This document shows positions 1 through 64,000 of a stretch of 64,000 nucleotides of DNA, piece by piece. This DNA is from Candidatus Obscuribacterales bacterium. GTDB lineage: Bacteria; Cyanobacteriota; Vampirovibrionia; Obscuribacterales; Obscuribacteraceae. The DNA is taken from positions 384,001-448,000 of the forward strand of contig CBDDIJ010000005.1 of assembly GCA_965228855.1 (NCBI GenBank). Direction: 5' to 3'. The translations under genes were made by a program, and so were the position numbers. Each line of letters starts with the position of its first letter. Position 1 is the first letter of the stretch. The notes below the pieces were generated by a model. The model did not search any database. It was not told the origin of the DNA and saw only the letters and a program-made list of their open reading frames with translations.

Positions 1-2
1 TG

Positions 3-578
3 AAAGCCTGCCTCCGGACGACTTTGGCAGAAGCGGTTTCCAGCCTCAAACAGCGCAAAGCGTTTTTCTTTGCAGTGTGGGCGATGTATCTTGTTTTCGT
101 CGCTGTTCCAACCATAATCATGCTGGTAAGCGCAAGTGTAGTCATGCTTGGCATGCCAAAAATCGGAGATTTGAGCTTTGCTATGGTGCAACTGAATGTA
201 CCAACGGAGATTATGCTCGTGGCTGCAATCGCGCTTGGTCTGTCTATAATCGCGATTTCAAACTATACGCTTGTCTTGATGCCGTATTCATCGATGTCTC
301 AATTGTCCGGCACACGCGTCGCGGCTAAGGGACTGTTGCTTTCAATTAAGGTGATTCTTGGAATTACAATTTATTCCACAATCGTCTTTTTCCTCTCCAA
401 TCTTCTGATCGCGCCCGTCGATCTCTTTGTGCTTTTCAACATGGATCTTGGCACGAACGTTGGTATGCGGTACCTTTTATTTGCGTTGAAAGCGATCTGG
501 CACGCCTTCTTCTTTGCAGTGCTGATGCCAGTCACGATGCTTATTCCCTGCGAGATGATCCGCGGGAACATCGAGTAA
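3..578 (+). CDS. Hypothetical multi-pass membrane protein, probably 5'-truncated by the window edge
   Basis: Frame is open from position 3 through the tracked ORF 24..578; 4-5 hydrophobic segments. Confidence 0.6.
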   Translation, partial: KACLRTTLAEAVSSLKQRKAFFFAVWAMYLVFVAVPTIIMLVSASVVMLGMPKIGDLSFAMVQLNVPTEIMLVAAIALGLSIIAISNYTLVLMPYSSMSQLSGTRVAAKGLLLSIKVILGITIYSTIVFFLSNLLIAPVDLFVLFNMDLGTNVGMRYLLFALKAIWHAFFFAVLMPVTMLIPCEMIRGNIE

Positions 579-608
579 CCCAGTCCGATACTCACGACGG
601 TTTCGAAA

Positions 609-1778
609 ATGGCAGTGCCTTACTCGATCATAAACAGCCCCCAGGGAACGCTTGAGCAGCTGTTCAAGCGCGTTCAAACAGCCAGTTCGCCGCTGTTTTT
701 AATGTGCGTGGGTGGAACTAAAACAAGCGATCTCGTTGGACTTTCCGGTGCGGGCGCGACGCCGGAAGACCGGAGACAGACGCCAAAATGTGATGCCGAA
801 GCGCTTGTAAACGGTCTCGCCGGCAGGACTAGTGCACTCCCCGTGTCACCAGAAGGCATAGTATCACCGGTGGTGATATCGGCTGCGTGCTTAAAATCTC
901 TGTCGATTCCAATCAAAATTGTAGACTGTGGCACCTTCTCCGCGCCTACAGCCGGTGAAGTGATATCGGTGGGCACTCCGCCTGCAAACTGCCTCTCCGA
1001 TGGTCATGCCCAGGAACTCAAGAACGTCGAGCACTTGTTCCAAACAGGTTTGGAACTTGGTGAGCAGTTTGCTCGAACACACGATCTCGTTATTCTCGCC
1101 GAATGCGTACCCGCTGGAACCACCACAGCTTTCGCGGTTCTGACCGGCCTTGGCTATGACGTACACCGAGCGGTTTCAAGCAGCATGCCAAACTTCGATC
1201 ACCAGATGCGGTGGCAGCTTGCAAGTACCGGTCTGACCAAAGCGGGTTTGATGAGCGCAGTCGTAGCCGGCGATCCGGCGGAAACTTTGAAGCGTCTGGA
1301 AAATCCTCTTAAAATCGCCGCCGCCGTTGGCGACCCGATGCAGCCATTTGCCGCCGGTCTGGCACTCGCCGCAAGTAACGGCGCGGCTGTTATCATGGGC
1401 GGGGGAAGTCAAATGCTGACTGTTTACGCTCTGGCTCAGGCATGCACTGCCCGTGGTATCAATCAGACTCGAGACAACATAGGCGTGGTCACAACTTCCT
1501 GGGTAGCGTTCGATAAAAACGCAAAGGTCGGCGAGATCAGCGGCGCCGTCAACGCGCCGTTTGGCTGTTCTATGCTCGATTTCAGCAAATCAATGCACAA
1601 CGGTCTGCGAGCCTACGAAGAAGGTCATGTCAAAGAAGGGGTCGGCGCCGGAGCGTCGATAGTTCTCGCGCATTTGATGCGCAATCTCTCTGAGAGCGAA
1701 TTGATTGCCTCGATAGACGAGACCTACACGCAGATGGTCACTGGTAAAACCATGTCCGAAAGCAGCACTAGCTCATGA
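609..1778 (+). CDS. cobT: Nicotinate-nucleotide:dimethylbenzimidazole phosphoribosyltransferase, cyanobacterial/archaeal CobT type
   Basis: Motifs GLSGAGATP, GIVSPVVIS, AECVPAGTTTA, AVGDPMQ, GGGSQM, YEEGHVKEGVGAG. Confidence 0.85.
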   Translation: MAVPYSIINSPQGTLEQLFKRVQTASSPLFLMCVGGTKTSDLVGLSGAGATPEDRRQTPKCDAEALVNGLAGRTSALPVSPEGIVSPVVISAACLKSLSIPIKIVDCGTFSAPTAGEVISVGTPPANCLSDGHAQELKNVEHLFQTGLELGEQFARTHDLVILAECVPAGTTTAFAVLTGLGYDVHRAVSSSMPNFDHQMRWQLASTGLTKAGLMSAVVAGDPAETLKRLENPLKIAAAVGDPMQPFAAGLALAASNGAAVIMGGGSQMLTVYALAQACTARGINQTRDNIGVVTTSWVAFDKNAKVGEISGAVNAPFGCSMLDFSKSMHNGLRAYEEGHVKEGVGAGASIVLAHLMRNLSESELIASIDETYTQMVTGKTMSESSTSS

Positions 1779-1821
1779 CGGAGTGGAACGTCCACCTTTC
1801 TCTTAATCGAAAGAACCCGAT

Positions 1822-3276
1822 TTAGATAGCAACTTTGTTGCGCCCTTCTTCCTTCGCTCTCTGCAGAGCGATTTTCGCATCACGCAAAATGGTTTCGGGA
1901 TTCAGATCTTCCATGTTGAAGCTGGCACAACCAACGCTGACAGTAACTTTCGGTCCCTTCTTGCCCTGGAAAAAAGCGACTTGCTCGATGTCCGAGCGGA
2001 CTTTCTCGCCGAGAACTTTAGCACCGGCGCCATCGGTGTTGGGCAACACAACTGCGAATTCGTCACCGCCGTATCTTGCGACCAAATCGCTTGAACGCGT
2101 CACCGCAAGCAGTCGTTTAGCAACGCCAGACAAAACAACATCGCCGATATCCGAACCATACTCCTCATTCATCTTCCCAAGTTCATCGATGTCGATGATT
2201 GCGATGCCGACGGGAAGCCGCTGCCGGAAAGAGAATAGGAGCTGCTGCTGAAGGAATCCAACAAGAAATTCCAGATTGTACAAACCGGTCAATGAGTCGA
2301 CATTGGCGCGATATGCTTCGCGACTATGTAAGGTTTCGATTTCTTGACGAGCAAGCAGAAGTTTGAAAACAGGCTCTATATGCGCCTGTAGTCGGGCCAT
2401 GAACTCTTTCGTTGTCCAATCGTGCTCCTTCTTTTGAAACGAGCCAAAGAAAATGGCGCCGATTCCAGAGCCATCTCCTGGAACAGGAAGTATCTCAAAG
2501 TCCTCAATATCACTACCTTCTTCAGATACTTCGCTTCTGATGTCGACGTGCGGCTGAGAGGTGATTTGCAGCTTAGAAAGAATTTCAGTGAGCACACGTT
2601 CGTACGCTTTTGCAGAAATCGTCCCATTCGCCTTAAGTGATATCCAGGGATTTTCCTGATCTGCGACAACCAGTCCGACAACATCGCCACCGAACAAGCC
2701 ACCGACCGTTTGATGATACGCATCAAGGAATTGGCGCCGCGGTTCGAGCACCTTGCTCAGGTTTCTTACAGTGCAATTGACCAGACGCTCCAACAACAAT
2801 ACTTGCAAAAGGCTTCCCAGGCTCTTGGAGACATCGCCGGCGTCGAACCGCATCTCTGCCGGGAAAAGGTTTCTCGCTTTCTCCGCACTCCATTCAGTCT
2901 CTTTTGCTTTCCCCAGAGCCTTCTCAATTATGGAAGCGAAACCGGCTTCCTTGATTTCGGTACGCGATAGAACATAATCCGCGTGCGACGCTCTGCTCCA
3001 GAAGGAAACTTCCTTGTCGTCGTCTGGAGTCACAATGACAACCGGTAGCGCTGAAGTCTGCTCGTTCAATTTAATCAGAGAACCGAGCTGAAACCCCGCG
3101 ATATCAGGCAGACTGGATTCTGCCACCACCAGGTCGGCACCGTTTGCATTGATTTCGTTCAATGCTTCAAAACCGTTTGGAACTCTGACATGCTGACAGC
3201 CTCTGCCTTGCAGGCTATCGAGGTCGAGCCAGTCAGCATCGTTCGAAACAACAAAGATAATCTTGGAATCCGCCAT
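1822..3276 (-). CDS. Diguanylate cyclase: atypical receiver domain, GAF-like middle, GGDEF domain
   Basis: DSLTGLYN, RSSD I-site, RYGGDEF, TVSVG, KEEGRN; REC-like N-terminus; start chosen at ATG 3276 with GGAGA RBS. Confidence 0.85.
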   Translation of the reverse strand: MADSKIIFVVSNDADWLDLDSLQGRGCQHVRVPNGFEALNEINANGADLVVAESSLPDIAGFQLGSLIKLNEQTSALPVVIVTPDDDKEVSFWSRASHADYVLSRTEIKEAGFASIIEKALGKAKETEWSAEKARNLFPAEMRFDAGDVSKSLGSLLQVLLLERLVNCTVRNLSKVLEPRRQFLDAYHQTVGGLFGGDVVGLVVADQENPWISLKANGTISAKAYERVLTEILSKLQITSQPHVDIRSEVSEEGSDIEDFEILPVPGDGSGIGAIFFGSFQKKEHDWTTKEFMARLQAHIEPVFKLLLARQEIETLHSREAYRANVDSLTGLYNLEFLVGFLQQQLLFSFRQRLPVGIAIIDIDELGKMNEEYGSDIGDVVLSGVAKRLLAVTRSSDLVARYGGDEFAVVLPNTDGAGAKVLGEKVRSDIEQVAFFQGKKGPKVTVSVGCASFNMEDLNPETILRDAKIALQRAKEEGRNKVAI

Positions 3277-3520
3277 CGGTGTCTCCGGAACAGAATGATC
3301 AATTTGCATTTTACAGCTTCTAGAGGCGATAGAGGGCGGATTGAGGATCAAGGCCGAAAACATACGAGGAGAACGTTTACGTTCAAATGCCAAGAGTCAG
3401 TTCACTGCCATTCTAATTAAGATATAAACAGGCCATTGGTGGTGCCGAACCAGATGTTATGATCGAGCGCTAGCTACACCGTTGTAGTGCTTTTCAGCCC
3501 CAGAAGGCGCACGGACACTC

Positions 3521-4699
3521 ATGCAGACAACAACATCATTGAAAGATTCACCATTATCATTTAAGTTGACCGAAGACCAGACTCTGATCAGAGACATGGT
3601 TCGAGAAATTTCTGAAAACGAATTCGCGCCGAAGGCGGCAGAAGTCGACCAGAAGCATAGATTCCCGAGAGAGAACTGGGAACTGCTCGCGGCTTCCGAC
3701 CTTTGCGGTCTTCCGTTTCCCGAAGAATACGGCGGAGCCGGGCTCGACCATCTGACTTACGCACTCGTCGTAGAAGAGCTCGCCAAGGCGTGTGCGACGA
3801 CGTCGGTAATGTATTCGGCTCACGTATCGTTGACGGCGACTCCGGTATACGAGTTCGGCAACGAAGAGCAACGCGAAAGAATTTTAAAACCTATGTGCTC
3901 CGGCGAGAAAATGGGCGCATTTTGTTTGTCTGAACCTGGCACGGGCTCAGACTCAGCCGCCGCAACCTGCATGGCGGAACTGAAAGGCGACACGTTCATT
4001 TTGAACGGGTCGAAAAACTGGATAACGAACGGCATTGAGGCTGATTGGTATCTCGTTATCGCCCAAACAGATTCGTCCAAACGCCACAAAGGTTTGGTCG
4101 CACTGATGGTGGAAAAAGGCTCCGAAGGTTTCACCTTCGGAAAGCTTGAAGACAAGCTCGGCATTCGAGGCTCATCGACGTGCCAGGTGATGTTCGACAA
4201 CACCCCCGTCCCGAAAGCCAATATGCTCGCGGAAATCGGAGACGGTTTCAAAGTCGCGATGTCGACTCTCGATGGTGGAAGAATCGGTATCGCCGCACAG
4301 GCTGTCGGTATTGCGCAGGGCGCCTGGAATCACGCTCTCAAGTATACGAAGGAACGTCAAGCATTCGGCAAGTATATTGGAGAGTTCCAAGCAATCCGGC
4401 ACATGCTTGCGGAAATGCAAACTGAAATAGATGCAGCCAGACTGCTGACTCACCACGCCAGCATTGCGCAAGATCGCGGCGAAAAGTTCTCGAGAGAGGC
4501 AGCTCACGCCAAGCTTTATGCCGCTGAAGTAGCGATGCGAAGCACCGTCAAATGTGTGCAGATTTTCGGTGGATATGGGTATGTAAGTGAATACCCGGTC
4601 GAACGCTACATGCGTGACGCCAAGATCACCGAGATCTACGAGGGTACGTCTGAAATTCAGCGTTTGGTAATAGCAAGCAGTCTACTCAAAGGTAATTAA
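3521..4699 (+). CDS. Acyl-CoA dehydrogenase, short/branched-chain type
   Basis: FCLSEPGTGSD, LNGSKNWITN, KLGIRGSST, LDGGRIGIAAQAVG, GGYGY, IYEGTSEIQR. Confidence 0.95.
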   Translation: MQTTTSLKDSPLSFKLTEDQTLIRDMVREISENEFAPKAAEVDQKHRFPRENWELLAASDLCGLPFPEEYGGAGLDHLTYALVVEELAKACATTSVMYSAHVSLTATPVYEFGNEEQRERILKPMCSGEKMGAFCLSEPGTGSDSAAATCMAELKGDTFILNGSKNWITNGIEADWYLVIAQTDSSKRHKGLVALMVEKGSEGFTFGKLEDKLGIRGSSTCQVMFDNTPVPKANMLAEIGDGFKVAMSTLDGGRIGIAAQAVGIAQGAWNHALKYTKERQAFGKYIGEFQAIRHMLAEMQTEIDAARLLTHHASIAQDRGEKFSREAAHAKLYAAEVAMRSTVKCVQIFGGYGYVSEYPVERYMRDAKITEIYEGTSEIQRLVIASSLLKGN

Positions 4700-4701
4700 C
4701 T

Positions 4702-5514
4702 ATGAATTGGCAGCCACCACCGCCTCCCCCCAGACCGGGCGGTCCAGGTCCTGGGCAACCAGGAGGTCAGGGCGGACAGGGCGGTATGGGTCAAAGACCA
4801 GGCGGTCCTGGCGTTCAACAACAACAGCAACCGCAACAACCACAACAACAAGCTCCAGGCGAACGTGACTGGAGAGAGTTGAATTACTATCAATTGCTGC
4901 AGGTAAACCGAGAAGCGCATTCGACAATCATTCGATACGCATATCGATTCCTTGCAGCAATGTATCACCCCGACAACTCCGAAACTGGCGACGCTGAGAA
5001 ATTCCGCGTCATCACCGAAGCCTGGCGGACTCTCTCCGACGAGGGTAAGCGCGCTGCATATGATATGTCTCTCGGCGCTGATGAAGCGCAACCTGGTCAC
5101 CCAAGACCGGGTGGTGGAGCTGCTCCTGGCGGTGCACCGAGACAAGGCGGCGGACTCAATATTCCCAAGATCGTCAAAACGGGCGTTTCGTGGGAAGAGA
5201 TCGAACTGAGACTGGCTATTTTGCAGATTCTGCTTGAAGCCCGTCGCAAAAAGCCGAAGAGCGGCGGCGCATCTGCGAAGATGATCATGGACGTTCTGCA
5301 ATTGAACGACGTGGAAGTCGTAGAGTACGCCCTCTGGTATCTTCGCGAGAAGGGTCACATTGAGCCAGGCGAACGTTTGTTCATGATCACGGCAAACGGC
5401 GTGGACTACATTGTGGACCAGCTCAATAAACCGGCAAGTCTGGGCGAAACAGAGACCGAGAAGAAGGTCAAGAAGGTCGTAGAAGGCGGCGTTCCTGCCG
5501 TTATTCCGCGCTAG
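4702..5514 (+). CDS. J-domain protein with P/G/Q low-complexity N-terminus and winged-helix-like C-terminus
   Basis: NYYQLLQV, YHPD, AWRTLSD..KRAAYD; C-terminal LWYLREKGHIE...ITANGVD resembles a wHTH wing. Confidence 0.8.
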   Translation: MNWQPPPPPPRPGGPGPGQPGGQGGQGGMGQRPGGPGVQQQQQPQQPQQQAPGERDWRELNYYQLLQVNREAHSTIIRYAYRFLAAMYHPDNSETGDAEKFRVITEAWRTLSDEGKRAAYDMSLGADEAQPGHPRPGGGAAPGGAPRQGGGLNIPKIVKTGVSWEEIELRLAILQILLEARRKKPKSGGASAKMIMDVLQLNDVEVVEYALWYLREKGHIEPGERLFMITANGVDYIVDQLNKPASLGETETEKKVKKVVEGGVPAVIPR

Positions 5515-5609
5515 TTTCGAACTACAAAGTTGAAGAGTTTAAACGCGGGCACTGCATACGGTGCTCGCGTTTTTCCTTGCCCAACGCGATTCTCGCTCCA
5601 AACCATTGC

Positions 5610-6137
5610 CTATTCCTGCGGTCTTCCGATCGGCTTCCACTCGCCGCCCAGATAGCCAATCGCACAATACATCATATGCCGAGCTTCGTCTTCACGGTGC
5701 AACTCAGTCAACAACTCCGCATACTCGCTCAGGACCTCGACGGTAAAACTGTCCGAGGGTCCGTAAACCTTGGTGTGAATTTCCAGAGAGAGTTTGAATT
5801 TCTCCTCCGCCTCAGCTGGCAAACCGTATGCCCTGTAAGTTTTCGCTAATCGAAACGAAATTCGCGCGCAGTTCTCACAATACTTCGTTTCCTTGCGCTC
5901 GTGAAGTTCGTAAGATCGATCAAGCCAGGGAATAACGTCCCAGTCCTTCTTTTGCATTATCATCGCGCGGCAGACGCCGTTAATCGTTCGCAGATAACGC
6001 TCATCTTCTTCGCCAAGCTGCTCAGCCAGCGGCAACGCCGCACGCCATAGTTCTTCTGCGCGTTCGTAGAGATTCTTGGAGAATGCGCTATCAGCAGAGC
6101 GATTCAATCCCCACCATTCGTCACTGACCTGACCCAC
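5610..6137 (-). CDS. Tetratricopeptide-repeat protein
   Basis: TPR-like helices YERAEELWRAAL, AEAEEKFKLSLEI, YAELLTELHREDEA. Confidence 0.7.
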   Translation of the reverse strand: MGQVSDEWWGLNRSADSAFSKNLYERAEELWRAALPLAEQLGEEDERYLRTINGVCRAMIMQKKDWDVIPWLDRSYELHERKETKYCENCARISFRLAKTYRAYGLPAEAEEKFKLSLEIHTKVYGPSDSFTVEVLSEYAELLTELHREDEARHMMYCAIGYLGGEWKPIGRPQE

Positions 6138-6363
6138 AAATCGGACCTCTGTGAAACGTCAACCGCTCATGCAAACCTTATTCCCGCGCTATCTATATTA
6201 GACACCAATTTCACCGCGAAACGGCATCTCAACACAAAAATCTAGAGAAGCTGTTTACCGTCACGGGAAACTGATACGCCCGCCTTATCCTTACATTACT
6301 CGGACCAGAAGCCTTCGCGGCGGTTATTCGCGTCTCATCGCTCACTGTATCAGGTGCCTTCAA

Positions 6364-7017
6364 ATGAGTAAAATTGCCACAATTCTTCAGCCGCGCGCGC
6401 TGCCAGCGTCACCGGAGAATGTTCTTTTCTCCAACATGGCTTCTGATGCTTCCGGTGCGCAGAAGTTCAATGCGCTCCTAAAATCCTGGCAGAACAGTGG
6501 CTCGTTTCCTATCGTTGAAAGCCTGGAAAACGTTGACACGCAGACGGGGATGCCGGGTGCACAGATCGCCACTACCCCTGGTGCCGTTGAAACTGCGCCC
6601 ACAAAATATTTGCTGGATAAACTCAACCAGTCCGTCGAAGCCGGCAAGACCAGCTGCGTCGAGCAGGTACTTCAGTTGATCAACGGTCGGTCAAAAACCG
6701 CAATCGCAATTTTAATCGAATTTAAAACGGCATTGACCAATCGCTCAGAAACACCTGTAAAAGTCGATTGGGAAACTGGAACAGATTCGTCGGGTAAAAC
6801 CTTTGTGCGTTTAAACCTTGTGGCAATGAACGACTTGAACAAGGGCTCGGGCGCAACTAAGCTCGTAATAGGTAGCGATGGCACCACATACGCCACCTTC
6901 AAGGAACGCTGGAACTGCCCGCCCATCTATATTTCCCCGGATGATGCCCTGGCTAAATTTGGAAGCGGAAAAAGCCAGAATCGAAGGTGGTCCACCTCGA
7001 CCGGCCTTCGAATCTGA
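6364..7017 (+). CDS. Hypothetical protein
   Basis: 217-aa ORF, ATG preceded by AGGTG; no family recognised. Confidence 0.55.
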   Translation: MSKIATILQPRALPASPENVLFSNMASDASGAQKFNALLKSWQNSGSFPIVESLENVDTQTGMPGAQIATTPGAVETAPTKYLLDKLNQSVEAGKTSCVEQVLQLINGRSKTAIAILIEFKTALTNRSETPVKVDWETGTDSSGKTFVRLNLVAMNDLNKGSGATKLVIGSDGTTYATFKERWNCPPIYISPDDALAKFGSGKSQNRRWSTSTGLRI

Positions 7018-7033
7018 TATCGAATATGGTGCC

Positions 7034-7165
7034 TCAAAGGTTCGCCTTAGATTCCATGCCTGGCAAACCCTGACGGAGGTCCATCTCTTTATTGAATTTG
7101 TTCACGAACTGCTCTAAACATTGCCGTTTCCTCGGCTCTGCGACTGGGGTGGTCGCTTTCTCCAT
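7034..7165 (-). CDS. Small ORF, 43 aa, below the ORF-track cutoff
   Basis: Translated by hand: MEKATTPVAEPRKRQCLEQFVNKFNKEMDLRQGLPGMESKANL*; GGTGA SD-like motif 5 nt upstream of the ATG. Confidence 0.4.
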   Translation of the reverse strand: MEKATTPVAEPRKRQCLEQFVNKFNKEMDLRQGLPGMESKANL

Positions 7166-7227
7166 ATGTTTCACCAAGCTCTTAGCTGTGAAGACCGCTG
7201 CGATGGAGACTTTCGTAACTGTTACAT

Positions 7228-7250
7228 ACCGTTTTCGTTGTAAAAACGGT
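7228..7250 (-). terminator. Hairpin just downstream of the 63-aa ORF
   Basis: ACCGTTTT-N7-AAAACGGT inverted repeat 5 nt past the stop codon at 7256. Confidence 0.4.
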
Positions 7251-7255
7251 TTTCC

Positions 7256-7447
7256 TTATGCGCAGAAACTGGGGAAAAGAACCAACAGGTTGTCGCGTTT
7301 TGCATGTTTGACGACGTTGCTGTCATTTTTGTTGTTGAGCTTATTCATGAGACTGTAGTCTACATTGCTTGCTTCGACTTGAGCAGTTTGTTTGCTAAAC
7401 AGGTCGATTACATTGTTCTTCCTGCTGTTGATTTGACGTGTATTCAT
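7256..7447 (-). CDS. Small Asn/Lys-rich protein, 63 aa
   Basis: MNTRQINSRKNNVIDLFSK...LFPSFCA; GAGGG RBS 8 nt before ATG 7447; hairpin follows the stop. Confidence 0.55.
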   Translation of the reverse strand: MNTRQINSRKNNVIDLFSKQTAQVEASNVDYSLMNKLNNKNDSNVVKHAKRDNLLVLFPSFCA

Positions 7448-7475
7448 TGGATTGACCCTCGGTTGAATTGCTTCA

Positions 7476-7900
7476 TGTAGACAATATACCACACACAAAT
7501 GAAGTGAAGTCTACTTTTTTGATGATTTTGTATTAAATATCCTACGATTCGTTTGACTTTCAAACTTACCCCAATCCAGCTCAAACCAAAACAGGCAACC
7601 GTATACGAATTTGAGAGGAGGCTGCGATGTAGTTTTTCTTCTACACCACTAAAGTAGATTACCGTCTACAAGAAAGCTCACAGAAAGACAAGAGGGTGAT
7701 TGTAGACGACAGACTACGTTTCTAGAGTCGACTGCGGGGCGGTACGGCGGGAGTAGACTCCAAACTACAAAACTGTTTCCTTATATAGGTACGCGAAAAA
7801 CGCTCTCGCACGAAATCAATGAAATATATAACGATATCGAGTTACCACTGCACCAGACCGAAGGTGTTGAGCTAAAGAAGCTGTAGATTCGAAACTACAG
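7476..7900. promoter_or_regulatory. Array of GTAG-N8-CTAC palindromes, putative operators (5 exact, 2 with one mismatch)
   Basis: Exact copies at 7628-7645, 7653-7670, 7701-7718, 7752-7769 and 7882-7899; one-mismatch copies at 7476-7493 and 7529-7546. Confidence 0.75.
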
Positions 7901-7947
7901 GAAACCCAATTACTCACAAGACACTATTTAAAAGCAGGTGGAGAAAG

Positions 7948-8337
7948 ATGGATAAGGATTTTGTTTCAACGAGCACGGATAAAGAGGTTTATGTTAACCG
8001 GGTTGAAACGAGACAGCCTGATGATTCCGGAACCGGCTGGGCAGTCGCACTGATCGTGTTGATTCTCGCCATAGGCTTCGGCTTTGTGGCATTCTCGAAC
8101 AACCAGGCGATGAACGAGATCAAAACTTCGCAGACGCTAGAGCAGATGCGCCGCGACAACCAAGCATTGAGCACGAATGCTCCCGCGGTCGTGCCGCCAG
8201 TAGCCGCTCCGACGACCAACAATGTGGAAGTGAAAGTACCGGAAGTGAAAGCTCCGGAAGCTCCGGCTCAAGTCGACGTCAACGTTGCGCCGCCGGAACC
8301 GGCTGCTGACCCGGCAATGGAACAGCCGACCGAGTAG
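7948..8337 (+). CDS. Small single-pass membrane protein with Pro/Ala/Val-rich C-terminal tail
   Basis: AGGTGGAG RBS; TM segment GWAVALIVLILAIGFGFVAF; low-complexity tail. Confidence 0.8.
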   Translation: MDKDFVSTSTDKEVYVNRVETRQPDDSGTGWAVALIVLILAIGFGFVAFSNNQAMNEIKTSQTLEQMRRDNQALSTNAPAVVPPVAAPTTNNVEVKVPEVKAPEAPAQVDVNVAPPEPAADPAMEQPTE

Positions 8338-8370
8338 CCCATATAACTAATGACATAACTGTCAATCAAG

Positions 8371-8405
8371 AGAAAGAGGGGATTCACCCCTCTTTCTTAT
8401 TTTTT
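8371..8405 (+). terminator. Intrinsic terminator overlapping the rnhB stop codon
   Basis: AGAAAGAGGGG-ATTCA-CCCCTCTTTCT followed by TATTTTTT. Confidence 0.7.
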
Positions 8406-9415
8406 GATTTTCCAGTTTGTTTACTCGACACAGACTTGGTGCCGGTCTTACCTGACTTTTTCGGACCCTGCGCGCTCTTCAACTTAGTCTTACCGGCTTT
8501 GTCTTTTGAGAGTTTTTTCCCTCCACCCCGCTTGGGAGCTGGGTTCGCACCGACCAGTTCACGCTCTTCTTTTCCGGCTACTTCTTCAGTGTCGCCATCT
8601 TCTTCAGGCAAACATCTGAAGGAGCGACGATGCCAGATGGTCATTCCGTGTTCTTGAATGGCGAGGCGATGGACTTCGGAGGGATAGCCTTTGTTTGAAA
8701 GCCAGTTGTAGTGGGGAAAGTCATCGGCGAGTTTACACATCAAAGCGTCACGATGAACTTTGGCGACCACAGATGCGGCTGCGATAGCTGCTGAATGGCT
8801 ATCACCTTTAATCACGGGTAATTGATTGCACTCGATGTCAGCCATCTTCCACTTTCCGTCTATTAGGATGAGGCATTCTTTAAGGTCGAGCATCGCCTGT
8901 GATACCAGTTGCATGACCGCTCGTTTCATCGCCAGCAAGCTCGCGTGCAAAATATTGATTTCATCTATTTCTTCCGGAGACGCCTCGGCAATGGCAAAAC
9001 TTGCGCACCCCCGGATGGTTTGAGATAACTCCTCACGAACTGCGACGGGAAGTTTTTTAGAGTCATCCAGCGCAGCCAGACGTTCTGCCAGGTGCGAATT
9101 TCGATCGAACCAGGGAAGGAGCACGGCTGCAGCAACAACCGGTCCGGCAAGGCAACCGCGTCCAACTTCATCGACGCCAATCACCAGGCGTCTAGTTTCC
9201 GAAAACAGTCTGAGCTGACCAAACGTCTCATTGGTCACGCGAGCCGGTTTGCGAAACACAGTAAGATCTGTGCTTCCCATCACGAATTCGTCAAATCGAT
9301 CACAGTCAAACGCGAGGCGCTCAGCAAGCTGATCGAGCGGATTGATCGGCTCTACAGCGTTCTTCTTTCCGGCCGGTTTGCCTTTGGTCGCAGATTTAGC
9401 GCTGGTTCTCGCCAT
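8384..9415 (-). CDS. rnhB: Ribonuclease HII with Lys-rich terminal extensions
   Basis: GVDEVGRGCLAGPVVAAAV, DDSKKL, LIDG, KGDSHSAAIAAASVVAKV, NKGY, HRRSF; follows rplS-rbgA. Confidence 0.92.
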   Translation of the reverse strand: MARTSAKSATKGKPAGKKNAVEPINPLDQLAERLAFDCDRFDEFVMGSTDLTVFRKPARVTNETFGQLRLFSETRRLVIGVDEVGRGCLAGPVVAAAVLLPWFDRNSHLAERLAALDDSKKLPVAVREELSQTIRGCASFAIAEASPEEIDEINILHASLLAMKRAVMQLVSQAMLDLKECLILIDGKWKMADIECNQLPVIKGDSHSAAIAAASVVAKVHRDALMCKLADDFPHYNWLSNKGYPSEVHRLAIQEHGMTIWHRRSFRCLPEEDGDTEEVAGKEERELVGANPAPKRGGGKKLSKDKAGKTKLKSAQGPKKSGKTGTKSVSSKQTGKSKNKKEG

Positions 9416-9453
9416 TCGCACTCCGAGGTCACGGTGCTTTTCCAGCTTCTATT

Positions 9454-10407
9454 TTAGGGATCGAGCGTAAATCTTCCCACTCTTCCGTCTCTAACCTCGG
9501 TGAGCAACAAGGCTGCAGCCCTGTTTATATCAGGCATTGCGCCAGAGGTTAGAAGATTTCTAGCCGCTGCGATGTCCGAAAGCCCCTTGCCGTCAGCAGA
9601 TAGTCCTTGTATATACGATTCAAGCATTCCTGGATATCGTGCTCGAAACTCAAGAATGGCTTGCTCAGCAGTTTCCAAACGATCGTAGGTAGAGTCGGGC
9701 ACCAGATTGCAAATCGCCAGCTTGTCCTTGACGTGCTTTGGATATGCAGTCGGCGGCAGAATCCCAGGCGTGTCGAGCAACTCCAGCTTTGGATGCACCC
9801 GCACCCACTGCGTCCCGCGTGTAACTCCCGGCTTATTGCCTGTTTTTGTCCGATTTTGGCCGATAAGCCAATTGATCAACGACGACTTTCCAACGTTTGG
9901 CAATCCGACCACACAGACTCGCATCGGCCGGGGCAGAAGGCCTTTCTTCATGAGCGCCTCGAGCTTCTCGCGAGTCGCCTCGATGCAGGCGTTCATGATC
10001 TTGTCTTTGCCGGCGCTCGTTTTCAGCGAGACCAAAATACCCGGATAACCGGTTTCCGCGTTGAGCTCGTCTATCAATCTTCGCGTCTCATCAACGTCGC
10101 AGAGATCGGATTTTGAAAAAACAAACAGTCGCGGTTTCCGCCCAAAAATCTCATCGGCTTTTGGGTGGCGCGTTGAAAGAGGGACGCGCGCATCCATAAC
10201 TTCGATGACCAGATCAACCCACTTGATCAACTCCGTGATGTGCTGAAACGGCGTAGAAGCTGAACCAGACTTACGCTTCTGCGGTTTCTTCTTTATGGGT
10301 TTATCGTTTTTACTCGAATCGGATTTTCCGCCGGCACTATCCGACGGCTTATTGGAGGCCGATGGACGGTTGTCCGGACGACGCCTGTTGGGGCGTTTTG
10401 GCGGCAT
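9454..10407 (-). CDS. rbgA: Ribosome biogenesis GTPase YlqF/RbgA (circularly permuted)
   Basis: DAR.P, SKSD (G4), GLPNVGKSSLIN (G1), PGVTRG, LLDTPG. Confidence 0.9.
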   Translation of the reverse strand: MPPKRPNRRRPDNRPSASNKPSDSAGGKSDSSKNDKPIKKKPQKRKSGSASTPFQHITELIKWVDLVIEVMDARVPLSTRHPKADEIFGRKPRLFVFSKSDLCDVDETRRLIDELNAETGYPGILVSLKTSAGKDKIMNACIEATREKLEALMKKGLLPRPMRVCVVGLPNVGKSSLINWLIGQNRTKTGNKPGVTRGTQWVRVHPKLELLDTPGILPPTAYPKHVKDKLAICNLVPDSTYDRLETAEQAILEFRARYPGMLESYIQGLSADGKGLSDIAAARNLLTSGAMPDINRAAALLLTEVRDGRVGRFTLDP

Positions 10408-10410
10408 AGA

Positions 10411-10824
10411 TTAGGAGTTTTCTTCCTTCTTCTCAGCAGCTGGAGCGGCTTTGGCAGCGGCTTCAGTCTCACGCTTCACGCCGGTCTTTTCTTTGATTCT
10501 CGTAGCCTTACCGGTTCTTTCGCGCAGGTAATAGAGCTTGGCGCGGCGAACGTGACCACGACGCTGCACTTTGATCTTCTCAATGCGGGGAGAGTTGACC
10601 GGGAAAACACGCTCGATACCGATGCCTTGAAATACGCGGCGAACGGTGATGGTTTTGCCGACGCCACTGCCACGACGCTTGATGATGACGCCTTCGTAGC
10701 CCTGGGTACGCTCTTTACCGCCCTCGATGATCTTTACGAAAACCTTGACCGTATCGCCCACGTTGAGCTCGGGGAGGTCTTGTTTGATGTAGGGGGATTC
10801 AATGTCTTGAATTATCTGGTTCAT
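10411..10824 (-). CDS. rplS: 50S ribosomal protein L19
   Basis: [42 protein letters not shown]. Confidence 0.98.
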
Positions 10825-11158
10825 GGCTTCCTACCAGTGTTTGGTTTGAAATATATGAAAAGTAGCCCAAAATTCTATCATCTGAGCCCCGCCCCTGGCG
10901 CGTTCGCGGGACAAGCCTATTCATCTAGCTTCATAAATTGTCGCTCAGATCAGGTTCTTCAGCCACTTTGATACCGCGACAAGCGGACGGGCACGGCAAT
11001 TTGTGAAATGCCCACATTTGAACTCGAAAGCGCAAATGTTGCGAAACGTACTTCTTTAGATCGATCGCCCACAGCGAATCTCGGGAGATTGACAACCAAA
11101 TGGTTAGGGACGTTTCATAAGCAGAATTTCTGGAAGCCGAGCGCGGAAACGCCGCCGT

Positions 11159-11659
11159 TTACTCCTTCGTGCCACTAACCATGGTGGCATGACTACCTTC
11201 GAGAACCGTTTGCGCATCCTTGAGCGTGTTTAGCTCTGAAACGAAGTCCTCGATCGAACGAAACTGTCTGTAAACGGAAGCGAAACGCACATATGCGACT
11301 TCATCAAGGCTGCGTAAACGGGTCAGCGAAAGCTCTCCAAGCAATGTAGCCGGAACTTCTTTCTTGCCTAAAACAGCAAGCTCGTTCTCAACGGAATCTA
11401 CAAGGTCATCAATTTGCTCGGCTGTCACCATGGTTTTCGCACACGCGCGTCGCACACCACCGAGTAATTTTTCCCTCGTATAGGGCTCTCGGCTACCCGA
11501 GCGCTTCACAACCAATACTTGCATTACCTCGAGTCGCTCATACGTAGTAAAGCGCTTGTTGCACGCTTCACACTCTCGCCGCCGCCTGACCGAATTTTCA
11601 CCGGTCAAACGCGACTCCAGGACGCGACTGTCTTTCTTATTGCAAAATGGACAGAACAT
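11159..11659 (-). CDS. nrdR: Transcriptional repressor NrdR
   Basis: MFCPFC, RRRRECEAC, RFTTYE, ATP-cone, DEVAYVRFASVYRQF. Confidence 0.97.
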   Translation of the reverse strand: MFCPFCNKKDSRVLESRLTGENSVRRRRECEACNKRFTTYERLEVMQVLVVKRSGSREPYTREKLLGGVRRACAKTMVTAEQIDDLVDSVENELAVLGKKEVPATLLGELSLTRLRSLDEVAYVRFASVYRQFRSIEDFVSELNTLKDAQTVLEGSHATMVSGTKE

Positions 11660-11776
11660 ACGAGCATTATAGACCGAACCAATTACCGCACACCCAGCCG
11701 GCAAAGACCTGTAACGAGTCTTTATGCGCGCCTCGGCCACTTCAAGATTGACGCCGGAATTGCCATAATTAGAGAT

Positions 11777-12457
11777 ATGGCAAAACGTCCCAACCACTAC
11801 GATGTCCTAGGCGTAAAGCATGATGTCACCCAGGGTGACCTCAAAAAGGCTTTTCGCCAGTTGGTCAAAAAATTTCATCCGGACCTTGAATACAGCAAGC
11901 AAAATGCCAGCGAGCGTGTTCAGGCGAAAGAGCTGATGCAAAAGATCAATCAGGCATACGAGACACTGGTTGATAAGAAGAAACGCGAAGCCTACGATTA
12001 CAAGATCGGCTTGCGAAGCGAGTCTTTAAAGCGGGTCCGCCACCAGGTTCATCAAGCCAAGAATGAAGAGCATTTGCGCGAAGTGTTTCTCGGCAAGGTT
12101 TTCCATCCTAATCGCCGCGCTATTGTTAAGGTTTTGAACCAATATAAAAGCAAACTTTCGCAATTGGAGCAGGACATTTATGACGACGAGCTGCTCGAGC
12201 AATTCAGCGTCTACGTGGACTCAATCGAGAAAACACTTCGCACGGCTTCTAACGAGTTCACGGCTTCACCGGCGCCTGACACATTGGAAGGCTCGGTGCG
12301 CTGGATGCGCCATTCGATAGCGCAAGCCGCCGACGGTCTAGAGGAACTGCATACTTTCTGTAAAAACTTCGACTACGATCATCTCAGCATGGCTGGGAAT
12401 TTGTTTAAAATCGCGCTGGAGCATGCCGCTCGCGCGCAGCAGCTAACCAAGCTTTGA
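11777..12457 (+). CDS. J-domain protein, cyanobacterial class C type
   Basis: NHYDVLGV, FHPD, INQAYETL; helical C-terminal domain; start reassigned to ATG 11777. Confidence 0.85.
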   Translation: MAKRPNHYDVLGVKHDVTQGDLKKAFRQLVKKFHPDLEYSKQNASERVQAKELMQKINQAYETLVDKKKREAYDYKIGLRSESLKRVRHQVHQAKNEEHLREVFLGKVFHPNRRAIVKVLNQYKSKLSQLEQDIYDDELLEQFSVYVDSIEKTLRTASNEFTASPAPDTLEGSVRWMRHSIAQAADGLEELHTFCKNFDYDHLSMAGNLFKIALEHAARAQQLTKL

Positions 12458-12463
12458 TGAGCT

Positions 12464-13720
12464 TCAAGCGCTGAAACCGTTGTTGAGCAACCGGCGAATT
12501 TCGACAGCACGAACTTGGCACAAATCCGCTTCGGAGTCGTTTCCAACCGAAGAATGCAATGCCGCAAGACTATCAAGAACACACGCCAGCTCCGGATGTG
12601 ATTCGAACTTCTCGCTCAATATCTTTAGAGCCTTGTTCAAAAGCTCCTCTGCTTTAGCCGCGTTTCGCAGCTCCAACTCCAGTTCTCCCTGGGCTCGATA
12701 AAGCTCGGCGACCTCTGGATGCTGCTCTCCAAGAAAGTCTAGTTTGAGCTTGCCGGCGTCGGCGAGATATCGTTTTGCATCGTAAAAGTTTTTCTGCTCA
12801 AGGTACAGATAACCAAACGCCTGGTAAGAACAAGCGATCGCGATATGCGTGCGAGGAAAGATTTGCTGCCTGATTCGCAACGCTCGCTCGAGAAGAACCC
12901 GCGCCTCATCAAGCCGGCCCGTTCTAACGTAGAGCTCACCCAGCGCATTCAGATTGTCGGCAAGCACATCTGTGTCTTCTTCAACACGCTCTTCAAGCAG
13001 CTTAATCGCCTGCTCAAACTGTGCTTCGGCCTGCACAAATTTCGATTCCTTCAAGAAGAGACTTCCTAAACCGAATCGATCGAGAGCGAGAACTAAAACG
13101 ATTTGGAACTCTTCGTCGGGATCATCATCGTCGTCAAGGTTCTCCAATTTGACTGCCGTCGCGGCTATGGATCGTTTGAAACACGCCTCAGCCTGATTGA
13201 ACTTGCCGATGCAAAGTAGAGCGCCGGCATGCTGACCAACAACGATCTGGGTGAGATTGTGCTCCCAACCGAGGGCAGCTTGCGCCTTGTCCACAGCCAA
13301 TTCGAATCGAGCGCATGCTTCTTGAAACCGATTGAGTCTCATGAGAGCGTGGCCCTCGTTCATCAAATTTAGCACTACCAGTGGTGACTCATGGATGCCG
13401 AAAAGATGTATCAACGGCGTGATCGATTCGTCTACGGCAATTCCCAGCCTAGCGACTTTTAGCGCCATCTCGTGACCGCCGAAATTGCTCAAAATGGTGG
13501 ACAGGTCAACGAAAAAGTAGGACATTGCAAATGGTCCAAGGACCGCCCAGACAAGAACAACAGGAACAAGAACCATTCTAAACGCCGGCTCGGCGACGGC
13601 GAACCCGAGCGAAAAACAAGCGCCCATCAGAATCCAAAAACAAAATGCAATAACACCAAGCGAAGGAGCCCCCAGCGTCGTCGAGGCTTTTGAAATTTGA
13701 TGTCCTTCACGCTCTTGCAT
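12464..13720 (-). CDS. Membrane-anchored TPR protein
   Basis: Two N-terminal TM segments; kinesin-light-chain-like TPRs (LNALGELY..GRLDEA..LERALRIR, HPEVA, HPELA). Confidence 0.8.
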   Translation of the reverse strand: MQEREGHQISKASTTLGAPSLGVIAFCFWILMGACFSLGFAVAEPAFRMVLVPVVLVWAVLGPFAMSYFFVDLSTILSNFGGHEMALKVARLGIAVDESITPLIHLFGIHESPLVVLNLMNEGHALMRLNRFQEACARFELAVDKAQAALGWEHNLTQIVVGQHAGALLCIGKFNQAEACFKRSIAATAVKLENLDDDDDPDEEFQIVLVLALDRFGLGSLFLKESKFVQAEAQFEQAIKLLEERVEEDTDVLADNLNALGELYVRTGRLDEARVLLERALRIRQQIFPRTHIAIACSYQAFGYLYLEQKNFYDAKRYLADAGKLKLDFLGEQHPEVAELYRAQGELELELRNAAKAEELLNKALKILSEKFESHPELACVLDSLAALHSSVGNDSEADLCQVRAVEIRRLLNNGFSA

Positions 13721-13810
13721 TAATGTCCTTGGAAATCTGTTGTAACTTCAGATGCTGCCTGCAATAGACAACTTTCGATTAAGGTTTCCAGTTCGATCAA
13801 ATACAACAAA

Positions 13811-15196
13811 CTATTCTTTGACAGTCCCGACCAAGTCCTTCTTGGCACCACTGTCGGTGGCATCACCTTCGCGGTCAATAGCCGTACCGATCAGATCATA
13901 CGGTTTCGCTTGATCGACGAGCACACGAGCGATTTCAGCCATCTCGACCAGATTCTCGTCGGTATCCTTAACGTACACGAGATTATCGACTTCCGGTGCA
14001 TCCCACTGCGAACGACCGATGTAGACGTTCTTGCGTTCGTCATAACGCTCGATCAGCACGTCAATCTCTTTACCGACCATGGCTTCGTTAAGCTCAGTCG
14101 AAATGCGGTGCTGCAGTTTCATAATCTTGCTGCGGCGAGCCTTTTTGACTTTCTCCGGAACCTGATCAGGCATATGTCCGCTGGGCACTTCAGTCTGCTT
14201 CGAGTACGTAAACACACCGAGCCGGTCGAAACGATACTTCTCTACGAATTGCATGAGGTGTTCGAAGTGCTCTTCTGTTTCACCTGGAAAACCGACGATG
14301 AAGGTGGATCGTACTTTTGCAGTTGGAACAAGTTTGCGCACGCGATCCATGACTTTCTCCGGATGCAGCGGACGCTTCATGCCTTTCAGAACTTCAGGAT
14401 GGCTGTGCTGAAGCGGGATATCGACATATTTAACGACTTTGTCCAGGCGATTGATCGCTTCCAGAATTTCGTCGGTAGTCTCAGTCGGATAGAAATACAT
14501 CACGCGAATCCAGGCCAGGTCCTCAATTTCGTTGAGCGCTTCCAGCAGCTCCGCAAGTGCAAGTTTTCCATACAAGTCTAAACCGTAGTAGGTCGAATCC
14601 TGGGAAACGAGTATAATCTCGCGTACTCCGGACTTCACAAGAATACGAGCTTCTTTGACGAGCGATTCGATCGAGCGCGAGCGAAATTTTCCGCGCAACA
14701 TCGGAATGATGCAGAAGCTGCAGGTATGATCGCAACCTTCAGCGATCTTCAGATAGGCTGAGGCTCCAACTCCGGTCAGCATACGGGGAAGCACTTCATC
14801 ACTGTAATCATTCGGAATTTCGCTCACTTCAACGACACGCAACTGCGAATCTTGAGCGACCGACGATATCACGTCGACAATCTTGTGGATGTCTCCGGTT
14901 CCAACTACCGCTCGCGCCTCGGGAATCTCGTTGAGCAGCTCTTCTTTGAAGTGCTGTGCCAGGCAACCGGCGATAATCAGTTCCTTGCCCTGATCGGCCA
15001 ATTCAACCAGAGTGCGCACCGATTCTTTGCGCGCATCGCCGATGAACGAACAAGTGTTGACGAGACACATCTCAGCTTCGTCACTGTCAAATGTGACCTG
15101 AAAACCGGCTTCGTTCAGTAAGCCCAACATTACTTCGGTATCAGTCGCGTTCTTCGGACAACCGAGAGTGACAACTCCGACCTTAGGGTTACGCAT
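13811..15196 (-). CDS. rimO: Ribosomal protein S12 methylthiotransferase RimO
   Basis: TLGCPKN, NTCSFI, AYLKIAEGCDHTCSFCIIP, FIVGFPGETEE, DAPEVD, TRAM domain; alternative TTG start at 15325. Confidence 0.95.
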   Translation of the reverse strand: MRNPKVGVVTLGCPKNATDTEVMLGLLNEAGFQVTFDSDEAEMCLVNTCSFIGDARKESVRTLVELADQGKELIIAGCLAQHFKEELLNEIPEARAVVGTGDIHKIVDVISSVAQDSQLRVVEVSEIPNDYSDEVLPRMLTGVGASAYLKIAEGCDHTCSFCIIPMLRGKFRSRSIESLVKEARILVKSGVREIILVSQDSTYYGLDLYGKLALAELLEALNEIEDLAWIRVMYFYPTETTDEILEAINRLDKVVKYVDIPLQHSHPEVLKGMKRPLHPEKVMDRVRKLVPTAKVRSTFIVGFPGETEEHFEHLMQFVEKYRFDRLGVFTYSKQTEVPSGHMPDQVPEKVKKARRSKIMKLQHRISTELNEAMVGKEIDVLIERYDERKNVYIGRSQWDAPEVDNLVYVKDTDENLVEMAEIARVLVDQAKPYDLIGTAIDREGDATDSGAKKDLVGTVKE

Positions 15197-15350
15197 GGCT
15201 GGATAAGCTCCTTGATGTGCCTCGGAATGAGCAACCGCACTGGTTACTCGAAGACGAGTCAAGCCCTGAGGGCTTCTCTCTGGTGAGTCGAAAGAAACAC
15301 CTGCCTCTTTCGAAAGAGGCTTCAAGAGTTAGACGCGGTTAACACTGCTG

Positions 15351-16472
15351 TTACTCGCTGTCAAGACGTCCCTCAGTATAGCGGTAAGGTACACCTATAG
15401 ATCTAGATCCACCTACGGATTCGCCTGGAATGTAACGCGACGGTGCATCTTCGAGGCGTCTGGCGGACGGCGCCGGCTTTGGCTTACGCACGACTGGAGC
15501 CTTCGGTTTCTTGATTGTAGTTGTGGAAATCGGCTTAACAACAGAGCCATCGCTCGAGATAGAGGTGAGGTCACCGGTATCAGCAGTGGTCGGAGAACCA
15601 CCGTTTGCAGCCATGAAGACCCGGTCAACGCGCTGTCCAGCCGGTCCAAATGTTTCATGCTTGCCTTGATAGGAAACATTTACGCTAGCACCGTTGCCGG
15701 TTCTCACCTTCAATCCGGAGTTGTCCTGGAAATCACGACGATCGCCTGCTTCAAGGAAGCCGGTGAACAGAGATTCTCCAGTCGCGACTGATTTGACCTC
15801 CACCCAGACATGCTGGCTGGCTTGCAACGATATGCGGCAGTCCTTGTCGGTTGACGCAGGAGTTCCAGCAGTAGGAGTCGCGCTTGTAGTCGGGGTCGGT
15901 GGCGTCGAAGGTTGAACGGAGTTGAACCGAGAAGATGACTCCTTCAGCGACGCTAGTATCGGGTCGTGCTGGTTCATGTAAATTGAATTCTGATACATCA
16001 TCACGTAACCCATGCCGACCAGCACGAGAACGATTAAAACTGCAGGCCAGAAGAAGGTCTTCATCAGCCCCGGACGCGGAGGCTCCATGATATTGACTTT
16101 GCTCAGAGACGGAGTAATGACGGGCTGCGACTGAACGGCCACGCTCTTGCTCTTCTGTCCGCCGAGAGCGCCGAATATGCCCCGACCGTTGTCGTGCGCA
16201 TCTTCGATATATTGCTTGTATTCTTCGGAGAGGCTGCGACCGTTAAGACCTAACAAATCGGCATAACGCTTGATGAAACCGGCCACATAAACCGGCTCCG
16301 GTAGTTGCTCGGCATCGCCGGTCTCGATAGCTTCGAGATTGCTCGTTGGAATTTTTGTTTTATCGTAAATTTGCCCGAGGGTTAAACCCCTGCTCTCACG
16401 GGCGTTCTTCAGCTTTTGACCGATCTGCTCTAGGCTGGACACCCCGGCTACTCCTATAAATGGCAACACCAC
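15351..16472 (-). CDS. rodZ: Cytoskeleton protein RodZ (HTH, TM, DUF4115-like)
   Basis: GQKLKNARE, LEAIETG..LPEPVYVAGFIKRYA, single TM, WVEV, GNGASV. Confidence 0.88.
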   Translation of the reverse strand: MVLPFIGVAGVSSLEQIGQKLKNARESRGLTLGQIYDKTKIPTSNLEAIETGDAEQLPEPVYVAGFIKRYADLLGLNGRSLSEEYKQYIEDAHDNGRGIFGALGGQKSKSVAVQSQPVITPSLSKVNIMEPPRPGLMKTFFWPAVLIVLVLVGMGYVMMYQNSIYMNQHDPILASLKESSSRFNSVQPSTPPTPTTSATPTAGTPASTDKDCRISLQASQHVWVEVKSVATGESLFTGFLEAGDRRDFQDNSGLKVRTGNGASVNVSYQGKHETFGPAGQRVDRVFMAANGGSPTTADTGDLTSISSDGSVVKPISTTTIKKPKAPVVRKPKPAPSARRLEDAPSRYIPGESVGGSRSIGVPYRYTEGRLDSE

Positions 16473-17188
16473 TCAATTTCCTTTGGCGACAGGTAACGCC
16501 ACTCTCCAGGCCCCATCGGCTTCAATTGTAACCTACCTATAGCAACTCTGACCAAACGAATCACCGGATGGCCAACTTGCTCGCACATCCGCCTAATCTG
16601 CCGGTTTCGGCCTTCGCATATGGAAATATGAAAGGATGTTCGATCTTGCCTGTCGTGAATATCTGCGATGCGCGCCGGCAGAGTCCAACCGTCATCCAAT
16701 TCGATACCGTTTTGCAGATCGTCAAAAACAGCATCGTCCGGAATGCCTTTAACCGTAACCTGATATTTTTTCCATACTGTTTTTGACGGATGCGTGAGCC
16801 TGAAAGCAGCGTCGCCATCGTTGGTCATGATGAGCAAACCCTCAGAATCGCGATCGAGCCGGCCGACCGGTTTCAAATGGTCGAGAGATTTCGGTAGAAG
16901 GTCGAGCACGTTTTTTCGCCCCAATTCATCTGAGCGAGTAGCAACAATTCCCTTTGGTTTATAGAGGGCGACGTACAATTTTTTCTTGAAACCAAGCTGT
17001 TTACCATCGACCGTCAAATGATCTCTGTCCACATCAATCAAACGATTGAACTCAGTGCAGACCACACCGTTGACCTTGACCAGTCCGGCTTGAATGGCTT
17101 CATCAGCCTGCCTTCGCGACATAACACCGGTTGACGCAACCGCTTTATTCAGGCGCAAGCCTACCTTTTTATTTTTCGACTGAGCCAC
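16454..17188 (-). CDS. rluB: rRNA pseudouridine synthase, RluB/RsuA family, with S4 domain
   Basis: SRRQAD, KPKG, VGRLDRDSEGLL, EGRNRQIRRM. Confidence 0.88.
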   Translation of the reverse strand: MAQSKNKKVGLRLNKAVASTGVMSRRQADEAIQAGLVKVNGVVCTEFNRLIDVDRDHLTVDGKQLGFKKKLYVALYKPKGIVATRSDELGRKNVLDLLPKSLDHLKPVGRLDRDSEGLLIMTNDGDAAFRLTHPSKTVWKKYQVTVKGIPDDAVFDDLQNGIELDDGWTLPARIADIHDRQDRTSFHISICEGRNRQIRRMCEQVGHPVIRLVRVAIGRLQLKPMGPGEWRYLSPKEIEWCCHL

Positions 17189-17229
17189 GGACTGCCACCA
17201 CTGACGGTATCACGGTAAATTATTTCAAA

Positions 17230-17263
17230 CAAAAGGCGCACAGACGAAAACGTTTGAGCGCCT
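17230..17263 (-). terminator. Probable terminator of the ytxH cluster
   Basis: AGGCGC...GCGCCT stem with a T-run on the minus strand. Confidence 0.45.
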
Positions 17264-17293
17264 CTTCAAATTCATTGCAGGTCGAGCTGCCGA

Positions 17294-17674
17294 TTAGCTT
17301 CCCGATGTAGCCGATTCGACGTCGTCAACCAGAACTTGCGTGCTCTGACCAGCCATCTCTTTCAACTTGCTTTCCACCTGGTCTTTGGTGTGTTGAACGC
17401 TGTCAGAAGCCTTCTTGATCACTTCGCCGCTTCTACCTTTGATATCTTCCAGCGCGTGCTCCGTGCGACCTTTGATTTCGCTGAACTTACTGCCGGTAGC
17501 ATTAGACAGTTCGCCGAGTTGGTCGGACGCTTGTTTGTACAAATCTTCGCTGCCGTCAGCAAGCTGACGACGCAGTTCTGCTCCAGATTTAGGAGCCGAG
17601 AGAATTCCGAAGACGAAGCCAATCAAGCCTCCGACTACGAGTCCCTCGAAAAATCTTCCGGTGTTATCAGCCAT
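17294..17674 (-). CDS. YtxH-domain (LEA-like) general stress protein
   Basis: FFEGLVVGGLIGFVFGILSAPKSGAELRRQL followed by amphipathic repeats. Confidence 0.85.
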   Translation of the reverse strand: MADNTGRFFEGLVVGGLIGFVFGILSAPKSGAELRRQLADGSEDLYKQASDQLGELSNATGSKFSEIKGRTEHALEDIKGRSGEVIKKASDSVQHTKDQVESKLKEMAGQSTQVLVDDVESATSGS

Positions 17675-17747
17675 CTTCGTCACCTCTTCTGCTGACTTTT
17701 AGTTCTACAAGATTTGAGCGCGTTTAGCTCAAACATTCAGCGGATCG

Positions 17748-18164
17748 CTAAACCGTCCGCGATGTGCTCTTAACTTTGGGTTCCGCATTGTCTTTGGGCG
17801 TCGGCTTACCTTCCAGGTAGGCTTTCCACCCAGCCATCAGACCAGCGCCCCACACCGAGGATGTGGATTTAGCCTGATCAGCGACTTTCGAAATGTTGCC
17901 TGTTACGTCTTCAACTCTCGTTCCGACGTCGGTAATACGCTGCTCAGCAATTGCTTTGATTTCCTGAACGCTGCCGAGCACCAGATTTACCTCATTGAGG
18001 GTCGGTCCCAGCTCCTTGTCGAGCGTGCGAATCAGACTCTCAGTGGCTTCCAGGGTACGTTCCGACTGTTTCAATAAATTGGAAAGCGGCGAAACCATAA
18101 GCGCCAGCGTAAATGCAAACGCTAAAAACAGAAAAATAACGATCATGTCCAGTAACGGTGGCAC
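17748..18164 (-). CDS. DUF948/YtxG-like membrane-anchored coiled-coil protein
   Basis: N-terminal TM, ELGPTL coiled coil; lies between two YtxH genes. Confidence 0.7.
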   Translation of the reverse strand: MPPLLDMIVIFLFLAFAFTLALMVSPLSNLLKQSERTLEATESLIRTLDKELGPTLNEVNLVLGSVQEIKAIAEQRITDVGTRVEDVTGNISKVADQAKSTSSVWGAGLMAGWKAYLEGKPTPKDNAEPKVKSTSRTV

Positions 18165-18199
18165 TTGAGACCTCGCTGGCGATAAATGGATATCGGTTT

Positions 18200-18556
18200 C
18201 TATTTGTGCTGGAACGGAAGAACGGCACCGCCGCCCATCTCCAGCTCTTCACGTCTCTTCGCGGCAGCAAGCTTACCGGCGGCCACAGCCTGTCTCAATC
18301 GGACAGTTTGCTCTTCCACTACCAACTGGCAGTAGTTGAGTGCAGAGGCGTAGAGATCCAGTGAGTCGTCGACCAACTCACCCATACGCTCCGGAACATC
18401 CTTCGCGGTCTTTTTGATAGCGCCGCGCACTTCGTCCCCTGATTTCGGGGTTGTAAGCAGAGCCAAAGTGGCACCGCCGACTGCGCCGATCAACATACCG
18501 CAGAGCCAGGATGCAACGCCCGCACCGGAGCCTCTTTCTCTGGAATCGTTAGCCAT
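18200..18556 (-). CDS. YtxH-domain protein
   Basis: GMLIGAVGGATLALLTTPKSGDEVR; RLRQAVAAGKLAAAKRREEL. Confidence 0.85.
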   Translation of the reverse strand: MANDSRERGSGAGVASWLCGMLIGAVGGATLALLTTPKSGDEVRGAIKKTAKDVPERMGELVDDSLDLYASALNYCQLVVEEQTVRLRQAVAAGKLAAAKRREELEMGGGAVLPFQHK

Positions 18557-18709
18557 GTAGGTTACTCCGAAAGACCACTTGACTGAGCTTTAACTTGCTT
18601 ACTTTACCAAATATCTACAGATGTGGCCCATCTGAACAATTGATTGTTGCGATATATGGGCGTTTTCAGCAAAGCCGAAAAGCGCTAGAGACCTGACTAT
18701 AGCACGATT

Positions 18710-20014
18710 TTAGAGAACAGCTTCTTCCTCGGGAGTTTCCATTTTGGTGAACTCCTCGACGAGCAAATCACAAAGATGCTCAGCAATAGCCCGTTTCGGC
18801 ATGCGTTGCAAGTTTTCTCGAGAACCGTCGGCGCCAAGAATAATCACAGCATTATCGTCGCTGCCGAAACCTATATCAGGTACGGTGATGTCATTAGCCA
18901 CGATAAAATCGAGATTCTTTCGCTTCAATTTCTTATTAGCGTTACTCAGCAATTCCTCAGACTCAGCGGCAAAACCGATAATGATCTGATCGGGGCGCTT
19001 CACTCGACCGAGCAAATCGATGATGTCGGGATTTTTTGTGAACTCAAGAACCAGATCTTCGGATTCGGTCTTCTTTATCTTGTGATTTGCCACGCGCAGC
19101 GCGCGGAAATCAGCCACTGCAGCCGTCATCACGAGTGCATCGCAACCATCGAACTCTGACTCCACCACTTCCTGCATGTCCAGGGCGGTTTCGACGACAA
19201 TGACAGGATAACTGCGATTTACCTGCACGGTGGAAACCAAAATAACTTCAGCACCTCGCCCGGCTAGCGCGTCCGCCATCGCAATTCCCATTTTTCCGGA
19301 GCTGCGATTGCCAATGAAACGCACGGGATCAATGGGCTCTCTGGTGCCGCCTGCGGTGACCATTACTTGCTTGCCAGCCAGCGTACCGTGCGCCAAGAGC
19401 CGCGCGGCCACTGCCGCAAGAATGGTCTCCAATGAAGCCATCTTGCCCGCGCCAACATCACCACAAGCAACCTCACCGAATTCCGGAGCGATTATGTCGT
19501 AGCGAAAGCGGTTTTCCAGAGTCTCGAGATTACGCTGAGTAGCCGGATGGGCAAGCATCGTCGGATTCATGGCCGGAGCCAGCACCACTTTAGCTTGCGA
19601 TGCCAATACCATTGTAGTGAGCAGATCGTCACAAATTCCATTTGCGAGCTTGGCGATGACGTCGGCAGTCGCGGGCGCGATAAGAATGAGATCAGCTTTT
19701 TTAGCCAGTTCGATGTGCTCGGGGCGCCAATTGTCGGACTGTCCGAACTGTTCGCAATGAGCGGGATTTCGCGTCATCGTGGTCAAGCTCAGCTGGGTGA
19801 CGAATTCGCGCGCATTCGGCGTCATTACGGCATGCACGTCCGCGCCGGCTTGCCGGAGCATCGACGCAAGATCGCATGCTTTGTAAGCGGCAATTCCGCC
19901 GGCAACTCCCAAAAGTATAGTTTTGTTTTCAAGCGGCACAAATTTGTCGAAGATGTCGGTGCCGCTCTTCTTCTCCTTGCCCTTAGAAGACTTCGACTGC
20001 CCCTTGTTTTTCAT
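18710..20014 (-). CDS. coaBC: Bifunctional phosphopantothenoylcysteine decarboxylase/synthetase
   Basis: GGIAAYKA, APATA, APAMN, TAGGTREPIDPVRFIGNRSSGKMG, AAVADF, GFAAE. Confidence 0.97.
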   Translation of the reverse strand: MKNKGQSKSSKGKEKKSGTDIFDKFVPLENKTILLGVAGGIAAYKACDLASMLRQAGADVHAVMTPNAREFVTQLSLTTMTRNPAHCEQFGQSDNWRPEHIELAKKADLILIAPATADVIAKLANGICDDLLTTMVLASQAKVVLAPAMNPTMLAHPATQRNLETLENRFRYDIIAPEFGEVACGDVGAGKMASLETILAAVAARLLAHGTLAGKQVMVTAGGTREPIDPVRFIGNRSSGKMGIAMADALAGRGAEVILVSTVQVNRSYPVIVVETALDMQEVVESEFDGCDALVMTAAVADFRALRVANHKIKKTESEDLVLEFTKNPDIIDLLGRVKRPDQIIIGFAAESEELLSNANKKLKRKNLDFIVANDITVPDIGFGSDDNAVIILGADGSRENLQRMPKRAIAEHLCDLLVEEFTKMETPEEEAVL

Positions 20015-20220
20015 AACCACCTCGAACGCTGCTTTGCCTGTATTATTATGATTCTACTTGCATTAATTGGCTACTCACTTGATTACATCGAATGAGTGAA
20101 TCGGGGCTGTTACCTGCATTCATTACGTTAAATTTCGCACTGTTTTCTAGTAAAACGCAAATTGCGCTGAGAAATCCGAGTCGAGACGCGCATCCGAAGA
20201 AGGATACAAAGGAATTTGAG

Positions 20221-21759
20221 ATGGAAAAGTTTTACGTCACTACCGCGATTGATTACGTCAACGCTACTCCTCATATAGGCCACGCATATGAAAAAGTTGC
20301 GGCCGATATTGTTGCGCGTTACCACCGCATCCGAGGCAAAGACGTTTTCTTCATGACCGGCGTCGACGAACACGGCAGCAAAGTAGAAAAATCAGCCCAG
20401 GATGCAGGTGTCACGCCAAAAGAATTTTGCGACGACATGGCTATGAAATTCAAATCCGCCTGGGACAAACTCAATTTGTCCTACGACCATTTCATCCGCA
20501 CGACCGATGACTACCACGAAAAGGCAGTTCAAACCTTGTTCTTGAAGCTCCTCGAAAAGGGCGACATCTATAAAGGAACCTACATCGGCTTGTACTGCGA
20601 AGGTTGCGAAGACTTTGTCAGAGAAAGAGATTTAGATGAAAACGGCCAATGCCCCAATCACAAGAAACCGCCCAAACAACTCGAAGAAGAAAACTACTTT
20701 TTTCGTCTGACGAGTTACAAAGACAAAATCAGAGAATGGCTCGAAAAGAACCCTGAAGCCGTGCGCCCCGAAGGACGCAAACGTGAGATCCTCAATCAAT
20801 TAGACGATCCTGAATTAGCAGACTTTAGCGTTACCAGATCCAGAAAATCGCTGACCTGGGGAATCCCGGTGCCCGGGAAAGAGGACCAGGTTATATACGT
20901 GTGGATTGACGCGCTATCCAACTACATCACGGGCGTCGGCTATCCGCACGATCCGGAAAAGTTCAAACGATATTGGCCGGCAGACCTTCATTTGATTGGT
21001 AAAGACATCAACAAATTTCACTCGATTTTTTGGCCGGCACTTTTGATGGCTGCAGATATCCCTGTTCCCAAGCAAGTTTTCGCTCACGGCTTCATCACGG
21101 TAAATGGTCAGAAAATCAGTAAGTCGCTCGGTAATGCAATCGATCCGATGGCGCTGGTAGATCAATACGGTGCAGATGCTGTTCGCTTCTATCTCTTCGC
21201 AAGCACCCCATTCGACAATGATGGAGATTTTTCGGTAAAAGATCTTCCGGAAAAGGTGAACGCGGAACTCGCGAAGAAATTGGGAAATCTTTTAAACAGA
21301 GTCATGAAACTTCTGGACGACAACTGCGGGGGTTTAGTCCCAGACCTGAATCCCGAGGAAAACATCGATCATGTTTTGCGCATTCAGGCAAACGAAATTC
21401 ATGTCGTCGTCGACAAATACATGGCGGAACTCGAGTTTGCAAAAGCGCTCCAGGCGATTTTTGCTCTCGTCGATCAAGCCAACAAATACTTCACAGACGA
21501 GGCTCCGTGGACCCTTTTCAAACAAGGCAAGAAAAAGGAAGGCGAAGTCGTACTTTACACCACTCTTGAAGTTCTGCGTCGCGTGGCGATGAACATGTAT
21601 CCATTCACTCCGACACTCGCTAGCGCAATCTGGTCGCAACTGGGTTACACAGAGGACCTCGGCAAGATTGGTGAACGCGCAAACGAGAAGATGTTCGACG
21701 TGATTAAACCAGGTCAGAAAGTAAATAATGCTGGTCCTGTCTTTAAACTTCTCGAATAG
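20221..21759 (+). CDS. metG: Methionine--tRNA ligase, short form without C-terminal domain
   Basis: YVTTAIDYVN, HIGH, GVDEHG, Zn knuckle CEGC...CPNH, YVWIDAL, KISKS. Confidence 0.97.
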   Translation: MEKFYVTTAIDYVNATPHIGHAYEKVAADIVARYHRIRGKDVFFMTGVDEHGSKVEKSAQDAGVTPKEFCDDMAMKFKSAWDKLNLSYDHFIRTTDDYHEKAVQTLFLKLLEKGDIYKGTYIGLYCEGCEDFVRERDLDENGQCPNHKKPPKQLEEENYFFRLTSYKDKIREWLEKNPEAVRPEGRKREILNQLDDPELADFSVTRSRKSLTWGIPVPGKEDQVIYVWIDALSNYITGVGYPHDPEKFKRYWPADLHLIGKDINKFHSIFWPALLMAADIPVPKQVFAHGFITVNGQKISKSLGNAIDPMALVDQYGADAVRFYLFASTPFDNDGDFSVKDLPEKVNAELAKKLGNLLNRVMKLLDDNCGGLVPDLNPEENIDHVLRIQANEIHVVVDKYMAELEFAKALQAIFALVDQANKYFTDEAPWTLFKQGKKKEGEVVLYTTLEVLRRVAMNMYPFTPTLASAIWSQLGYTEDLGKIGERANEKMFDVIKPGQKVNNAGPVFKLLE

Positions 21760-21860
21760 CTAAAGTTCCTGCCACTGCTACGATCGGGAAAACGGCATCG
21801 CTGCCAGGTTGGCGTGCTATTGGAAAAATAGTCACGCTTATACCTAAGGAGGTAGATATC

Positions 21861-22061
21861 GTGCCTTTGAATCCCGATGGGCAAACTGAAAAGTCTGATG
21901 AGGAACGAAGACTTAGCTTAGAAGCAAACCTTGATAGAAGCACAAATGATCTGCAGTTGCTTGCCAATTTCTATCATGAGCATGGTCAGCCACAACGCGC
22001 GCAGGAACTCTACAGGACGCTGCTGAAGATTCGTCAGAATCGGAACAATGATGGAAACTAG
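21861..22061 (+). CDS. Small protein with a single TPR-like motif
   Basis: AAGGAGG RBS before GTG; LANFYHEHGQPQRAQELY. Confidence 0.6.
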   Translation: MPLNPDGQTEKSDEERRLSLEANLDRSTNDLQLLANFYHEHGQPQRAQELYRTLLKIRQNRNNDGN

Positions 22062-22153
22062 CCCGTATTCCAGTCGAGTTGTTTTGATTGAACCTTATCT
22101 GCCGCTTGCCGCCGTATCGACGAGATACGCAGCGGTAACGAATAAATGAAGGT

Positions 22154-22187
22154 CCGCAGTGTTCAAAAACACTGCGGTTTTGTTTTT
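22154..22187 (+). terminator. Intrinsic terminator
   Basis: CCGCAGTGTT-CAAA-AACACTGCGG followed by TTTTGTTTTT. Confidence 0.8.
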
Positions 22188-22268
22188 CCACAAACGTTCG
22201 TGTGCGAGGAACGCACACGGTGACTTAACCGAGGCACTCCTCGCACACTCTCTCCTTGCGAAAGAAAA

Positions 22269-22685
22269 CTATGCGCAGCTCGAAGTTCCGCAGCTGCTCT
22301 TAGCTTCAGCACCTTCAAGCGGAAGATGTGCAGCAGCATACTCATCGAAGCCGCCGAACAGTTCCTTGACTTTGAAACCTTTTTTGGCGAGAAGAAGAGC
22401 CGCTCTAGTTGCCAGATGACAGGTAATTCCGTAGCAATAGACAACAGCGGTTGTATCTCTGGAAATTTGGTCGGTTGATTTTTCGAGTTCTTCATACGAA
22501 ATGTTCAACGCACCTGGAACATGGCTCTTCTCGTAGAGCTCCGGAGTGCGCAAATCGATGATGGTCAACGCTTCTTTGTTTTGAATTGCATACTTCAAGC
22601 CGACAGGACCATACTCGAAATTGAGTTTGTTCTCAAAATATTCAGCAGCTTTGGCGGCTTCTTTAGTCAATGTTTCAGTGGTCAT
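22269..22685 (-). CDS. Rhodanese-like sulfurtransferase
   Basis: IIDLR, HVPGALNI, active-site loop VVYCYGITCHLA, LFGGFDEY. Confidence 0.9.
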   Translation of the reverse strand: MTTETLTKEAAKAAEYFENKLNFEYGPVGLKYAIQNKEALTIIDLRTPELYEKSHVPGALNISYEELEKSTDQISRDTTAVVYCYGITCHLATRAALLLAKKGFKVKELFGGFDEYAAAHLPLEGAEAKSSCGTSSCA

Positions 22686-22831
22686 TTTGGACTCTCCTTC
22701 CAATAATAGGTGGAACAAAGCAACGCAACACCGGAGGACGGTGTTGCAACTTTCATGCCTTCAGCTTAGAATGAGACAGTATCTATTCGCAAGTAGACAC
22801 CGAAAAGTGCGGTAGTATCCTGATAAAACCA

Positions 22832-22851
22832 TAGTATCCCAAATGATACTA
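22832..22851. promoter_or_regulatory. Inverted repeat, HxlR/HypR-type operator
   Basis: TAGTATC-CCAAAT-GATACTA with perfect arms, immediately upstream of the regulator RBS. Confidence 0.7.
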
Positions 22852-22864
22852 AAGGAGGCTTTCC

Positions 22865-23227
22865 ATGGTAGGCAAACTAGAATGTCCCATCATGCAGACC
22901 ATGGCCATGATCTCTGATAAGTGGAAAGTGCTGATCATCTGCAAGCTCAGAGGCGGCACATTGCGCTTCAACGAACTAATGCGGGCCCTTCAGGGTGTCA
23001 CCCAGAAAGTTTTGACCAGTCAACTCCGGGAGCTCGAAGACGATGGCATCGTTTCACGAAAGATTTATGCAGAGGTGCCCCCACGGGTCGAGTATTCTCT
23101 GACGCCGCTTGGCGAGACATTGATACCTGTCCTTATCAAACTCGAGGAATGGGCTCAAGTACACGCAGCAGAACTGATTGAGGCTCGCGAGCGCGCGCTG
23201 ATCAAAAAAACAGGCAAAGCTGGCTAG
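22865..23227 (+). CDS. HxlR/DUF24 winged-helix regulator with N-terminal redox Cys
   Basis: ECPI, DKWK, RFNEL, LTSQLRELEDDG, VPPRVEYSLT. Confidence 0.93.
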   Translation: MVGKLECPIMQTMAMISDKWKVLIICKLRGGTLRFNELMRALQGVTQKVLTSQLRELEDDGIVSRKIYAEVPPRVEYSLTPLGETLIPVLIKLEEWAQVHAAELIEARERALIKKTGKAG

Positions 23228-23355
23228 TCTCCTAAATGTTGCAGCGACGACGTCGTTTTTAAGCCGACCTTTTTCCTTTGGGTAACCGAGCATTAACGAG
23301 GGAAAAACACTAGGATGAAAACATAGTAGGTAGAGTCAACGAAAGCGCGCCGTTT

Positions 23356-25644
23356 ATGCTGGAAAAAGTAAAAGGTCCTAAACTAAAAGCCACGGCTGAA
23401 ACAGTCGAAAGCGCACCTGATGGCTCACATCACGCTGAGACCGAAAGTGTTGCACACGAAAATGTTTCAAGTTCCGATTTACCTGTTCTTGGCCAACAAT
23501 ACGAGGTTCTCCAGCGTATCGGCACAGGTGGAATGGGCTCTGTCTATAAGGTTCGTGACAAATCCATTGATGCAATAGTTGCGATCAAGGTCCTCCAACA
23601 ATCACTGGTTCAAGACGCAGCAGCGCTAAAGCGCTTCCAGCAGGAAGCAGAGTCGGCAAGCCATTTGAATCATCCCAATCTTGTTTCCGTCTTCGGTCAT
23701 GGCACCACAGATGATGGCTCGCCGTATATCGTCATGGACTATCTCGATGGAAAAAGTCTTGCTGATATCTTGACGGAAGCAACAGTTTTAGACTCCACAC
23801 GAGCACTCAAGCTGTTTAGCGACATTGCCGAAGCACTCGCTTACGCCCATACAAACGGCGTAGTCCACAGAGACGTAAAACCGACGAATATTATCGTCAC
23901 CAATGTCGGTGAAGCTTCGGAACGTGCACACATAGTCGATTTCGGCATCGCGAAAATGATGCCGACGGCCAATCGCGAAACTCATGATCTGACCCAAACG
24001 GGAGAGGTCTTTGGCAGCCCCAATTACATGAGTCCGGAGCAGTGCCTGGGCTTTATGCTGGACAACCGCTCGGATATTTATTCTCTAGGATGCTTGATGT
24101 ACGAGGTGCTGACCGGAGCACCGCCGTTCGACGGAGCTAATCCGATCCAAGTGATCGTCAAACATATGAATGAGCAGCCACCGGAATTTCCGAAGAACGT
24201 GAGAACGGACAAAGCGATTGAAAAGCTGGAAAACGTTGTTCTGAGATGCCTGGATAAGGAAAAGACGGAACGCTATCAGAGCGCATCTGATCTTTTGCAG
24301 GATTTCAAAGCAATTAGTCAAGGAAAAACAATCACGAAATATTCGCGGATAGCGGCCGCAAAGCCGATGTTTACTAAGAGACAGACGATCGGTGCCCTGG
24401 TGGTGTTCACAGGTCTCACCATATACGGTACCATCACCGCGATGTTATTCAACAATGAAATCGGCCAACGCGTGATCGGTGGATTGATTTCGGCCGTCTG
24501 CCTTGCCGGCGTGTACGTCTTTTACTCGTCAGCGTGGGAAATCTATAAAAAACGTGTGAAAGGCCTGACTGAGAATTCAGCCTGGCAAATTGCCTTCCTC
24601 ATATTCCTGGGGACTGGCTCGTTGACGGCGATACAGTATCCTGCTTTAATTTTGATCGGTCACTCGTTCTGGCCTTTGGGTGATTTCGGACAGAATCTCT
24701 TTTTTGCGACCAGCTGCATTCATTTGATTTCCCTTGCCGGCTCTGCTCTGTTTGGAATTTGTTGGTTGCTGTTTAGAAAACCAAACCGGCTCAACGTTCC
24801 CGCGATGGTCGGAAAGTTTCTCGTGGTAACCGTTCTGGTGACCGCGTTTTGTCGATTCGGAATTCCGGTTCAAAGCGCAAAAGTTTTATCAATGCTCGCG
24901 AGCGCAAGCAGCCAGTCACAGCCATATCTCGCCAAAATATTGTATGAGCAATCCATCCAACTGGATGACAACGTCGGCGAAAACTATATCCGCTTGAGCG
25001 AAGTCAACCACCGACTTAACTTGCACGATGCCGAAATCGAGAATTATATGAAAGTCCTCGAAACAAGACCATTTGAATCCTGGCGCGTGTCCAGCGTAGC
25101 TCAAACCCTCAATGCGCACAAGCGCTTCGCCGAAGCCAAAATCTGGTACGACCGTACGGTCAATGAGTCGAGGACTCGCGATACCGGCACGCTTCAGCAA
25201 AACTTGTATGAGCGAGGACGTTTCCTAAAAGAACAGGGCGATTTCGCAAAAGCTTACCGAGACATCTCCGAGGCGATCAAGCTGGCAACATATCCGCAGG
25301 AAGATTATGTAAATACGCTGGCGCAGATTTGCTGCGGCATGGGCAAGTATCAGGAGGCAAGCGGACTTCTGGAAAAATATTTGAACATGACTCAGTCTCA
25401 TTCGGTTAATGAACGCATACTTCTCGGAATCATTTACGACAATCTCGGCAACGTTCCCAAGTCGAAGGAGATGTTTGAGTCGGCTGCAAACCTGCAAACG
25501 CTGGATGCGTATAATGTTCCGCTGTATTACGCGTACAAGCAGCTCAACCGAAACACAGGTTCTATGCGGATGCGGGATTCAGACAAATCCCAATTGCTGC
25601 CGAACCTTGGAGTGCCGGCAGGCTCATTGAAGACAAAATGGTAA
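23356..25644 (+). CDS. Ser/Thr protein kinase, multi-TM, TPR
   Basis: IGTGGMGSVY, VAIK, HRDVKPTN, DFG, GSPNYMSPEQ, SDIYSLG; about 5 TM segments; C-terminal TPRs. Confidence 0.92.
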   Translation: MLEKVKGPKLKATAETVESAPDGSHHAETESVAHENVSSSDLPVLGQQYEVLQRIGTGGMGSVYKVRDKSIDAIVAIKVLQQSLVQDAAALKRFQQEAESASHLNHPNLVSVFGHGTTDDGSPYIVMDYLDGKSLADILTEATVLDSTRALKLFSDIAEALAYAHTNGVVHRDVKPTNIIVTNVGEASERAHIVDFGIAKMMPTANRETHDLTQTGEVFGSPNYMSPEQCLGFMLDNRSDIYSLGCLMYEVLTGAPPFDGANPIQVIVKHMNEQPPEFPKNVRTDKAIEKLENVVLRCLDKEKTERYQSASDLLQDFKAISQGKTITKYSRIAAAKPMFTKRQTIGALVVFTGLTIYGTITAMLFNNEIGQRVIGGLISAVCLAGVYVFYSSAWEIYKKRVKGLTENSAWQIAFLIFLGTGSLTAIQYPALILIGHSFWPLGDFGQNLFFATSCIHLISLAGSALFGICWLLFRKPNRLNVPAMVGKFLVVTVLVTAFCRFGIPVQSAKVLSMLASASSQSQPYLAKILYEQSIQLDDNVGENYIRLSEVNHRLNLHDAEIENYMKVLETRPFESWRVSSVAQTLNAHKRFAEAKIWYDRTVNESRTRDTGTLQQNLYERGRFLKEQGDFAKAYRDISEAIKLATYPQEDYVNTLAQICCGMGKYQEASGLLEKYLNMTQSHSVNERILLGIIYDNLGNVPKSKEMFESAANLQTLDAYNVPLYYAYKQLNRNTGSMRMRDSDKSQLLPNLGVPAGSLKTKW

Positions 25645-25748
25645 ATTGGCGTAGAGCGCGTTCTCCGCGGGAATAAACGACAAAGGGCGAGTCTATTTTA
25701 TCGAGAAACCACATCTGACTTCGTTCAGCCCTGCCCGAAAGGCGTAGT

Positions 25749-27272
25749 ATGGAACTTCCAGCGCGGACTCAAGAAGAGAAAAGCAGCAAGAATTTCGTGA
25801 TACCTTATCTGCCCGTTCCCAGACGGGTCGGTCTTTCCGTTGCCGCAATCGCTCTGCTTCTAGCGATTAGCTCTTTAGGCTGCCTGATTGCGTGGAACGT
25901 TCTTGGTTTGCCGTCGGAACTATTTGCGACTTGCGTTGCGGTTTGCGTCGCTTCATTCGGCGCGATATTCAGTTTTCTCGCGCTTGAGAAGAAACTCGCA
26001 AATGAAGTCGCAATAGGAATTGAGGATGACGGCATTCAGTTTCCGTACATCTTCGGTCCGGATCTGTTGTTTAGAACAAAACGCGAGTGGAATGACATTG
26101 CCCATGTGTTAATCGGCTCTCTAAGCGGCAGAGTGCCGGGTGCGTATGAGTTTGAACTCGAAAAGGAAAGTGACACTCGACACAAGATCTTCATTTACTT
26201 CAAATCGGGTGGACACGCTCATATAGACCTTCGACGCATGTCTAAGAAGGGTTACGAACTCTTGTTCGTGGCGTTGGAACCGTTCTGCATCGACTACCAT
26301 CGCGCGCCCCAGATCCGCCAAGACCGCGACGACAACCGATTCATCGAAGGGAAGCAGCAGACTTCATCGGAAGCGCCGCAAAGCTTTACCGAGCTCTGGG
26401 AGCAAGAGATGCAAGATCACTTCTCCGCCACGAATTTCGTCCCGCTCAAAAAAGGAACGTTGCTTAGAGGCGGGAGATTCCGAGTGCTGATGCAGATTGC
26501 AGCGGGAGGCTTGTCCGCGATCTACCTGGCGGAAACACCCGAGAAAGAACTGCGGGTTATCAAGGAAGCGTGCCTCCCGCCAACGCTCGAGAGCAGTTTA
26601 AGAGAAAAAGCGAAAGAGCTATTCACTCGCGAAGCAACTATTTTGCAGCGGCTCTCTCATCCCAAAATCGCCAAAGTGCTGGATTATTTTGTCGAAGACG
26701 CCAGAGATTATCTCGTTCTGGAATTCGTGCCGGGACACACTTTGCGACAACTGGTAAAACAAAATGGCGCGATGGCAGAGGAAGATGTTCTTCGCTATTC
26801 AAAGCAGGTGGCGGAAATCCTCACCTATTTGCACTCACAACAGCCGCCAATCATCCACCGAGATATCACGCCGGACAACCTGGTTTTGCGTGAAGACGGC
26901 GCGATTGTGATCATAGACTTCGGAGCCGCTAATGAGGTTTTGGGAACAGCGACCGGGACGTTGATTGGAAAGCAGGCATACATAGCGCCTGAGCAATTCA
27001 GAGGTCACCCAGACCTGCAAAGCGACATCTATGCCCTGGGAGGCTCGATGCATTTTCTGCTGACAGGAAAAGACCCGGAAGCTCTATCGAAATCGCATCC
27101 CAGGGCAGAGAAACCGTCGCTCTCGCAGGAAACAGACGAACTTGTCGCAAACTGCACAGCTGAAGATACGAGCGAGCGGATTGGCGATGCGCAGATGCTG
27201 GTAGACAAAATAGATGCGATACTAACGAGTATGGGTGGCGTGATTATCACCACAGGCGGTGCTAGAGATTAA
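25749..27272 (+). CDS. Membrane-anchored Ser/Thr kinase with C-terminal kinase domain
   Basis: Two N-terminal TM segments; VIKE, HRDITPDN, DFG, YIAPEQ, SDIYALG. Confidence 0.9.
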   Translation: MELPARTQEEKSSKNFVIPYLPVPRRVGLSVAAIALLLAISSLGCLIAWNVLGLPSELFATCVAVCVASFGAIFSFLALEKKLANEVAIGIEDDGIQFPYIFGPDLLFRTKREWNDIAHVLIGSLSGRVPGAYEFELEKESDTRHKIFIYFKSGGHAHIDLRRMSKKGYELLFVALEPFCIDYHRAPQIRQDRDDNRFIEGKQQTSSEAPQSFTELWEQEMQDHFSATNFVPLKKGTLLRGGRFRVLMQIAAGGLSAIYLAETPEKELRVIKEACLPPTLESSLREKAKELFTREATILQRLSHPKIAKVLDYFVEDARDYLVLEFVPGHTLRQLVKQNGAMAEEDVLRYSKQVAEILTYLHSQQPPIIHRDITPDNLVLREDGAIVIIDFGAANEVLGTATGTLIGKQAYIAPEQFRGHPDLQSDIYALGGSMHFLLTGKDPEALSKSHPRAEKPSLSQETDELVANCTAEDTSERIGDAQMLVDKIDAILTSMGGVIITTGGARD

Positions 27273-27278
27273 AGGCTG

Positions 27279-28919
27279 ATGTATCAATCGAAACAAACTC
27301 TAGCTCAGCGATTATGGATGTCGCCTTATGCCCAGGAATATACCGAATACTGGATACGGTACAAACCTGAGCGTTTAGGACGTCAGCGTCTGGGTCGTTC
27401 AAGATTCGCTATTGGAACCGTTGTTGCAATCTCGTTCAGCGCCGCAATGGCGATTCTACTCCTCGGCGTAAATCATGTATTATCAGGTTTTCTGCTGATA
27501 TTTCTTGCCGGAATCATGGTTAGCGCTGCAGTATGTGCGCTTACCATGGTTGACGTATTCGCTCCGACGCACATCGAGTTCAATGATAAGGGCATGCGAT
27601 TTCACTGGCTCACCCTGCTATTTCGAGGCTGCACGCCGCTGATTACCTGGGACCGAATATCACACGTTACGACGCTTTCGCGCAACGTACTCAGCAAAGA
27701 AGAAATAACGATCGAGTTCAATGCCATTGCCCGCGGTATCGGACTGAGCAAACGAGTGAGCTACTTTCTGCTAACGCCAAAGTTGACCTGGGGCTGGTTG
27801 ACGAGTGACCGGGCACAAATACACTTCGAGATTGATGCAATTGCATCCAGCGATGATAGAAAACGTCTGCAACTCGCGCTCAAAAAGTTTTTACCCTCAT
27901 ATCGCATCGAACCCAAAGTGGCTGACGATTTGAATATGTTCGTAAAATTCGACTCTTACACGGATCTCTGGCTGGACAAATTACAGGAGGATTCTAATCG
28001 CAGTCGCGATAGCAAGTTGGAAGCAAACACCATACTCGCCTGCGGAACTTATCAAATTATTGAACCAATCGGTTCAGGCGGACAAGCCCTGGTCTACCTC
28101 GGCACGATGTTGAAACCGCTTCCGGCTCCGGATTGCAAGAATTCCGAGACCGTCGTAGATATGTCGGATATTCCGATAGCCTTGACAGGTCTGGAAACGG
28201 AAAACGGTGCGCCACCAACTGTGGTGCTGAAAGAATTTGTGCTGCCCACCCAGGCTGGCAATAACGTTCGGAAACGAGTCCTGGAGAACATTCAGAAAGA
28301 AGCGACTCTATGGCGGAAATTGCGCCATCCCAACATCGCCAGGCTAATCGATTTCTTTGTAGAGGACCAGCGCGCTTATCTGGTTTTAGAACACGTCAGC
28401 GGCCAGACGCTGAAAGAGCGCGTCAATCAAGGCGGTCCGATGAAGGAGCAAGATGTGGTAGAGCTTGCGATAAAAATGTGCGACATTCTCGGTTACCTGC
28501 ATCGCCGCCAACCACCAGTCATACATCGCGATTTCACACCGGACAATTTGATTATGGACAATTCCGGGGTAGTTAAGTTGATCGACTTCAACGTCGCTCA
28601 GCAGCTTGAGGCCCAGACAACGAAGACAGTCGTCGGGAAACATTCATACATTCCTCCGGAGCAATTTCGCGGAAAAGCCGTCCCCCAGAGTGATATTTAC
28701 TCCCTGGGAGCGACACTGGCGTATCTCCTTACAGGCAAGGATCCGGAGCCAATCACGCAAGCACATCCTGGGGAAACTAATGGTACCGTCAGCGAGGAGC
28801 TGGACTCCATCATTGCGAAGAGCACCGCGCTTGGACTTTCGACCCGTTATCAGACTTGTCAGGAACTAAAAACAGATCTGATTTCCCTTCTCAGCCCCCA
28901 AGCGGCTGACGCAGAGTGA
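27279..28919 (+). CDS. Membrane-anchored Ser/Thr kinase, paralog of the preceding gene
   Basis: Two TM segments; IGSGGQALVY, VLKE, HRDFTPDN, DFN, YIPPEQ, SDIYSLG. Confidence 0.9.
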   Translation: MYQSKQTLAQRLWMSPYAQEYTEYWIRYKPERLGRQRLGRSRFAIGTVVAISFSAAMAILLLGVNHVLSGFLLIFLAGIMVSAAVCALTMVDVFAPTHIEFNDKGMRFHWLTLLFRGCTPLITWDRISHVTTLSRNVLSKEEITIEFNAIARGIGLSKRVSYFLLTPKLTWGWLTSDRAQIHFEIDAIASSDDRKRLQLALKKFLPSYRIEPKVADDLNMFVKFDSYTDLWLDKLQEDSNRSRDSKLEANTILACGTYQIIEPIGSGGQALVYLGTMLKPLPAPDCKNSETVVDMSDIPIALTGLETENGAPPTVVLKEFVLPTQAGNNVRKRVLENIQKEATLWRKLRHPNIARLIDFFVEDQRAYLVLEHVSGQTLKERVNQGGPMKEQDVVELAIKMCDILGYLHRRQPPVIHRDFTPDNLIMDNSGVVKLIDFNVAQQLEAQTTKTVVGKHSYIPPEQFRGKAVPQSDIYSLGATLAYLLTGKDPEPITQAHPGETNGTVSEELDSIIAKSTALGLSTRYQTCQELKTDLISLLSPQAADAE

Positions 28920-29070
28920 GTTTTCAATGCTTCATCGAAACGGCCGAATTTCAGGTCTAGCGGTATATGAACTGATATGATTCATAGCTAAGCTCAATTT
29001 CGGCTTAAAACGGTACGCAGCAGTTGGCTGCGCGTAGAAGGCAACCTCAACTCAGAGAGTTATACGGCAG

Positions 29071-29952
29071 ATGTCGGCGACAACAAAGTTCAAATTTCCA
29101 GAACGAATCTCATTGGGTGGACTCTATCTGGCCGCTAAATCTTTCCCCCACCAGCGCAAATGGGTAGGCGAGGCCGTGGGTGAAGTCACTCCGGCTGTTC
29201 CCGATGACAAAATGCTCGGTCTGCAAATCAGTGGACATATCGCCGAAGGGACGCTGACCGAATCTCTGGAAACGCTCAAAAACCTTCAATCCTTCGACCT
29301 TTCAACGGTCAGATTTTCGGATGCGATACTGAAAGAAATTGCGCATTTAGATCAGACCATAGAGTTGCGCCTTGATTTTGTCCCATTTGAAGACTCGCAT
29401 GTCGCCAAGCTCTCGCCGCTTAAGAAGCTTTCTACGATCTGGTTTCTTCACACTGCAATCACAAATAAGAGTCTGCGGCAACTGGCAACCATGCCGTCGT
29501 TACAGCACCTCGTCCTGAAGAAGACCGATATTACCGATGGCGGTCTCGTTCATCTAAGTGATTTAAAAGACTTGCGCACGCTGCTTTTGCCGTCGGAAAT
29601 AACCGACAACGGTCTTGAGGAACTCGCGAAACTCGAGCGATTGCTTCATCTCGATATCTCGAATACAAAAGTCACGGACAAAGGTCTGGAGTTTGTGGGC
29701 GGCATGTCGAATTTACAGACCCTCTGCCTGAATGACACCGCTGTTGGTGATAACGGACTCAAGCACCTCTCCAACTTGTCGAACTTGAGAACGCTCTATC
29801 TGAGCGGCACAAAAGTGACCGACAAAGGAATCGCGAATCTGGAAAAATTGACGAATCTGGATTATCTGGAAATTCGCGATAATAGTGTTACGGATGCTGG
29901 ATTGCAGAAATTGAGAGCGGCAGTGCCGGCTTGCACGGTTTTCGGACCTTAA
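29071..29952 (+). CDS. Leucine-rich repeat protein
   Basis: About 24-aa repeats of LxxLxLxxTxVTDxGLxxL. Confidence 0.9.
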   Translation: MSATTKFKFPERISLGGLYLAAKSFPHQRKWVGEAVGEVTPAVPDDKMLGLQISGHIAEGTLTESLETLKNLQSFDLSTVRFSDAILKEIAHLDQTIELRLDFVPFEDSHVAKLSPLKKLSTIWFLHTAITNKSLRQLATMPSLQHLVLKKTDITDGGLVHLSDLKDLRTLLLPSEITDNGLEELAKLERLLHLDISNTKVTDKGLEFVGGMSNLQTLCLNDTAVGDNGLKHLSNLSNLRTLYLSGTKVTDKGIANLEKLTNLDYLEIRDNSVTDAGLQKLRAAVPACTVFGP

Positions 29953-30080
29953 TCTAAATCTGTTGGATAAAGTATGCTACGGGATGTAGGAATTCCCATT
30001 GACATCCTTTGTCTACGGCCTTACTATAACCGCCAAAGTGCCCAAACTGCGGCACAATTGGCGTTTTGCTGGAGTAAACC

Positions 30081-30470
30081 ATGAGCACTCCCTTTATGAT
30101 GCGACCTCCCGAGGAAGAGACTCGGACATATCGAAAGCCCGGCGAGGAACCGCCGAAGCCGCCGCTCGAAGTAATCAAGCTACTTATTAAGCAAACCTGG
30201 GAAAGCGTTTGGGCACCACTGACAGGCAAGGTAAAGAAACAGGTGGAGAGAAGAACCGCTCCGCTTGAGGAAAGACTGCGTGACGCTCGCAATGCAGTGC
30301 TCACCGATGAAGAAATAGAAGTCTTGTTGAACGATCCTAATCCCATGGTCAGACTGGAGCTCGTGCACAATGACACCATATCCGGTGAAGTGCTCGAGCG
30401 GTTGAAACACGATCCTGACGTAACCGTTTCAACCATAGCCAGGAGAAAACAGATTCAATTCATTCTTTGA
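30081..30470 (+). CDS. Hypothetical protein with LRV/HEAT-like repeat
   Basis: GGAG RBS; LLNDPNPMVR and LKHDPDVTVS repeats. Confidence 0.65.
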   Translation: MSTPFMMRPPEEETRTYRKPGEEPPKPPLEVIKLLIKQTWESVWAPLTGKVKKQVERRTAPLEERLRDARNAVLTDEEIEVLLNDPNPMVRLELVHNDTISGEVLERLKHDPDVTVSTIARRKQIQFIL

Positions 30471-30472
30471 GC

Positions 30473-31828
30473 TCAAGCCAGTTTCACTGCGCCGTCCGAT
30501 GAGCGAATCTCAGCGTTCAAACGAGTGAACACAACATCTTTTACGGTCCGCCGTTGCCTGAAGTCCACCGGATATCTTGCGGTCAGTTCGTATCTGCTGT
30601 CAACGATCGCCATAGTAACGAGCGGGTCAATCAGTTCGTCTTCAACAAGATACTTTTCTTTCAATCTAAGCCACCCCAGTTTAGCCTCATTAGCATATTC
30701 GCCGGTCACGTCCTCTATGACGCGCTGCACCTTCTGCTTGGCGAGATCAACATCGCTGTCAATACTCAATCGGATAACCACTTCGTCCCAGAGGAATGAA
30801 AGGTCGCGAGAGTAATTGTATGAAGCGCCGACGAACACACTAGCATTTGCGATTCTGACTATTCGCCCGGTATACAAATCGCCCTGCACCCACTCGCCTA
30901 ATTCCATGAGCGTCGTTCGCACTAGACCGACATCAATCACGTCGCCCTTGACGCCGGCAATCTGGACACGATCTCCGACCCGATAAGTATCGCCAAAAGT
31001 AATAGCCATCCAGCCGGCCATGCTGACGATGAGCTCTTTCAACGCGAGTGCTATACCTGCGGTAGCTGCACCCAAGATAACTGCCAGGCTTCCGAGAGTA
31101 TCACTGAATACCACTGATAGAAAAACCAGAGCGATGAAGTAGGCCGAAAATTCGGTGATCTTCGAGACAGTGTAGCGCTTGTAGGATTCGTGAAAGTACT
31201 TGGGCAGCGAGCGTCGGATAGAGTACGCGATAAAAATAATTAGTACAAGTCCGACCAGACTTATACCGATGCGCAAGGATAGCGGGTTTGCGAGCACGTA
31301 AATTATGTTTTCTCGGACCGTTCCAATCTTCACCTGATTGATCGCGTCGCTCAAATTTCGCCGATAGCGCTCTGATTCAACAACAGACTTAATGCTGCTA
31401 AGCCACTTCTGAGCGAGAACATCAGGTGTTGTGTCCTCCGCCTTGTAATCAACCTCTCCAACCGTTACTAAAGTTTTGTCACCATATACGATGGCATATG
31501 TATTTCCTTCCGTCTTGATCGCAATCCCGGAAGGTTTGAAAGCTTGGTCCTCAATTACGGAATCTAGCGCAGTCGTTAATTGCCTTACGCGATGCTCCGC
31601 GCTTCTGCCACCGACCGAACCATGCACGACTAGAATTTCCTTGCCGTGAACGACAACGGGCACGGACAGCCCGCTCTTTCTCGTTTTAAATTGTTGGTTC
31701 GTACCACTGTCCACAGACGAGGGTTGTCGTTCACTCTCGGTCTGAGCAAACGCCGGCACCGGCATAAAACCAACGAATGCGGTTAAAACGGTTGCAAGAA
31801 CGATAAGATGAATTCTGAAATTCGACAT
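30473..31828 (-). CDS. MscS-family mechanosensitive channel with periplasmic N-terminal domain
   Basis: Signal peptide, TM helices, YRVGDRVQIAGVKGDVIDVG, TGRIVRIAN, NYS. Confidence 0.9.
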   Translation of the reverse strand: MSNFRIHLIVLATVLTAFVGFMPVPAFAQTESERQPSSVDSGTNQQFKTRKSGLSVPVVVHGKEILVVHGSVGGRSAEHRVRQLTTALDSVIEDQAFKPSGIAIKTEGNTYAIVYGDKTLVTVGEVDYKAEDTTPDVLAQKWLSSIKSVVESERYRRNLSDAINQVKIGTVRENIIYVLANPLSLRIGISLVGLVLIIFIAYSIRRSLPKYFHESYKRYTVSKITEFSAYFIALVFLSVVFSDTLGSLAVILGAATAGIALALKELIVSMAGWMAITFGDTYRVGDRVQIAGVKGDVIDVGLVRTTLMELGEWVQGDLYTGRIVRIANASVFVGASYNYSRDLSFLWDEVVIRLSIDSDVDLAKQKVQRVIEDVTGEYANEAKLGWLRLKEKYLVEDELIDPLVTMAIVDSRYELTARYPVDFRQRRTVKDVVFTRLNAEIRSSDGAVKLA

Positions 31829-31995
31829 GAATCCCGTGAGCGAACGGAGGCAATTACTAACATTTTAACCTCTTGAATAGCCACTCATCCATTGAGATTC
31901 GCTCTTATGAACGCTGTTCATGCCATTTTCGCGCATTGTTTCATAAATGCGTATTCGGGTAGAAAGTTGGTGGACGGTTCGAAGGACTCAGAAAA

Positions 31996-32424
31996 ATGAG
32001 AATTGTTGACTCAAGACGAATCAAGTTATTTGCGCTCGCGCTTTTCGCAACAACGTCACTTAGCGCATGCGGCTCCGAGGCGACCAGCTCATACGACGAT
32101 ATTTCCGAATCTGAAGCCAAAAGCGCAATGACTGAAGACTTTGCAGTTCCGATTTATCCGGACAGCACTCTATTCGAGTCGAAGAGGAGCGACGGCGGCT
32201 CTCTGACGATCACCGGAAGCTTTCACTCACCCGACGCCTGCCCGGACATAAGCGATTGGTATTCCAGGAGATTGCGCATGCAGAACTGGGTGGTTACCGG
32301 AATCGAGAAGGCGGACTCGTCGTGCGAAGTGGTCGCTAACAAAGGTAAAGAAGAGTGCAAACTCAATGCCACCAACAACGGCAGCCGTTCGACTATCACT
32401 ATTAGATACTCGAGACCTAAGTAG
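31996..32424 (+). CDS. Putative lipoprotein
   Basis: Lipobox LSAC; VPIYPDS. Confidence 0.75.
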   Translation: MRIVDSRRIKLFALALFATTSLSACGSEATSSYDDISESEAKSAMTEDFAVPIYPDSTLFESKRSDGGSLTITGSFHSPDACPDISDWYSRRLRMQNWVVTGIEKADSSCEVVANKGKEECKLNATNNGSRSTITIRYSRPK

Positions 32425-32443
32425 TTCGCCTGGACGGAACTCG

Positions 32444-32932
32444 CTAGCGTTCGTTCACAGGAACTAGAATATCGAACTCGCTGTCCGGTGAGTCCGCTCT
32501 GAAACGATCGTCATAAACTTCAAGAAGAGGTGCGCCAGTCTTTACCAGACCTGAATGAGCTGGCGCCCATGTTGCCCAGATAAACTTGAGCGTTTCCGGC
32601 AAACCGGCAAGCGTGCCCTTATGTGTGAAAGCAGCATACTTAGAAGCTGGTATGCAGAACCTAACCATATTTTTTGGATGCTCTTGAGCGCATTGGACCG
32701 GAGCTCCAGCCATGTAGACGAAAGTCTCTCCAGAATCAAGGTGAACTTCGGGATGACTATCGAAACAGAGACCTAGTAAATATCCAGGCTTCGCGTTTTC
32801 AATCTCGCTTACCCTGGGTAGAAATTTATTCCATAAGCTTCCCATCGCATCGTGCGCACCTTCTGTAAAACCGTCGGCGATGCCGACTACGATTTCCGCT
32901 TCACGGTGCACCATATTTGGTTTCATTCGCAA
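32444..32932 (-). CDS. GyrI-like small-molecule-binding protein
   Basis: LWNKF, IPASKYAAFTHKG, IWATW, EVYDDRF. Confidence 0.85.
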   Translation of the reverse strand: MRMKPNMVHREAEIVVGIADGFTEGAHDAMGSLWNKFLPRVSEIENAKPGYLLGLCFDSHPEVHLDSGETFVYMAGAPVQCAQEHPKNMVRFCIPASKYAAFTHKGTLAGLPETLKFIWATWAPAHSGLVKTGAPLLEVYDDRFRADSPDSEFDILVPVNER

Positions 32933-32934
32933 AC

Positions 32935-33831
32935 CTAAGAATCGACTTTGCGAGTAGCGTCGGAGTATTGCTGTAGCTTGAGGCCTTGCGCTTTTAAGAA
33001 CCAGCGACGCACTCGGGACATCCAGTATCGCGGTCCGCGTTGAACGTGGCCTCTCGCACTCGCCAGTCTATAACGCTCAAGTTCGAACTTGACCTTATGT
33101 AACTCGGAGCGAAACTCTTCGGTCTTGAATGCGACAGACATTGCTCTGTCAGCCTGATCCTGGAGATCCGGAAGCAGACGTAGTTCGGTTTCCAAGGTTG
33201 CGATTCGGGCGCGATCTTCGACGCGGTCTGTCAACAGTTTGATGATCGTCTCTTGAGCTTCGATGACCAGACGGCGCATTTCTTCCAGCTCTTGCGTCTT
33301 ATCCTCGACGCGAATATCGTGATACTTCACTTCTTCCGGAGCGGATACCAACTGTTGCGCTTTTGCGAGACTGAGCCTCATGTTGCCCGCATCATCGCCT
33401 TTGAGAACTTGAACAAATCCCTCGAGTAACGAAACCAACTCATTGCGGGAAACTCTATCGTCTTCCGTGACCAGAGCGTTCGTCAACGTCGTCGTATCAG
33501 TGTCTTCGACAGGTGCCAGCTCATCGGCTCTAATATTCCGCGCTACCGGACCGGGCTTGGACGGTAGCTTGCCTCTTTTGACAGCAGAAGCGTGCATCTG
33601 AGCATAGTCAAAAGTGCCAATTGTTTCCACACTGTAGTCGTTCTGCTCGAGCTCTTCGGTCACTATCTCATCGACACCGTCGAATCCGCGGGTGAACAAA
33701 TCACTCGGCAAGTTGCGATGGACTCTGACACCATCAGCGCCACCAGACACCGCTGCAGCAGGCGAAAACATTTGATCGAGACCATCCAGCGAAGCTGGAT
33801 CGGGCACATCTACTGATTGTGACTGACTCAT
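32935..33831 (-). CDS. Hypothetical coiled-coil protein
   Basis: Acidic disordered N-terminus, C-terminal coiled coil, amphipathic WMSRVRRWF end. Confidence 0.7.
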   Translation of the reverse strand: MSQSQSVDVPDPASLDGLDQMFSPAAAVSGGADGVRVHRNLPSDLFTRGFDGVDEIVTEELEQNDYSVETIGTFDYAQMHASAVKRGKLPSKPGPVARNIRADELAPVEDTDTTTLTNALVTEDDRVSRNELVSLLEGFVQVLKGDDAGNMRLSLAKAQQLVSAPEEVKYHDIRVEDKTQELEEMRRLVIEAQETIIKLLTDRVEDRARIATLETELRLLPDLQDQADRAMSVAFKTEEFRSELHKVKFELERYRLASARGHVQRGPRYWMSRVRRWFLKAQGLKLQQYSDATRKVDS

Positions 33832-34122
33832 GGTAGGCTCTCCCGGCAAATCCCTCCTGGATTATCCTTGATCCCGCGGCGAGTTGTCCAGTAAAACTAT
33901 GGTGCCGTATGTGGTGCCACGACGCTATATACATCGACTATGGAGCTTACCAAAAGCGTCGCCCCTCGCTACACCCATATCCACTAGCCATACACCACCA
34001 GTAATACAAACATGCAACGGCTATAGAAGCGAGCAGAAGTGGAAGCACTCGGCAAGCTAAGCGAAACAGCCTGTAATCAGCCTTTTGTCAAAACTAATTT
34101 AAAACCATTTTTATCGCACAGC

Positions 34123-35949
34123 CTATTCAGGCTTTTTCTTCGCTTTTGGTTTCGGCTTCGCTTTGCTTTCGGTTTTCACGCCGGGTGTCGATCGTTTGAT
34201 ACCGTTGAATTGCTCGACCATCTGTTTCACCAGTGGTGCAGCCGCGGTACCGCCGTGACCGCCGTGCTCGACAAATCCGCAGCAAGCGATTTCCGGATTT
34301 TCTGCAGGCGAATAACAGGCAAACCATCCGTGCGTTTTACTGCCCTTTGGAGGGGCTTCTGCAGAACCCGTCTTTCCAGCCATGGTCACTTCCGGAATTC
34401 GAGAGCGACCTGCAGTACCCGCTTCGACTACGGCTTTCAGACCGTCGTGCAGTATCTTCATGTAGACCGGATTGACTTTCCAGACTTCAGGCCGAGGAGC
34501 AGGAATTTGACGATCGGCAATCTTGATCACTAGATGGAGGAATGGCACTCGGCCGCCCATGCCATAGCCGGCATACATGCGCGCAGCCTGTGCCGGTGTC
34601 ACTTGCAAGAAGGTCTGACCAATCGACATGTGAATCGTGTTGCCGCGATACCACTTTTCATGAAGCCGTCTCATCTTCCATTCGGAGTCCGGCACCAAAC
34701 CTGATCTTTCGTTAGGTAGCTCGAGCCCAGTTGGACGCCCTGCGCCGAAACGATTCCCCCACAGTTTGATATCCTCTGGTTCCAAACCTAGTGCCATCTG
34801 GTAGAACGCTGTATCGCGAGACCACTGCATGCACTGGACGAGGTTGTAAACAGCGGCTTTGCCGGTCCAATCGTGGAACGTGAAGCCACCGAGGCTCAGT
34901 CCACCTGAAACATGCAACTTGGTATCGGGCTTCACAACCTTTTTGTCTAGTGCCGCCAGTAGTGTCACAGGTTTCCAAATAGATCCAGGTGGGAAACCGG
35001 ATAGAGCGCGGTTGTGCAATGGGTGACTGGGCGAGTTCAAGACCCGGCGATCTTCTTTCGTCATACGCCGGGTGAACACGTTAGGGTCAAAGCTCGGTCG
35101 AGAAACAAGGAAAAGGACTTCACCGGAACGCGGGTCGCATCCCACGAGTGCGCCGGATTTCTCAGCCAGTATGTTGAAGGCGTGACGCTGTAGATCAACG
35201 TCGATTGAAGTAACAATAGGCAGTCCCGGTTTAGCTTTTTTAGTGACTACCGGCTTTGATGTTTCCGGAGAAAGCGCATGACCAGAGGCATTTACACGAA
35301 CACGTTGCTCGCCGTCGACACCACGAAGTTGATCGTCATAGATTTTTTCGATCCCCGCCTGACCGACAACGTCTCCCATTTTTCGCTCGGGTCTTTCCTT
35401 TAGCTGCGATTGGGTGATTTCACGACAATAGCCCAGCACGTGCGCTGTAGCATCGGCGTGAGGATAAGTTCGGCTGATGTCCGGTAAGATATCTATGCCT
35501 TCGAGAAAAATTTTCTGCTCGTAAAAGCGACTGACAATTTCCATGTCTACGTCATGTTCAATCACCACGGGTAGTACTGAACCTGAGGCTTTTGCCTTCA
35601 TCAATCTATTGAGCACTTCCGGGTATTCGAGCGCCAAAATTTTGCACAGACGTGTAGCCAGATCTTCCATGTGGTCAAGCTGATTCGGAATTGCGATCAT
35701 GGACAACGACTGTTTGTTGGTCGCCAGCAAATTTCCGTGGCGGTCATAAATACTGCCACGTGGAGCACGCAGAAACGTTACACGGGTGGAGTTTTCGACG
35801 GCCTGACCCTTGTAGTGCTTCTCGTTGATAATCTGGAGCCAACCCAAACGCAGAACGATTAGAGCAAGCGCCATGAGAACGACCGAAGACAGAACGACTG
35901 CCTTGAATGCAGCCTCATCGCCGTTGGTTCTGTGCATGACGTGGCTCAT
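34123..35949 (-). CDS. mrdA: Penicillin-binding protein 2
   Basis: APRGSIYDR, PPGSIWKP (SxxK), SRD, KTG; ATGA overlap with mreD. Confidence 0.93.
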   Translation of the reverse strand: MSHVMHRTNGDEAAFKAVVLSSVVLMALALIVLRLGWLQIINEKHYKGQAVENSTRVTFLRAPRGSIYDRHGNLLATNKQSLSMIAIPNQLDHMEDLATRLCKILALEYPEVLNRLMKAKASGSVLPVVIEHDVDMEIVSRFYEQKIFLEGIDILPDISRTYPHADATAHVLGYCREITQSQLKERPERKMGDVVGQAGIEKIYDDQLRGVDGEQRVRVNASGHALSPETSKPVVTKKAKPGLPIVTSIDVDLQRHAFNILAEKSGALVGCDPRSGEVLFLVSRPSFDPNVFTRRMTKEDRRVLNSPSHPLHNRALSGFPPGSIWKPVTLLAALDKKVVKPDTKLHVSGGLSLGGFTFHDWTGKAAVYNLVQCMQWSRDTAFYQMALGLEPEDIKLWGNRFGAGRPTGLELPNERSGLVPDSEWKMRRLHEKWYRGNTIHMSIGQTFLQVTPAQAARMYAGYGMGGRVPFLHLVIKIADRQIPAPRPEVWKVNPVYMKILHDGLKAVVEAGTAGRSRIPEVTMAGKTGSAEAPPKGSKTHGWFACYSPAENPEIACCGFVEHGGHGGTAAAPLVKQMVEQFNGIKRSTPGVKTESKAKPKPKAKKKPE

Positions 35950-36554
35950 CTGGCCTCCATCATATGCCGATAGCGTGCAAACTCGTACCAACCTCGCATC
36001 GGTAAAAACACAAACGGCGCTATCAGAGCGTTTAACACCGCTTCGGTAACGGAAATTTCGACGAAGTTCTCAATCACCAGAGGGCGACCAAGAATGAACA
36101 ACTGTAGCGCCGTTAGCGCTTCGGCAAAGAAGGTAAGAATTACGACGAGCGGAATCACAAGGACCACGGCCTTATTGAAATTACGCAAACAAAAATAGCC
36201 TGAAATCCAACCCACGATTGGATAAGCGAGCGGATACATCGGTAGAACCGACGAGTAAAGCGCGGCGAACGCAGCCCCCAGTAAAGCGCCACTAATGGAA
36301 CCGGAGAGAGCCTGGCGCAAGAGAACGGTTTTTACAGTGCTGAGCCGAAGCTCATCGATACTCGGTTTCAAGAGCGGCGAACCGAAAGTGATTCCCCAAA
36401 CAATAATAAGCGTGAGGGGAACGGAGCATTGAACACCAGTAACAAACAAACGGCTCACTACAGCCAGCTGCATAACCCAGGCACCCGCGACTATTAGCAT
36501 CGTGATTCCGATGGCACCAATGCGTCTTCGAGTTTGGATTGAAAGCCAGGACAT
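35946..36554 (-). CDS. mreD: Rod shape-determining protein MreD
   Basis: Multi-TM protein between mreC and mrdA. Confidence 0.8.
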   Translation of the reverse strand: MSWLSIQTRRRIGAIGITMLIVAGAWVMQLAVVSRLFVTGVQCSVPLTLIIVWGITFGSPLLKPSIDELRLSTVKTVLLRQALSGSISGALLGAAFAALYSSVLPMYPLAYPIVGWISGYFCLRNFNKAVVLVIPLVVILTFFAEALTALQLFILGRPLVIENFVEISVTEAVLNALIAPFVFLPMRGWYEFARYRHMMEAR

Positions 36555-36555
36555 T

Positions 36556-37362
36556 CTACTTCTGAGCCATCGGCGGTAACACTAGGACCTGATTCAAATC
36601 GTAGCAATTTTCCGAAAGCGCGACATCAATTTTCATAGAAGCGCCATCAACGTCGCGACTGATCGATTTGACGGTTCCGACCGGATGATTCTCCGGGAAT
36701 ACGCCGCCTTTACCGAAACAAACGATTTTGTCACCGATGTCCACGCTAGTTCCCACTGGGATGTAATCCATTACGGCTAGCTGCTGCCCGTTGCCCGCGA
36801 TAATTCCAGGCAAACCTATCCGTTTGATAAGCACGCCCAGTTTTTGCTCAGGGTCGGTGATCAGGCGCACTACCGATGCGTTTTTATCGACAGATACGAC
36901 CTGCCCCACAACGCCCTCACGCGTGATCACAGCACTGCCTTTGCTGACGCCGTCCTCGAGACCCTTGTCCAGTACGACTTGCTCAAACCAATTGTCCGGG
37001 TTGCGCGCGATCACTTCGGCAGCAATCGTCTTTCTGGTCAACTTTTGTTTTAAACCGAGAAGACCGCGCAAATTGTTGGTATCACGAGACTCGCGCCGCA
37101 GAGTCGTTAACTCGAGCTCCGATGCGGCCAACTTACGTTCGAGGTCGCGTATGCGCTGTGAAGACTCGAACACTTCCTCCGCCAGGTTACGGGTAGACTC
37201 GACCTGGTAGACACTTTTGGTGATCACTCCTGAAACCATCGTTGCAGCAGTCAAAAGCATACCGGCAGCAGGACCACCGATCATAATGATTACGATGATT
37301 AGAAAAATCGCCTCGGCGATAGACTCCGATTGGCTCCCAAGCCGATGTGAATCACCCGCCAC
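36556..37362 (-). CDS. mreC: Rod shape-determining protein MreC
   Basis: TM plus coiled coil, AEVIAR, DKG..DGV, GVVGQV, GGVFP..PVG. Confidence 0.92.
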   Translation of the reverse strand: MAGDSHRLGSQSESIAEAIFLIIVIIMIGGPAAGMLLTAATMVSGVITKSVYQVESTRNLAEEVFESSQRIRDLERKLAASELELTTLRRESRDTNNLRGLLGLKQKLTRKTIAAEVIARNPDNWFEQVVLDKGLEDGVSKGSAVITREGVVGQVVSVDKNASVVRLITDPEQKLGVLIKRIGLPGIIAGNGQQLAVMDYIPVGTSVDIGDKIVCFGKGGVFPENHPVGTVKSISRDVDGASMKIDVALSENCYDLNQVLVLPPMAQK

Positions 37363-37374
37363 GAATGCGACCTC

Positions 37375-38409
37375 CTATTTACGGAATTCGCAAAGATCGC
37401 GCACACGGCTGTAAGCCGGGTCCGTCAATAGCTTTCCAGTTCCGATCACCACACAGGAAAGCGGATCGTCGGCGATGAAAACCGGCACTTCTGTTTCACT
37501 TGAGATAAGTTCATCAAGACCTTGAAGCAACGCGCCACCACCAACGATGACAATGCCGCGATTGTAGATGTCGGCAGCAAGTTCAGGCGGTGTTTTTTCA
37601 AGCGTTCTTTTGACGGCACCGACGATGGCTCTGAGCGGCTCAGCGATTGCTTCGCGGACTTCACCGCGACTGACAGTTACAGTGCGAGGCAAACCGTTGA
37701 TAAGATTCAATCCCCTGACGTTGTACTTGTCGTTTGTCTCCGTCTTCCAGGCAGAACCCAGACGGAACTTCAGTTCTTCAGCAGTCTTTTCGCCAACATC
37801 AAGACTGTGGACCTTCTTGAGATAAGTACGAATAGCGTCGTTGAGTTCGTCGCCCGCGATACGAATCGATTCATTGACGACGATGCCGGATAAGGATAGA
37901 ACTGCGACTTCTGTGGTACCGCCCCCGATATCAACGATCATTGAGCCGGTTGGCTCCGTCACAGGAAGCTCGGCTCCCATCGCAGCACACATCGGCTCTT
38001 CCGGCATGTAGATTCTCGAAGCCTTGGCATTCTCGGCCACTTGCTTAATCGCGATTTTTTCTACGCTTGTTATTCCTGCAGGAACGGCAATCACGATTTC
38101 CGGATTGCGCAACATCGTCTCCTGCTGAGATACACGTTTTATAAACTCGTTGAGCATAAACGTGGCATCATTCAGCTCAGCGATAACGCCGTCTCGCAAC
38201 GGCCGGCTTGCCCGCACTCCTTGTGGCGTGCGCCCGATCATCGCTCGCGCTTCTTCGCCTACAGCGATGGGCAGGTTGGTATTACTATCGATGGCAATCA
38301 CAGACGGCTCTCGGAGCACGACGCCATGACTTTCCACATATATAAGCGTATTAGCAGTGCCCAGGTCGACACCAACGCCTTTGCTGAAAAACCCTTTGAA
38401 CAAGCCCAC
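37375..38409 (-). CDS. mreB: Rod shape-determining protein MreB
   Basis: DLGTANT, EPSV, PLRDGVIA, DIGGGTTEVA, GGGALL. Confidence 0.97.
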   Translation of the reverse strand: MGLFKGFFSKGVGVDLGTANTLIYVESHGVVLREPSVIAIDSNTNLPIAVGEEARAMIGRTPQGVRASRPLRDGVIAELNDATFMLNEFIKRVSQQETMLRNPEIVIAVPAGITSVEKIAIKQVAENAKASRIYMPEEPMCAAMGAELPVTEPTGSMIVDIGGGTTEVAVLSLSGIVVNESIRIAGDELNDAIRTYLKKVHSLDVGEKTAEELKFRLGSAWKTETNDKYNVRGLNLINGLPRTVTVSRGEVREAIAEPLRAIVGAVKRTLEKTPPELAADIYNRGIVIVGGGALLQGLDELISSETEVPVFIADDPLSCVVIGTGKLLTDPAYSRVRDLCEFRK

Positions 38410-38519
38410 TTTCGCAACTCCCGACAGGGTGAAATAGCGCTACCAAAGTAAAGTCTAACACGCTAAATCGGCTTTATGTCAGTATAGAAGCCAGAAATAA
38501 GCGACTATATAAATGATCG

Positions 38520-38741
38520 CTACTTCTTGCGGCTTACTCCATATCCGATGACATTGCTCTTCACGAGCGTAAAGTCACCGTTATCGAGCGCGAGCGAAAA
38601 TGCGTGTTCATCAAACCAACGCAACTTTCCTGTGTAATTTCCACCATCGGCGGTCTTAAAAGTAAGCCGTTCACCGTCTTTGATAAACCGCTGTAGTTCA
38701 GCTATTGACGGGGGTTTCCCTTCGTTGCCGGAATTAGACAT
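38520..38741 (-). CDS. hfq: Hfq-like Sm-fold protein, cyanobacterial type
   Basis: PSIAELQRFIKD...GKLRWFD resembles the cyanobacterial Hfq pattern as I recall it (PSxRxxQ..IKD...GxxxWxD); 73 aa. Confidence 0.75.
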   Translation of the reverse strand: MSNSGNEGKPPSIAELQRFIKDGERLTFKTADGGNYTGKLRWFDEHAFSLALDNGDFTLVKSNVIGYGVSRKK

Positions 38742-38790
38742 CAGGTCTACCCTCTACTTATCGCTTGGCAGCTAATCGCGAGTCTGCTTC

Positions 38791-40020
38791 TTAAACGTCG
38801 GATGCGTCACGCAATTTTGCATTTTCAAGCTCAGCATCATGACGAATAGTCTTATGCTTGTTGACAACATACTGCCGCCCTTTCCAATTTACCTGAGCGC
38901 CAAACAGAACCAGATATGCAGAATGGATGTACAGGCAGGACACAGCGATTCCACCGAACGGGATCAGGAAGAAATGCCGCCAGTCTACTCCGGCGTGATG
39001 CTCGGTGGTTTTTCTCCACCAGAAGCCGAATATGATCCACTGAACCGCAACAAGCGACGTCAGACGCATCAAATTGCCGGAGACATCGCCCTCGTACCAT
39101 TCTGCGATAACCCAGGCAAGCTCGAGGTATGGAACGAGCAAAATCGTGTTCAACATAACGAGGATGAACACAAGGTTGAAAATTTTGCTGTCGATAAGCG
39201 AGTAGACATTCTTCGTCCATCCCTGCCAGAGAGACTCGAAGTCTGTGTACATGCGAACACTGTAAAGGGTTTTGCCATCAGCGACAGCAATCTTGTAACC
39301 CTTCTCCTTGAAGACGCGTCCGATTGCGTGATCTTCGACGATTTCATCACGAACGCTCTGGTGTCCACCGATCGCATGATACGAAGAGCGGCGACATAGA
39401 ATGTACTGTCCATAAGCGTATGCCCGCTCTGCTTCCGGGTCGTTGACTGTATGGAATGGATCGCCCAGTAAGAACGAGCTAAGCAAAACCGGCATGACAA
39501 GCCGCTCCCAGAAGCTTCCAAGCTCCTGCACGGGAACGAACGAAATCAAATCGATTTTGTTTGTAATAGCGTAAGAGACTGAGTCTCTGAGCGAGTTGGG
39601 ATGATGATACGTGTCAGCGTCGGTAAAAATGAAGAAATCACCGGATGCATACCCGACCGCATGAGCTAAAGCATTGCACTTGCCGATCCAGCCATCAGGC
39701 GCGTCCTTGCCCTGGACCGACTTGATACGCTTATCTTTCGCGGCGAACTCAGCGATTATCTGTCCGGTTGAGTCAGTAGAACGATCGTCGATGATGACGA
39801 CTTCGAAATTCGGGTAATTCTGCTTCAGGACTGAATCTATGCAGCGCGCGATTTTGGCTTCTTCATTACGCGCCGGAATAATCACAGAGACAAATGGCAA
39901 ATTCTTGTCTTCGAACTGCGAGCGCTCGACCGGTTTCAAAAGCGCGTAGAAAGCGCATGTGAGTCCGAAAAGACTCAGAATCAAAAGGGTGCTGATTAAA
40001 AAGATGCTGACTGAAATCAC
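38791..40020 (-). CDS. Family 2 glycosyltransferase, CrtQ/CruC/HpnB-like lipid or isoprenoid GT
   Basis: [43 protein letters not shown]-terminal TMs, WKGR. Confidence 0.85.
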
Positions 40021-40895
40021 CCTGCGGCACCACCGTATTCGTAGAATCCCTTACCAGTTTTTCGTCCAAGATGGCCCGCCGAAACGAGCTGCCGGAGAAG
40101 CGGACAAGGTCGGTACTTCGGATCTCCGAAACCCTCCTGCAGCGTCTCCATGACGTGAAGAACAATATCCAGTCCGACGAAGTCGGCTAGAGCAAGCGGT
40201 CCCATTGGATGGTTGTAACCGAGTGTCATGCCGAGGTCGATTTCCTCGGGAGAGGAGAGCCCCTCCATCAGAGCAAAAGCGGCTTCGTTGATCAGGCAAA
40301 GACCCAATCTCGTTGTGATGAATCCGGGGAAATCCTTCGACTTGATGATCGTCTTGCCCATTTCTTCGCCGAATTGCCTGACTTTGGCGACTGTGTCAGA
40401 CGAAGTGTCGCATCCGGGAATGATTTCGAGCAGTTTCATCACATGCGCAGGCGAGAAGAAGTGCATGCCGATGAAACGGTCGGCGCGTTTCGTGGCAGAA
40501 GCCAGACTGGTAATCGGCAAGGAAGATGTATTTGAGGCGAAAACAGTGTCAGCCTTGCAAATCTCGTCGAGCTTCTTGAAAAGGTTTCGCTTAACATCGA
40601 GGTCTTCAACAATCGCCTCGATGACAAGATCGCAGTCCTTTGCATCCTCTAAAGATGTTGTCGAGACGATTCGCTTCTTGACGTCTGCGAGTCCTTCATG
40701 GGTTAGAACTCCTTTCTCGACGGATTTCTTACCGAATTTGTCGATCTCGCCCGCCGCCTGCTTGAGCGCCGCTTCTGAGACGTCGTACAGGTGGACGGTG
40801 GCTGTGGTTTTCGTGGCAATCAGGTAAGCAATGGCTCTACCCATAAAGCCGCTGCCAGACATGAAAACCTTTGAAAAGGTCGCTGCGGTTGGCAT
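40017..40895 (-). CDS. hbd: 3-hydroxybutyryl/3-hydroxyacyl-CoA dehydrogenase
   Basis: [50 protein letters not shown]. Confidence 0.92.
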
Positions 40896-41158
40896 TTGAA
40901 GATTCCTAGTAATCCACCAATAACGACAAGATCCTAGCATCAAATAGAAAAAGGCGTCGAGACGGGTGCAACACAATAAGAACTGTCAGGATCGACAAGT
41001 CGCCTCGAAAAATGATTTTTTCGTGTTTTCTAATTCCTTTTTAGTGCGTTGCTGATAGCTTGATAAACCAACTTCGCATATCGCCAGAGTAAAACTGATT
41101 TTACTTTTTCGATAAGCCGGACCCTGCCACTCGTGTCAAAAACCGAAAGAGAGACGCA

Positions 41159-42991
41159 ATGTTCAAGAAAATTCTTATTGCCAACCGTGGAGAGATTGCC
41201 GTTCGAGTCATTCAAGCCTGCCGCGAGCTTGACATCAAAGCCGTCGCAATTTTTTCGGAACCGGACAAAGACGGCAAGCACGTTCGCCTCGCTGACGAAG
41301 CCTGGAAGCTTGAGGGTCAGCCTGGAAAGGTTTACTTGGACTATCAACAAATACTCGAAATAGCGAAACGCGCAGGGGCGGAGGCTGTTCACCCCGGATA
41401 CGGTTTTCTCGCTGAAAACCAGGATTTCGCTCAGGCTTGTATAGACCAGGGCATCAAGTTCATCGGTCCGATGCCTGATGTGATTAAGCGTATGGGCTCC
41501 AAAGTCGAGTCGCGACGCGTGATGAAAGACGCGGGAGTCCCCGTCGTTCCCGGCACGACCGACCCCGTAACCGACCCTGCGGAAGTCAAAAAGCTTGGTA
41601 TCAAATACGGTTATCCTCTGGCTATCAAAGCCAGCGCCGGTGGTGGCGGTCGAGGATTGCGCGTGGTTCGCAAAGATGAGGACGTCGACAACGCCTTGTC
41701 CGGAGCACAACGTGAAGGAGCAAGCTACTTCGGCTCAGACGAAGTATATGTCGAAAAGTATTTGGATAAACCGAGACACATCGAAGTTCAGGTCATTGGA
41801 GACGAGCACGGCAACGTCGTTCATTTGTACGAACGGGATTGTTCAAGTCAACGCCGCCACCAGAAGCTGGTCGAAGAAACGCCGGCTGCGAAACTCGATC
41901 CAGGTCTCAAGGCCAGACTTCTCGAAGCCGCTGTTAAAGGAACGAAAGCACTCAATTACACTTCAGCCGGCACACTCGAATTCATGGTCGCCCAGGACGA
42001 GTTCTACTTTTTAGAGATGAACACTCGCGTCCAGGTAGAGCATCCGATTTCCGAGATGACGACTGGCGTAGACATCGTCAAAGAACAGATTCTCGTGGCT
42101 GCAGGGCACCCGCTTTCGTTTAAACAGGAAGAGATCAGCCAGCGTGGACATGCAATTGAATGCCGCATCAATGCAGAGGACGTGAATAAAAACTTCTTGC
42201 CGAACCCGGGAGACATCAGCGTGTATGTTGAACCGTCGTTGCCCTGGGTTCGAGTCGATAGCGCTTGTTACTCAGGCTATAAAGTAATTCCTTTCTACGA
42301 TTCGCTTCTCGCGAAGCTGGTCGTCTGGGGACGTACTAGACAGGAAGCGATTGCTAGAACACGAATAGCTCTTCGCGATTTCAAAATCCAGGGCGTGAAT
42401 ACCACAATACCGTTTCATCTAGCCATCATGGATGATCCAACCTTCCAAGCCGGCGAAGTACATACTTCATACGTCGAGCAAGAGTTTATGAAGCATTGGA
42501 AAGAAATCGCTGAAAAGTATTCGGTGGCGAAACCAGCTTCAGCTACCGCTTCGCCGGCAGGTGGAAACGGTGATGCGGCAGCGTCTGCGCTGCCGGAACG
42601 CTCGGAAGCACGTTCTTTCGAAGTGGAAGTAAATCAGAGAATGTTCAAGGTCGCCGTTGCGGAACTTGTTGAACCCGGGAAGGCGCGAGTGGCTGCCACC
42701 ACAAGCGGTGCAGCACCGAGAGCGGCGGCAACCGCGGCAAAGCCGAAGCGCTCAACCTCCATCTCCACAGCAAAGCCGGGTGAGATTCGCTCGACAATGA
42801 ACGGCGTCGTAAAAGACATCGTCGTCAAAGTTGGTGATAAAGTCGAGAATGGACAACGCGTGATCGTTTTCGAAGCAATGAAGATGGAATCGGATTTGAA
42901 CGCAAATAAGACCGGCACCGTATCCGGTATTAAGGTCAAAGTCGGTGAAACGGTTGAAAACGATGTTCTGCTTCTGACAATCGACGACTAA
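41159..42991 (+). CDS. accC: Biotin carboxylase fused to biotin carboxyl carrier domain (acyl-CoA carboxylase alpha subunit)
   Basis: KILIANRGEIA, HPGYGFLAEN, GGGGRG, EMNTRVQVEH, YDSLLAKL; C-terminal EAMKM biotinylation motif. Confidence 0.93.
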   Translation: MFKKILIANRGEIAVRVIQACRELDIKAVAIFSEPDKDGKHVRLADEAWKLEGQPGKVYLDYQQILEIAKRAGAEAVHPGYGFLAENQDFAQACIDQGIKFIGPMPDVIKRMGSKVESRRVMKDAGVPVVPGTTDPVTDPAEVKKLGIKYGYPLAIKASAGGGGRGLRVVRKDEDVDNALSGAQREGASYFGSDEVYVEKYLDKPRHIEVQVIGDEHGNVVHLYERDCSSQRRHQKLVEETPAAKLDPGLKARLLEAAVKGTKALNYTSAGTLEFMVAQDEFYFLEMNTRVQVEHPISEMTTGVDIVKEQILVAAGHPLSFKQEEISQRGHAIECRINAEDVNKNFLPNPGDISVYVEPSLPWVRVDSACYSGYKVIPFYDSLLAKLVVWGRTRQEAIARTRIALRDFKIQGVNTTIPFHLAIMDDPTFQAGEVHTSYVEQEFMKHWKEIAEKYSVAKPASATASPAGGNGDAAASALPERSEARSFEVEVNQRMFKVAVAELVEPGKARVAATTSGAAPRAAATAAKPKRSTSISTAKPGEIRSTMNGVVKDIVVKVGDKVENGQRVIVFEAMKMESDLNANKTGTVSGIKVKVGETVENDVLLLTIDD

Positions 42992-43024
42992 AAAACGCAA
43001 CTAGAGAAACAATCAGGAGATCCA

Positions 43025-43510
43025 GTGCCTTCACCGAATTTCAGAATAGGACACGGTTTCGACATCCACAAATTGGGTGAAGGTATTCCACTGATTCTAG
43101 GTGGAATTAAAATTCCGCATACAAAAGGAAGTGTCGGGCACTCGGATGGCGATGTCGTCACTCACGCAATAATCGACGCATTGCTCGGCGCTGCGGCGAT
43201 GGGAGATATCGGAACACATTTCCCTCCCTCGGACGATTCGATCAAAGGCATCGACAGTATCCGAATGCTTGCAAAAATCATGGAGCTTTTGACCGCTGAA
43301 GGCTACATGGTTGGAAACGTCGATACTACAATCGTTTTGGAGAAACCAAAACTGTCTCCGCACTATCCAGGTATGCGCACCCGCCTGGCAGAAGTTTTGC
43401 GGATAGATGAAGATCGCATCGGTTTAAAAGCAAAGACATATGAGAAGATGGGCGACATTGGCGAGGGCAATGCAATTGCCGCTTACGCAGTCGCCTTGAT
43501 CTTCAAATAG
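43025..43510 (+). CDS. ispF: 2-C-methyl-D-erythritol 2,4-cyclodiphosphate synthase
   Basis: RIGHGFDIH, GHSDGDVVTHA, GDIGTHFP, KAKT.EKMG. Confidence 0.97.
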   Translation: MPSPNFRIGHGFDIHKLGEGIPLILGGIKIPHTKGSVGHSDGDVVTHAIIDALLGAAAMGDIGTHFPPSDDSIKGIDSIRMLAKIMELLTAEGYMVGNVDTTIVLEKPKLSPHYPGMRTRLAEVLRIDEDRIGLKAKTYEKMGDIGEGNAIAAYAVALIFK

Positions 43511-43545
43511 GAACGCGCACGACTCACTTACATTCAGGAGCGCAC

Positions 43546-45285
43546 ATGATGTCAGATGGCAATGTAGAAGTTCTTATAGTCGGCGCCGGTCCTACCGGAC
43601 TCACTCTAGCGTGTGAACTGGCAAGACACGGAGTAAGCTTCCGTATCGTCGATAAAAACGCGGTTGCCTCGGACCTCTCGAAGGCGCTCGCAGTTCATGC
43701 CCGCACGCTTGAAGTCTTCGAAGATATGGGCATCGTAGACCGATTTTTGACTTTCGGACTAAAACTGAAGGCAATCAACGTGTACGCCGATGAAAAGCAA
43801 ATCGCGCACATGACGCTCGACGAGCTGGATAGCGCTTACTCATTTGCTCTGTCGCTCCCGCAGAGCGATACAGAACGAATACTTATGGAGCGGCTTGCAG
43901 AGCTCGGTTACGCAGTTGAGCGCTCGGTAGAAGTAGTTGAACTCAGCCAGAACGACGATGGCGTCGAGTGCAAGGTGAAGAGTCCTCACAACGGCGAAGA
44001 ATCAATCAAAACACGATGGGTTGTGGGTTGCGATGGTGCGCACAGCATCGTTCGCAAGCAACTGAAGCTTGATTTTGAAGGCACCAAGTATCCGGACTTA
44101 CTGCAACTCGGCGACGTTGAAGTGCATGGACCACTCGTACATGATGAATTGTACGTGCTCAATTCCGACAAAGGATTGATCGCGCTATTCCCATATGGCG
44201 GCAACAGGTATCGCCTGGCAGCGGTGGACCTGGACAGGGACAGCAAAGGAGAGTCGGACGTTTTACCCGAGCCATCGCTTGAGGATCTTCAAGCTCTCGT
44301 CGATGAGCGATCGCTGTTTCCGCTCAAACTATCAAACATGCACTGGTCTGCAGCGCTCTATTTGCAACGACGACACGTAACCCACTACCGTGTCGGGAAC
44401 TGTTTTCTCGCCGGCGACGCCGCGCACATACACAGCCCGGCGGGCGGTCAAGGCATGAACACAGGAATTCAAGACAGTTACAATCTGGCGTGGAAAATGG
44501 CTCTGGTTTCACGTGGTGTTTCCAGCGATTTGCTCCTCGATTCGTACAACGCGGAACGCCTTGGTATCGCCATTGATGTTTTGAAACTTACGGATTTCAT
44601 GATGAAGGTCAACACGCTAAAAAATCCTGTAGCGAAAAAACTCAGAGACACATTGGCTCCGGTTCTCTCAGCACAAGAGGTTGTTCAGAAACGTGCTCGC
44701 AGCGGCATTGCGGAATTATCATTGAACTATCGAGATAGTCCTATTGTCGAAGAGCACGTCTCCTCCATCGTAGAGGCAATTGCGCCTAAGCAAGACATGC
44801 CATCACTCTCGGATCACTTTGCGTTTAAAAACGGTCCGGAAGCGGGAGATCGAGCGCCGGATGCTTTCCTCAAGGCGCCAACCGTAGGCAAGGATGAACA
44901 GGAAAAGGATCCACTACGATTGTATGAGATTCTTCATGGCACAAGGCACGTCCTTCTGATCTTTTCTGGTGACGAGACCACTCACGAAGAAATTGACCTG
45001 TTTAAAGCTACCGCCGTTAGTATCGGTAAACTCCCGGATGGTCTGGTTGAAACGGTCATTATAGTAGACTCAGAAGACAGCAAAAGGCATTGCGCGCAGC
45101 TTGATACCATAGACAATTTCCGAGTGCTCTGCGACTGGGAGATGTCCACACATCACCGTTACGGCGCCGGCGCCAATTGCATGTATTTGATCAGACCGGA
45201 TGGTTACGTTGGGTTTAGATCACAACCAATGGATTTGGATCTGTTGAATTCATACTTCAAACGCATTTTCGATAAGTCGTTTTAA
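43546..45285 (+). CDS. FAD-dependent aromatic monooxygenase, PheA/TfdB/PcpB family
   Basis: GAGPTGL, GCDGAHS, LAGDAAHIHSPAGGQGMNTGIQD, C-terminal LIRPDGYVG. Confidence 0.92.
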   Translation: MMSDGNVEVLIVGAGPTGLTLACELARHGVSFRIVDKNAVASDLSKALAVHARTLEVFEDMGIVDRFLTFGLKLKAINVYADEKQIAHMTLDELDSAYSFALSLPQSDTERILMERLAELGYAVERSVEVVELSQNDDGVECKVKSPHNGEESIKTRWVVGCDGAHSIVRKQLKLDFEGTKYPDLLQLGDVEVHGPLVHDELYVLNSDKGLIALFPYGGNRYRLAAVDLDRDSKGESDVLPEPSLEDLQALVDERSLFPLKLSNMHWSAALYLQRRHVTHYRVGNCFLAGDAAHIHSPAGGQGMNTGIQDSYNLAWKMALVSRGVSSDLLLDSYNAERLGIAIDVLKLTDFMMKVNTLKNPVAKKLRDTLAPVLSAQEVVQKRARSGIAELSLNYRDSPIVEEHVSSIVEAIAPKQDMPSLSDHFAFKNGPEAGDRAPDAFLKAPTVGKDEQEKDPLRLYEILHGTRHVLLIFSGDETTHEEIDLFKATAVSIGKLPDGLVETVIIVDSEDSKRHCAQLDTIDNFRVLCDWEMSTHHRYGAGANCMYLIRPDGYVGFRSQPMDLDLLNSYFKRIFDKSF

Positions 45286-45288
45286 ACG

Positions 45289-46821
45289 CTACTTTTCTTC
45301 ATAGCCCTTTCCGACCTTCTCGTCAACGATTTGATCGTAGTACTGTTTTGCAGCACTGCTGTTGGGAAACGACTTCGTTTTTTCCTGCCCGTTCGTGCCG
45401 ATCCGACCGTATTTGACCGTAACATCATTGCCGTTCAGCACAATCGACCAGAATTTGCTGGACGAGCCTTCCACAAATTCGAAATATCTTGGCTGTTTGC
45501 CATCAGAAGTACTGCCACCAACTGCGGTGCCGCCTGTTTCGGGCGCAAGACTTTTCTCCTCAGGCGAAAACTGATTTGTTGAACCCACCAGGGACTGATG
45601 ACAATCAGAACAATAACAAAAGTGCGCTCCAACAACGGCTGGTTGAATAATTTCGATATCAGTTTCTGAGACTGCCCGCGGGGAGAAGTTCAACACATTG
45701 CTTTTAGTAGTAGAATTCACGACATCCCCCATCACTTCATCCGGCAAACTGTCGACATCGATTCTCGCACGCACGAATGATGGAAACCTCGGCACGCCGG
45801 CATCGGTCAATTCCTGGTAGCGGAAAGTTACGATACTGCCAATGGGCGGCGGATTGGCTCGCTCTTTGTCGGTGAAACCGGTACCGATAGCAAACTTTAT
45901 CCCGTTGGAAAGTTCGACACTGAGAGCCCCCATCTTGCCTTTGTGCTTTCCGGTTCCAGGCAAATATTCGAGGACGCGCGCCTCGGCATCATGAAAGGTT
46001 TTGACTTTGAGCAAACTGTGAGAACGGCCGTACTCATAACGCGAGTTAGGTTGCCGAAGCATAAGACCTTCACCGCCTGCAGCCTCCACTCGCTTCAACT
46101 CCTCAGTCAAATGCGCAACGTCGCGGCATCGTTCTTGCAAGTGAGGAGTCGCGTAACGAGGTCGGGTTTCATCCAACAGCTGCTGAAGATAAGCCATCCG
46201 CGCCTCGAAGACGTCGTCGACCTGAGGCGCATCGAATACGAGATACTTAACTTCTTCCCATTCCTTACCGCGATCCTGCCGCCGAACGATACTCACCGTG
46301 CGTTGAAACGTTTTGCGAGCAATCCATAACTCACCGTCAAGATGCACATCGCTAGGTAGGTCTTCGGTAAACCAATCCGGAGCCGTAAAGATGTTGCCCT
46401 GGCGAGAAACAAACTGTTTACCATCCCAATAAGCGCGCACGCCATCGAGTTTCTCGCTCATCCACCAACCGGTTAGGTCGGATGAGTTGTCCCAGGCGTG
46501 TGCAAGCAAAATACCTGGAATCAGTTCCTCTACTGCGCCACCACTAGCGCCACTAGAGGAAACTGGTAAGGCGATTCTTGAAGGGAATTTCGATTTAGCA
46601 GTCACGGCCTTCGCAGGTAACTCACCGCCCAGACGCTCGATTTCCGCCGCATCACCACGATATTTGCGCAGATGTTTGCACGTTCGCTTCTCGATCGGAT
46701 GCGATTGCGTCCGCCATGCAGGACAGCTGCAAGAGTAAACCCCGCCGGTATTCTTCAAAATATACGGATCCTTCGCTGAGCCCTGAATTTCTACCGATTC
46801 ACCATCTTCAATATCCGGCAT
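45289..46821 (-). CDS. SWIM Zn-finger, ATP-dependent DNA ligase, WGR-domain fusion
   Basis: CSCPAW...CKH (SWIM); SEKLDGVRA (motif I), LDGELW, FDAP, GEGLMLR, LLKVK, OB domain PRFP; SSKFW...YGRIGTNGQ...KGY (WGR). Confidence 0.9.
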   Translation of the reverse strand: MPDIEDGESVEIQGSAKDPYILKNTGGVYSCSCPAWRTQSHPIEKRTCKHLRKYRGDAAEIERLGGELPAKAVTAKSKFPSRIALPVSSSGASGGAVEELIPGILLAHAWDNSSDLTGWWMSEKLDGVRAYWDGKQFVSRQGNIFTAPDWFTEDLPSDVHLDGELWIARKTFQRTVSIVRRQDRGKEWEEVKYLVFDAPQVDDVFEARMAYLQQLLDETRPRYATPHLQERCRDVAHLTEELKRVEAAGGEGLMLRQPNSRYEYGRSHSLLKVKTFHDAEARVLEYLPGTGKHKGKMGALSVELSNGIKFAIGTGFTDKERANPPPIGSIVTFRYQELTDAGVPRFPSFVRARIDVDSLPDEVMGDVVNSTTKSNVLNFSPRAVSETDIEIIQPAVVGAHFCYCSDCHQSLVGSTNQFSPEEKSLAPETGGTAVGGSTSDGKQPRYFEFVEGSSSKFWSIVLNGNDVTVKYGRIGTNGQEKTKSFPNSSAAKQYYDQIVDEKVGKGYEEK

Positions 46822-46915
46822 CGTACACCCTCGTCGACTGCGGGTAATTTGCCACATAACGCAGGCATCAAATCGTCAGCCCGATTAACTTTACGAGCTG
46901 GCGAACGCCATTGAC

Positions 46916-47770
46916 TCAAACAACCAGTGGTATGCGCTCGAGTACGCCATCTCCGAAGGTTGCATAAAGACCGAGTTCGTTCATGTGGACATAGCCGATG
47001 TGACATCCGCAAACGGAGTTCGTGCATGGCGTTTCGATCAAGGCGCTCTCGAAGTTCGGATCGTAGATGTTCGCCACGGTCCCGGAAATGAAATGACAGC
47101 GCTTTATGTCACCCGCACCATCGACGGAAATGACTGCGGAACCCGCACGGCAAGCCTTCCCAAGACTTGAATGGTACTGATTATTGATAGGAAACATTGG
47201 ATCGATTGACGTCAAAAACTCAACCTCACCAGCCTCGTAGTAGTTTTCAACCCGCTTGAAAGCATTGACCCACAGGTAAACCCCAGGGGATAACTCACGA
47301 CGTAAGGAAACGATATCGTCGAAGTGCTCACGCAGTCCAACTACGCCGACAGAGAAACGTATTCCGCGCTCCTCCAGTTCGAGGCATTTCGAGAGGAAAC
47401 GTTCTCGCGGCGTTTCAGTTGGATGGAAGGTAGTCCACAAAGCTAGCTTGGCCCTGTCGCATCGCTCCACCCAGTCCAAATTGCAAGAAAGATTTGTTTG
47501 AATCGCAGCCTTGTCTATGGTATCGCTGGCGGTGAGGGCTATAAGTGCATCCTGATACCGTTTCCGAATTAAAGCTTCGCCCCATGGAGTGAACAAAACT
47601 GACAGGCGGAATTTCGTTTGAGATGTAGCCCACCTCACGAATCGCTTGAGCTGACGCTCATCTTCGGCGTGTTCCTCAACGGTTTCATGATGCTTCGCAA
47701 ACGGGCAATACTCACAACCGTAGTTGCAACTAGAGAGCGGACCGCGATAAAGGATTGATAGACTCTTCAA
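46916..47770 (-). CDS. STM4011-family radical SAM protein
   Basis: ILYRGPLSSCNYGCEYCPFAK, FTPWGEAL, QTNLS, C-terminal Cys cluster (RCHF...CGCHIGYVH). Confidence 0.88.
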   Translation of the reverse strand: MKSLSILYRGPLSSCNYGCEYCPFAKHHETVEEHAEDERQLKRFVRWATSQTKFRLSVLFTPWGEALIRKRYQDALIALTASDTIDKAAIQTNLSCNLDWVERCDRAKLALWTTFHPTETPRERFLSKCLELEERGIRFSVGVVGLREHFDDIVSLRRELSPGVYLWVNAFKRVENYYEAGEVEFLTSIDPMFPINNQYHSSLGKACRAGSAVISVDGAGDIKRCHFISGTVANIYDPNFESALIETPCTNSVCGCHIGYVHMNELGLYATFGDGVLERIPLVV

Positions 47771-47775
47771 AGAAT

Positions 47776-49152
47776 TTACCTGTTCTCGTAAGAGTCCATT
47801 TTCTCTTTTACGTCAGCCGAGTAAAGTTCAAAACCAATTCGATCCGACCACGCCAAGCCGTTTTCAGTAAGATACATTCGACCGTCCACAGTCTCAACAA
47901 GTTTAAGATTCTGCAACTCGTTTAACTCGTTTGAAAAATCAGAAAGCAACGCTTCGTTGAATCGTGAGTAGTATTCATCGAAAGACAAACCATCTAGTTG
48001 TAATAACGACTGAATTACGAACCGGCGCTTTCGTTCCTCATCGTTCAAAACGAAACCATAGTCCGCGAAAGCAAACGAGTCGGATGAGGCATTGACGTAG
48101 TCATGCAAAATGTCACGAATCGGCTTCTGACCGACGGCGTACCTCATAGAATAGTGGTGCGCAGAAGTATAGGACCTCGCTCCACATCCGATACCAATCA
48201 TGCCGTCATCCTGGCAGCAGTAAACAGGTTTTGAAACTGAGTCTCGCTCTCGTCGCTCGAACATGCGCATCGACGACTGTTGATATCCGTTGTCCGTTAA
48301 AACGGTGCGCGCCTGGCGATACAGCTCCAGACGAATATCGGCGGTTTCCATACCAGCCGTTTCCCTACCGACACTTTGCCGTCCCATACCAGTTAGCGGC
48401 CTAATGTACAGTGGATAGAGATAAACTTGCTCAGGTTCGTAACTCAAAGTTTCACTTAGTGTTTGCATCCAGGTGTCAAATGTTTGCCCGGGCAAGCCGT
48501 ACATAAGATCGACGTTCAACGTTGGGAAGTTAAACTGCTTCAACCGCTCAAGCGCACGTCGGACAACATTCGAATCTTGAGACCGACCAATTGCTCTAAC
48601 TTCTGACTCGATAAAACTTTGAATTCCTATACTTAGTCGTTCAACTCCGCGCTCTTTCAAAACACTGAGTTTCTCGGTCTCCGCAGTGTATGGTGACGTC
48701 TCCACTGAGCAGGGTGCTTGTTCGGGATCTGTTTTGAAAACGCGATCGACTATGTCAAATAAACGTTCTAAATCGGTAGCGTTCAAATATGTCGGTGTGC
48801 CACCGCCTAATGCCATGCGAGCAAACGAAGCATTGCCCAGCGCTTCGGCAACTTCATGGCACTGACGCTCAACGGCGTCTAAGTACTGTTTCTCCAGCGA
48901 AGCTTCCGGATTTGTGGTTGTGAACAAATTGCAAAAGCCGCATCTCATCTCACAAAACGGAATGTGGAGATAGAGAAACAAAGCGTCGCGTTTCTCCGCT
49001 TTCCAAAGTTCCTTCAGTGGAACAGGCTGCGGGAAGTCGCGGTAAGCCGTTTTATGCGGATAAGAATACGAGTACGCTTGATAGCGCGTATCTGCGCCAT
49101 CCACGAACCGACGGGGAACGGTCACGGAACCACTGGTGGTATCACGCACCAC
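47776..49152 (-). CDS. STM4012-family HemN-like radical SAM protein
   Basis: YSYPHKTAYR, YLHIPFCEMRCGFCNLF, GGGTPT, YCCQDDGMIGIGCGARSY. Confidence 0.88.
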   Translation of the reverse strand: MVRDTTSGSVTVPRRFVDGADTRYQAYSYSYPHKTAYRDFPQPVPLKELWKAEKRDALFLYLHIPFCEMRCGFCNLFTTTNPEASLEKQYLDAVERQCHEVAEALGNASFARMALGGGTPTYLNATDLERLFDIVDRVFKTDPEQAPCSVETSPYTAETEKLSVLKERGVERLSIGIQSFIESEVRAIGRSQDSNVVRRALERLKQFNFPTLNVDLMYGLPGQTFDTWMQTLSETLSYEPEQVYLYPLYIRPLTGMGRQSVGRETAGMETADIRLELYRQARTVLTDNGYQQSSMRMFERRERDSVSKPVYCCQDDGMIGIGCGARSYTSAHHYSMRYAVGQKPIRDILHDYVNASSDSFAFADYGFVLNDEERKRRFVIQSLLQLDGLSFDEYYSRFNEALLSDFSNELNELQNLKLVETVDGRMYLTENGLAWSDRIGFELYSADVKEKMDSYENR

Positions 49153-49646
49153 TAGCTTTTCTCCTTCTTCTGCTTCATCGCCTTTTTCAGAGCTTCAAGT
49201 TCAGCATCAAGAGAAAGTGACTTTGACTCGCGTTCAAACTTTCTCTCGTCATCTTTCGCCGACAATTCAGCCAGTGCTTCCTTCTCGAAGATCTTGCCTT
49301 CCAACCTTTGAAGCGTTTCCTCACCATCATCGAAATCGGGCATGCTCGGCGGCGGCGGAATATTGACGTTATGCTCAAGTTTTGAAAGCGTCACCTTCAG
49401 TTGCTTTTCCAAATCTTCTTGAGACATCAAATCAGCTTCCAGTTCTGCAATTAGAAGCTCCAGCGACCTTATTCGATCGGTGACTTCCTTTTCGACATCG
49501 TCCGCCCCGGTTTTCTGCGTGATCGCCAGACGTTTACGCCAGGTCGCAAGCTCGCCTTTCGACTTATCCAGCTTCTCTTTGATCAACTTTTGAGATGTTA
49601 CGGCCTCAATGAGCGCGTTTCGCACCTCAGCGATTTCTTCGGACAT
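49152..49646 (-). CDS. PspA/IM30-like protein lacking the N-terminal helix
   Basis: Aligns by eye to PspA from about Met36; W in helix 2, LQRLEGKI..EALAEL, LDAELEALKK; GGAGAG RBS. Confidence 0.75.
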   Translation of the reverse strand: MSEEIAEVRNALIEAVTSQKLIKEKLDKSKGELATWRKRLAITQKTGADDVEKEVTDRIRSLELLIAELEADLMSQEDLEKQLKVTLSKLEHNVNIPPPPSMPDFDDGEETLQRLEGKIFEKEALAELSAKDDERKFERESKSLSLDAELEALKKAMKQKKEKS

Positions 49647-49884
49647 ATGCTCTCCAATAGCGCGCAACAGCCTTCAACAGGTTATTCATCGGTCACATCC
49701 ACCTCCACGCTCCCATATCAAGGTCGTCGTTTGCGGCTGATTATATTTTAGCTCCTGTTGCCTTTAAACCTTGCACCTTACTCAGAGCAACATGACCACA
49801 GTCACGCGCAGATATGACATATCTCAATCGTTTCGCCCAACGGTAAACGAGAGAATAAATTCATCAAACATCTGAGGAGCGCAA

Positions 49885-50274
49885 ATGTATCAAAACTCAG
49901 ACCATCGTCTACTTGAACTGAACCCGCTTTTTTCCTCTTGTATTCTAGGTTCGCTCTTTACTTCACTTCTGGTTCTCAGCGCAGCTGCCTTCCCGCAGAT
50001 CGTAGACCTGATGGTCGGAACCGCTTTCAATTGCCTTCTCCATCCCACAACCGTACTGCTCAATCCGCTCAGCTGGATCACAATTACGCCTAACATCATG
50101 TTCTGTGCTCTAGGCTACTTCTTTTTCAAGGGACAGGACGTGGCGATAGCGTTCTGGCTTACTGCCTACGCTCACTTTACGATCACGATACTTCTTATAC
50201 AGGCTTTGGGGAACAGGAGCGTGGTTCACGTTAAACGACGCAAGGCACGGATTTGCGGAGCAATCTACGCATAG
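49885..50274 (+). CDS. Hypothetical membrane protein, about 3 TM
   Basis: GAGGAG RBS; hydrophobic segments. Confidence 0.65.
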   Translation: MYQNSDHRLLELNPLFSSCILGSLFTSLLVLSAAAFPQIVDLMVGTAFNCLLHPTTVLLNPLSWITITPNIMFCALGYFFFKGQDVAIAFWLTAYAHFTITILLIQALGNRSVVHVKRRKARICGAIYA

Positions 50275-50286
50275 TCGGAAACCGGT

Positions 50287-51303
50287 TCACTTTCCTTCCA
50301 GCCAATACAGACGGTATTGCTTCCACTCATCTTCGTCCATCGTATATTCGGCAAAGGGTGCAACGCCCTCGAAAACGTCAGGCACCGCATCTGGTGACGC
50401 TAATCCTTGCCTGATTCCCTTGAGCGCTGTCACGAGATTCTCGCTGTATGTCATGTGTGCCGGCGTCCCTTTGTCCGTGTCGTATACAGGAATTCCGATT
50501 ATCACCGAGCATAGATGTTTCAAATCATCTTTGGACGCGGCGTTGCGCACAGCGCGAGTAACCTGAATGGCTTGCTGTTGCATAAGCCAGACATACGCAC
50601 GAGGATGATAGAGCCAGGAGTCGTATCCCATAACAGCAATCTGGTCGCAATGTGCAGAAATCACAGAAAAATGCTCGGAATCCCAACCCCAAAGCGCTCC
50701 GGGGTACCACATAGGAGTTGCCACCGAGAGAAGTTTCTCCGAACCAATCGCTGCGCGCGTCTCATCCAGTAACAGAGGAAACGTTTTGTCAGTGTTCGGG
50801 AAAAACTCATAGTCGAGTTGCACACCGTCAAACCCGCACTTTTCCGTTAGCCACTGGCAGGAAGCGACAAGATTCTCACGAGAATCTTTATCCTCAAGAT
50901 CAACCCCGACACGTCCAAAATTACTGGGCACATACAGCCAAGCCACTACCCGCACTTTGGGCAGTCGGCGGTGCAGCAGCTCGACAAGTTCGCGCGCCGG
51001 CTCTTCATACTTAAACAGCAAATTTCCATGACTGTCGGTGCTGCGCACATGGAAGTACGCATACTTAATCTGATTCGCAGATAAACGCTCGATAAGCTCA
51101 TCTCTCTCCTGCAGAGACTTTTTGCCGAAATACCAGAGATAACGAAGCCAGATGCCATTGGCACCTTTATTGAAGCTACTCCCGCCAGGTGGATTTAAAC
51201 TCAGATAGCTCACACAATCAGCCACAAATGCGACCGTCAACGCGACTAATACGCCGGCACTGATTCTAATTAACTTCAATCGGGATGCTCGTGCTGATGT
51301 CAT
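50287..51303 (-). CDS. Glycoside hydrolase family 18-like protein with N-terminal anchor
   Basis: GFDGVQLDYE (variant of DxxDxDxE), LLSVA, DQIAVMGYD, IIGIPVY. Confidence 0.75.
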   Translation of the reverse strand: MTSARASRLKLIRISAGVLVALTVAFVADCVSYLSLNPPGGSSFNKGANGIWLRYLWYFGKKSLQERDELIERLSANQIKYAYFHVRSTDSHGNLLFKYEEPARELVELLHRRLPKVRVVAWLYVPSNFGRVGVDLEDKDSRENLVASCQWLTEKCGFDGVQLDYEFFPNTDKTFPLLLDETRAAIGSEKLLSVATPMWYPGALWGWDSEHFSVISAHCDQIAVMGYDSWLYHPRAYVWLMQQQAIQVTRAVRNAASKDDLKHLCSVIIGIPVYDTDKGTPAHMTYSENLVTALKGIRQGLASPDAVPDVFEGVAPFAEYTMDEDEWKQYRLYWLEGK

Positions 51304-52106
51304 TTAGACTGAGGTAAAACAAACTCGCTGTATGGAACATTCCAGACACATTCATGTGAAACGCGATGCCCGACAAACCCATCCTCACCATATGCGGTGC
51401 CATGATCAGAAAAGATTAGAACTAACAAAGGAGCTCGCCTTCTCATTGTATCGAGAAGTTCCGGAAGCTGCTTGTCTACATAAGAAAGTGCCTGCGCCTG
51501 CGTTTCCTTCGAATCCTCGGTTGCACCGTCCGTAAAAATACAATTTGGCTGATGCAGCGCGGATACGTTCAAGAAGAGAAAAAGTCGTTTCTCACTGTCA
51601 GTTTTATTGATTATTTCCGTAGCCAACCGAACCTGGTTCGCTGTCGAATTTCGATCGGTAACGCCCAGTGACTTACTCCAGTAACTCTCTGAGAAGAAAG
51701 CGGGTAGAGCGTTGCCCAGTGGATTTAGTTTGTTGAAGAAACCGACTCCGCCTATGCAAACGGTTCTATAACCTTGTGAGGCGAATCCGGAAATTATGTC
51801 CGGAGTATCGAACACAACAGTGCTATCACCCGTGGTGACGCTTCCTTCGAACTTAACGGCAAATAGACGCTCATGTTCACCTGGTGTCGCAGGAGTTGGC
51901 AGAAAGCCAGTGAAGAACGCTTGATGCGCGGGAAGTGTGAAATTACCGGGACTGTGCCTTAGCTCCCATTTACCTCCGGGAAGCAACGCCTTTATGTTAG
52001 GAGTCAAACCCGCATCAAGCGCCTCAACAGCTACATCGTAACGTAGCGCATCCAGTGTGACGAGAAGAACGTCATGCGTCCCCACAATTTCTCGAGCGTT
52101 AAGCAT
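51300..52106 (-). CDS. STM4013-family hydrolase, alkaline-phosphatase/sulfatase fold
   Basis: TLDALRYD, HSPGNFTLPAHQAFFTGFLPTP, NVSALHQPN, SDHGTAYGEDG. Confidence 0.88.
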   Translation of the reverse strand: MLNAREIVGTHDVLLVTLDALRYDVAVEALDAGLTPNIKALLPGGKWELRHSPGNFTLPAHQAFFTGFLPTPATPGEHERLFAVKFEGSVTTGDSTVVFDTPDIISGFASQGYRTVCIGGVGFFNKLNPLGNALPAFFSESYWSKSLGVTDRNSTANQVRLATEIINKTDSEKRLFLFLNVSALHQPNCIFTDGATEDSKETQAQALSYVDKQLPELLDTMRRRAPLLVLIFSDHGTAYGEDGFVGHRVSHECVWNVPYSEFVLPQSK

Positions 52107-53274
52107 TGACGCCCACCTTGCTGAGCCGGTGCCGCATCGCCTTCAGTTCCCACTCGTAAGTGCTCAATCCATCGCAGAGTATCCCCGGCAACAGGTCGCC
52201 AAAGGCGTTAGCTTCAGACACCACATGGCTGCGCATATCGGAACTGACAAGAACGTCGATGCCCAGGTATAAACAATTCGGAAAAACTCCAGCGACCCGA
52301 CGGCACGAGTTCATCACCTCCGTCCAAAATAATTCACCCATGGCCTTGCGAACACTTTGCAACTGCCCACGACCGTTTAATAAATGCAAATTCGTAAAAG
52401 GTGTGAGACTTTCACGAACGACCACATGCCTGCATTCACCGCCTATGGTGACAACTCGCAAATCGAACGTTTTCCCGTTCAACCCTGCTTTGGGGTACCA
52501 TTTCTCGACAAATATATTGTGCTCGCCTAATCGATCGATCAGAGTGCGAATCTCTTGAATATCATAGATACGCCGCACTCTTCGCGTGTTATAGATCCTA
52601 GTTTTACCTCCGGTGGAAACGGCTTCCACGGTGGTAGAAGCTAACTGTCGGTTTTGGCTTCGTTCAAAAGCAACAATGCCCGAGGCACTTGAACTATGAG
52701 CCGGTTTTACAAAAACTCGATTGCACTCGTTCCTATCCATAAGTTCAACGAGATCGTTGAACTTATGGATAGGACCAAGCAACTTCGTCGTCCTGATTTC
52801 AGCAAGGCGAAACAGCTCGTGGCACCTAATTTTATCAAATAGAATCTCTATATCGGTAGCAGAGTTCATAACCATATGCGGTGCACTCGCCTTCAATTGC
52901 ACGTCAATCAGTCTCAAGAGGCGACACCATCCCTGATACCATTGGTGCTGCGACAAAATTAATCCGCGATCAAATTGCAGAGCATCGATATCGTCATGGC
53001 ACAATGCTCCCGGGAGATTGAAATCACTTTCCTTGCTGCTAATTCCGAGACGCAACAAATCCCGCTCCAACTCAAAATCCTTTCCTGGGGATTCGATTCG
53101 AACAATATCATCGGGTTCAACTATGTCGGAAAGCTCTACCGCACCGCGAATCAGCCCCTGGAAGGAAACGACAATGATCCCCTCGATACTCTGACCGTAC
53201 TCACTTTGCTCAAGTGTGTTTCGAAACAGCTCGAGCCGTCTGCCCTCAGTTCCAATCCAGACCAGGCGACGCAT
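52099..53274 (-). CDS. STM4014-family ATP-grasp protein
   Basis: RIESPG, FDK..CH, FVKPAHSSSASG, FDLRV, TNLHL, EANAFGDLLP. Confidence 0.85.
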   Translation of the reverse strand: MRRLVWIGTEGRRLELFRNTLEQSEYGQSIEGIIVVSFQGLIRGAVELSDIVEPDDIVRIESPGKDFELERDLLRLGISSKESDFNLPGALCHDDIDALQFDRGLILSQHQWYQGWCRLLRLIDVQLKASAPHMVMNSATDIEILFDKIRCHELFRLAEIRTTKLLGPIHKFNDLVELMDRNECNRVFVKPAHSSSASGIVAFERSQNRQLASTTVEAVSTGGKTRIYNTRRVRRIYDIQEIRTLIDRLGEHNIFVEKWYPKAGLNGKTFDLRVVTIGGECRHVVVRESLTPFTNLHLLNGRGQLQSVRKAMGELFWTEVMNSCRRVAGVFPNCLYLGIDVLVSSDMRSHVVSEANAFGDLLPGILCDGLSTYEWELKAMRHRLSKVGVNA

Positions 53275-54218
53275 TATTCACTGACCGCGATGAAACGCCA
53301 GATGGTTCCATCCTCTTCGCGATCACCCTCTTGCTTATCATCCAGATTTACTTTGATACCAAGGCTAAGAAATTTCTTGCTCATTTCATCCGACAAATAG
53401 TGGTAGTGGAGATCTAGATAGTCGAGATTCTTAAGATGCGGGCATTTGAGAAGAGCTTCACCACCTGTATCAGTCATGGTGCCCATCGACAAATCAAGCA
53501 CCCGGAGTTTTGAAACAACTTTCGATCTTGCAATCAGCTCCGCAATTTCGTCGGCCTTCTCAGAATTTTTCAAGCCAAGATATCGGAGCTTCGGAAAGTA
53601 GTCTCCGTTTATCAACCTATCAATGCTATCAATCGTGTACTCGGCGCCGTAATTCTCCTCGCCGAGCCAAATTTCGAGGTGCTCGAGTTCCGGAAGTCTG
53701 GTAGCCAGGTCACTGGGAACGTCTGCAGGCAAACCGCTACATTGCAGAACAAAAGAACGCAAGTCTTTGCATTTACCTAAGCCATCACCAATCGTCAAAC
53801 CTCCGGCACCTCGAATGGCAAAGTGCGTCAACTTGGGAAATGCTGTCCACAATTCACCTATATCGCCGTGATCGAGCCACGAGCACTCGGACTCCTCCAT
53901 AATCACATCGCCGAAAAACATCTGGCGAAGACCGCAAAGCTTATCCTTGTATTTCACAAGAAGCTCGACGATAAACTCTGTATCCTGAGACCCAACATCT
54001 TCCCACGGACCTATCACTAGTGATTCCAGGTGCTCTACAAGCGGATCGGCGAGCAGTCGATCAAGTTTGTCCTCCCAGTAAAGACCATCATCCTCGTACT
54101 CACTGTAGGTTAAACTGACACGAATCGCTTCACCGTGAGGGTCAATGATTCTCTTATTCGTGTCAAAGTCGACTACCGGCTTGCCACAAAATTGAATAAG
54201 ATGTTCATTGATTGTCAT
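53274..54218 (-). CDS. STM4015-family LRR-like protein
   Basis: LESLVIGPW, FFGD...E.ECSW, LEHLEIWLG..NYG, FPKLRYLGLKNSE, LDLSMGT, C-terminal AVSE. Confidence 0.85.
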   Translation of the reverse strand: MTINEHLIQFCGKPVVDFDTNKRIIDPHGEAIRVSLTYSEYEDDGLYWEDKLDRLLADPLVEHLESLVIGPWEDVGSQDTEFIVELLVKYKDKLCGLRQMFFGDVIMEESECSWLDHGDIGELWTAFPKLTHFAIRGAGGLTIGDGLGKCKDLRSFVLQCSGLPADVPSDLATRLPELEHLEIWLGEENYGAEYTIDSIDRLINGDYFPKLRYLGLKNSEKADEIAELIARSKVVSKLRVLDLSMGTMTDTGGEALLKCPHLKNLDYLDLHYHYLSDEMSKKFLSLGIKVNLDDKQEGDREEDGTIWRFIAVSE

Positions 54219-54263
54219 TCGATCCCCTCAGGCTTAGAGCGATTCGGCTGCGCGTGCATCAAA

Positions 54264-54962
54264 TCAGTAATTACTTCGCTCGGTTGAGTTCAGCTTGACG
54301 CTTGTAACGAACAACCGAATTTTTTTCTGACCGGCAACGCGAATTGGTTTACCGTCAATGCTTGCTGCCCAAATGGCAACAAGGTCGGTACCGTTGCAAA
54401 TGGCAGTGATCGTTCCCGGAGGCGCTTCCCACTCATCAGGAGGGTCGTCCTCCCACTCACTCGCCTGCGTCGCGGTCAAACTTGGATCGAACTGCAATCG
54501 GATTCGTTTATCACCGAGGGCACCGAATGTGGTGGTCGGTTCGAGACTGTCATTTTCGAATCCACTGGAAGCATTGTTCACGACATTGGTAGGACCAGAG
54601 TAGTATTGATAGAACGGATCGGTGCTGAAACCGGCTGAAGATTGCAATTTTCCAGACTCAAAGGGATTGTTGGGACAGAGTTCGTTCAACTGACGAACAG
54701 CGTCATTCTCTTGATCGCCTGGTTCAGGCCAGTGGCGGTTCCAAATACAATATTGACTTATCCAAGAAGCGATTCGGACCATCTGTTCATAGAGTTCCGT
54801 GTCAGCTTGGGAAGTCGCAAGTCTGCGCTCCATGCGTTTCTCGACGCGCTCAAGTTTCGCATCGTCGTCCATCGAATCGTCATCGCCGAGCGCTGCAGCT
54901 GGGACCTGACCAGAGACCAGGAACAAGATGGCGATCAACGTGTTTCGAAACGCCTGTTTCAT
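54264..54962 (-). CDS. Hypothetical secreted protein
   Basis: Signal peptide MKQAFRNTLIAILFLVSGQVPAAA; NPF motif. Confidence 0.65.
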   Translation of the reverse strand: MKQAFRNTLIAILFLVSGQVPAAALGDDDSMDDDAKLERVEKRMERRLATSQADTELYEQMVRIASWISQYCIWNRHWPEPGDQENDAVRQLNELCPNNPFESGKLQSSAGFSTDPFYQYYSGPTNVVNNASSGFENDSLEPTTTFGALGDKRIRLQFDPSLTATQASEWEDDPPDEWEAPPGTITAICNGTDLVAIWAASIDGKPIRVAGQKKIRLFVTSVKLNSTERSNY

Positions 54963-55011
54963 AGATAAATATCCCGAAGTGCAAGCCAATTATACCCGGC
55001 GAGAAGAATGC

Positions 55012-55045
55012 AAAAAAATGAGGGAGCCTTTCGACCCCCTCATTC
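55012..55045 (-). terminator. groEL terminator
   Basis: AATGAGGG...CCCTCATT stem followed by a T-run on the minus strand. Confidence 0.65.
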
Positions 55046-55067
55046 GTTTTATCATTGGTTTCTTCGA

Positions 55068-57139
<2,072 letters not shown>

Positions 57140-57358
57140 TGCAGTATCCTCCTTATTAGCTAGAACACAAACCGAAACAGATACGCAGTCCAACCAGAGT
57201 TATTGGGGAGGCTGCGAAAAATCTTTCACACCAAAGTTTATAAACTCAGCTTGTCCTTTGCTGACTTCCGCCGTTTTTCTTAAGATTTTGTTCGATCGCA
57301 GTTCTAAACCGGCTTCAGTACTGGAGCCTGTTTCGGGTGTTTATCGCGACAAGGTCTG

Positions 57359-59044
57359 TTAAGAGTCTTTGCCTTGACCCTTCTTCTTGCCAACGAGGGA
57401 GCCGGTAGACGTCAGCCATGACGCGTACTCCGGAGCTACCGTAAGTCTGCTTTGCAGCCGCTGCTGTCGTTCAGAGATTACTGCCATTCGTGCCTGGTTA
57501 GCCAGGTCGGTCCAAGCAAGCTCACCGGGCTTAAGGTTGCCCGCCAGCCGCACGATTTTGACACGGTCGCGCCCCTCGAACTTCGCGATGTCTAAAGCCT
57601 GCTCAGCACCCACCAGAAGCTCTTCAGCATTGGCAGCGATACTGGGGAATGACGAGACGCCGATCGAAACGGTTAGAGTTCCGATGCCCGGAGCCGTTCG
57701 ATCCCGAACGGCCTGCCGCACCCGGTCAGCGACTTCGTAAACATTAGCTCCGGGTGTTTCCGGAAGTATGACGGCAATTTCTTCGCCGCCGTATCGGCAG
57801 GCTATGTCGATGTCTCTCAAGGTGTCCTTCACGACGGCTGCAACATGCCTGATCGCTTCATCACCCTTTTCTTGGCCAAGATGTTCGTTGATCTGGCCGA
57901 GATGGTCGATGTCGATGAGCAGAAGACCCAGTTCGTGCTTATGACGGTCAGAGCGCTCCACTTCCTTGGGCAAAGCATCCTGGAAGTACAGCCGATTGTA
58001 TAACCCGGTATGCACATCAAGCGCGGACTGTTGCGAAGCGGACTGGTGTGTGAGCGCGACATTTAAAGCTGTACCGACTTGCGCGGCAAGGGATTCTAGT
58101 AGCTCTACCTGTTCGCGATGGAAAGCGCGCGGCTCGGTTGAGAAAACTTCGAGGGCACCAATGGCGGCATCACCATAAATGATCGGCAAAGCGACCACGC
58201 TCTGGAAAGGGCTGCCACCGGTGGCTCTAGGCATGCCATAAGGCTCCCGCGATCCTTCTCCAAGATATTCGGTGCGACCGTTTCGCAAGCTGGAGCCGGC
58301 CACTGAACCGGCGAATGACAGATCGAATTCATTCAAGCTCGCGCCCTCGAGCCCCTTGAAGGCGGCGAGGTTAAAGCGGTCGGATGTTTCGTTCAAAATA
58401 AGAACAGCACAGCAGGGTGTGTTACCGAGAATGACAGCGGTGTCTGCTGCGATTTGCAACACTTCGTTGACCTGAAGCATGCTGCCGGAGAGCGCGCATG
58501 ATGTTTTATACAGTGTATTTAAACGCTCACGCTCATATTCGCTACGTCCGAACAAAATTGAGTTAGCTACTGCAAGAGCAGTTACGTCGGCCACCTCTTT
58601 ATAGAAATCGATGTAGGCAAGAATGCTGGCATTGCTTACTTCCATCAAGACTGCGCCGACCAGGAGATTGGCTGAAATAAGTGGAAGCGCGATTTGCCCC
58701 TGACTGCCTTCTCTTTTCATTATTTGCGCAGATAGATCCGGAGCAGATTCGGGGTCACTGGACGAGACTGGACTGCGTTGTTGAACTACATATTTGAGTA
58801 AGCCGTCGAGGTTGAACGGAACGATACGCAGCTGTTCAAGGGTCTTTTCAGAATAGCCCTTTGCCGCCATCAGCTTGAACGACATACTCTCGTTGTCGGA
58901 GAGGAAAAATGCGACCTTTGCGCCGCCTGCCAACTCGGAAAACTGGATAACGGCCGCGTCCAGAACATCCTTAAGCCTCAATGAGGAAAGGAGAGCTTTC
59001 TGCAGCGCTATGTATCTTTGCAGGAGATTGCCGTCATTTGCCAT
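57359..59044 (-). CDS. GAF-GAF-GGDEF diguanylate cyclase
   Basis: Two GAF-like domains; D.HTGLYNR, RDID I-site, RYGGEEI, KFEGRDRV. Confidence 0.9.
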   Translation of the reverse strand: MANDGNLLQRYIALQKALLSSLRLKDVLDAAVIQFSELAGGAKVAFFLSDNESMSFKLMAAKGYSEKTLEQLRIVPFNLDGLLKYVVQQRSPVSSSDPESAPDLSAQIMKREGSQGQIALPLISANLLVGAVLMEVSNASILAYIDFYKEVADVTALAVANSILFGRSEYERERLNTLYKTSCALSGSMLQVNEVLQIAADTAVILGNTPCCAVLILNETSDRFNLAAFKGLEGASLNEFDLSFAGSVAGSSLRNGRTEYLGEGSREPYGMPRATGGSPFQSVVALPIIYGDAAIGALEVFSTEPRAFHREQVELLESLAAQVGTALNVALTHQSASQQSALDVHTGLYNRLYFQDALPKEVERSDRHKHELGLLLIDIDHLGQINEHLGQEKGDEAIRHVAAVVKDTLRDIDIACRYGGEEIAVILPETPGANVYEVADRVRQAVRDRTAPGIGTLTVSIGVSSFPSIAANAEELLVGAEQALDIAKFEGRDRVKIVRLAGNLKPGELAWTDLANQARMAVISERQQRLQSRLTVAPEYASWLTSTGSLVGKKKGQGKDS

Positions 59045-59181
59045 CGGAAAATTTGCTCCGTCCGTGAAAAAGCGAGTGTGCCAACTGTCAAGCTGGTATC
59101 GTTTTGAAGATAATAAGCATAAACTTCAAACTAAAAAGAAACTACCCATCTTTCCAGAATTGACACAGGAGAGTTGACAAA

Positions 59182-59538
59182 ATGTCGCCAAGTGGAACAT
59201 CGGATCCGAACTGTCTGTTTTGCAAAATAACTAGAAAAGATATTCCTGCAAACATTGTTAGCGAGGACGATGAATTCGTCGCGTTTAGAGACATCAACGC
59301 TCAGGCGCCTTCTCATGTTCTTGTAATTCCGAAAGAACATATCCGCAACATCAGTGAAGCTGGCGATGCGGAACAACTCGGCAAACTATTTCAAAAGGCG
59401 TGCCAGGTTGCACGCAGTGAGAAACTGGACGGTGGTTTTCGAGTCGTCGTTAACACCGGTGACGACGCGGGTCAAACAGTGCATCACGTGCACGTGCATG
59501 TGATGGGCGGGCGTCGTATGAACTGGCCGCCGGGCTAG
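59182..59538 (+). CDS. HIT-family nucleotide-binding protein, Hint/PKCI type
   Basis: CLFCKI, FRDINAQAP.HVLVIPK, GQTVHHVHVHVMGGR, WPPG. Confidence 0.95.
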   Translation: MSPSGTSDPNCLFCKITRKDIPANIVSEDDEFVAFRDINAQAPSHVLVIPKEHIRNISEAGDAEQLGKLFQKACQVARSEKLDGGFRVVVNTGDDAGQTVHHVHVHVMGGRRMNWPPG

Positions 59539-59663
59539 GCAGACGGCTCACCTGATAGCGCCGTAACAGAACGGACTGAATATATGCAATTGATAGCCTC
59601 TGAAAACCGGCATAACCGCTAGGCTGGGCGAATATTGTTTTTGTAGTCTATCGACAATTTTCT

Positions 59664-59688
59664 CCAGTTTCGCGTGTATCGAAACTGG
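59664..59688. promoter_or_regulatory. Perfect 9-bp inverted repeat, putative operator
   Basis: CCAGTTTCG-N7-CGAAACTGG in intergenic DNA, no T-tail. Confidence 0.45.
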
Positions 59689-59866
59689 GTATTACAACAT
59701 TGTGGAGGCATTCGACGATTTCGGCGAAGCACCACGAAAAAAAGCATCTTCGAAGCCGGTGATGAAAGTCGCCGGGAGAGCGGATTCTCAAAGAATTCAC
59801 TAACACAAAGAAGATTTCGGTAAGACAGAAAGGCGTCGCAAGATCGCTTTCTAGAGGGTAAGGACA

Positions 59867-60085
59867 ATGGGCACAAAAGACTCAACCGAACAAATTCTCT
59901 GGATGGCTGACTGCTATAGCCTTGCCAAGCGCTTTCCCAATCCGCACACCTGGCTATCGCTTTTAGAACCAGTTGAAGTGGCCGATGTCGAGAAGTTGAA
60001 CCCTTTTCACTATTGGCTCTGGATGGAGATATGGAAAGCAGCTCAAACGGATTCACCAGCATCGGTGCCCGTCGGCAAGGTCTAG
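59867..60085 (+). CDS. Small Trp-rich hypothetical protein
   Basis: GAGGGTAAGGA RBS; 72 aa. Confidence 0.6.
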   Translation: MGTKDSTEQILWMADCYSLAKRFPNPHTWLSLLEPVEVADVEKLNPFHYWLWMEIWKAAQTDSPASVPVGKV

Positions 60086-60310
60086 TAGCTTGAGCTAAAC
60101 GGCTGCAGACAAATGCGACCAGTTAGCTGAGCTGACGATTTTCAATCTCTCACTGACGAAGAAGCGAAGTTTCACGACGAAACTCTGCTTGGTCCAACGC
60201 GCTGTAGGACAAGACGAACTTCGAGGGATCAGCGAAGCTTTTGCATTAGAGAGGAAATGGGCGCACGGAAACGCGCTGCTCATGCCGATCGGATTGTGAG
60301 ATCGCAAAAG

Positions 60311-61384
60311 CTAGAGCGCTGGCTTGGCGCACATGAGTTGAGGTGACGGCTGCGCCATAGCCGTCACCTCAAAGTGCTTTGACTGTTGTGGTATGACGGC
60401 CGAGTCGCCGACGATGCTGTTCTCAATTCGTGCACCACGCTTAACATGGCTGCCTGACCAAATTAAGACGTTATTGAGCACGACGTCTTCTTCGATCACG
60501 CAATCATCGCCTATCACGACGCTGCCAATCAAACGAGTCCCCTTGCCGACTCGCGAGCGATTGCCAAGCAAAATTCTGCCGTCCAACTCTGCATCCTCAT
60601 GCAGATCGGCTTGCTCACCGAGGTAGGCGAGACTGTCGTTGCGTGTGGTTTTCTCCGCGGGAATCTCCACGTCGACAAGACCGTTCAACGCATCGAAATT
60701 GGACTGTCGGTATTGAGCGATTGTGCCTACATCAGACCAGTATGTTTTAAACTCGATTCCAAGAACAGGAGCGCCTTTTGCCACGAGTTCCGGAAACAAT
60801 TGACGACCAAAGCCATACACACCATCAGCCGGCATATGACTGAAAATTTCCGGCTCAAGAATATAAATTCCGGTCGACGCTAAATTAGACAGCGCCTCGG
60901 ATTGTTTGGGCTTCTCTTGAAACCCTTTGATAAAGCCATTCTCGTCAGTGACAACCACGCCGAACTGTTCCACGTCAGGAACTTGTTTTACAGCGATACT
61001 AGCGAGAGCGCCTTTGCGTTTATGCTCTTCAACAAGCGCGGTGAGATCGCAGTCCGTCAGCAGATCGCCCATCATGATGATGAAGGTGTCATCCTTGAGG
61101 AAGTCCTTGCATGCTCTGACACCACCGGCGTCACCACTGAGAACTTCCTCTTTTCGAAATTGAAGATCGATGCCGAAGCGCTTGCCGTCGCCAAAATGCT
61201 CAATAAGCTGATCCGGAAGGTAGTGCAGATTCGCAATCAAATCCTTGTAGCCGTGCTTTTTCAAAAGATTGATGATGTGCTCCATCACAGGCACATTCGT
61301 AATCGGCACGAGGGGCTTGGGCACCCTGGATGTAAGCGGGTCAAGCCTGGAACCCACGCCTGCCGCTAGAACCATTGCCTTCAT
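60311..61384 (-). CDS. NDP-sugar pyrophosphorylase, mannose-1-phosphate guanylyltransferase-like
   Basis: MKAMVLAAGVGSRLDPLT..PKP, GD, FQEKP, WSDVG; C-terminal left-handed beta-helix repeats. Confidence 0.92.
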   Translation of the reverse strand: MKAMVLAAGVGSRLDPLTSRVPKPLVPITNVPVMEHIINLLKKHGYKDLIANLHYLPDQLIEHFGDGKRFGIDLQFRKEEVLSGDAGGVRACKDFLKDDTFIIMMGDLLTDCDLTALVEEHKRKGALASIAVKQVPDVEQFGVVVTDENGFIKGFQEKPKQSEALSNLASTGIYILEPEIFSHMPADGVYGFGRQLFPELVAKGAPVLGIEFKTYWSDVGTIAQYRQSNFDALNGLVDVEIPAEKTTRNDSLAYLGEQADLHEDAELDGRILLGNRSRVGKGTRLIGSVVIGDDCVIEEDVVLNNVLIWSGSHVKRGARIENSIVGDSAVIPQQSKHFEVTAMAQPSPQLMCAKPAL

Positions 61385-61492
61385 CAGATACCTTCCTCCA
61401 CAAAAATAACGCCGGAGTTCTACTGAGCCCAAAGCGCACTGAAAGTTTGCACTAGTCAAGCAGCAGAGCGACTCATAAGATTTCTCAACAGC

Positions 61493-62932
61493 TTACTCAG
61501 TGGGCGAAGGAACTTCAACTGTTAGTGATTTTACTTTGTCCGAAATCGCCACCAGCTGGGCTTCATCACTTGCAAGTAGCTGACCGCCATTCGCTAAAGC
61601 TTGATTCATCACTTCATAGCGCGGACCGTTATTACCGAGGGTGTCGTCGTGCGACACGTACTTGTATATGTCGTGATCGAAAGCCGGAGAAAATTCAGCC
61701 CACTCACCCGGCGCGAGGTCGCTCATCGAGCGTTTGCGCTTTCGGCAGTATTCAGCCAGTGGGTCCACCAGAGAGACGGCTCTGTCTGGAGCGAAGCCCT
61801 TCTCAATCAAATATTCGATAGCATTGGCCCTGTTGAGCATGTCTAAATCGCTGGCATCGCTCATCTTCTTAGTATCGAACATCAAAGCCGGCAAAATCGC
61901 TTCGGTCAATTCGAGCACGAAGTCGAGGTTGTAGACAAGGTCGTTCAACGCAACCAGGACTTCGTTAGTTTCATGGCTGGCGCCAAACGGAAGACCTTTC
62001 AACTGATTCAGTATCTCAGACAGCTTCACGCCTAATGAGCCGCTTTTGGCACGCAAAACTTCGAGGGTCTGCGTACTTTTGCGACCGGGGAAAAAGTCGT
62101 TTTCCAGTGCGAAAACTCGCGGCAAACGCACGAAGCCGAATTCCTGCGTTGCCCACAACAGGAGTTCACCAGCCATTTGAGATAGGTGAACGCCGACTAT
62201 GGCGGCGCATGATGAGAACTCAATCAAGAAATCGAGATCGGGAATCGACTCGAAACCGTTAACGGACAGGCCGTCAAAGGCCAGACTTGATGCAACGATT
62301 GAACGGTCAAGCGGCTGATTCAATAGAATCTGCGAATCAAGATCTGACGGCAGTAAATTCACTCCGGAAAACAAATTCTTGAACCGCTCTCCGTCCTGGC
62401 GCAGACGGCTATCGGCCGCCAGGAAGAAAAACGACAACATTTCTCGCCGCTTTGGTTGCATGTGCGCGTAGGCGGGCATCATAACTTCTTCGTGAGTAAC
62501 AGCCAGTTTAATCAGATGTTTTCGAACCGAAATCATGCGCTTCAGCGTATGCACAATTGCGTCTCGCAACCAGAGGCGTACGTCCGTGAGAAGCCAGGCC
62601 TCATAGGTTCTTCCAACATTGAACCTCTCCGAAATCGTTCCGACCTTTTCGGCAAAGCGCCGCATGAACGCAGAATAAATATCGAGATCATCGTCGAGAA
62701 CTAAGCCAGTCCCGCCAGCGATTTCGTCGCCGATTTCTCTCAGCGCTCCGATCATCCGGTCAGCCACTTCGGCATGCACCACACCGCCGGACGCCAGCAT
62801 TTTCACATGCCCTATAGACGAGAGCACCTGATAAGGCGCCAGGACTTTGTCGATAGAAGGTGCTTGCGGAAACCTGCGGATCTGCGAAAAACGAGAAGGC
62901 AACTGCGGGGTTTCATTGTCTAGTAAATCCAT
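61493..62932 (-). CDS. Argininosuccinate-lyase-fold protein with degenerate catalytic motifs
   Basis: HVKMLA, DIYS, D.RLWLRD, MPAYAHMQ, HLSQMAGELLLWATQEFGFV, LKGLP; the SSxMPxKxN signature is missing. Confidence 0.8.
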   Translation of the reverse strand: MDLLDNETPQLPSRFSQIRRFPQAPSIDKVLAPYQVLSSIGHVKMLASGGVVHAEVADRMIGALREIGDEIAGGTGLVLDDDLDIYSAFMRRFAEKVGTISERFNVGRTYEAWLLTDVRLWLRDAIVHTLKRMISVRKHLIKLAVTHEEVMMPAYAHMQPKRREMLSFFFLAADSRLRQDGERFKNLFSGVNLLPSDLDSQILLNQPLDRSIVASSLAFDGLSVNGFESIPDLDFLIEFSSCAAIVGVHLSQMAGELLLWATQEFGFVRLPRVFALENDFFPGRKSTQTLEVLRAKSGSLGVKLSEILNQLKGLPFGASHETNEVLVALNDLVYNLDFVLELTEAILPALMFDTKKMSDASDLDMLNRANAIEYLIEKGFAPDRAVSLVDPLAEYCRKRKRSMSDLAPGEWAEFSPAFDHDIYKYVSHDDTLGNNGPRYEVMNQALANGGQLLASDEAQLVAISDKVKSLTVEVPSPTE

Positions 62933-62961
62933 GCCTAAGTTGTATCACAGTTGCCACCATG

Positions 62962-63000
62962 AAAAAGTAAAACGCCGATCGCTCTCTTTTGCGACCGGCG
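62962..63000 (-). terminator. Probable terminator
   Basis: CGCCG.TCGC...GCGA.CGGCG stem followed by TTTTACTTTTT on the minus strand. Confidence 0.55.
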
Positions 63001-63052
63001 GATGAAGTCATTTGAAATTATGGACTTCGTTGAGATGCGATTGACTCGCTCA

Positions 63053-63262
63053 TTAAGCGGCTTTTTGGCCTGCTTGGATTTTTTCCAGCTTCTGAATCTG
63101 TTTTTTATAGCGATTGAACTCTTGTTTGTATCGCTTCTGAACTTGTTTAGGAACTGGCACCTTTTCGTTTTTCAATGCCATATTGATTTTTACTACCCCT
63201 GCTTCTTCTACTTCTTGTTTCAATTCGTCCAACATTATTTGAACTCTAGTTAATCCTATCAT
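63053..63262 (-). CDS. Small basic helical hypothetical protein
   Basis: AAGGA RBS before ATG 63262; Lys/Gln-rich; start uncertain (frame open to 63364). Confidence 0.5.
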   Translation of the reverse strand: MIGLTRVQIMLDELKQEVEEAGVVKINMALKNEKVPVPKQVQKRYKQEFNRYKKQIQKLEKIQAGQKAA

Positions 63263-63735
63263 AATACGATCCTTCTGGATATGTTTAAACCATCCAGCTG
63301 GCGCTGATTTCGACATATCCATCAGATAGCGCGACCACTTTTCATCGATGCAATCATCGAGCAAACTTCAGGCAGCGATCGAGCTGGGCGGCATTCTTAG
63401 ACGCTTGAAAAGCGCCTGAGCCCTGTCGCCTGGCTTGCGCTCCAATTCAAAAACACGGTTCAACGGCCTAAGTTCCGATAACTAAGCGACCTTCGACGCT
63501 CGTCTCAGGTGGTCTCTTGATTACACGCTTCAGGCAAATCTCGCCATAGGCTCTCACGTTCCAGCAAAATCACGTCAGGTAGCCGAAGGTAATTATCTGA
63601 TCTTGATATTAAGAGTCTTCCAGGCCAAAGGTTTGACCTTACGCTCAAGTGGTAATTAAAAGTAATATAAAAGAAACCCGTTCGGTTGCAGAAACGCATT
63701 TACTACTTTCGCTCGCGAAGACTGTCCCCCTAGCT

Positions 63736-64000
63736 ATGAAGCTGTGCCTGGTATGTAATTTTCAAACCGCTGAAGATCAGGACATTTGTCCTCGTGACGG
63801 CTCGTCTATGGTCACCGTTGGTGATGACCCCTTATTGGGGATGGTTGTCGAAGGTCGTTACAAAATCCAGTCGGTAATAGGGCAGGGATCTGCCGGCACT
63901 GTTTATAAAGCAGTGCAAGAACTCATTGGACGCGAGGTCGCCATTAAGGTACTGCACGATTACCTCGTGTCTGACGACGAATTTATTAAACGTTTTCGTC
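63736..64000 (+). CDS. Ser/Thr kinase with N-terminal Zn-ribbon, truncated by the window end
   Basis: Translated by hand: MKLCLVC...CPRDG...RYKIQSVIGQGSAGTVYKA...VAIKVL...FIKRFR. Confidence 0.88.
   Translation, partial: MKLCLVCNFQTAEDQDICPRDGSSMVTVGDDPLLGMVVEGRYKIQSVIGQGSAGTVYKAVQELIGREVAIKVLHDYLVSDDEFIKRFR

Follow-up and report, generated by a model that had tools for sequence, protein, structure and literature searches.

Conserved palindromes between divergent small-protein genes of an Obscuribacterales bacterium and their predicted XRE-receiver regulator

The nearest described counterparts of the sites considered here are the operators of the controller (C) proteins of restriction-modification (R-M) systems. 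The OM operator of Esp1396I is 18 bp long, with TG at positions 1-2 and CA at positions 17-18, both of them needed for binding, and a central TATA (PMC2691842). Arg35 of C.Esp1396I reads the TG, Thr36 and Arg46 read the GAC/GTC, and the dimer represses at OM by overlapping the start site (PMC3488213). C.Csp231I and C.EcoO109I have widely spaced operator pairs, for which looping has been proposed (PMC4321490), and C-like regulators without R-M genes are noted in PMC2632904. Two further sites enter the comparison: the GacA/UvrY box TGTAAG-N6-CTTACA (PMC11837529) and the 16-bp NrdR box acaCwAtATaTwGtg(t) (PMC4009431).

The DNA considered in this study, called the window throughout, is a stretch of 64,000 nucleotides from a Candidatus Obscuribacterales bacterium (positions 384,001 to 448,000 of contig CBDDIJ010000005.1, assembly GCA_965228855.1). 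I will refer to its genome (8.2 Mb) as G000, to positions elsewhere in it by contig (C2, C3, C5), and to relatives and their loci by G and L numbers. A sequence-only reading of the window had described seven 18-bp palindromes at 7476-7899, and all seven are where it placed them. I conclude, with a probability of roughly 0.65, that they are operators of a 220-aa XRE-receiver regulator, part of a small, probably stress- or stationary-phase regulon of Obscuribacterales. The same motif recurs at the promoter of this regulator and at three further genes, two encoding sigmas and one being a paralog of the 63-aa gene that borders the array. Judging from these sequences, the regulator is predicted to switch both small genes flanking the array and two alternative sigma-70 genes. 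The array system resembles C-protein operators but is not R-M control.

The array and the genes beside it

The features of the region are as follows.

7256..7447, minus strand: gene of a 63-aa protein, unannotated, of no known family; predicted target gene
7476..7493, no strand: operator 1 (TGTAGACAATATACCACA), with very little variation within the genus, at 27-34 bp from the start codon
7498..7515, no strand: degenerate site about 21 bp from operator 1, with one arm, over the predicted -35 region
7529..7546, no strand: operator 2, 53 bp from operator 1
7628..7645, no strand: operator 3, perfect arms, with orthologous sites in G007, G002, G005 and G006
7653..7670, no strand: operator 4, at a variable spacing from operator 3 (25/33/35 bp)
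7701..7718, no strand: operator 5, at a variable spacing from operator 4 (48/39 bp)
7752..7769, no strand: operator 6, with a clear counterpart only in G007, the closest relative
7780..7792, no strand: second conserved element, (C/T)TATATAGGTAC, conserved in the genus alignment
7850..7875, plus strand: GCA-N15-TGAGCTAA element, directly before operator 7
7882..7899, no strand: operator 7, both arms perfect, 48 bp upstream of the 129-aa start codon
7948..8337, plus strand: gene of a 129-aa protein; predicted target gene
8370..8398, both strands: terminator-like hairpin where the 129-aa gene meets the convergent RNase HII gene

The array thus lies, as had been said of it, between divergent small genes (63-aa ORF, 7447-7256, minus; 129-aa ORF, 7948-8337, plus). 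The dense packing of exact cores is also real: GTAG-N8-CTAC occurs five times in the 64-kb window, every time inside 7629-7898, and shuffled windows contain 0.27 copies on average and two at most, none of 100 shuffles reaching five. Similarly, 7448-7947 holds seven sites with no more than two mismatches to TGTAG-N8-CTACA (mean 0.25 and maximum 3 in 1000 shuffles). Operator 2 had been counted as having one mismatch, which holds with respect to the 8-base core but not the 10-base arms, where it has two. The spacer is fixed at 8 bp as described, but its sequence is not free: between orthologous sites, identity is 0.90 in the arms, 0.73 in the spacers, and 0.39 in the flanks, and spacers tend towards W-n-TATA-n-W. 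Conservation of arms and spacers relative to flanks marks out an 18-bp footprint.

Centre-to-centre steps from operator 1 to operator 7 are 53, 99, 25, 48, 51 and 130 bp. The distances of 48, 51 and 53 bp from which about five helical turns had been deduced are correct, but no such phasing extends across the array, the 10.5-bp phase coherence being 0.05 over 28 neighbour distances in six genomes. Only the 53/54-bp distance between operators 1 and 2 is conserved (6/6 genomes, and both paralog arrays as well); the middle distances vary (25/48 vs 33-35/39).

The array is kept in six of the seven other genomes of the genus, the outcome of the check proposed for orthologous intergenic regions, and the intergenic DNA finds matches in those six and in none of the 53 other genomes searched. 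The proposed genome-wide enrichment did not materialize: there are 26 exact GTAG-N8-CTAC sites in 8.2 Mb, near the bottom of the range found with other spacer lengths (15-67), a number that also speaks against the suggested nucleoid-organising site. The perfect 10-base motif is likewise not enriched (7 in G000 vs 11 for the reversed control) and does not exceed 8 per genome across 104 genomes. The array is almost certainly a real operator array, and the view of it as a set of conserved sites at small-protein genes, bound by a dimeric regulator, is supported as a prediction. As separate observations, TGTAG-T-CTACA occurs at 7354-7364, inside the 63-aa gene (part of its VDYSL codons), GTAG-N1-CTAC has 47 copies in the genome, and two regions of G000 (C2:647467-648006 and C3:3403137-3403683) carry GTAG/CTAC words more densely than the window array, without the 8-bp spacing.

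Several sites cover predicted -10 boxes. On the minus strand, operator 1 reads TGTGG-TATATT, some 36 bp upstream of the start codon of the 63-aa gene, and includes a predicted extended -10 for it (TG-n-TATATT, 7491-7483); it is probably part of this gene's promoter, and its conserved departure from the consensus would be accounted for in that way. A near-identical copy precedes the sigma/regulator pair of G012 (L065). The degenerate site 21 bp away, of which the window keeps only CTACT, is complete in G001 and in the paralog arrays L037 and L122. Operator 2 covers a predicted leftward sigma-70 -10 (GATATT, 7541-7536; -35 TTGAAA, 7563-7558), the only promoter-like match in the scan, in which chance alone would give 1.9.

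On the other side, operator 7 is present in 7/7 aligned genomes and in G021 of another genus. The GCA and TGAGC-A of the GCA-N15-TGAGCTAA element before it are invariant in the seven aligned genomes, and the element is a candidate alternative-sigma promoter of the 129-aa gene; genome-wide it has nine matches, four of them non-coding, with no clear second target. The (C/T)TATATAGGTAC element, possibly a -10 box, recurs at the C3 paralog of the 63-aa gene, 337-341 bp from its ATG. It is not an NrdR box in this genome, the best comparison leaving 8 mismatches.

The 63-aa protein carries the motifs NNVIDLF, VDYSL and NLLVLFP and ends in Cys-Ala. Its gene occurs in six of the seven other genomes of the genus and in no other genus among 104 genomes. 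The 27 homologs in databases have no Pfam match, the best ESM Atlas score (0.80) is uninformative, and the residues V13, D15, K19, V29, D30, L33, C62 and A63 are invariant in 24 rows. Codon-position identity of 0.69/0.77/0.46 in five genomes is a coding pattern, and with it an unannotated, conserved small-protein family is uncovered. G000 has a 61-aa paralog at C3:896800-896982 (the profile that spotted it included one wrong and one doubtful ORF and served that purpose alone). The G004 counterpart (C263:68155-68343, L241) is interrupted by a TAG within the small gene; it has also lost the middle of its array and shows degenerate forms of operators 1 and 2, the picture to be expected from loss of function or from an assembly error. 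The 129-aa protein, whose sequence has a single hydrophobic segment and a tail rich in Pro and Ala, is a membrane protein; it is matched in 16 of 104 family genomes, and a Pfam search gave nothing above cut-off. The gene of its closest paralog (E 6e-10), at C2:2369639, adjoins that of the candidate regulator. A 217-aa ORF beyond the 63-aa gene (6364-7017, plus strand) has no match in Pfam or PADLOC and is absent at this place in G007 and other relatives, which points to a recent insertion.

Recurrence of the motif and the candidate regulator

A profile trained only on the relatives' copies of the array (34 sites from six relatives) finds 12 matches of at least 17 bits in G000, ten outside ORFs and five being the window's own. 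Over the 8.2 Mb it gives eight clusters, four of which, the window array included, have at least three sites. Those away from the window are as follows.

C3:897002-897134: in front of the 61-aa paralog; three sites, at 0, 21 and 53 bp
C2:2370821-2371021: between the gene of the 220-aa XRE-receiver protein and a divergent sigma-70 gene (sigma-1)
C3:1714413-1714508: upstream of a second sigma-70 gene (sigma-2), divergent from Ku

The spacing in the C3 paralog array is the same in its G002 ortholog. Sigma-2 is the closest paralog of sigma-1 (E 7e-131); both are RpoD/RpoS-like group proteins below all NCBIfam cut-offs shown, and they group, with weak support, apart from the genome's other RpoD-like sigmas (G000 has at least ten RpoD-like sigma-70 paralogs among 14 matches). 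The sigma-1 promoter sequence TTGACA-17-TATATT has one site lying over its -10 and a second that ends 6 bp upstream of its -35. Across 30 loci of this sigma clade, 27 have a site and three have none, and a pair of sites 42-44 bp apart is present at 22, including 14 of the 21 without a regulator gene in the stretch examined. Orthologs of the regulator (at least 50% identity) occur in 19 genomes, all of them among the 20 of 104 with the sigma clade, a co-occurrence (19/20) that represents about six genera rather than independent draws and depends on thresholds of my choosing. The neighbours of these loci include Transgly_assoc, holin_4_2, glycogen-debranching and glycosyltransferase genes, with Ku at sigma-2. 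In genus g16 (L051-L055), what lies divergent from the regulator is a gene fragment of 143-148 aa that resembles a sigma region 3; these loci keep the promoter site, and full-length sigmas with the site pair are encoded elsewhere.

The regulator gene (C2:2370125-2370787) encodes 220 amino acids, with Pfam HTH_3 followed by a C-terminal Response_reg. The best PDB matches of its first 75 residues are C.BclI (E 3e-11), C.Esp1396I and C.AhdI, PADLOC's control protein matches at E 1.7e-15, and the predicted structure of the HTH superimposes on C.BclI with a TM of 0.91 and an rmsd of 1.3. The top folds for the receiver model are 6xvu, 1i3c and 1k68 (Rcp1/BRR receivers), and the residues of the acidic pocket and phosphorylation site are conserved, with E89, D90, D143, K196 and P197 invariant and T175 nearly so in 22 rows. 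Database names for its relatives go no further than response regulator or XRE/CheY-like. A literature search by motif strings, and on this regulator by titles and the starts of abstracts, returned nothing matching, although the logos in PMC2632904 could include the motif.

That the XRE-receiver protein binds the array is suggested by association. Eighteen of 20 regulator orthologs have a site scoring at least 13.7 within 300 bp upstream (empirical p no greater than 0.0031 vs 5222 genes), the 20 loci coming from 18 genomes with L050 left out for its 31 bp of upstream DNA. In 15 of the 20 the site is at most 57 bp from the start, several with a TATAAT spacer, and the start-proximal self-sites include two copies in other gene contexts. 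XRE-receiver paralogs do not share this property: none of nine reaches 11 within 300 bp, one having 13.1 at -342. The regulator orthologs of G123 and G124 show no site in the loci examined, though their sigma promoters have sites, and G009 has the sigma site pair with no match to the regulator HTH in a genome 89% complete, its sigma lying 790 bp from a contig end.

A gene for an ETR1_N-PAS-HisKA-HATPase kinase lies 1.9 kb from the regulator gene (C2:2366404-2368203; L038:405-2201). It is within 4 kb in four of seven relative loci, and the other three end earlier on that side. Ethylene receptors have a Cys-x3-His copper site; the ETR1-like domain of this kinase reads AGGAAH at that position and so is probably not an ethylene sensor. 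No restriction endonuclease or methylase gene was found among the neighbours scanned (C2:2361001-2381000), where the sole REase_II match is the regulator's own HTH. It had been noted that no cognate regulator is encoded near the array, and that stands: the nearest identified regulator gene is that of NrdR (11159-11659, minus strand, 3.3 kb away), which has its own boxes at the ribonucleotide reductase genes, and the likely cognate is on another contig.

Controller-protein likeness and other possible binders

The candidate shares with C.Esp1396I, C.AhdI and C.BclI the HTH_3 fold and an HRTY/DRTY recognition helix, with Arg35, Thr36 and Tyr37 kept. Its sites share with OM an 18-bp palindrome, outer TG/CA and a TATA-like centre, and, as with C proteins, they lie on the regulator's own promoter, one site overlapping a target promoter. 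Among 69 sites chosen on arms alone, the fractions are 0.96 for G2, 0.75 for T1, 0.68 for T8 and 0.59 for A9; in sites without -10-like spacers, T8 is 0.70 and A9 only 0.40. Within the array's inner box, G5 occurs in 60 of 68 half-sites, A6 in 31 and T6 in 33, and position 7 is mixed, so the inner GAC of OM is only partly matched. In contrast to C.Esp1396I, the candidate has Lys in place of Arg46, the T3-A4-G5 arms are conserved with positions 6-7 free instead of GAC, and there is no 35-bp OL-GTG-OR tandem. It differs from C proteins also in having a fused receiver near a histidine kinase, in its 220 aa as opposed to a stand-alone 70-100 aa, in the failure to detect a linked R-M gene in 20 kb, and in its trans targets on three contigs. 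The distant palindromes of C.Csp231I and C.EcoO109I (spacers of 18 and 25 bp there, 24-25 bp at the sigma promoters), with a distal site upstream of the promoter and a proximal site on it, offer a further likeness; their recognition sequence (CTAAG-N5-CTTAG), R-M context and lack of a receiver domain set them apart.

The arms are not diagnostic of the binder, since TGTA(G) arms are carried by sites of ribbon-helix-helix (RHH), toxin-antitoxin and ECF sigma promoters. In genus g21 (L123:2060-2159, L124:2095-2195), two TGTAG(C)-N6-GCTACA sites 82-83 bp apart precede the gene of an ECF-like sigma, downstream of a hybrid kinase and a receiver, and no XRE-receiver ortholog was detected in that genus. 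Promoters of Phd/VapC-like loci (L125, L127, L133, L137) and killer/antidote-like loci (L128, L130, L132), presumably toxin-antitoxin families, carry TGTAG-N8-CTACA in several genera; I rejected a Phd-type antitoxin and an addiction-module antidote as binders, the same arms being found in relatives' promoters but tblastn giving no match in G000. NrdR was also rejected. The best match to its box in the array region has 8 mismatches, compared with 3 for the boxes at the reductase promoters (C2:2185791, C5:1393676 and C2:421862, with a tandem pair 31 bp apart at C5).

Another C-protein-like XRE protein (e.g. C2:1465843, C3:377399, C3:2964227 or C3:3748891) might bind the sites, alone or together with the XRE-receiver protein, though I consider this unlikely. 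The genome's large contigs hold five other C-like XRE genes whose products could cross-bind, His-Arg-(Thr/Ser)-Tyr is retained in several of these paralogs, a perfect site lies 168 bp upstream of C2:1465843, and among 12 stand-alone XRE genes of G013 and G020 two are preceded by a site scoring at least 11. But only one of eight loci homologous to C2:1465843 reaches 11 (14.4; one more scores 9.9), the XRE-receiver paralogs fall short as already described, and in G000 none of the other C-like XRE genes is beside the sigma gene. A factor that does not regulate itself (Crp, LuxR/NarL or other), binding all the sites and controlling the XRE-receiver gene, the sigmas and the small genes from above, has about the same small chance of being right. 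The evidence for the XRE-receiver protein is, after all, entirely associative. Self-sites are missing at the regulators of G123 and G124, in G009 sites occur although no regulator was detected, and sites between the regulator and sigma genes are not assignable to one gene, so that a third factor could control both. The specific candidates fare poorly, however. The likeness to the GacA/UvrY box drawn by the sequence-only reading extends to an 18-bp palindrome that starts with TGTA, is bound by a response regulator and controls small non-enzyme products, but TGTAAG is found in 0/68 array half-sites and 0/62 regulator/sigma half-sites, and the candidate binder is XRE rather than LuxR, with small proteins and sigmas as targets. 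The NtcA geometry, with the consensus used in that reading, is absent (no GTA-N8-TAC in 7448-7947, vs six GTA-N10-TAC), the site before the OmpR-type gene C3:98612 is not conserved in any of the three relatives with upstream DNA, and the three reductase promoters with NrdR boxes score at most 5.3 on the array profile. A factor of this kind would, moreover, make the C-protein-like geometry a coincidence.

Two other explanations are much harder to uphold. An Arc/Mnt-like RHH protein (C3:184402, 197 aa), found in 26 of 30 family genomes sampled, merits attention because its close orthologs' operators are TGTA-N10-TACA, with the same outer arms and 18-bp length, arranged in tandem over their own promoter, and because its 21-bp tandem spacing resembles the 0/21 and 0/21/42 spacings at target promoters. 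The inner bases, T6-Y7-R8-C9 in the RHH operators and G5-W6-n-T8-A9 in the array, make its binding to the array highly improbable: T6 occurs in 59/62 RHH half-sites and purine-8 in 58/62, but in only 33/68 and 22/68 of the array's. Under the RHH model, the array sites average -6.5 bits and 3/34 rise above background; under the regulator/sigma model, their inner bases average +3.3 bits and 31/34 are positive (10.7% of random windows). No site of the window's seven reaches 15 bits on the RHH profile, though one site of the C3 paralog array does. The RHH protein (L141:1903-2493; loci L146-L170) is itself highly conserved and restricted to the family (0/120 other genomes of the class), with a C-terminal domain of no recognised kind and two or three 18-bp operators at a 21-bp period on its own promoter. 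It is still less probable that the palindromes are stems of RNA or extruded DNA, such as sRNA hairpins, as had been suggested, or REP-like repeats. Each site can form a stem of 4-5 bp, and RNAalifold draws such stems in the middle region. Folding, however, is no better than in shuffles (z-scores -1.39 and -1.16), the covariation term (+0.72) speaks against pairing, arm pairs show no coordinated variation, and arm changes are 64 one-sided vs 4 two-sided, which together argue that these are not RNA stems. There is also no match near a gathering score in Rfam, nor a repeated GTAG...CTAC family at spacers 7, 10 and 19, and the fixed spacer length and placement on promoters do not suit RNA or REP stems.

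A possible circuit and what it would mean

If the XRE-receiver protein is the binder, each subunit would read one TGTAG arm, with Arg37 on the outer TG and Thr38 on the G5/C14 pair in the manner of Arg35 and Thr36 of C.Esp1396I, and the TATA-like centre of the site would bend. The PAS histidine kinase next door would set the regulator's activity through Asp143, phosphorylation of the receiver changing dimer stability or DNA affinity. Where an operator covers a -10 box, the bound dimer would repress, which applies to the regulator's own gene, the two sigma genes and the 63-aa genes. Occupancy of operator 7 would block the 129-aa gene's start, and sites located immediately before the -35 (at 42-43 bp at the sigma promoters and 53 bp in the window) may activate or loop. 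Operators 3-6 would add occupancy without fixed phasing. The outcome would be a timed pulse resembling that of C proteins.

RpoS/RssB/Ira and PhyR-NepR-EcfG are general stress switches, and Ira proteins shield RpoS from degradation. The loci considered here are like these switches in placing a kinase and a receiver regulator beside an alternative sigma, with Ku and Transgly_assoc nearby; they differ in that control seems to be transcriptional, through the XRE domain, with no anti-sigma or adaptor shown. A role in stress or stationary phase is suggested by the neighbours (Ku, Transgly_assoc, holin_4_2 and others) and by such regulons elsewhere. I would go further only speculatively, to a picture that I think has a modest chance of being right: a general stress or dormancy switch of Obscuribacterales derived from an R-M controller, in which a kinase-driven fusion of C protein and receiver times itself and two RpoS-like sigmas through activating and repressing operators, and the 63-aa proteins, encoded beside the densest set of operators, serve as ClpXP decoys. 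These proteins share N-(V/T)-(V/I)-x-F with the sigma N-termini and end in Cys-Ala, and so could protect the sigmas from being degraded. The C-terminal ends, LAA in sigma-2 and CA in the small proteins, resemble ClpXP tags; a motif similar to that of the small proteins occurs in 18 of 6749 ORFs, mostly unrelated. G000 also has a tmRNA (C2:2199557-2199945), found by Rfam and missed by ARAGORN, whose tag reading ends in RAAA and contains NDNVI, which only loosely resembles the small-protein motif.

Gene regulation in the non-photosynthetic sister lineages of Cyanobacteria is almost uncharted. For one of these lineages, the analysis proposes a regulator together with its binding site, a kinase and six genes as predicted targets. 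If the proposed reading is true, the DNA-binding domain of C-protein type, known from mobile restriction systems, would have been recruited into the chromosomal two-component control of sigma factors.

Follow-up and report, generated by a model that had tools for sequence, protein, structure and literature searches.

A widespread STM4011-4015 cassette, split by putative local cargo and adjoined by a DNA ligase gene in one Obscuribacterales genus

What kind of system places two radical SAM enzymes, an ATP-grasp ligase and a hydrolase beside a DNA ligase? The question is raised by a locus in an Obscuribacterales genome, within a 64,000-nucleotide stretch of contig CBDDIJ010000005.1 (the window), where an earlier note had read nine genes as one expanded damage-response, repair or defence module. 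Profile searches and recomputed open reading frames reproduced the minus-strand gene order, the strands and the family calls of that note, and the junction sizes agree as well. The locus holds one copy of STM4011-4015, a five-gene cassette that is widespread and already has a name. Because unrelated genes split the cassette and the ligase is its neighbour in one genus only, the resemblance to an expanded DNA-repair system is probably misleading.

All five cassette families pass their curated NCBIfam cut-offs (given here as bits obtained/bits required). On the minus strand, an STM4015-family LRR protein (314 aa; 53274..54218; NF038076, 297/275) is followed by an STM4014-family ATP-grasp ligase (391 aa; 52099..53274; NF038074, 330/175), an STM4013-family hydrolase of the alkaline phosphatase (AP) superfamily (268 aa; 51300..52106; NF038075, 398/250), an STM4012-family HemN-like radical SAM enzyme (458 aa; 47776..49152; NF006067, 591/380) and an STM4011-family radical SAM enzyme (284 aa; 46916..47770; NF038073, 389/200). 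The order 4015-4014-4013-4012-4011 is thus kept and co-directional, with 2.1 kb interrupting it between 4013 and 4012. Overlaps measure 1 nt at STM4015/STM4014, 8 nt at STM4014/STM4013, 4 nt where STM4013 meets a GH18 gene and 1 nt between a PspA-like gene and STM4012; gaps of 5 nt and 94 nt separate STM4012 from STM4011 and STM4011 from the ligase, which starts at ATG 46821. Positions 45200-54400 show 0 differences from short-read contigs of two runs, contigs that may themselves be the source data. In this genus the cassette lies between groES-groEL and ispF-accC, among housekeeping genes and in ordinary GC.

The cassette ranges across Salmonella, where it sits between ompL and typA, myxobacteria, cyanobacteria and Melainabacteria. 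The locus in the window shares with these copies the same five families, the same order and the terminal Glu of STM4015. It differs in being split by three unrelated genes, in being followed by a DNA ligase gene and in lacking both recurrent extra partners of the cassette, a HAD hydrolase and a pair formed by DUF6745 and a small His protein; an ESM Atlas search with the small His protein gave only unnamed clusters. Despite three different splits, all five genes are kept in 5/5 genus genomes tested, and this retention across three operon breaks argues that they act as one pathway. In line with the earlier statement that the families have no established function, we found no functional study of the cassette in the literature searched, although supplements outside that search may list these genes. 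In the available portions of three articles (PMC12413039, PMC2784778, PMC4632510), mentions of the cassette are table rows. A sigma-54 link of the Salmonella cassette was set aside: its sole mention, in the available part of PMC3844500, is a ChIP site entered under STM4013.S and oriented the opposite way.

The interrupting interval contains three genes that had been counted as members of the system. A GH18-like glycoside hydrolase (50287..51303, minus strand; PF00704, 46.5/29.6 bits) has an N-terminal hydrophobic segment with a hydropathy peak of 2.09 at residue 18 and looks exported. Of 104 family genomes, 34 have it, in 2 of them next to STM4013; 30 of the 34 have no STM4011 match. On the plus strand, a 129-aa hydrophobic ORF (49885..50274) without a Pfam or NCBIfam match is present in 1 of 80 STM4011 loci and is missing from sister contig L128. 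The third gene (49152..49646, minus strand) encodes a short PspA/IM30-like coiled-coil protein of 164 aa, whose match to PF04012 is barely above cut-off (34.1/33.9 bits) and covers profile positions 34-128 of 220. The earlier note described this gene as a truncated PspA, but it is not a broken gene: in an alignment of 6 copies from the genus, every protein has 163-170 aa. Its likeness to the PspA/IM30 family (Vipp1, ESCRT-III-like) is this coiled-coil match; it differs in its size, in the late start of the match on the profile, in having no psp operon context and in coexisting with a separate, full-length PspA-like paralogue of 246 aa on contig C3 of the same genome.

Comparison of neighbourhoods sets these three genes apart from the cassette. 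Of the 8 genus genomes, 2 have the PspA-like gene immediately ahead of STM4012 and 2 have it about 4.2-4.7 kb away; in G128 and G136 it sits on a different contig. The content of the STM4013-STM4012 interval differs from genome to genome, with other genes in other species, and the same GH18/PspA-like arrangement recurs in two sister sequences. Outside the genus, none of 73 STM4011 loci, 65 of them with at least 1.5 kb downstream and 39 wide on both sides, carries the ligase core, the SWIM part, the PspA-like gene, GH18 or the membrane ORF, so the neighbourhood survey speaks against the enrichment that the earlier note had expected. With cassette adjacency in only 2/8 genus genomes, the GH18 gene, the membrane ORF and the PspA-like gene are, on this comparative evidence, putative local cargo outside the cassette pathway.

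Nor is there support for a transcription unit with an envelope-stress gene at its head, as had been suggested. In two sister sequences, L015 and L128, another membrane gene of 186-189 aa leads, intact, before the PspA-like gene. Here it was taken by a deletion of about 580 bp, the scar of which (49684..49705) was located by a blastn break against L015 and by alignment, and the gene was not found in this genome. An assembly artefact is not supported as the cause, because two short-read contigs match the window, though they may be its source. The idea that the deleted gene and the PspA-like gene are stable partners was rejected, the two being paired in 4 genus loci and in 0/8 loci outside the genus. 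A sigma-70-like promoter match (10/12; 49740..49768, minus strand) upstream of the PspA-like gene lies in a region conserved in L015 and is weak evidence; the scan of the region returned 4 sites against 9.9 expected by chance. The downstream half of the split cassette probably uses a promoter brought by the cargo.

The gene after STM4011 (45289..46821, minus strand) encodes a 510-aa ATP-dependent DNA ligase composed of a SWIM-like Zn finger, NT, OB_2 and WGR. NCBIfam identifies it as a PRK09125 DNA ligase (NF006592, 346/200 bits), Pfam lists DNA_ligase_A_M, OB_2 and a C-terminal WGR (7.6e-18), and the protein matches PF01068, PF14743 and PF05406 and carries the KxDG motif. The SWIM label rests on a CxC-x14-CxH motif, because Pfam lists no SWIM family in the protein. 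Bacterial ATP-dependent DNA ligases of NT-OB_2-WGR type were treated by Williamson and Leiros in 2020 (PMC7470946), and the present enzyme differs from them in its N-terminal Zn-finger motif (SWIM has 0 hits in the portion of that text searched), in its Obscuribacterales host and in its adjacency to STM4011, confined to one genus among the surveyed genomes. Judging by its family, its own job would be nick sealing.

Within the genus, the junction between STM4011 and the ligase is stable. The ligase adjoins STM4011 on the same strand in 8/8 genomes, at distances of 18-174 nt according to ORF calls. In the window no terminator is predicted between the two, and they are probably co-transcribed. 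All other junctions except STM4012-STM4011 are broken in at least 3 of the 8 genomes and the genes beyond the ligase vary; the survival of the STM4011-ligase junction while others break suggests selection on it. A general link is not supported, with adjacency in 0/44 other genomes that have both genes. Among 104 family genomes surveyed, 11 have STM4011 and 18 the ligase, and the two stand side by side only in the 8 genus genomes. Both genes occur in 38 of 251 Myxococcota genomes (in 12 on one contig, at the nearest 358 kb apart, in the rest on different contigs) and in 4 of 251 Planctomycetota genomes (all on different contigs); contig-end adjacency is not strictly excluded for these 26 Myxococcota and 4 Planctomycetota pairs. 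The single locus with cassette genes among 80 ligase-centred metagenome loci, 50 of which had at least 1 kb upstream, belongs to a sister strain, and a search with this ligase gave no match in 39 of 50 sampled STM4011 genomes, many of them incomplete. Co-occurrence of cassette and ligase exceeds chance in Myxococcota (38/63 versus 18/188) and in the family (10/11 versus 8/93), with kinship and genome size uncontrolled in both comparisons.

Phylogenies point to one origin of this adjacency. In quick trees made without bootstrap and drawn with midpoint rooting, the STM4011 copies adjacent to the ligase form one clade (SH-aLRT 99), and the ligases beside STM4011 also form one clade (100), placed among the family's own ligases (94). 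Only 2/10 family loci outside the genus have the ligase close to ispF-accC, which leaves its role as the resident of the locus moderately supported. It is likely, from these comparisons, that the arrangement represents an ordinary cassette with local cargo and a ligase neighbour gained once in the genus ancestor. The 3' end of the cassette would have settled next to a SWIM-ligase-WGR gene already in the family, and later breaks would have opened the cassette at different places in different species.

The conserved junction could also mark the ligase as a true, optional partner, such that a WGR domain, which sits on STM4015 in some lineages and on the ligase here, brings the cassette to damaged nucleic acid, where its products or end-healing activities would feed break sealing. 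Co-occurrence in genomes fits this, as do WGR fusions to STM4015 in 9 of the 73 outside loci (Pfam-confirmed in 2/2 tested), which bear out part of the earlier claim that STM4015 homologues often carry WGR. Most STM4015 proteins, however, have neither WGR nor a nearby ligase, and the window's own STM4015 has no WGR listed by Pfam, which finds the domain in the ligase, as previously stated. The single origin of the adjacency in both trees, its absence from the other genomes with both genes and the many STM4011 genomes without a ligase match weigh further against partnership, as do the best matches of STM4013, STM4014 and STM4012, among which weak NPP phosphodiesterase hits are the only nucleic-acid-acting relatives. 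Repair genes are not enriched in the flanks: among 113 flanking ORFs, 1 RecA is the sole repair gene, and no defence family is recognisable. We consider such a partnership unlikely. The original proposal, a single envelope-stress, repair or anti-phage module made up of all nine genes, can draw on the tight STM4013/GH18 and PspA/STM4012 overlaps and on the arrangement repeated in two sister sequences, but it is largely refuted by the neighbourhood surveys and is highly improbable. The GH18 gene is rarely next to the cassette and mostly found without it, its product looks exported whereas the core proteins look cytoplasmic, different genes fill the interval in other species, and the surroundings are housekeeping genes of ordinary GC. 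PADLOC 2.0 gave no strong full-length match, only weak or partial ones (WGR_XIII 1e-3, pVip 7e-4 and, best, PDC-M51A 3.6e-10 over 79 residues). Furthermore, no true STM4011 was found in viral contigs, and of 50,697 phage records only 2, both Salmonella, carry the gene.

The core proteins themselves suggest a different chemistry. Their catalytic residues are intact in the window, including CxxxCxxC twice and the ATP-grasp and AP metal ligands. In an alignment that includes the window protein, STM4014 has invariant K148, K190, D271, R273, D340, E354 and N356; its nearest solved proteins are LysX, ArgX and RimK (profile E 3e-4; fold E 3e-12, 13% identity, TM 0.54), D-Ala-D-Ala ligase and inositol-phosphate kinases score almost as high, and its NCBIfam matches include no LysX/RimK model. 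STM4013, with invariant D19, T57, D234, H235 and H247, has sulfatase/NPP-type solved relatives. The CxxxCxxC of STM4012 is invariant and its nearest solved proteins are HemN (1e-54) and the methyltransferase NocN (1.4e-33), while STM4011 has five extra invariant cysteines (C207, C225, C249, C254 and C256), likely for an auxiliary Fe-S cluster, and a fold nearest to SuiB, BlsE, anSME and SkfB (TM about 0.5). STM4015 of the window, a homologue of PDB 2RA8 (E 9e-40), ends in an acidic tail with Glu as last residue. This Glu is found in 55/56 complete homologues and in the Salmonella, Bacteroides and Deinococcus copies (3/3); the commonest last residue in the other four core proteins reaches at most 9/48, 10/66, 9/81 and 42/79. 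An origin from an overlapping ribosome-binding site is ruled out, because the Glu stays where no gene overlaps the end of STM4015 (for example L033, L058 and L106).

We tentatively propose, at somewhat less than an even chance, that the core is a carrier-protein pathway built on the terminal Glu of STM4015. STM4014, as a LysX/RimK-type enzyme, would activate the carboxylate of this Glu and join an amine substrate to it. Modification of the tethered group would fall to the HemN-like STM4012, by transfer of a methyl or methylene group, and to the twitch/SPASM-like STM4011, by oxidation or cross-linking; STM4013 would remove a phospho group or free the product, assisted in other genomes by the optional HAD phosphatase. 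It speaks against the proposal that release from LysW-type carriers is performed by a peptidase, not by an AP-fold hydrolase. The best matches of STM4014 together with the invariant Glu support the proposal, since LysX, ArgX and RimK act on the terminal Glu of a protein according to the consulted parts of PMC4490483 and PMC9303977. Also against it, the ATP-grasp matches are distant and other ATP-grasp families are close, and the near-invariant last residues of both further partner proteins (Asp in 19/20, Thr in 19/20) indicate that a fixed terminus can be structural. Amino-group carrier systems (LysW with LysX/ArgX; Vzb22) and RimK/S6 resemble the cassette in having an ATP-grasp ligase whose fold lies in the same neighbourhood, next to a protein with an acidic tail and invariant terminal Glu. 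On the other hand, the candidate carrier here is a 314-aa LRR protein instead of a small LysW-like one, tailoring falls to radical SAM enzymes, ligation is predicted from sequence and fold, and Pfam and NCBIfam list no LysW-like carrier or release peptidase among the nine genes; the cassette may work like a LysW-type pathway but is not classed as one.

The same enzymes might instead modify protein for its own sake, STM4014 glutamylating or cross-linking the STM4015 tail or an LRR-captured protein and the radical SAM enzymes maturing it, with no small product released. RimK among the top STM4014 matches, the closeness of STM4011 to the peptide- or protein-modifying SPASM enzymes SuiB, anSME and SkfB, and the size of STM4015, a 300-aa LRR protein with variable N-terminal domains (WGR, DUF1508, HEAT) that is large for a mere carrier, favour this; the HAD phosphatase partner and the AP-fold hydrolase point instead to small phosphorylated intermediates, and small-molecule enzymes are nearest to STM4012, leaving it possible but doubtful. 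Quite unlikely is a new type of carrier-protein pathway in which the terminal Glu of the LRR protein carries a modification made by the radical SAM enzymes, and which is aimed at DNA breaks by WGR, on STM4015 or on the SWIM-ligase-WGR partner, and coupled to ligation. The arrangement and the carrier mechanism, taken together as proposed, are the account we find reasonably probable.

The locus adds little to the membership of the cassette. It does contribute two useful facts, namely that the five genes are retained through three break patterns and that the genes added here are not cassette members. If the ligase link were true, radical-SAM chemistry that is still unexplained would be connected to DNA repair. 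The terminal-Glu hypothesis, for its part, renders the function of the cassette directly testable.

The locus at 45289..54218 of the window is a further member of a known, uncharacterised cassette, STM4011 to STM4015, with lineage-specific neighbours. The nine open reading frames, their strands and their junction sizes, recomputed here, agree with the description in the earlier note, and HMM searches place all five STM families above their NCBIfam cut-offs, along with the PRK09125 model for the adjoining ligase. Pfam assigns NT, OB_2 and WGR domains to this ligase and a GH18 domain at the locus, while the PspA/IM30 match of the short PspA-like protein sits right at the cut-off. Each gene is single in the 8.2-Mb genome, distant paralogues aside, the GC content is ordinary, and the nearest named relatives in the STM4011 locus search are Candidatus Obscuribacterales. 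Neighbours include an FAD monooxygenase and genes that we take to be groES-groEL, ispF and accC. A gap of 3 nt separates the ends of the ligase gene and the convergent monooxygenase gene (window 45285-45289), with no terminator predicted. A 241-aa ORF of no family with a hydrophobic N-terminus (window 54264-54989) lies on the same strand as STM4015, 45 nt upstream of it, and also adjoins groEL in genus relatives. The earlier interpretation, in which the nine genes form an expanded repair or defence system, is borne out in part: the observation itself is confirmed, and the apparent expansion reflects mostly local synteny.

This reading draws on the best 80 of the 324 loci that carry STM4011 in GTDB genomes, 7 in the window's genus-level clade and 73 outside it; of the latter, 65 include 1.5 kb or more of downstream sequence and 39 are wide on both sides. 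Neither the ligase core, its SWIM part, the PspA-like gene, GH18 nor the membrane ORF neighbours the cassette at any of the 73 outside loci. Once 8 near-duplicates and short loci had been removed, 32 wide loci supplied 113 ORFs flanking the cassette, comprising one RecA and otherwise unrelated genes. The cassette does have recurrent partners: an approximately 100-aa His-motif protein of no family together with an LRR-DUF6745 protein occurs at 17 of the 73 loci (pairs at L012:14575-16137, L082:11438-12932 and 16 more loci) in Chloroflexota, Planctomycetota, Armatimonadota and others, and also in a Deinococcus plasmid record. The last residues of both proteins are near-invariant, and two such pairs lie far from the cassette in the window's genome (C3:1694847-1696730 and C5:131663-133773). 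This pair is a real extra partner of the cassette and merits study. A HAD hydrolase accompanies the cassette at 11 of the 73 loci, and STM4015 carries a fused WGR domain at 9. In a Bacteroides finegoldii record, a 521-aa STM4011 (L217:7965-9530) has a HAD-type motif in its C-terminal half, read from the sequence rather than by domain scan; this half corresponds to a separate HAD gene 3' of STM4011 in Salmonella.

Within the genus, the cassette is broken in three ways, yet all five genes are kept in the 5 genomes tested. STM4013 directly joins STM4012, with STM4014 outside the cluster, in G128, G152 and L020, whereas in G120, G151 and G136 STM4015-14-13 adjoin groEL and STM4012-11-ligase lie on other contigs; in two of the latter three, several unrelated genes separate STM4012-11-ligase from the PspA-like gene, which lies 4.2-4.7 kb upstream. 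GH18 and the PspA-like gene directly touch cassette genes only in the window's genome and its two sister sequences (L015 and L128). GH18 occurs widely across the family (34 of 104 genomes, 30 of them without an STM4011 match) and has an N-terminal hydrophobic segment, which the core proteins lack. The proposal of a transcription unit headed by an envelope-stress gene is not supported: the PspA-like gene comes first only through a deletion of approximately 580 bp that removed a preceding membrane gene, still present in both sisters. GH18, the membrane ORF and the PspA-like gene are passengers rather than members of a system. What we take to be a biotin-synthesis-like operon lies just upstream of the PspA-like gene and of the membrane gene lost from the window in G120, G136 and the genome of L017 (L095, L098 and L103). 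A bioB-like ORF 2.3 kb beyond STM4013 in G136 suggests that this operon may lie within the split cassette, spanning contig breaks; the window's genome has no close match to the relatives' bioF/bioC copies. G152 also has a second, lone STM4015 (L106:3212-8066), with none of the four enzymes close by; it diverges from a DUF6745-type gene, a TPR gene and the gene for the small His protein, and its tail still ends in Glu.

The ligase requires separate consideration. Among the best 80 of 562 SWIM-ligase metagenome loci (50 with at least 1 kb upstream), cassette genes appear at one, a sister strain, which argues against a general link. Among the 104 family genomes, 11 have STM4011 and 18 the ligase; the reported adjacency stands in all 8 genus genomes and fails in the two other family genomes with both, where they are on different contigs. 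Both genes occur in 38 of 251 Myxococcota genomes, sharing a contig in 12, with a separation of 358 kb or more, and lying on different contigs in 26, and in 4 of 251 Planctomycetota genomes, on different contigs, although a contig-end break could conceal adjacency in a few such pairs. In quick trees, the STM4011 copies beside a ligase group into a single clade, as do their ligases, which fall among those of the family, indicating one joining event. Of 10 ligase loci elsewhere in the family, 2 place the ligase near ispF-accC, which is compatible with, though no proof of, a cassette that came to lie beside a resident ligase gene. A true functional link between ligase and cassette seems unlikely to us, even though the STM4011-ligase junction is as stable within the genus as STM4012-STM4011 (8 of 8) while the gene 3' of the ligase varies, and the Myxococcota co-occurrence exceeds chance (38 of 63 versus 18 of 188, kinship and genome size uncorrected). 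Such a link keeps a slim chance of something much more interesting.

Apart from this single joining event, the SWIM-ligase has company of its own. A three-gene block often precedes it in metagenome contigs (L144:6763-11329, L138:7126-11332, L172 and L178), with two ORFs of 191 and 234 aa without Pfam match (6 loci) and an approximately 520-aa protein with the ligase C-terminal OB domain PF04679 (11 loci, both among the best 80 of 562). Block and ligase look like the ligase's own repair module, possibly an undescribed one. A MoxR AAA/DUF5682/VWA-CoxE operon is near the ligase at 7-9 of these 80 loci. The WGR tail is expandable, from one match in the window to two in L017 and L018 (L017:10969-13182), three in L118:11019-13403 and five in L214:8895-12512; in L118 and L214 the gene pair divergent from the ligase is presumably SbcCD-like. 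Ligases of the NT-OB_2-WGR type are an already described group (PMC7470946).

Nothing in this analysis favours the proposed defence role; a stress role is conceivable. At the window locus PADLOC yields nothing beyond short, weak matches, viral contigs hold one weak locus and no true STM4011 relative, and three annotated cassette neighbourhoods contain no defence island. STM4011 occurs in 2 of 50,697 phage records, both Salmonella, and in 13 of 72,556 plasmid records, all at least 100 kb.

The core itself may carry out carrier-protein chemistry. Of 56 complete STM4015 homologues, 55 have Glu as the last residue; the sole exception runs across a gap in the assembly, and two further matches, one cut by the locus end and one a long fused frame, were dropped. 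Glu is likewise terminal in the Salmonella, Bacteroides and Deinococcus copies. The other four cassette proteins show no comparable fixation (at best 42 of 79), although the fixed last residues of the DUF6745-pair proteins mean that such a terminus is no proof of a carrier. STM4014 keeps the ATP-grasp catalytic set and matches LysX and RimK in profile searches (E about 3e-4), and in fold comparison its confident model (pLDDT 93) has ArgX, RimK and LysX at the top, narrowly ahead of D-Ala-D-Ala ligase and inositol kinases. LysX and ArgX couple amines to a carrier protein's terminal Glu, with tailoring and hydrolytic release afterwards (PMC4490483, PMC9303977), and RimK lengthens the C-terminus of S6 (PMC10375531). 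The nearest relatives of STM4012 are HemN and the methyltransferase NocN. In STM4011, five additional cysteines are invariant, and the fold is nearest, at modest similarity, to SuiB, BlsE, anSME and SkfB. STM4013 has the metal ligands of alkaline phosphatase, and its invariant Thr57 is the probable nucleophile. From families, residues, tail conservation and fold neighbours, we infer that STM4014 would ligate a substrate onto the STM4015 tail, and that ordered steps and then release may follow. The five families are already named in NCBIfam; the literature searched, with few subscription papers and without supplements, holds table mentions of STM genes and no functional study.
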